DNA from: a virus
Lineage: Duplodnaviria > Heunggongvirae > Uroviricota > Caudoviricetes
Strand: one strand, 5' to 3'
DNA: 15,292 bases
IMG/VR virus record: IMGVR_UViG_2675903366_000018
The first letter of the stretch is position 1. Every line of letters starts with the position of its first letter. The translations under genes were made by a program, and so were the position numbers. The notes under the pieces were generated by a model, which saw nothing but the letters and a program-made list of their open reading frames with translations, had not been told where the DNA came from and ran no database searches. Of the stretch, positions 1-15,292 are shown piece by piece.

Positions 1-200
1 TGTCAGTTATCATCTTCGGTTACGGTTATCGGCAGAACGCCCTGCCGCTGACAAGAGCTTATTTGCCTGACCAATCTACTCCACATGATAGATAACTATC
101 ATTTATAGCATTTGGCTTATTATCCTTTATTTTTCATTGCGTTACAAACAATAAGCTCGTCAAAAACAGTAAAATTAACTACACCATTAACTACACCGTT

Positions 201-231
201 CCACGAACAATATCGAACAACCACGAACAAA
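201..231. repeat. Three direct 10-bp repeats (CCACGAACAA / TATCGAACAA / CCACGAACAA); near-identical second copy at 8429-8460
   Basis: Read directly from sequence: heptamer CGAACAA recurs three times at exactly 10-bp spacing; about 26 of 28 bases match the array upstream of the capsid gene. Confidence 0.8.
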
Positions 232-293
232 GATCAACACGCTTTAATCGTTATCGTTTTCCGGCTATCCGTTATCAAGCTGGTTGATGTGGT

Positions 294-325
294 GCCACTT
301 TTCCACCAATGGTGGAAAAGCCCAC
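294..325. repeat. 32-bp element GCCACTTTTCCACCAATGGTGGAAAAGCCCAC with internal palindrome (9-10 bp arms); exact second copy at 1005-1036
   Basis: Exact 32/32 match between 294-325 and 1005-1036; TTTTCCACCA / TGGTGGAAAA are reverse complements around a central A. Confidence 0.85.
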
Positions 326-455
326 CAGCGCAACGCATTTTTTAATTTCGCGGGTATAAAAATTTGACGGGGCGGATAGTTCCATAAGTAATGGATTGCA
401 GGAATTTCGATCCCCCTCCTGAATGCAATTTTTCGTATATATATATACAAAACAG

Positions 456-613
456 TGCGGGTTATGCGGGTTAGCGGGTTATCTTCGCGTGCTAAGTATT
501 TTTTATTCTTTAATATCAATACGTTAAAAAATGACGTGTTTAAATATTAGCCAAAACGTAACCCGCAAGACATTCAAAATAACCCGCAACCCCCCCCCAA
601 ATAACCCGCAAAC
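456..613. repeat. Origin-like iteron cluster: 3 tandem GCGGGTTAT-type repeats (456-483), ~75 bp AT-rich spacer, 3 inverted ATAACCCGCAA repeats at ~21-bp spacing (558-611)
   Basis: Same iteron sequence and same direct / AT-rich / inverted layout as the cluster at 9596-9722 downstream of the replication gene. Includes a (TA)6 run at 436-448 nearby and a C9 homopolymer at 590-598. Confidence 0.6.
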
Positions 614-1004
614 GCATCAGGAAAGTGGGTCCAGTGATGCCATCGAACGGCTGAATCGGGTAACGTTCTGTTGCCGGGTTGTTGTTTGCGGGTCAGCAAT
701 ACTGACGCGCAAAGTTAGTTGTATGTGGCTGTGCGTCCACCAGCTACGCCGGAATCGGGTATTCCGTTTCAACGGAACAGGTATGACGAACATGATCGCA
801 CCTTCTCCCGAAAACGGGTTTTCCTGTTTCGGGAAAATGGACACATGAAGCTGCATAGCGATTTTCACTATTCAGGGTCTGGCGGGTGAGTTTCTCAATT
901 TCCGCAGTTGGTGGAAATTAAACGAATACAGCGAGTTAGAACAAGGTGACTAATGGTCACTCTGTTGCTGCGTCACCATATTGATGATCCAGCCCTGTAG
1001 TCGC

Positions 1005-1036
1005 GCCACTTTTCCACCAATGGTGGAAAAGCCCAC
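1005..1036. repeat. Second copy of the 32-bp palindrome-containing repeat (see 294-325)
   Basis: Exact match to 294-325; followed at 1053-1067 by a second small hairpin (TCCCCC AAT GGGGGA) with the same AAT loop. Confidence 0.85.
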
Positions 1037-1581
1037 AGCAGGCCGCCCAGCCTCCCCCAATGGGGGATTCTGGAAGAATCAACGGGTTAGGCTGGTTTCC
1101 CCGATGTTCGCCGCTGGCGAATTTCGAAAATATCAACCAGTTACGTTAACGGCTATGGTCTGACAAGACAAACCACCGGGTAAATCAGATAATTACAGCA
1201 CCAGAATGTAAATTTATACTCTGCTTTAATATCAGTGGGTTAGGCCAAAGCCCGAAAAAGTGCTTTGTAAAAACTGAATACTGTAACTTTAACTTACGGT
1301 AATTGTTCTGCCTCGGTGCGCTCTCTTCCGTGGTCATTTCGACCATGCACCACACGAAAAGGGGGAGTGTTTATCACCTCCCCTTCGTGGTGATTTCCAC
1401 CATGCAGCCATCGCACCGCCACGCAAAAGGGATTTACCACTACCAGCTATATCCCTCAAATCCACCAGCGCAACACAGAACGCATAAAACCATTACGATG
1501 ACTCAGGACGCAAAACCACGTTTAACGTTGTTTTGCACTGAACCAGAATACTGTTCGTCTTTGTCTCGATGTCCGTACGCA

Positions 1582-1875
1582 TTACGTACGCAGCCGCTCC
1601 GGTTTCTTCCACTGGTAAGTCTTTTTCTCGCTCTCCCGATACATCTCCACGCGGCGACGATATGACAACAACTCCAGAACTCTGATCCGTATGTCGCGCA
1701 TATCCACGCCGTTAAGCTCAATACCATCACGGCGCATCACCTCAGCCACCACACGCGCGTAATTTTCAGCGGTGACAGTTTCCGGCTGCGTGGCCTCACG
1801 TTTGCCTGCTGCCGGGCTGATTCCGGTAACGCGGCGGATTATTTTTAGTAGTTCGGTTTCGCTCATTCTCGTCAT
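1582..1875 (-). CDS. Hypothetical protein (97 aa), translationally coupled to terL
   Basis: ATG at 1873-1875 overlaps the terL TGA stop (1872-1874) as ATGA; charged, non-repetitive composition. No recognisable family by eye. Confidence 0.45.
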   Translation of the reverse strand: MTRMSETELLKIIRRVTGISPAAGKREATQPETVTAENYARVVAEVMRRDGIELNGVDMRDIRIRVLELLSYRRRVEMYRESEKKTYQWKKPERLRT

Positions 1876-3533
1876 ACCCCATCAAACGCCGCAAGCCGCT
1901 CTTTGTGGCTGTCGCTTATATCAAAGGCAAAATCTTCATGCTCTGCCTGGAATGTGCCAAACGCCATCAGCGCCGCAACGCTCGGGTCTATCTTGTTGGA
2001 TGATTTTTTCTTGTTCGGCTTGATATTGGCGTTCGCGTCACTCTGCATCACAACATTACTCATTGACCAGGCCAGCACCGGATCACCACGATGCACAATC
2101 ACCTTCCGGTTAACAAAAACTTCGAACGATTTCGCCGCCGGACTGAAACGAAGGTATGTTTGCGGGAACGGCTCCACCTCAAATCCCGCGCCCTGTAGCT
2201 GCGTCCTCAGGTGCGTGGCGTTCCATGTATCGAAACCCACCAGCCTGATATTGAAATTCTCTGCATCCGCCATGATGTCATCACGGATACGGTCATAATC
2301 AATGCAGTCACCCGGTGTTGTGCGTATCCAGCCCGCCTTTGCCCACTGGCGATAGATGGCGCGGTTTTTATTGGCAGGGTTCTGTAGCTGAAATTCCGGC
2401 AGATAGTGACGGGAAACCAGCATAATCTTTTTACCGACCGGGAAGGCATAGCACACGCTGGAAATATCGCTGGTTGATGATAAGTCCAGCCCCGCGTAGC
2501 ACTCCTGCCCGTATAAATCCGCCTCCGCGAACGTTCCGGCGCACTCCGCCCATGCACCGTTACCCATCCATGGCGTAGCCCCCTGACACCAGATGTTAAA
2601 TCGCTTAGTAAGCATCTCCACCCACTGCGACGGAATACCCCGCGCTTTCTGGATGGTTGAGGCCAGTTTTTCACGATCGACGGAAACATCGATATTGGGA
2701 TTCGCCTTTATCCACATCGCCGGATCGTCAACCTCGCTTTCATCATCCAGCTCGTAAATCAGCACGAACATGGATTCATTCACCTCTTCACCATCCAGTA
2801 TCTGGCAGCAATAGTCATAGTGTTGTTTACAGGCTGAAACAACGTTGCTCCCCGATGTGGTGATGGCAAATAACAGCCCCTCCGGGCGTGCCCCCATTCC
2901 CAGTTCAAGCGCGGAATAAACCCCGTTGTCAGGGTGCAGGTGATATTCATCCACAATGGCGAGACTCGGGTTTGTCCCCTCAATGGTTGCCGCTTTTGCT
3001 GCCAGTGGCTTTAACAGGCTGTTGGTTTTCGGGTGTATCACCTTGTGCGCCTGAATATTTACCCGCTTTCGTAACGGTCGGGATAAAAGGCACATCTGAC
3101 GCGCATCATCAAACACGATCCGCGCCTGATCACGACTCACGGCGGCGGTGTAAATATCCTGCTGCCCGTTTTCCATAACCAGAAACCAGTTAGCCAGGAT
3201 AGCCGCGACCGTGGATTTGGCATTTTTTCGCGGTACTTCAATGAATGCGCTGGTGTATTTGCGCCGTCCGGTGGCCTTAACCTTAAAGCCCAGGATGCAG
3301 GCAAAGGCGAACTGCTGCCACGGCTCCAGCTCAATGGGGCTACCGCGCATTGCGCCTTTTACGTGCGGACACACCCTGGAAAAGGCAATAAACCGCTCCA
3401 CGACCTCCGGATCGAACGTGTAAAGGGGGTTTTCAAGGTCAGAAAAATACCGTTTAACGGCCTGTTTCAGTCGTTTACAGGCCGTAATTTTGCCGTTTTT
3501 TACGCCTTCTGCGTACTCATGCCAGGTGGTCAA
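1872..3533 (-). CDS. terL: Phage terminase large subunit
   Basis: 553-aa ORF; conserved terminase N-terminus (EYAEGVKNGKITACKRLKQAVKRYF), P-loop-like VPRKNAKST and Walker-B-like LAIVDEYH. No ATG near the 5' end; most upstream start is TTG at 3531-3533 behind a purine-rich AGAGGAAGAGGA stretch, overlapping terS by 17 nt. Confidence 0.9.
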   Translation of the reverse strand: MTTWHEYAEGVKNGKITACKRLKQAVKRYFSDLENPLYTFDPEVVERFIAFSRVCPHVKGAMRGSPIELEPWQQFAFACILGFKVKATGRRKYTSAFIEVPRKNAKSTVAAILANWFLVMENGQQDIYTAAVSRDQARIVFDDARQMCLLSRPLRKRVNIQAHKVIHPKTNSLLKPLAAKAATIEGTNPSLAIVDEYHLHPDNGVYSALELGMGARPEGLLFAITTSGSNVVSACKQHYDYCCQILDGEEVNESMFVLIYELDDESEVDDPAMWIKANPNIDVSVDREKLASTIQKARGIPSQWVEMLTKRFNIWCQGATPWMGNGAWAECAGTFAEADLYGQECYAGLDLSSTSDISSVCYAFPVGKKIMLVSRHYLPEFQLQNPANKNRAIYRQWAKAGWIRTTPGDCIDYDRIRDDIMADAENFNIRLVGFDTWNATHLRTQLQGAGFEVEPFPQTYLRFSPAAKSFEVFVNRKVIVHRGDPVLAWSMSNVVMQSDANANIKPNKKKSSNKIDPSVAALMAFGTFQAEHEDFAFDISDSHKERLAAFDGV

Positions 3534-3873
3534 GCTCGTCCTCTTCCTCTGTTTCCGGTGGATTTCTGCGGCGGCTTACCGGGTCAAAACCCAGCAAAGA
3601 AGCCATTTTGATCATTATTCTTTCTGCGTCAGCCTTTGCGCTCAGTGCGGGGTTTCTGCTCTCGCTGCCCTGACTGTTAACAATGCTGAAGCCGCGTGTC
3701 GCAAGGTCTTCGACGGCTTTGCGGTATAGGGAGTAGTTAACGCAATACAGTTCCAGATTGCTCCAGTCGGCGGGGGTAAGGTCTTCCCGCCCGGATAGCT
3801 GGCGCGATTTTTCCTTCCACTGCCTGACCGCGATTTCATCCAGGTAAGCGGGGGCTTTTGGTGGTCTTGCCAT
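3517..3873 (-). CDS. terS: Phage terminase small subunit (P27-family-like)
   Basis: Start taken at internal ATG 3871-3873 (MARPPKAP...), not the 165-aa ORF start. C-terminal GSESRNPALSAKADAERIMIKMASLLGFDPVSRRR matches the P27-family pattern; sits immediately upstream of and overlapping terL. Confidence 0.7.
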   Translation of the reverse strand: MARPPKAPAYLDEIAVRQWKEKSRQLSGREDLTPADWSNLELYCVNYSLYRKAVEDLATRGFSIVNSQGSESRNPALSAKADAERIMIKMASLLGFDPVSRRRNPPETEEEDELDHLA

Positions 3874-4161
3874 GTTCTTTTTTCGCCCAATTATTTTCAA
3901 AAAAATTCCCGTGCACAAAAATTTGAGGAGGCGGTCGGTGTCCGGCATGGACGGTTTCGTCCTGAAAACCTCCCCCACCCCCTCTGACGGCCTCACCAGC
4001 GATTGCGAAAACATTCCATGACCTCGCGGTCACGGTCGGTTAATCGCTTCGCTGTGGTGCGTTCTGTGCGCCCTGTCCTGTTGGCTTTGTGCTCTGTCTC
4101 CTGTGTCTTCCATGTGTCACGCTGCCTTATCAGTCCACGTATCAGCCTGTTTTGCTCCTGT

Positions 4162-4602
4162 TCAGTCATCATCGCCATACATCCAGTCGTTACGGTGTGC
4201 TGCCCGTTCTTCCTGATCGCGATACATGCCCGCCTTACGGTTCGCTTTCGTGGCTGGATCTTCCCGTGTCGTCTTACGGTTGTGGCACGTCTGACACAAT
4301 GCCTGGTGATTCCACTCAGGCCAGAAGAGAACATCACCGCCGCCATTGATGGGGATAATGTGATCCACCACAAAGGCTGGCGTATAAATACCCTCAGCCA
4401 GACAACGCACACATAACGGATTTTTTTTCAGGTACATGGCGCGGTATTTGTCCCACTGTCGGGAATACCCGCGCGCGCGGCGGTGTCCCCGTCTGGCATC
4501 CTCTGCACGCCATGCAGCCCGCCTGTGCTCTTCACACTTGCCGGACTTCACGCGCTTATTACAGCCCGGCTCAGTGCATCGCCTTAATGGTTGCCATGGC
4601 AT
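4162..4602 (-). CDS. HNH endonuclease (phage packaging-associated)
   Basis: N-terminal Cys cluster (CTEPGCNKRVKSGKCEEH) and HNH core (VVDHIIPINGGGD...NHQALCQTCHNRKT). ATG at 4600-4602 overlaps the upstream gene's stop as ATGA. Sits next to terS/terL as in cos-type HK97-like packaging modules. Confidence 0.85.
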   Translation of the reverse strand: MPWQPLRRCTEPGCNKRVKSGKCEEHRRAAWRAEDARRGHRRARGYSRQWDKYRAMYLKKNPLCVRCLAEGIYTPAFVVDHIIPINGGGDVLFWPEWNHQALCQTCHNRKTTREDPATKANRKAGMYRDQEERAAHRNDWMYGDDD

Positions 4603-4898
4603 CAGTACACCCCCACATCACGATAAACCGACCAGAGCGCGGAAATCGTCAGGGGAATTTCTTTTGTATCGGTATCGCCAAGCGTTGTCCGGTACTCGTA
4701 CAGTTGCGAGATGTACATCAGGCAACCAATTTTTATTGCAGGGGTAAATTCCAGGCCGTCATCAAAACGCCTGCCAATATGCTTCTGGCATACCTCCAGC
4801 GCCGCACTTATGTATGCCTGAATCAGTGTGTCTTCTGTGTTACCATCTATGCGGCAGTGAAGTTTGGCCTCTTCCAGGGTTATTTTTTCTGCTGTCAT
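4602..4898 (-). CDS. Phage head-tail connector protein (gp6-like)
   Basis: 98 aa; N-terminus ITLEEAKLHCRIDGNTEDTLIQ is typical of gp6-like connector proteins; ATGA overlaps at both ends. Confidence 0.7.
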   Translation of the reverse strand: MTAEKITLEEAKLHCRIDGNTEDTLIQAYISAALEVCQKHIGRRFDDGLEFTPAIKIGCLMYISQLYEYRTTLGDTDTKEIPLTISALWSVYRDVGVY

Positions 4899-5233
4899 TT
4901 TTCTGTACCCACCTTTGCCAGAATTTCCAGCCGGGTTCTTTTCGCATCAGGTAAGGGGATCCCGATGATATTAAGCGTGCTCCCGGCAAAAGCGCCGGTA
5001 AGCACTTTCAGGCGACTGGCGGCGGATATGTCGCCACGATAGCGAACCCATACCCGAATCGTTGCAGGTGCGGTTTCTGCGCCTGCGGTCAGTAATTCCC
5101 GTCCGCTGATCCCCTTGACCTCTGCCCAGATGGTTTCCCCTTCCGTCCATATCTGCTGGATCGCACCTGACGGCAGGCGCTGTGTGGTAAATGTCATAAT
5201 CGTCACCCGGTCCCGCATCTTTCCGGCTATCAT
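4895..5233 (-). CDS. Phage head-tail adaptor / head closure protein
   Basis: 112 aa; starts MRDRVTI...; size, position between portal and connector and overall similarity to head-tail joining proteins; ATGA coupling with neighbours. Confidence 0.65.
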   Translation of the reverse strand: MIAGKMRDRVTIMTFTTQRLPSGAIQQIWTEGETIWAEVKGISGRELLTAGAETAPATIRVWVRYRGDISAASRLKVLTGAFAGSTLNIIGIPLPDAKRTRLEILAKVGTEK

Positions 5234-6453
5234 TCGTCACCGCCCTTACTGTTCTTGCTGATTGTCACTTCCTGCTTCCATGCCTGGCTGAACTCGTCGC
5301 CACCTTCACGCGGCGGCATTCCCTCACGCTCACGGGCTTCGTTCGGATTCATGATCCCGTTCTTAATCCCTTTCTCATACGTGGCGTAACGTTCGGTAGG
5401 GGTGGCGCGTAATAAATCGGCTGAATCAAACTCAACCAGATAACGGGTACCAGGTACGGGAGAAGCCACCAGCAAAGCGGCCTTGATTTGCTGTTCGAAG
5501 TTCGCCAGCCACGGGCGCATTGTCATGGTCAGAAACGCACGGCTTGCCTCGCTGAAATTGCTGTAGGTGCTGTTGCTGTATTCCTGCAGAAAAATAGGCG
5601 ATACGTTGAACATGCGGGCGATGTCTTCAATGGAGAAGCGACGGGAGGCCAGCCATTCCGCATCCTGGTTACTCATTCCCAGTTGCTTGTAATCCATGCC
5701 CCCTTCAAGAATTGGCGTTTTTCCGGCATTTTTCGCCCCCTTGTAGCGTTCCAGAGCATCTAATGCCTGTTTACCTTTCACGCCGTCCAGCCATTCACCT
5801 GACGTGATAATCCCTGCCGCCATCATGCCATCTTTCATAATGCTGGCTCCGTGGCGCTGTTGAGCAAGACCAAGCCCCAGCGCCTCACGGCAAATCGTGA
5901 CAGGGGAGCGCCCCAGAAAGCCATCATCCGAGGCATAGCGGAGATGCAGAACTTCTTCCTGTAAATACGTGCGCACCGTTCCTGTATAGGGTTCGGTGAT
6001 GGTATAGCGGTATTTGTGTGCGCCTGTGCGTTCCGGTACAACACACCCCGGCGCATAAGGATGAAGTGATTTTGGCTGTCCGTCCCGCCCCCACTCAATA
6101 ACCGCATAGGCGTTACCGTTCAGCAGGCAGTGACGCATCATTGTGCGTTTAAACTGGTAAGGTGTCTGGCATGAATTAGGCTGCTCATTCAGCAGAATAT
6201 CTACCGGGTGACTGTCCAGCCATTCCCGCGCCTCTCTGCCCTTATCATTGCGTACAAGATACAGGTAACACGGCATCGTGGCCACCGCCTCAGAGATAAC
6301 AGAAACCGCGTTCATCACAGCAGGCAATGATTCAGCCGTCCCGGCAGAAACATATTCTCCAGATCCGGTATTTGGTACGCCGGACAGCGCCAGAAAATCA
6401 TCAATGGACAGGTTACGCTGCTCGCTTTTTTTACGACTAAAAGGCCACCACAT
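5230..6453 (-). CDS. Phage portal protein (HK97 family)
   Basis: About 407 aa from ATG at 6451-6453, which lies 1 nt after the protease stop (TGA at 6455-6457). The longer ORF to 6543 starts with TTG and overlaps the protease by 89 nt, so is judged an artefact. Length and position fit HK97-type portals. Confidence 0.8.
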   Translation of the reverse strand: MWWPFSRKKSEQRNLSIDDFLALSGVPNTGSGEYVSAGTAESLPAVMNAVSVISEAVATMPCYLYLVRNDKGREAREWLDSHPVDILLNEQPNSCQTPYQFKRTMMRHCLLNGNAYAVIEWGRDGQPKSLHPYAPGCVVPERTGAHKYRYTITEPYTGTVRTYLQEEVLHLRYASDDGFLGRSPVTICREALGLGLAQQRHGASIMKDGMMAAGIITSGEWLDGVKGKQALDALERYKGAKNAGKTPILEGGMDYKQLGMSNQDAEWLASRRFSIEDIARMFNVSPIFLQEYSNSTYSNFSEASRAFLTMTMRPWLANFEQQIKAALLVASPVPGTRYLVEFDSADLLRATPTERYATYEKGIKNGIMNPNEAREREGMPPREGGDEFSQAWKQEVTISKNSKGGDE

Positions 6454-6454
6454 A

Positions 6455-7015
6455 TCACAACCCCGCCAGCTCAGCCCAGCGATGACGATTATTTCCTGTC
6501 GGACGTAATTCGGGGTGCTGTGCAAACAACGAACGGTGGGCAATCTCCACGCCAGATTCTGGATAAGCAGGCATCGACGTTATTGTGATTTCTCGGAGTT
6601 CAGCGGCGGTTACGGTACGCAGATACGGTTTTTGCGCGATACTCCACTCCTCGCATAATGCGCGAAAACCAAAGCTCATTCCTGTAATGTCGCCACGCTC
6701 CACCAGCGTAAGCACATCTTTTCCAAGCTGGGTATCCGGCGGTGTCAGCTCAAAACGTAACCCGGTGTTATCCTCAGTCAGTACCAGAGTGCCGGATTTG
6801 GTGCGCCCCAGCAGTTGGGTATAGTCATGCTCATACAGGCAGCGCACATCATTACCCGCCGCCAGATAGTCAGCAAAAGCCCCCGGCGTGAACTGTTCGC
6901 GGAATTCGTCCCAGATAATTTCTGAAAGGCTGTTCCAGCGAACGGCATAACCCACCAGCTTTTTATTGCTGGCGGTCAGTTCAGATGTGCGGATTTCAAA
7001 ATCGGTGTTTTTCAT
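6455..7015 (-). CDS. Prohead (maturation) protease, HK97 family
   Basis: 186 aa; overall similarity to HK97-family prohead proteases by eye; ATG at 7013-7015 preceded by GGAG about 7 nt upstream. Confidence 0.8.
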   Translation of the reverse strand: MKNTDFEIRTSELTASNKKLVGYAVRWNSLSEIIWDEFREQFTPGAFADYLAAGNDVRCLYEHDYTQLLGRTKSGTLVLTEDNTGLRFELTPPDTQLGKDVLTLVERGDITGMSFGFRALCEEWSIAQKPYLRTVTAAELREITITSMPAYPESGVEIAHRSLFAQHPELRPTGNNRHRWAELAGL

Positions 7016-7035
7016 CGGTGTACTCCATAAAGCTG

Positions 7036-7056
7036 AAAAAGGAGGCCGCAGCCTCC
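7036..7056 (-). terminator. Putative intrinsic terminator/attenuator between capsid and protease genes
   Basis: On the minus strand: GGAGGC-TGCG-GCCTCC hairpin (6-bp GC-rich stem, 4-nt loop) followed by TTTTT, 14 nt after the capsid stop codon. Confidence 0.4.
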
Positions 7057-7069
7057 TCCTTACTCATGA

Positions 7070-8239
7070 CTAGCCAGCTTTCATTTCCAGAATTTTGATG
7101 GCGTTTGAATCCACCACACCACCGCCCAGATATTTATCCGTGTGGACCTTGTAGAATCCGGGTTCAGTAATGTTGTCCGGTCGGGTGCGAATCCCTGTTA
7201 CATGATCAACGATGAAATAACCACGACTGAAATCGCCAACCGCCAGCGGTGCTTTTCCTGCGCCGATGTCCGGCATGGACTCCAGGCAGTAAACAGGACG
7301 ACCAAGCAACATATCCGGCGCACCTTCTTTAAGGCTGTCGCGCCAGATATAATCGCCGTTCTCATTTTTCAGCTTCTGTAGTGTCCCTGCCGTGCCCGAG
7401 TTCATCACCCAGACGGCATTTTTGCGGTATTTCGCTTTCAGCCTGTAGAGAATGTCGATCAGTTCGTCCGCTGTAATGGCGGTTCCACTTGCCGCTATCA
7501 TTTTTTCAATGGTGCCAAAAGCGCGGGTTTTGTCACTGGTCGCTGCACGGGTGTAAGCCATGAAGCCTTTCGGCTTGCCGTTACCGTCGCCATTAACAAA
7601 ATCATCCTCTTCGGTGCTGGCGAACGTGTCGGCAATTTCGGAGGATAACCAGCCCAGAATATCCACCTCTGAAAAATCCAGAATTTCCTGCGTGGTTTTC
7701 GGGTAGGCGTAGATCGGATTCAGCTTGATGGTTACGCGTTCAATTTTCGGGGTGTTGGTTTCGCTGCGCGCGCTGCCTTCTGTGCCTCTTCCTACAGTTG
7801 CGCCGCCAGTGGAAACCAGTTTCTGAAACTCATTTGATTTTGCGGTCTTCACGGTCGCGATCACGCGCATAACACTGTCATCCTGTAGCTGGCGCATGAC
7901 TTCGCGATCAAGCTCAGGAATTACGGTATATCCGCCATCCCTGCCGCTGTCAGTGCTGGTGGATAGTGATCGCACATCTCCGGTTACGATGTAGTTACGC
8001 AATTCATCAGATGATAATTTCCGGATGCCCGTTCCTGGCTTGCTGCGTTCTTCATCAGCCACAGACTCGAGGCGGGAAATTTCTGTGCCGAGGGAATCGG
8101 CTTTTGCACGCAGTTCATCAAACTGTTTGCCCTCGTCATCGTTCAGGCTACGGTTTTCACTGTCGGCTTTTTCCAGCAGGGATCGCATCTGGTTTTTCAG
8201 GGCGTTTTTTTGCTGGCGGAGTTCGATTAATTTCTTCAT
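7070..8239 (-). CDS. Major capsid protein, HK97 fold, with N-terminal coiled-coil (scaffold/delta-like) region
   Basis: 389 aa; the first ~100 residues are heptad-like and rich in E/K/R/L, followed by a capsid-like domain; ATG at 8237-8239. Followed directly by protease and portal genes. Confidence 0.85.
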   Translation of the reverse strand: MKKLIELRQQKNALKNQMRSLLEKADSENRSLNDDEGKQFDELRAKADSLGTEISRLESVADEERSKPGTGIRKLSSDELRNYIVTGDVRSLSTSTDSGRDGGYTVIPELDREVMRQLQDDSVMRVIATVKTAKSNEFQKLVSTGGATVGRGTEGSARSETNTPKIERVTIKLNPIYAYPKTTQEILDFSEVDILGWLSSEIADTFASTEEDDFVNGDGNGKPKGFMAYTRAATSDKTRAFGTIEKMIAASGTAITADELIDILYRLKAKYRKNAVWVMNSGTAGTLQKLKNENGDYIWRDSLKEGAPDMLLGRPVYCLESMPDIGAGKAPLAVGDFSRGYFIVDHVTGIRTRPDNITEPGFYKVHTDKYLGGGVVDSNAIKILEMKAG

Positions 8240-8428
8240 GAAGGTTTTCTCGTATTGGTTAAGATTCAGGACGTGAAACCAACACGGAGGGAGCGCCGCC
8301 CGACACTCTCGGCATCTCGCAGATCAACCCGGCATCGCGCAGGGGTCAGGCGGCATTGTGGCGGCTCACGTCTGAGTGCCACACGCCAACATATACATAA
8401 AAATCAGTATGTAAACATCAGCCAGAAT

Positions 8429-8460
8429 CACCGAACAATCTGGAACAACCACGAACAAAT
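8429..8460. promoter_or_regulatory. CGAACAA direct-repeat array (3 copies, 10-bp phase) ~190-220 bp upstream of the capsid gene; putative regulator binding site for the head/packaging operon
   Basis: CACCGAACAATCTGGAACAACCACGAACAAAT; near-identical to 201-231. Lies in a 275-bp non-coding region upstream of the capsid ATG, flanked by A-tract repeats ACCTGAAAAAAA x2 at 8471-8497. Confidence 0.4.
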
Positions 8461-8513
8461 AATTTACAAAACCTGAAAAAAAGACCTGAAAAAAAATCCA
8501 GGCCTTTATCGCT

Positions 8514-8762
8514 TTATTGTTTCACTGGATCCCGCATTCTGCGTCTTATTTTCCACAGATATTCGATCATCGCTTCCACCTGCTCACGGTTGGTTGCGAA
8601 AATTTCCCCGGTCAGTGAGCTGCGCAGAAAATCATGATGATCCACAACAAACAACGCATCGGAAGAAAGCAGACGGCGATATTTTTTTGCTGTCGTGGTT
8701 TCCAGATCATCAAAACCATGAAACTTTTTATGTTGCTGAACTTCTTCAAATGTCACAGGCAT
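8514..8762 (-). CDS. Hypothetical protein (82 aa)
   Basis: ATG at 8760-8762 preceded by a perfect AGGAGG; the ORF-track start at 8780 is GTG and lacks an RBS. No recognisable family by eye. Confidence 0.5.
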   Translation of the reverse strand: MPVTFEEVQQHKKFHGFDDLETTTAKKYRRLLSSDALFVVDHHDFLRSSLTGEIFATNREQVEAMIEYLWKIRRRMRDPVKQ

Positions 8763-8794
8763 GTTTCCTCCTGCTACCACGATACCAGAAACAG

Positions 8795-9091
8795 TTAATA
8801 ACCGTTATCAATTATCCCTTTTTTTTTCGGGTAGTTCCTGAACATCTCACCGCCAGGTTTCTGTAAGCCCATCCCGGTATGTGTGCGGTTTATGGCCTCT
8901 TTCAGTATTCCGAAATTATCCGGCATGACTGGTGGGCGCGCTGCCTTACGGATACATTCCTCGCGACGCTTTGCCACCTGTTCGCGCTCCTTGTCAGTGC
9001 TCACCAGCCACATAACATCAGCCCAACGTGCCGCCGCTCTCCGGTACAGCCCTTTAGCCTCCAGTTCTTCCGCTTTGCTGTCTTTAATCAT
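8795..9091 (-). CDS. Small transcriptional regulator, PerC/ANR-like (tentative)
   Basis: 98 aa from ATG 9089-9091 (GAGG 6 nt upstream); N-terminal motif AEELEAKGLYRRAAARWADVM resembles PerC/ANR-family small regulators found in enterobacterial prophages. From memory only. Confidence 0.4.
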   Translation of the reverse strand: MIKDSKAEELEAKGLYRRAAARWADVMWLVSTDKEREQVAKRREECIRKAARPPVMPDNFGILKEAINRTHTGMGLQKPGGEMFRNYPKKKGIIDNGY

Positions 9092-9106
9092 GCTGTACCT
9101 CACTGC

Positions 9107-9532
9107 TTAAAACGGTATCCCGTCCCCGTACGGATCATCGTGCTGGCCTGTCTGTTGTTTTGCCCTGTTCAGTGCGTCAGTGGCCTGGCCCTGTTGACCT
9201 TTTTTGCCGCCCGGTCGCGCCGTTCGCGCACTGATTACGCTGTCTGCAATAACCTGCCAGCCCTGCCGCGTTTCGCCGTTCTGCCCTGTCCACTGGCTTA
9301 CCTGCATGTTACCCGCCACGCTCACCAGTTCGCCTTTGCGGTGTTTTGCCAGTGCGTCGGCCTGTCTGCCAAACGCCAGGACGGATAACCACATCGTCGC
9401 CGTTCCGTCATCTGCCTGGCTGCATGGAAGGGGAACCGCCATACTCACCATCGCCATTTGTGTCCCCTTGCTGGTGGTCTTTAACTGCGGGTCAGCCACC
9501 AGCCGACCGTAAGCCGCTATCTGTGCTGTCAT
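9107..9532 (-). CDS. ssb: Single-stranded DNA-binding protein
   Basis: 141 aa; Gly/Gln-rich linker and acidic C-terminal tail ...DDPYGDGIPF, the SSB protein-interaction tip; ATG at 9530-9532 with GGAGAG upstream. Confidence 0.75.
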   Translation of the reverse strand: MTAQIAAYGRLVADPQLKTTSKGTQMAMVSMAVPLPCSQADDGTATMWLSVLAFGRQADALAKHRKGELVSVAGNMQVSQWTGQNGETRQGWQVIADSVISARTARPGGKKGQQGQATDALNRAKQQTGQHDDPYGDGIPF

Positions 9533-9595
9533 GCTTTCTGCTCTCCGGTTTTAACGTTGATAGTTACGCTTGTTTAAACCCTTACTGTGAAATTC

Positions 9596-9722
9596 TGCGG
9601 GTTATAATCGCACTTTTGCGGGTTATAACTGCCGTTTTGCGGGTTACGTGCGGGTTATTGATTTCCTTTTTATTCATACAGTTAATGCACTTATACACAG
9701 GATAACCCGCATAACCCGCAAC
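9596..9722. repeat. Putative replication origin: 4 direct TGCGGGTTAT iterons (starts 9596, 9617, 9638, 9649), 40-bp AT-rich spacer, 2 inverted ATAACCCGC copies (9702, 9711)
   Basis: Read directly from sequence; 21-bp spacing of the first three iterons; ends 20 bp before the replication gene's stop codon (9743-9745), the usual place for the ori in PICI/SaPI-type satellites. Confidence 0.6.
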
Positions 9723-9742
9723 TTTTCACCTCACACAGGGGG

Positions 9743-11875
9743 TTAATCTTCTGCCTCAGGCTGGAACATCAGCACGTAAAAAACATGCTGCTTCCCCCCA
9801 ATTTTGCCGAGCGCCTTTTTCTTGTAACGGCGATCGTTACCCGCTTCCAGCATTCCGGCAGCACTCAACGCGCGGGCAAAGTGAGACGGATTAAATCCCT
9901 GTGCTATCTCACCCTCAAACACATGCGGGAACGTGTAAAAACGGAACTCGTCATCTTCGTTTCTGATACTCCCCTTTCTGTATCCGGCAAGCTCTTTAAT
10001 CGGTAAATCACGCTCGTCAGAGTTGGGCCAAGGAAGGTATCTGCTGAATCCGAACGACGCTAAAAAAGCCTCTGCCTGTTCAACCATCTGTTTAAACTCC
10101 CTGTTCCCCGTGCCGAACTCCTTCACCCAGGCATTAAAATTATGCTGAATGGCATCGCGGCATTCCTGCTCATCCCAGCCAGTAACATGACCGGAAAGTA
10201 CAAGCGCGGCCTCCAGTATGGCGAATCGTTCCCCCACACGGTGAACCTGTTCGCCGTAGCTCTCCGGTATCAGGTTGCGCCACCGCTCGCGACATGCCCT
10301 TACCGCGTCCTTTGCCTCCTGCTGGTGTTCTGCCAGCCATTTAACCCACTCACGACCTGCCGCCCCGTGATTTTCTGTCCAGGCATCTTTTAACGCGTCT
10401 GCGTGCGCCTTTCCGGTGCTGTATTCGTGAAACTGCGAGGCCTTTTCCATCGGCACGTTAAGCAGACGGACAAGCTGCCCCGCTTTAATTTTTATCCCTT
10501 CCGTTTTGAGGAATGTTTCAACGTCCATTTCTCCGGTGCTGATTGCCACCGTGCGCCAGTGTTTTATCTCCCTGTTGCCGCCGTCCTTCGCCCCCTGTAA
10601 TTTCCCCGAACCGTTAAACAGCGTATAGGCTGACGTGGACACCTCCCGCGCGTTTCCGGCCTGGCCTATTTCATCCAGGGGTAACAGCCCGTCATTATGT
10701 GCTTCGGCCTCGTTGGCGATACCTAACGCCGTTCCGTACCAGGTCAGCCGTTGCGCGTCCGGCTCTCCCCATAAACTGGATGCGATGTTCTGTGTGGTGG
10801 TTTTCCCTGCTGATGACTGTTCGAAAAGATGTACCCCGAAGCCGTCAGCACCCACCAGCCCGATTAATGGTGCTGATAACGATACCGCCACACCCAGCAT
10901 CATGGACGGATTACCACCAGCCAACCGCGCAACGGTATCGCGCCAGCCCTCCGCCGTTCCTGCCTCGGAATAACCATTAACAGCGGCAGTTTTTCCGGTA
11001 AACAGGACTGGCTTTTCGCAATCACCAATGACCGAACCGTCCGGCATGATGTACGCGCCAAAATGCCAGCCCGTTGTTGTGCTTAACTGCCATTCCTCAT
11101 GGTTTCCGCTTAACTGCATCCAGTCAGCCAGGATAGCCCTGTATTTACCGTTGGTTGTCACATTCAGTCCGTGGTCTTTCAGCAGCCGCCAGCCGTCACG
11201 GTCGCCAATGCCCCCACACGGGATCGCCATTGTGATGACTTCATGGTTTGCTGGTTTTTTCCAGCGCATCACGCGGTAATGCTCTTTGCCGATTGTCCCC
11301 GTTCCCAGTAGTTCAAGCGGGGAACATAACCACGTCTCAGGCCGGATAATTTCGCCTGACTGCTTATCCACTTTTGGCGTTACCCAGAAAACACCATCGG
11401 CACGGCTTTCAACGCGGGGCTTTAATTCATCATCACCCGGGCTTGTGGTGGTTTTTTTCTTTACCGGAAGCTTAATTACCAGATCTGCAGAAAGATTCTG
11501 ACGCTCAACGTTCAGATAGCGCCGCCAGTTCTCACATTTCTGACCGTGCATTCCTTCAGGGTAAAAATTCGCATCCTGAATATCTGCCGCCGCCAGCTTC
11601 TGACCGATCTTTTTGGTCTCCACTAAATCCAGTTCTCCGGCCTGGTACAGCCTTACGCGTTTTTTCCCATCCGGAACAATTTTCAGCGCATCAAGTTCGG
11701 CAAGCTGATTTGGCCCAAGCCACACAGGCGGCACATCATCGCCAGATGCGGGGCCGTCCTGCTCCTGCCACTGTTTTGCATGTGCCCACGCATCACTACC
11801 CGCGAAAATAATTACCTCTGTGTCTTTGTGTTTTATTCCGCGTGGTTGTTTTTTTACGTTCGGTGCCAGTTTCAT
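9743..11875 (-). CDS. Replication initiator, primase/helicase-type (Pri-Rep-like), with central P-loop NTPase
   Basis: 710 aa; Walker A GVHLFEQSSAGKTTT and Walker B GLLPLDEIG in the central region; resembles DUF927/primase-associated replication proteins of satellites; ATG at 11873-11875 overlaps the upstream ORF's stop (ATGA). Confidence 0.75.
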   Translation of the reverse strand: MKLAPNVKKQPRGIKHKDTEVIIFAGSDAWAHAKQWQEQDGPASGDDVPPVWLGPNQLAELDALKIVPDGKKRVRLYQAGELDLVETKKIGQKLAAADIQDANFYPEGMHGQKCENWRRYLNVERQNLSADLVIKLPVKKKTTTSPGDDELKPRVESRADGVFWVTPKVDKQSGEIIRPETWLCSPLELLGTGTIGKEHYRVMRWKKPANHEVITMAIPCGGIGDRDGWRLLKDHGLNVTTNGKYRAILADWMQLSGNHEEWQLSTTTGWHFGAYIMPDGSVIGDCEKPVLFTGKTAAVNGYSEAGTAEGWRDTVARLAGGNPSMMLGVAVSLSAPLIGLVGADGFGVHLFEQSSAGKTTTQNIASSLWGEPDAQRLTWYGTALGIANEAEAHNDGLLPLDEIGQAGNAREVSTSAYTLFNGSGKLQGAKDGGNREIKHWRTVAISTGEMDVETFLKTEGIKIKAGQLVRLLNVPMEKASQFHEYSTGKAHADALKDAWTENHGAAGREWVKWLAEHQQEAKDAVRACRERWRNLIPESYGEQVHRVGERFAILEAALVLSGHVTGWDEQECRDAIQHNFNAWVKEFGTGNREFKQMVEQAEAFLASFGFSRYLPWPNSDERDLPIKELAGYRKGSIRNEDDEFRFYTFPHVFEGEIAQGFNPSHFARALSAAGMLEAGNDRRYKKKALGKIGGKQHVFYVLMFQPEAED

Positions 11876-12159
11876 TTCTTACCCCCTGCGACCAGCATTT
11901 CACGGATTTTGCGGATATAGCTTGCTGCACGTTTCTGATTTACGGCTTTACGATGGCCCACCAGCGTGAAATCACGCCGGAACTGATAAACAGGCATCAC
12001 GCAGTCATATTCGTAGCCATCACGGCGGTAAGTGATGCGCCGTTCTGCCACGCCTTTAATCGTTACCATGCCGCCATATTTATCGCGGTAAATATCGCCG
12101 TTCATAAATTCAGGACGAGCGGGGCCGCTGGCGGTAAAGCCAGAATTTTTATTTTTCAT
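11872..12159 (-). CDS. Hypothetical protein (95 aa), translationally coupled to the replication gene
   Basis: ATG at 12157-12159; stop overlaps the pri-rep start; basic, non-repetitive composition. Confidence 0.5.
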   Translation of the reverse strand: MKNKNSGFTASGPARPEFMNGDIYRDKYGGMVTIKGVAERRITYRRDGYEYDCVMPVYQFRRDFTLVGHRKAVNQKRAASYIRKIREMLVAGGKK

Positions 12160-12164
12160 GGTTT

Positions 12165-12392
12165 TTATTCCGCGTTTATTTTTTTATCGTGAATTTCGAT
12201 CGCTTTATTTAATTCGACGATTACCGTATCGAGTAATGAAATAAACGCACCAGCAAGATTAGATTCACGCTCATCTTCCGGCGCATCACTTAAACCATCA
12301 AGCCAGATAAGAAATATTTGCCTCAAACATTCACTGTTAGTCAGTGCGTTTTCTGCATGGCTCATTGATTTAAAATAACGGTCATCATGCAT
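12165..12392 (-). CDS. Hypothetical acidic protein (75 aa)
   Basis: ATG at 12390-12392 preceded by AGGGGG; overlaps the upstream gene's stop by 8 nt (ATGCATGA). Confidence 0.45.
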   Translation of the reverse strand: MHDDRYFKSMSHAENALTNSECLRQIFLIWLDGLSDAPEDERESNLAGAFISLLDTVIVELNKAIEIHDKKINAE

Positions 12393-12588
12393 GGCGCACC
12401 CCCTGACGAATACGGGCAGTAAATACCATCACGCAGCCATCAGGAGATTGCTGGCGAGCTTCCTGTTCGCTGGTGGCCTCGATGGTAATCACGCGCGGTT
12501 GTGTCGTGCTCAGAGCGATAAAACGCCAGATGTATTTATTCAGGTTGTGCGAGTCCCGCCCTTGCGGGTGTGTGGTATGATTTCTCAT
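12385..12588 (-). CDS. Small protein (67 aa), possibly Icd-like (host cell-division inhibitor family) - tentative
   Basis: Start taken at ATG 12586-12588 (GAGG 5 nt upstream); the 97-aa ORF-track version starts at TTG and runs through the operator-like inverted repeat. C-terminal region (QQSPDGCVMVFTARIRQGVRHA) resembles Icd-like proteins of P4-type elements, from memory only. Confidence 0.35.
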   Translation of the reverse strand: MRNHTTHPQGRDSHNLNKYIWRFIALSTTQPRVITIEATSEQEARQQSPDGCVMVFTARIRQGVRHA

Positions 12589-12686
12589 AGCTGCCTCGAT
12601 ACTCTCGTTATCGTTGGTGGTTAGACGCCCCGTATGTGTTTCCGGCACTGCGGGGCGTTGCTCTTTGTATTTCAACAATCCTTTCG

Positions 12687-12766
12687 GTGTGTTTCATGTT
12701 ATGAGCGCATGAAACACACGTCAAGGCTTTTTGTATTTCTTTTTTTGTGTATACTGAAACACACCG
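12687..12766. promoter_or_regulatory. Divergent control region: perfect 12-bp inverted repeat GTGTGTTTCATG-N9-CATGAAACACAC (12687-12719), third half-site TGAAACACACCG (12755-12766) overlapping a -10-like TATACT (12750-12755)
   Basis: Read directly from sequence; lies between the minus-strand small-gene operon and the plus-strand gene starting at 12786 (AGGAG RBS at 12773-12777). Confidence 0.45.
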
Positions 12767-12785
12767 ATGATTAGGAGTTTCAGAA

Positions 12786-13091
12786 ATGGCAACGGCTAAC
12801 AAAAACGCAAAATCACAACTGACAACTGTCAGAGTCCCACTAGATGTTATGCAAGGGATGGAATCCGTTAAGCTGGACGGCGAAAGCAATGCCGGATTTA
12901 TCGTAACCGCCATGCGCGGAGAAATAGCCCGCCGCCAAGCAGAAGGCAGCGGAGAAAATCCCCTTGTGTCGTCACTGGATGCCCTGGCTAAGGTCGAACA
13001 AATCGGCATCAAAGCAGCGGAAGAAATCGGGCAGCTTGTCACCGTTGCACGCGAAGAACTCCAGCGTCGCAAGACCAAAGAACCAGAGTAA
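12786..13091 (+). CDS. Putative DNA-binding regulator (possible ribbon-helix-helix), 101 aa
   Basis: ATG 12786 with AGGAG 8 nt upstream and promoter-like TTGTAT...TATACT; N-terminal TTVRVPLDVMQGMESV fits a beta-strand-then-helix RHH-like start. The antisense 271-aa ORF here is Ser/Cys-rich and judged spurious. Confidence 0.45.
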   Translation: MATANKNAKSQLTTVRVPLDVMQGMESVKLDGESNAGFIVTAMRGEIARRQAEGSGENPLVSSLDALAKVEQIGIKAAEEIGQLVTVAREELQRRKTKEPE

Positions 13092-13133
13092 TCACCATCA
13101 GCGCCGTGGTGTAAGGTATTACGGCGCATTGCT

Positions 13134-13322
13134 ATGCAGGACAACACAATGACCGATAAAGAATTGACCAAAACATTATCACCGGCACGGAAAAGACGGC
13201 GCAGAAAGATAGAGCATGAATCAGAAAGATTCGCGCCATGTGCTTTTGCTCTTGAGAAATTCCTTAAGGAGCACAAGAAAAAGCTATCATTGCAAACCTG
13301 GGAGCTAACCGAATCTGACTGA
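13134..13322 (+). CDS. Hypothetical small basic protein (57-62 aa; RKRRRRK motif)
   Basis: Same strand and 42 nt downstream of the preceding gene; alternative ATG at 13149 has AGGA 8 nt upstream; followed by a strong terminator. Confidence 0.35.
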   Translation: MQDNTMTDKELTKTLSPARKRRRRKIEHESERFAPCAFALEKFLKEHKKKLSLQTWELTESD

Positions 13323-13386
13323 TCACATTGCCCACCAGCCAGCAAATCGCTATGATGTTCGGGCTTATGTTTAGTGTTTTCCCATT

Positions 13387-13415
13387 GGCGACCGCCCCCG
13401 GTCGCCTTTGTTTTA
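13387..13415 (+). terminator. Rho-independent terminator closing the plus-strand two-gene module
   Basis: GGCGACCG-CCCC-CGGTCGCC (8-bp GC-rich stem) followed by TTTGTTTTA; located between the plus module and the convergent alpA 3' end. Confidence 0.55.
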
Positions 13416-13434
13416 TGTGCCATATACTCCCCCT

Positions 13435-13644
13435 TTACGCTGCCTTACCTGAATTAATGCGATCCCGGCTTTTAACCCATTCCATAACCTCGGACAGCAG
13501 CCAACCAACAGAACGACCGCCCAGATTAAGACGTGACGGAAAGCATCCTTTTTTCTCCAGTTCGTAGCGTGTAGTGCGACACACTCCAGTTAACTTACGA
13601 CATTCATCCTCACGGATTACGCGATCTTCATTTATTTCACGCAT
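13435..13644 (-). CDS. alpA: AlpA-family phage transcriptional regulator / excisionase-like HTH protein
   Basis: 69 aa from ATG 13642-13644: MREINEDRVIREDECRKLTGVCRTTRYELEKKGCFPSRLNLGGRSVGWLLSEVMEWVKSR, the AlpA-type HTH pattern. The ORF-track version starts with GTG at 13731 (98 aa) and could be the true start; the HTH position favours the shorter form. Confidence 0.75.
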   Translation of the reverse strand: MREINEDRVIREDECRKLTGVCRTTRYELEKKGCFPSRLNLGGRSVGWLLSEVMEWVKSRDRINSGKAA

Positions 13645-14053
13645 ACAAAAACCTACATAAAAATTACGTATATAAACTTTTCTCTTAGCTGTAGATATAT
13701 GAGATCGGATATTACTTAGATTCTTTTTCACCTCTTAAATTAAAAACACAACCTTGCTAAAGGCTTTGTTCGCTAAGGTTCGTAGAAGCTCGTTAGTGTT
13801 TAAAATCGTGTCACGAGTTTTTAAGCGACGCAACAAAAAATGTCGTCATTTGGCATTACGCTTGAATTATCTCATTAAAAACAAATAGATAAACCATCAG
13901 GTATTGGAACAATCAAGAAATAGCTAATAAGGGTTTAGTAGGGTGCATTTCAATTTTTTCGATGGTTGACAAATAAAAAATTAACGAACTTGACCGATAT
14001 TTAGCGTTTTATTCACGGCTGTAATCTCTTAAAGAAAAAACAGCCGTAATTTG

Positions 14054-15292
14054 TCAAGAATTTTGGGTGTAAATTCGCGGGGTCATAACAACGATTTTTT
14101 CATCATTGTTCTGGAGAAGCTCGAGACGGTCTACCCATAGATTAAGAGCATCACGTTTTGCATCAAGATAACGGGAGTGGTTATAGACTCGCTGCATCCC
14201 TGGCATCTGGTGGGCTGTAAGCTGCTCGACAATATGCGGATCCACGCCTAAATCGTTCAGCATGGTTGTAAATGTGTGCCGGATGTCATGCAACGACCAG
14301 GGGGCTTGATTAATGCGTCTGTGTGCCGTTCTTCCGTACTCTGATACGGATGATTGCCCTTTCAGTTCTCCAAGCAATAAGCCCGTGTGCCTGTTCTTCT
14401 GCACCAGCTTCGTGACGAACGGCAAAATGCTTTCCGGTATTGGCCTGAATATGGCGACCTTCGTTTTGCTGTGCTCCTTCGGTACTGTCCAGAGCATTTC
14501 TTTAAAATCCCACTCCTGCACCTCAGAGCGCCTTAGCTCAGTGGTACGGCATCCAAAAACAATCAGGAGGCGAATTAGGGCGCTGTAGTATGGCGGGAAT
14601 ATTTTGTCATCCAGGGCGCGGAGTAATTCCCCAAGCTCCTTATTTGTTAGTACGCGCTCGCTCACTTCTGCTTTTTTTCCCACATCACCGACAACCATAT
14701 CATCAAGAACGTTGCTGATTGCGTATCGTCGTTTTCGGCAGTACTTAAGCGCCTGTTTGCATACCTGTAGCAAAAATCCGGCTGATACCGGATTACGCTT
14801 AGCAAGCTGGTCAAAACAGGCCAGCCAGTGGCGTAGCTCGCATTTTTCCAGTGGCATAGCGCCAATCTGGCTAATTATGTGTTTATTGATCCGGCTTTTC
14901 AGTGATTCGTAGTCAGTGCGCTTTTCCTTTGCGTACGATTCAAGCCAGTAAGTGAGCGCTTCCTTAACCGTCACGGGGGCTAACGCATCCTGTACAGCAT
15001 GATTAAGTTCATAGCGCGGATTTTTCCCCTCAGCCAGCCAGGCGCGACACTGTGCCGCTTTTTCCCTGGCAGCTTTCAGGCTCAGATCGGGATAATTGCC
15101 CAGCCTCAGACGTTCCGGTGATATCTGCCTACCAGTTCCGGCCCTGTAAGTGAAATACCAGGTTAACAGGCCATTGATTGAATGCCTTACGCTAAGGTTG
15201 CCACCATCATTAAAAAAGGTGCTTTTTGTGGTTGGTGATCCGCTTAATTTTCGTAAAAGAGTGTCGCTAAGTCTATGAATTGCCCTGCTCAT
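14054..15292 (-). CDS. int: Tyrosine site-specific integrase (P4-like family)
   Basis: 412 aa; catalytic-domain motifs GCRTTELRR, HDIRHTF (H-x-x-R) and YNHSRY (catalytic Tyr region); ATG is the last three bases of the window, so upstream attachment site and promoter are not visible. Confidence 0.9.
   Translation of the reverse strand: MSRAIHRLSDTLLRKLSGSPTTKSTFFNDGGNLSVRHSINGLLTWYFTYRAGTGRQISPERLRLGNYPDLSLKAAREKAAQCRAWLAEGKNPRYELNHAVQDALAPVTVKEALTYWLESYAKEKRTDYESLKSRINKHIISQIGAMPLEKCELRHWLACFDQLAKRNPVSAGFLLQVCKQALKYCRKRRYAISNVLDDMVVGDVGKKAEVSERVLTNKELGELLRALDDKIFPPYYSALIRLLIVFGCRTTELRRSEVQEWDFKEMLWTVPKEHSKTKVAIFRPIPESILPFVTKLVQKNRHTGLLLGELKGQSSVSEYGRTAHRRINQAPWSLHDIRHTFTTMLNDLGVDPHIVEQLTAHQMPGMQRVYNHSRYLDAKRDALNLWVDRLELLQNNDEKIVVMTPRIYTQNS

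Follow-up and report, generated by a model that had tools for sequence, protein, structure and literature searches.

A candidate immunity switch of a capsid-forming phage-inducible chromosomal island, with a predicted ribbon-helix-helix repressor, four phased operator boxes and a putative antisense RNA

The region 12573–12785 of the DNA analysed here is best read as the immunity or maintenance switch of a capsid-forming phage-inducible chromosomal island (cf-PICI), in which a ribbon-helix-helix (RHH) repressor acting at four operator boxes, together with an antisense RNA, would silence the replication operon; we place the probability of this reading at roughly 0.7. The module belongs to a well-known kind of switch but is itself uncharacterised, and the elements that carry it have no identified repressor. 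To our knowledge, Gram-negative PICIs have been thought to be unlike Gram-positive ones, with AlpA as an activator and no identified repressor. Binding, repression, the oligomeric state of the protein and transcription of the plus-strand RNA are what we infer from sequence comparison, and they are worded accordingly below.

The window, that is, the whole stretch of 15,292 nt, is a cf-PICI by gene content: int, alpA, primase/rep, its own capsid, protease, portal, connectors, HNH, TerS and TerL are all present, and no tail genes were found in its 15.3 kb. The gene order is the same as that of the type element, EcCIEDL933 (10.1101/2022.09.08.507074). The integrase gene (14054–15292) and alpA (13435–13644) are encoded on the minus strand, as is the leftward operon, which opens with a 67-aa Icd-like gene (12385–12588; RefSeq name ‘host cell division inhibitor Icd-like protein’) and continues with a 75-aa gene (12165–12392), a DUF4222 gene (11872–12159) and a DUF927 primase gene (9743–11875). 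Farther leftward, past the primase, are SSB and PerC, then the major capsid, prohead protease, portal, head completion, connector, HNH, TerS and TerL genes. The minus-strand ATG of the first leftward gene is at 12588–12586, so that the intergenic bases begin at 12589. On the plus strand, the proposed repressor is encoded by a 101-aa gene (12786–13091; RefSeq name ‘YlcI/YnfO family protein’), followed in the same orientation by a gene for a 57-aa basic protein (13149–13322) that is present only in some relatives. The rightward unit ends at a strong intrinsic terminator-like hairpin on the plus strand (13387–13406), GGCGACCG-CCCC-CGGTCGCC and then TTTGTTTTAT, directly before the convergent alpA. 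A 271-aa minus-strand ORF (12608–13423) was considered as the primary gene of this region and rejected; it has no family match, and of 18 loci with an intact RHH gene, 4 have this ORF broken.

The 1.5-kb regulatory region has at least a partial match in 1772 of 5426 complete Escherichia coli genomes. The 231-bp switch region is matched partially or more fully in 989 of the 5426, and at least 80 % of it is covered in 194. The switch regions of E. coli SMS-3-5 and ERP001 are 99.6 % identical to that of the window. Relatives were also found in Klebsiella, Salmonella, Yersinia, Enterobacter, Serratia, Xenorhabdus, Photorhabdus, Erwinia and Pantoea, and the comparison set of 24 related loci is drawn from these genera, E. 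coli and others (eight or more genera).

Within the divergent region, GTGTGTTTCATG (12687–12698) and CATGAAACACAC (12708–12719) are perfect complements separated by 9 nt. The first-pass annotation had described a perfect 12-bp inverted repeat with an N9 spacer, and this is borne out by reading of the sequence and by a repeat finder. The arms of the palindrome can be extended to 26 nt at 81 % complementarity. A third exact copy, TGAAACACAC, is located at 12755–12764, and the slightly longer TGAAACACACCGA (12755–12767) is the perfect 13-nt complement of 12684–12696. No other perfect 12-bp inverted repeat in the window has so short a spacer (20 nt or less), and of 1000 shuffles that preserve dinucleotide content, 23 contain such a repeat. 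Within 110 nt, the 9-mer TGTGTTTCA occurs four times when one mismatch is allowed (at 12666, 12688, 12710 and 12755), against about 0.023 expected from composition; after correction for how many 110-nt windows there are, the Poisson estimate for four copies comes to roughly 1e-6. The rarity in shuffles and a cluster of 9-mers far above expectation argue that the repeat is not due to chance.

A de novo word search carried out locus by locus places the repeated word at approximately −98, −76, −53 and −31 from the rightward ATG in most loci. In the window the word is found at 12688 (+), 12710 (−), 12732 (+, as the degenerate TGTATTTC) and 12755 (−). The array is thus one of four phased boxes of 9–11 bp, spaced 22–23 bp apart, or two helical turns. 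Boxes 1 and 2 are the left and right arms of the palindrome; box 3 is the degenerate TTGTATTTCT (12731–12740), at the −35 position of the rightward promoter, and this box is perfect in certain other specificity classes; box 4 is TGAAACACACCG (12755–12766). Given this degenerate fourth box at 12731–12740, the true unit is two pairs of boxes rather than a palindrome with an orphan half-site. Additional ‘boxes’ at 12635–12643, within the RNA hairpin described below, and at 12666–12674 were considered as operators and set aside, being either not class-specific or not kept in relatives. Neither the fourth box nor the conserved plus-strand RNA, which accounts for half of the reported interval, had been remarked on in the first-pass annotation.

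The leftward promoter, P_L (12724–12696, minus strand), was called by a promoter scan as a sigma-70 promoter with −35 TTGACG (12724–12719), a 17-nt spacer and −10 TAACAT (12701–12696), and its start is predicted near 12689. Box 2 lies in the P_L spacer beside the leftward −35, and box 1 lies directly downstream of the leftward −10, over the predicted start. The layout of TTGACx, a 17-nt spacer opening with box 2, TAAnnT and box 1 is kept in most of the 19 loci examined. A divergent control region had been proposed here, and the position of P_L (TTGACG-17-TAACAT) on the palindrome, conserved in relatives, agrees with that proposal. For the rightward promoter, P_R, the putative −10 is TATACT (12750–12755, plus strand), a conserved column block that reads TATAAT in most relatives. 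No recognisable −35 accompanies it and the promoter scan made no call there; given the poor −35 and the absence of a call, P_R is treated as putative. Boxes 3 and 4 flank the conserved −10. The third half-site had been placed over this −10; the copy is real, but it shares a single base with TATACT, and box 4 instead covers the −10/+1 edge of P_R. By sequence and conservation, then, operator boxes overlap both divergent promoters, which is a trait of Mnt-type systems.

As modelled, the 101-aa protein is an RHH protein with a long C-terminal helix. It matches NCBIfam YlcI_YnfO_N at 63.2 bits against a cut-off of 30, a family that carries no assigned fold. In the AF2 model, residues 1–58 (pLDDT 81) form an extended strand followed by helices at 19–28 and 35–54, such that the strand-helix-helix fold of approximately 45 residues that marks the RHH superfamily is present at residues ~9–54, while residues 59–98 are modelled as a single long helix. 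The N-terminal strand alternates polar and hydrophobic residues and is followed by a proline, likewise a trait of RHH proteins. The inter-helix turn, G32-E33-S34, reads G-E-S/T in most of 24 aligned sequences and N-E-S or D-E-S/T in six, and R16, P18 and E33 are invariant across all 24. The NCBIfam match, the AF2 fold and the conserved turn sustain the earlier description of the rightward gene as RHH-like. Additionally, UniRef labels two members ‘Arc-like DNA binding domain-containing protein’.

Placement of the protein among named families is less straightforward. Pfam gave nothing above threshold for the 101-aa protein, and PF07704 is weak in 18 of 24 members. Comparison by hhalign with the Arc sequence was weak (E = 0.0044, probability 7.8 %), and that with the Mnt sequence gave no detectable homology (E = 0.056, probability 1 %, 14 columns aligned). 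As the profile comparison is weak, the protein is assigned to the RHH fold and not to the Arc or Mnt families. A PDB sequence search with both profiles returned no RHH match, only a weak helix-hairpin-helix-like match to Hef. No match to the protein was found by tblastn in 50,697 phage records, among which there is thus no characterised homologue from which it could be named. A search of the literature returned no functional study of the protein or of the plus-strand RNA; the sole paper found to list YlcI/YnfO in satellites calls it just a ‘prophage-associated protein’. The ‘putative repressor’ of EcCIMP1 was considered as a counterpart and rejected, as it is a PerC protein and unrelated.

In the proposed switch, the 101-aa protein would bind the four boxes, approximately 22 bp apart, as RHH dimers, probably linked into higher oligomers through the long C-terminal helix, which recalls the tetramerisation helix of Mnt. 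In the resting island, protein on boxes 1 and 2 would keep RNA polymerase off P_L. As these boxes are located on the P_L spacer and −10/+1, bound protein would shut the operon encoding the Icd-like, DUF4222 and primase proteins, and so block replication. At higher protein concentration boxes 3 and 4 would also be filled, giving negative autoregulation; box 3 is degenerate in the window, and weaker binding is therefore predicted at the protein's own promoter.

The same placement of boxes bears on the possibility that the 101-aa protein binds the array mainly as an activator or architectural factor, in the manner of omega or ParG, serving segregation or its own promoter. RHH proteins of the omega and ParG types typically act at phased repeats whose orientation varies, and Mnt of phage P22 is established to activate its own promoter while repressing the opposing one. 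However, no partition ATPase is encoded in the window, and boxes on the P_L spacer and −10/+1 predict occlusion of RNA polymerase; a chiefly activating or architectural role is very unlikely, and repression of P_L is the role preferred here.

How the block would be lifted is more speculative. The alpA gene is aimed at the 3′ end of the repressor unit, and AlpA-dependent transcription might therefore run antisense across the repressor gene; alternatively, the conserved C-terminal helix could be bound by a protein of the helper phage. AlpA is an experimentally required activator in the induction of EcCICFT073 and EcCIEDL933 (PMC6092414; 10.1101/2022.09.08.507074). The suggestion of a master control of island replication goes too far: the predicted operator does sit over the promoter of the replication operon, but ‘master’ is unproven, given that related islands require AlpA.

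The assignment of the boxes to the 101-aa protein comes from comparison of the 24 loci. Between classes all four boxes change in concert, with promoter elements and T-tracts remaining fixed, although the loci are kin and the concerted change could in part reflect exchange of whole modules rather than stepwise co-evolution. Nine combinations of residues 12 and 14 of the N-terminal strand, the counterparts by alignment of the base-contacting residues Q9 and N11 in Arc, pair with nine box types. Strand SQLTTVRVP (L and T at 12 and 14) is paired with box GTGTGTTTCA, SQSLTARIP (S, T) with GGTGTAAG, SKQISIRIP (Q, S) with TGTGATTCA and SQQLNARFP (Q, N) with TGGTATTCA. Likewise, SQMKNIRFP is paired with GGTGT(AT)GTACA, SQ(L/V)KN(I/V)RIP with GTGTGTATTT, SQIKNVRVP with GGTGTGCATT, and SQMTTIRVP, in the relative P0036, with GTGA(G/T)ATATA. 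Boxes agree at 7.8 of 9 positions within a locus; between classes the figure drops to 6.5, and random 17-mers reach 5.7.

When the box type was predicted from the strand before the DNA was fetched, three of four predictions proved correct. The failure was P0036 (L12M, V15I), which has a new box type; here again all four boxes had changed together. A simple recognition code on residues 12, 14 and 16 was entertained and given up, as it held in the three prospective cases and was broken by P0036. In the K-N strand classes the inner boxes face the other way, so that the array reads right, right, left, left, which fits one RHH dimer per box. With an orientation that varies by class and a 22-bp spacing that is twice that of the Arc and Mnt half-sites, the binding geometry would not be the textbook one.

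The same comparison addresses whether the boxes could instead be bound by another island protein, namely AlpA, the Icd-like protein, or a primase/initiator for which they would be origin iterons. In EcCICFT073, AlpA binds DNA and activates genes downstream (PMC6092414), PICI origins are made of short repeats, and the PHROG label for the Icd-like family is ‘transcriptional repressor’. Against AlpA, locus L018 has an AlpA 97 % identical to that of the window, as well as an integrase, a 57-aa protein and a C-terminal half of the RHH protein that are 95, 91 and 91 % identical, respectively; yet its boxes differ, and its RHH N-terminal domain is just 56 % identical. Conversely, L002 and L008 have the window's box type and, within their stretches, no recognisable homologue of its AlpA or Icd-like protein. 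The boxes also stay constant between L018 and L031 while the first leftward gene differs, being a Phage_ASH protein gene in L031, and L001 has boxes identical to those of the window with a primase of a different family (D5-type as opposed to DUF927). Box type thus follows the N-terminal domain of the 101-aa protein, and binding by another island protein is very unlikely. We infer that the four boxes belong to the 101-aa protein, as they track its N-terminal strand rather than AlpA, the integrase, the primase type or the identity of the first leftward gene.

These loci also qualify the earlier idea of a repressor/anti-repressor switch. Its repressor half is favoured, in that comparison ties the boxes to the 101-aa protein. 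Its anti-repressor half is unsupported: the first leftward gene encodes an Icd-like small protein, and relatives with the same boxes have unrelated genes in that place.

Very improbable too is that the 101-aa RHH protein is a type II antitoxin to the 57-aa protein, with the repeats autoregulating the pair and the overlap with P_L incidental. The 57-aa gene is missing in most loci that keep the RHH gene and the four boxes, the strongest boxes (1 and 2) are located on P_L rather than on the RHH promoter in most of the 19 loci, and the 57-aa protein has no family match, toxin families included. That the palindrome works as an RNA hairpin (an attenuator, terminator or processing site) and not as protein-binding DNA is extremely improbable, even though the 47 nt at 12680–12726 fold to −21.5 kcal/mol (z = −5.4), since in the K-N classes (L007, L011, L012, L018, L031 and L032) the two boxes at the positions of the palindrome are direct repeats from which no hairpin is possible, the stem lacks a T-run after it, a leftward RNA would carry one arm only, given a predicted start within box 1, and the word recurs at boxes 3 and 4 with the phased 22-bp spacing.

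The second component of the proposed switch, the antisense RNA, is a conserved structured element of approximately 80 nt on the plus strand (12588–12667), made up of two hairpins and a closing helix, with a U-rich tail to ~12675. The larger hairpin is GC-rich (12622–12660) and is preceded by a smaller one (12597–12613). The plus-strand sequence is antisense, and fully complementary, to the start of the first leftward gene, namely its leader, Shine-Dalgarno sequence and initiation codon. With 17 loci aligned, RNAalifold gave an energy of −28.6 kcal/mol on the plus strand versus −11.4 kcal/mol on the minus strand. In the plus-strand structure 95.9 % of cells are paired and compensatory changes are found in 13 of 23 pairs; 500 shuffles never attain these values, and slid controls are ~40 % paired. 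G-U pairs occupy 57 of 391 cells, as tallied from the alignment table. Each such pair is an A-C mismatch on the opposite strand, which suggests that the structure is selected in RNA read rightwards. For the window alone, the RNA fold is −37.1 kcal/mol (z = −4.6) on the plus strand versus −22.5 kcal/mol (z = −2.2) on the minus strand.

A covariance model derived from the alignment has one plus-strand match at this position in every locus searched, with a second copy in L028. Six of the loci matched were outside the training set, EDL933 at 52.6 bits and L028–L032 at 60–85 bits. Regardless of which gene comes first in the leftward operon, the match always adjoins or overlaps its start codon. A candidate extended −10 promoter for the RNA, TGgTATGAT, is located at 12573–12581 on the plus strand, within coding sequence. 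In all 21 loci examined the RNA model is preceded, at a fixed distance of 6 nt, by a TAnnnT hexamer, often after TG, although, as this candidate promoter lies inside coding sequence, its conservation could be due to constraint on the protein. The U-rich tail after the large stem is interrupted, reading GCUCUUUGUAUUU in the window and UUUGCUUUUUU in EDL933.

Rfam gave no match at gathering score across the whole window, and only chance miRNA and snoRNA matches at E up to 10 in 12300–12900. The C4 and IsrK families (RF01695 and RF01394) were absent at gathering score in the whole window and at E up to 10 in 12300–12900; by that test the plus-strand RNA is not a relative of C4/IsrK, families that have been reported in some Gram-negative PICIs (PMC10111431). 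The simplest reading of the element is that of a cis-antisense RNA of ~80 nt lying over the leader, Shine-Dalgarno sequence and first codon of the leftward operon. Its transcription would begin within the 5′ end of the first leftward gene and proceed rightwards, and the product would keep leftward messages that slip past repression at P_L from being translated.

By analogy, the control logic proposed here is closest to that of the immI region of phage P22, where the RHH repressor Mnt acts at O_mnt between the divergent P_ant and P_mnt promoters and a small antisense RNA, sar, is made. In both, an RHH protein (the proposed repressor in the window) is encoded divergently and its operator, predicted in the window, overlaps the promoter of the opposing operon; Mnt has a C-terminal oligomerisation helix, a part that the long C-terminal helix of the 101-aa protein may play. 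The sar RNA starts inside the repressed operon and lies over a ribosome-binding site, as the putative RNA of the window would. The arrangements differ in that the window has four boxes 22 bp apart whereas P22 has two half-sites ~11 bp apart, and in that the operon of the window encodes Icd-like and replication proteins in place of an antirepressor, with no second RHH protein (Arc) there. Moreover, the window is a satellite and not a phage, and the tblastn search described above finds no phage copy.

The copy control of plasmid pMV158 is also similar; there, the RHH repressor CopG and the antisense RNAII control repB. As proposed for the window, an initiator operon is under the control of an RHH repressor and of an antisense RNA that blocks translation. 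However, CopG shares a transcript with repB and represses the operon in which it is itself encoded, whereas the proposed repressor gene of the window is divergent, and the RNA of the window would target the first small gene of a multi-gene operon; the two systems show no homology.

In phage P1, downstream expression is coupled to translation of icd. The immI region of P1 and P7 (c4, icd, ant) and the CI RNA of P4 are like the switch proposed for the window in placing an RNA-based block on an operon that opens with an icd-like gene, although no sequence homology links the window to P1 immI. In contrast, the c4 and CI RNAs are cut from the strand of their own target and act through short complementary boxes, and the RNA of the window would be a cis-encoded antisense RNA. 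The Stl/Rpr repressors of SaPIs and Gram-positive PICIs are divergently encoded between the integration and replication modules (PMC6092414), and the 101-aa protein takes the same place in the logic of its element. Stl proteins, which are inactivated by helper-phage proteins, are however large helix-turn-helix repressors and so differ in size and fold from the 101-aa RHH protein of the window.

A broader reading is possible and is offered tentatively. The RHH protein may be the missing maintenance repressor of Gram-negative PICIs and cf-PICIs, and the nine or more strand/box classes may be satellite ‘immunity types’ that let satellites share a cell without cross-repression. Release would come from the helper phage, or from convergent transcription that AlpA drives across the repressor gene. 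The RNA would be a new cis-antisense family, acting as a post-transcriptional second lock on a toxic Icd-like gene and the replication operon. Such a system could have been overlooked in part because a long shadow ORF on the opposite strand is called by annotation pipelines, as in the type element EcCIEDL933.

The general picture of how RHH repressors act is unchanged by these results. The switch module is common, the phage satellite that carries it being very common in E. coli, and, should the present reading be true, the matched strand/box classes would be natural orthogonal repressor-operator pairs and the antisense RNA would be a new family for Rfam. If the 101-aa protein is a repressor, it would provide a handle on how these satellites are kept silent, how helper phages wake them, and why satellites resident in the same cell lack cross-talk.

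The ribbon-helix-helix (RHH) gene (12786–13091, plus strand), which encodes the 101-aa YlcI/YnfO-family protein proposed as repressor, is overlapped in full by an open reading frame of 271 codons on the minus strand (12608–13423). This frame is also antisense to the downstream 57-aa gene (13149–13322) and to the greater part of the intergenic switch. Of 18 related loci, 14 have a stretch of 237–418 codons without a stop in the corresponding phase; the stretch is interrupted in L007, L011 and L021, and in L027 (the type element EcCIEDL933 of Escherichia coli EDL933) it ends within the intergenic region. No family match to the 271-codon frame was found in Pfam or NCBIfam. Tyrosine is absent from both the RHH protein and the 57-aa protein, which removes most of the routes to a stop codon in the antisense phase. 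The minus-strand frame is probably a shadow ORF, though this would account only in part for its staying open through the intergenic region.

Within the RHH protein, residues 60–86 (12963–13043) hold an invariant segment, LSSLDAL..VE.IG.K.A.EI, whose profile weakly matches the Hef nuclease in its helix-hairpin-helix domain (E = 0.005); the AlphaFold model places these residues in part of a single continuous helix. Specificity classes are the groups of loci sharing box type and N-terminal strand residues; between those in which the N-terminal domain shares just 56 % identity with that of the window, the C-terminal half is 87–91 % identical. Such conservation is as expected of a conserved partner-binding or oligomerisation surface.

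The switch carries a 14 nt direct repeat, GCTCTTTGTATTTC at 12660–12673 and GCTTTTTGTATTTC at 12726–12739, the copies being 66 bp apart. The first forms the tail of the terminal hairpin of the conserved plus-strand structured RNA, and the second contains box 3 of the proposed operator. The first copy also yields a fifth box-like word, TGTATTTCA (12666–12674), 22 bp upstream of box 1, which is not kept in relatives. Separately, in one E. coli locus (L028) the RNA motif occurs a second time at full length (3174–3253, plus strand); this copy scores 70.9 bits and lies beyond the 3′ end of the RHH gene, flanked by two small plus-strand genes.

Eight terminator-like sites lie within 12300–13500, against 1.7 expected. 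Two are minus-strand hairpins inside the RHH coding region (12819–12953), at 12953–12928 and at 12832–12819, the latter with the tail TTGTGATTTT. These hairpins would halt read-through from alpA short of the leftward promoter, unless AlpA antiterminates; Pseudomonas AlpA is reported to be an antiterminator (PMC7969949).

Elsewhere in the island, an identical 27 nt palindromic sequence, GCCACTTTTCCACCAATGGTGGAAAAGCCCAC, with 11 bp arms and a 2 nt loop, occurs at 296–322 and 1007–1033, past TerL at the island's extreme left; the two copies are separated by 711 bp. As in EcCIEDL933, the SSB and capsid genes have a PerC-family regulator gene (8795–9103, minus strand) between them; another PICI carries a PerC homologue that is reported to repress LEE1 (PMC11773190). 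A YlcI/YnfO protein of 85 % identity is encoded by NZ_CP148328.1 (hit H31), a 10 790 bp E. coli ‘plasmid’ record that may instead be an excised circular satellite.

In EcCIEDL933 itself, the type cf-PICI, the shadow ORF (8695–9438, minus strand) carries a RefSeq annotation as a hypothetical protein of 247 aa. Opposite it lies an unannotated 63-aa ORF (8804–8995, plus strand; …SPQFRMRISPELKEQF…), whose weak matches are to RHH families only (HicB, Arc, TraJ, RelB and YlcI_YnfO_N) and which has the conserved 57-aa gene after it. The region upstream of this ORF contains AGGTGACCAC twice in direct orientation, together with a leftward TTGACA and with the plus-strand RNA motif that is conserved among the loci (52.6 bits). 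Together, the RHH-like ORF, repeats, TTGACA and RNA motif suggest that the published one-direction gene map of EcCIEDL933 may omit a divergent regulator.
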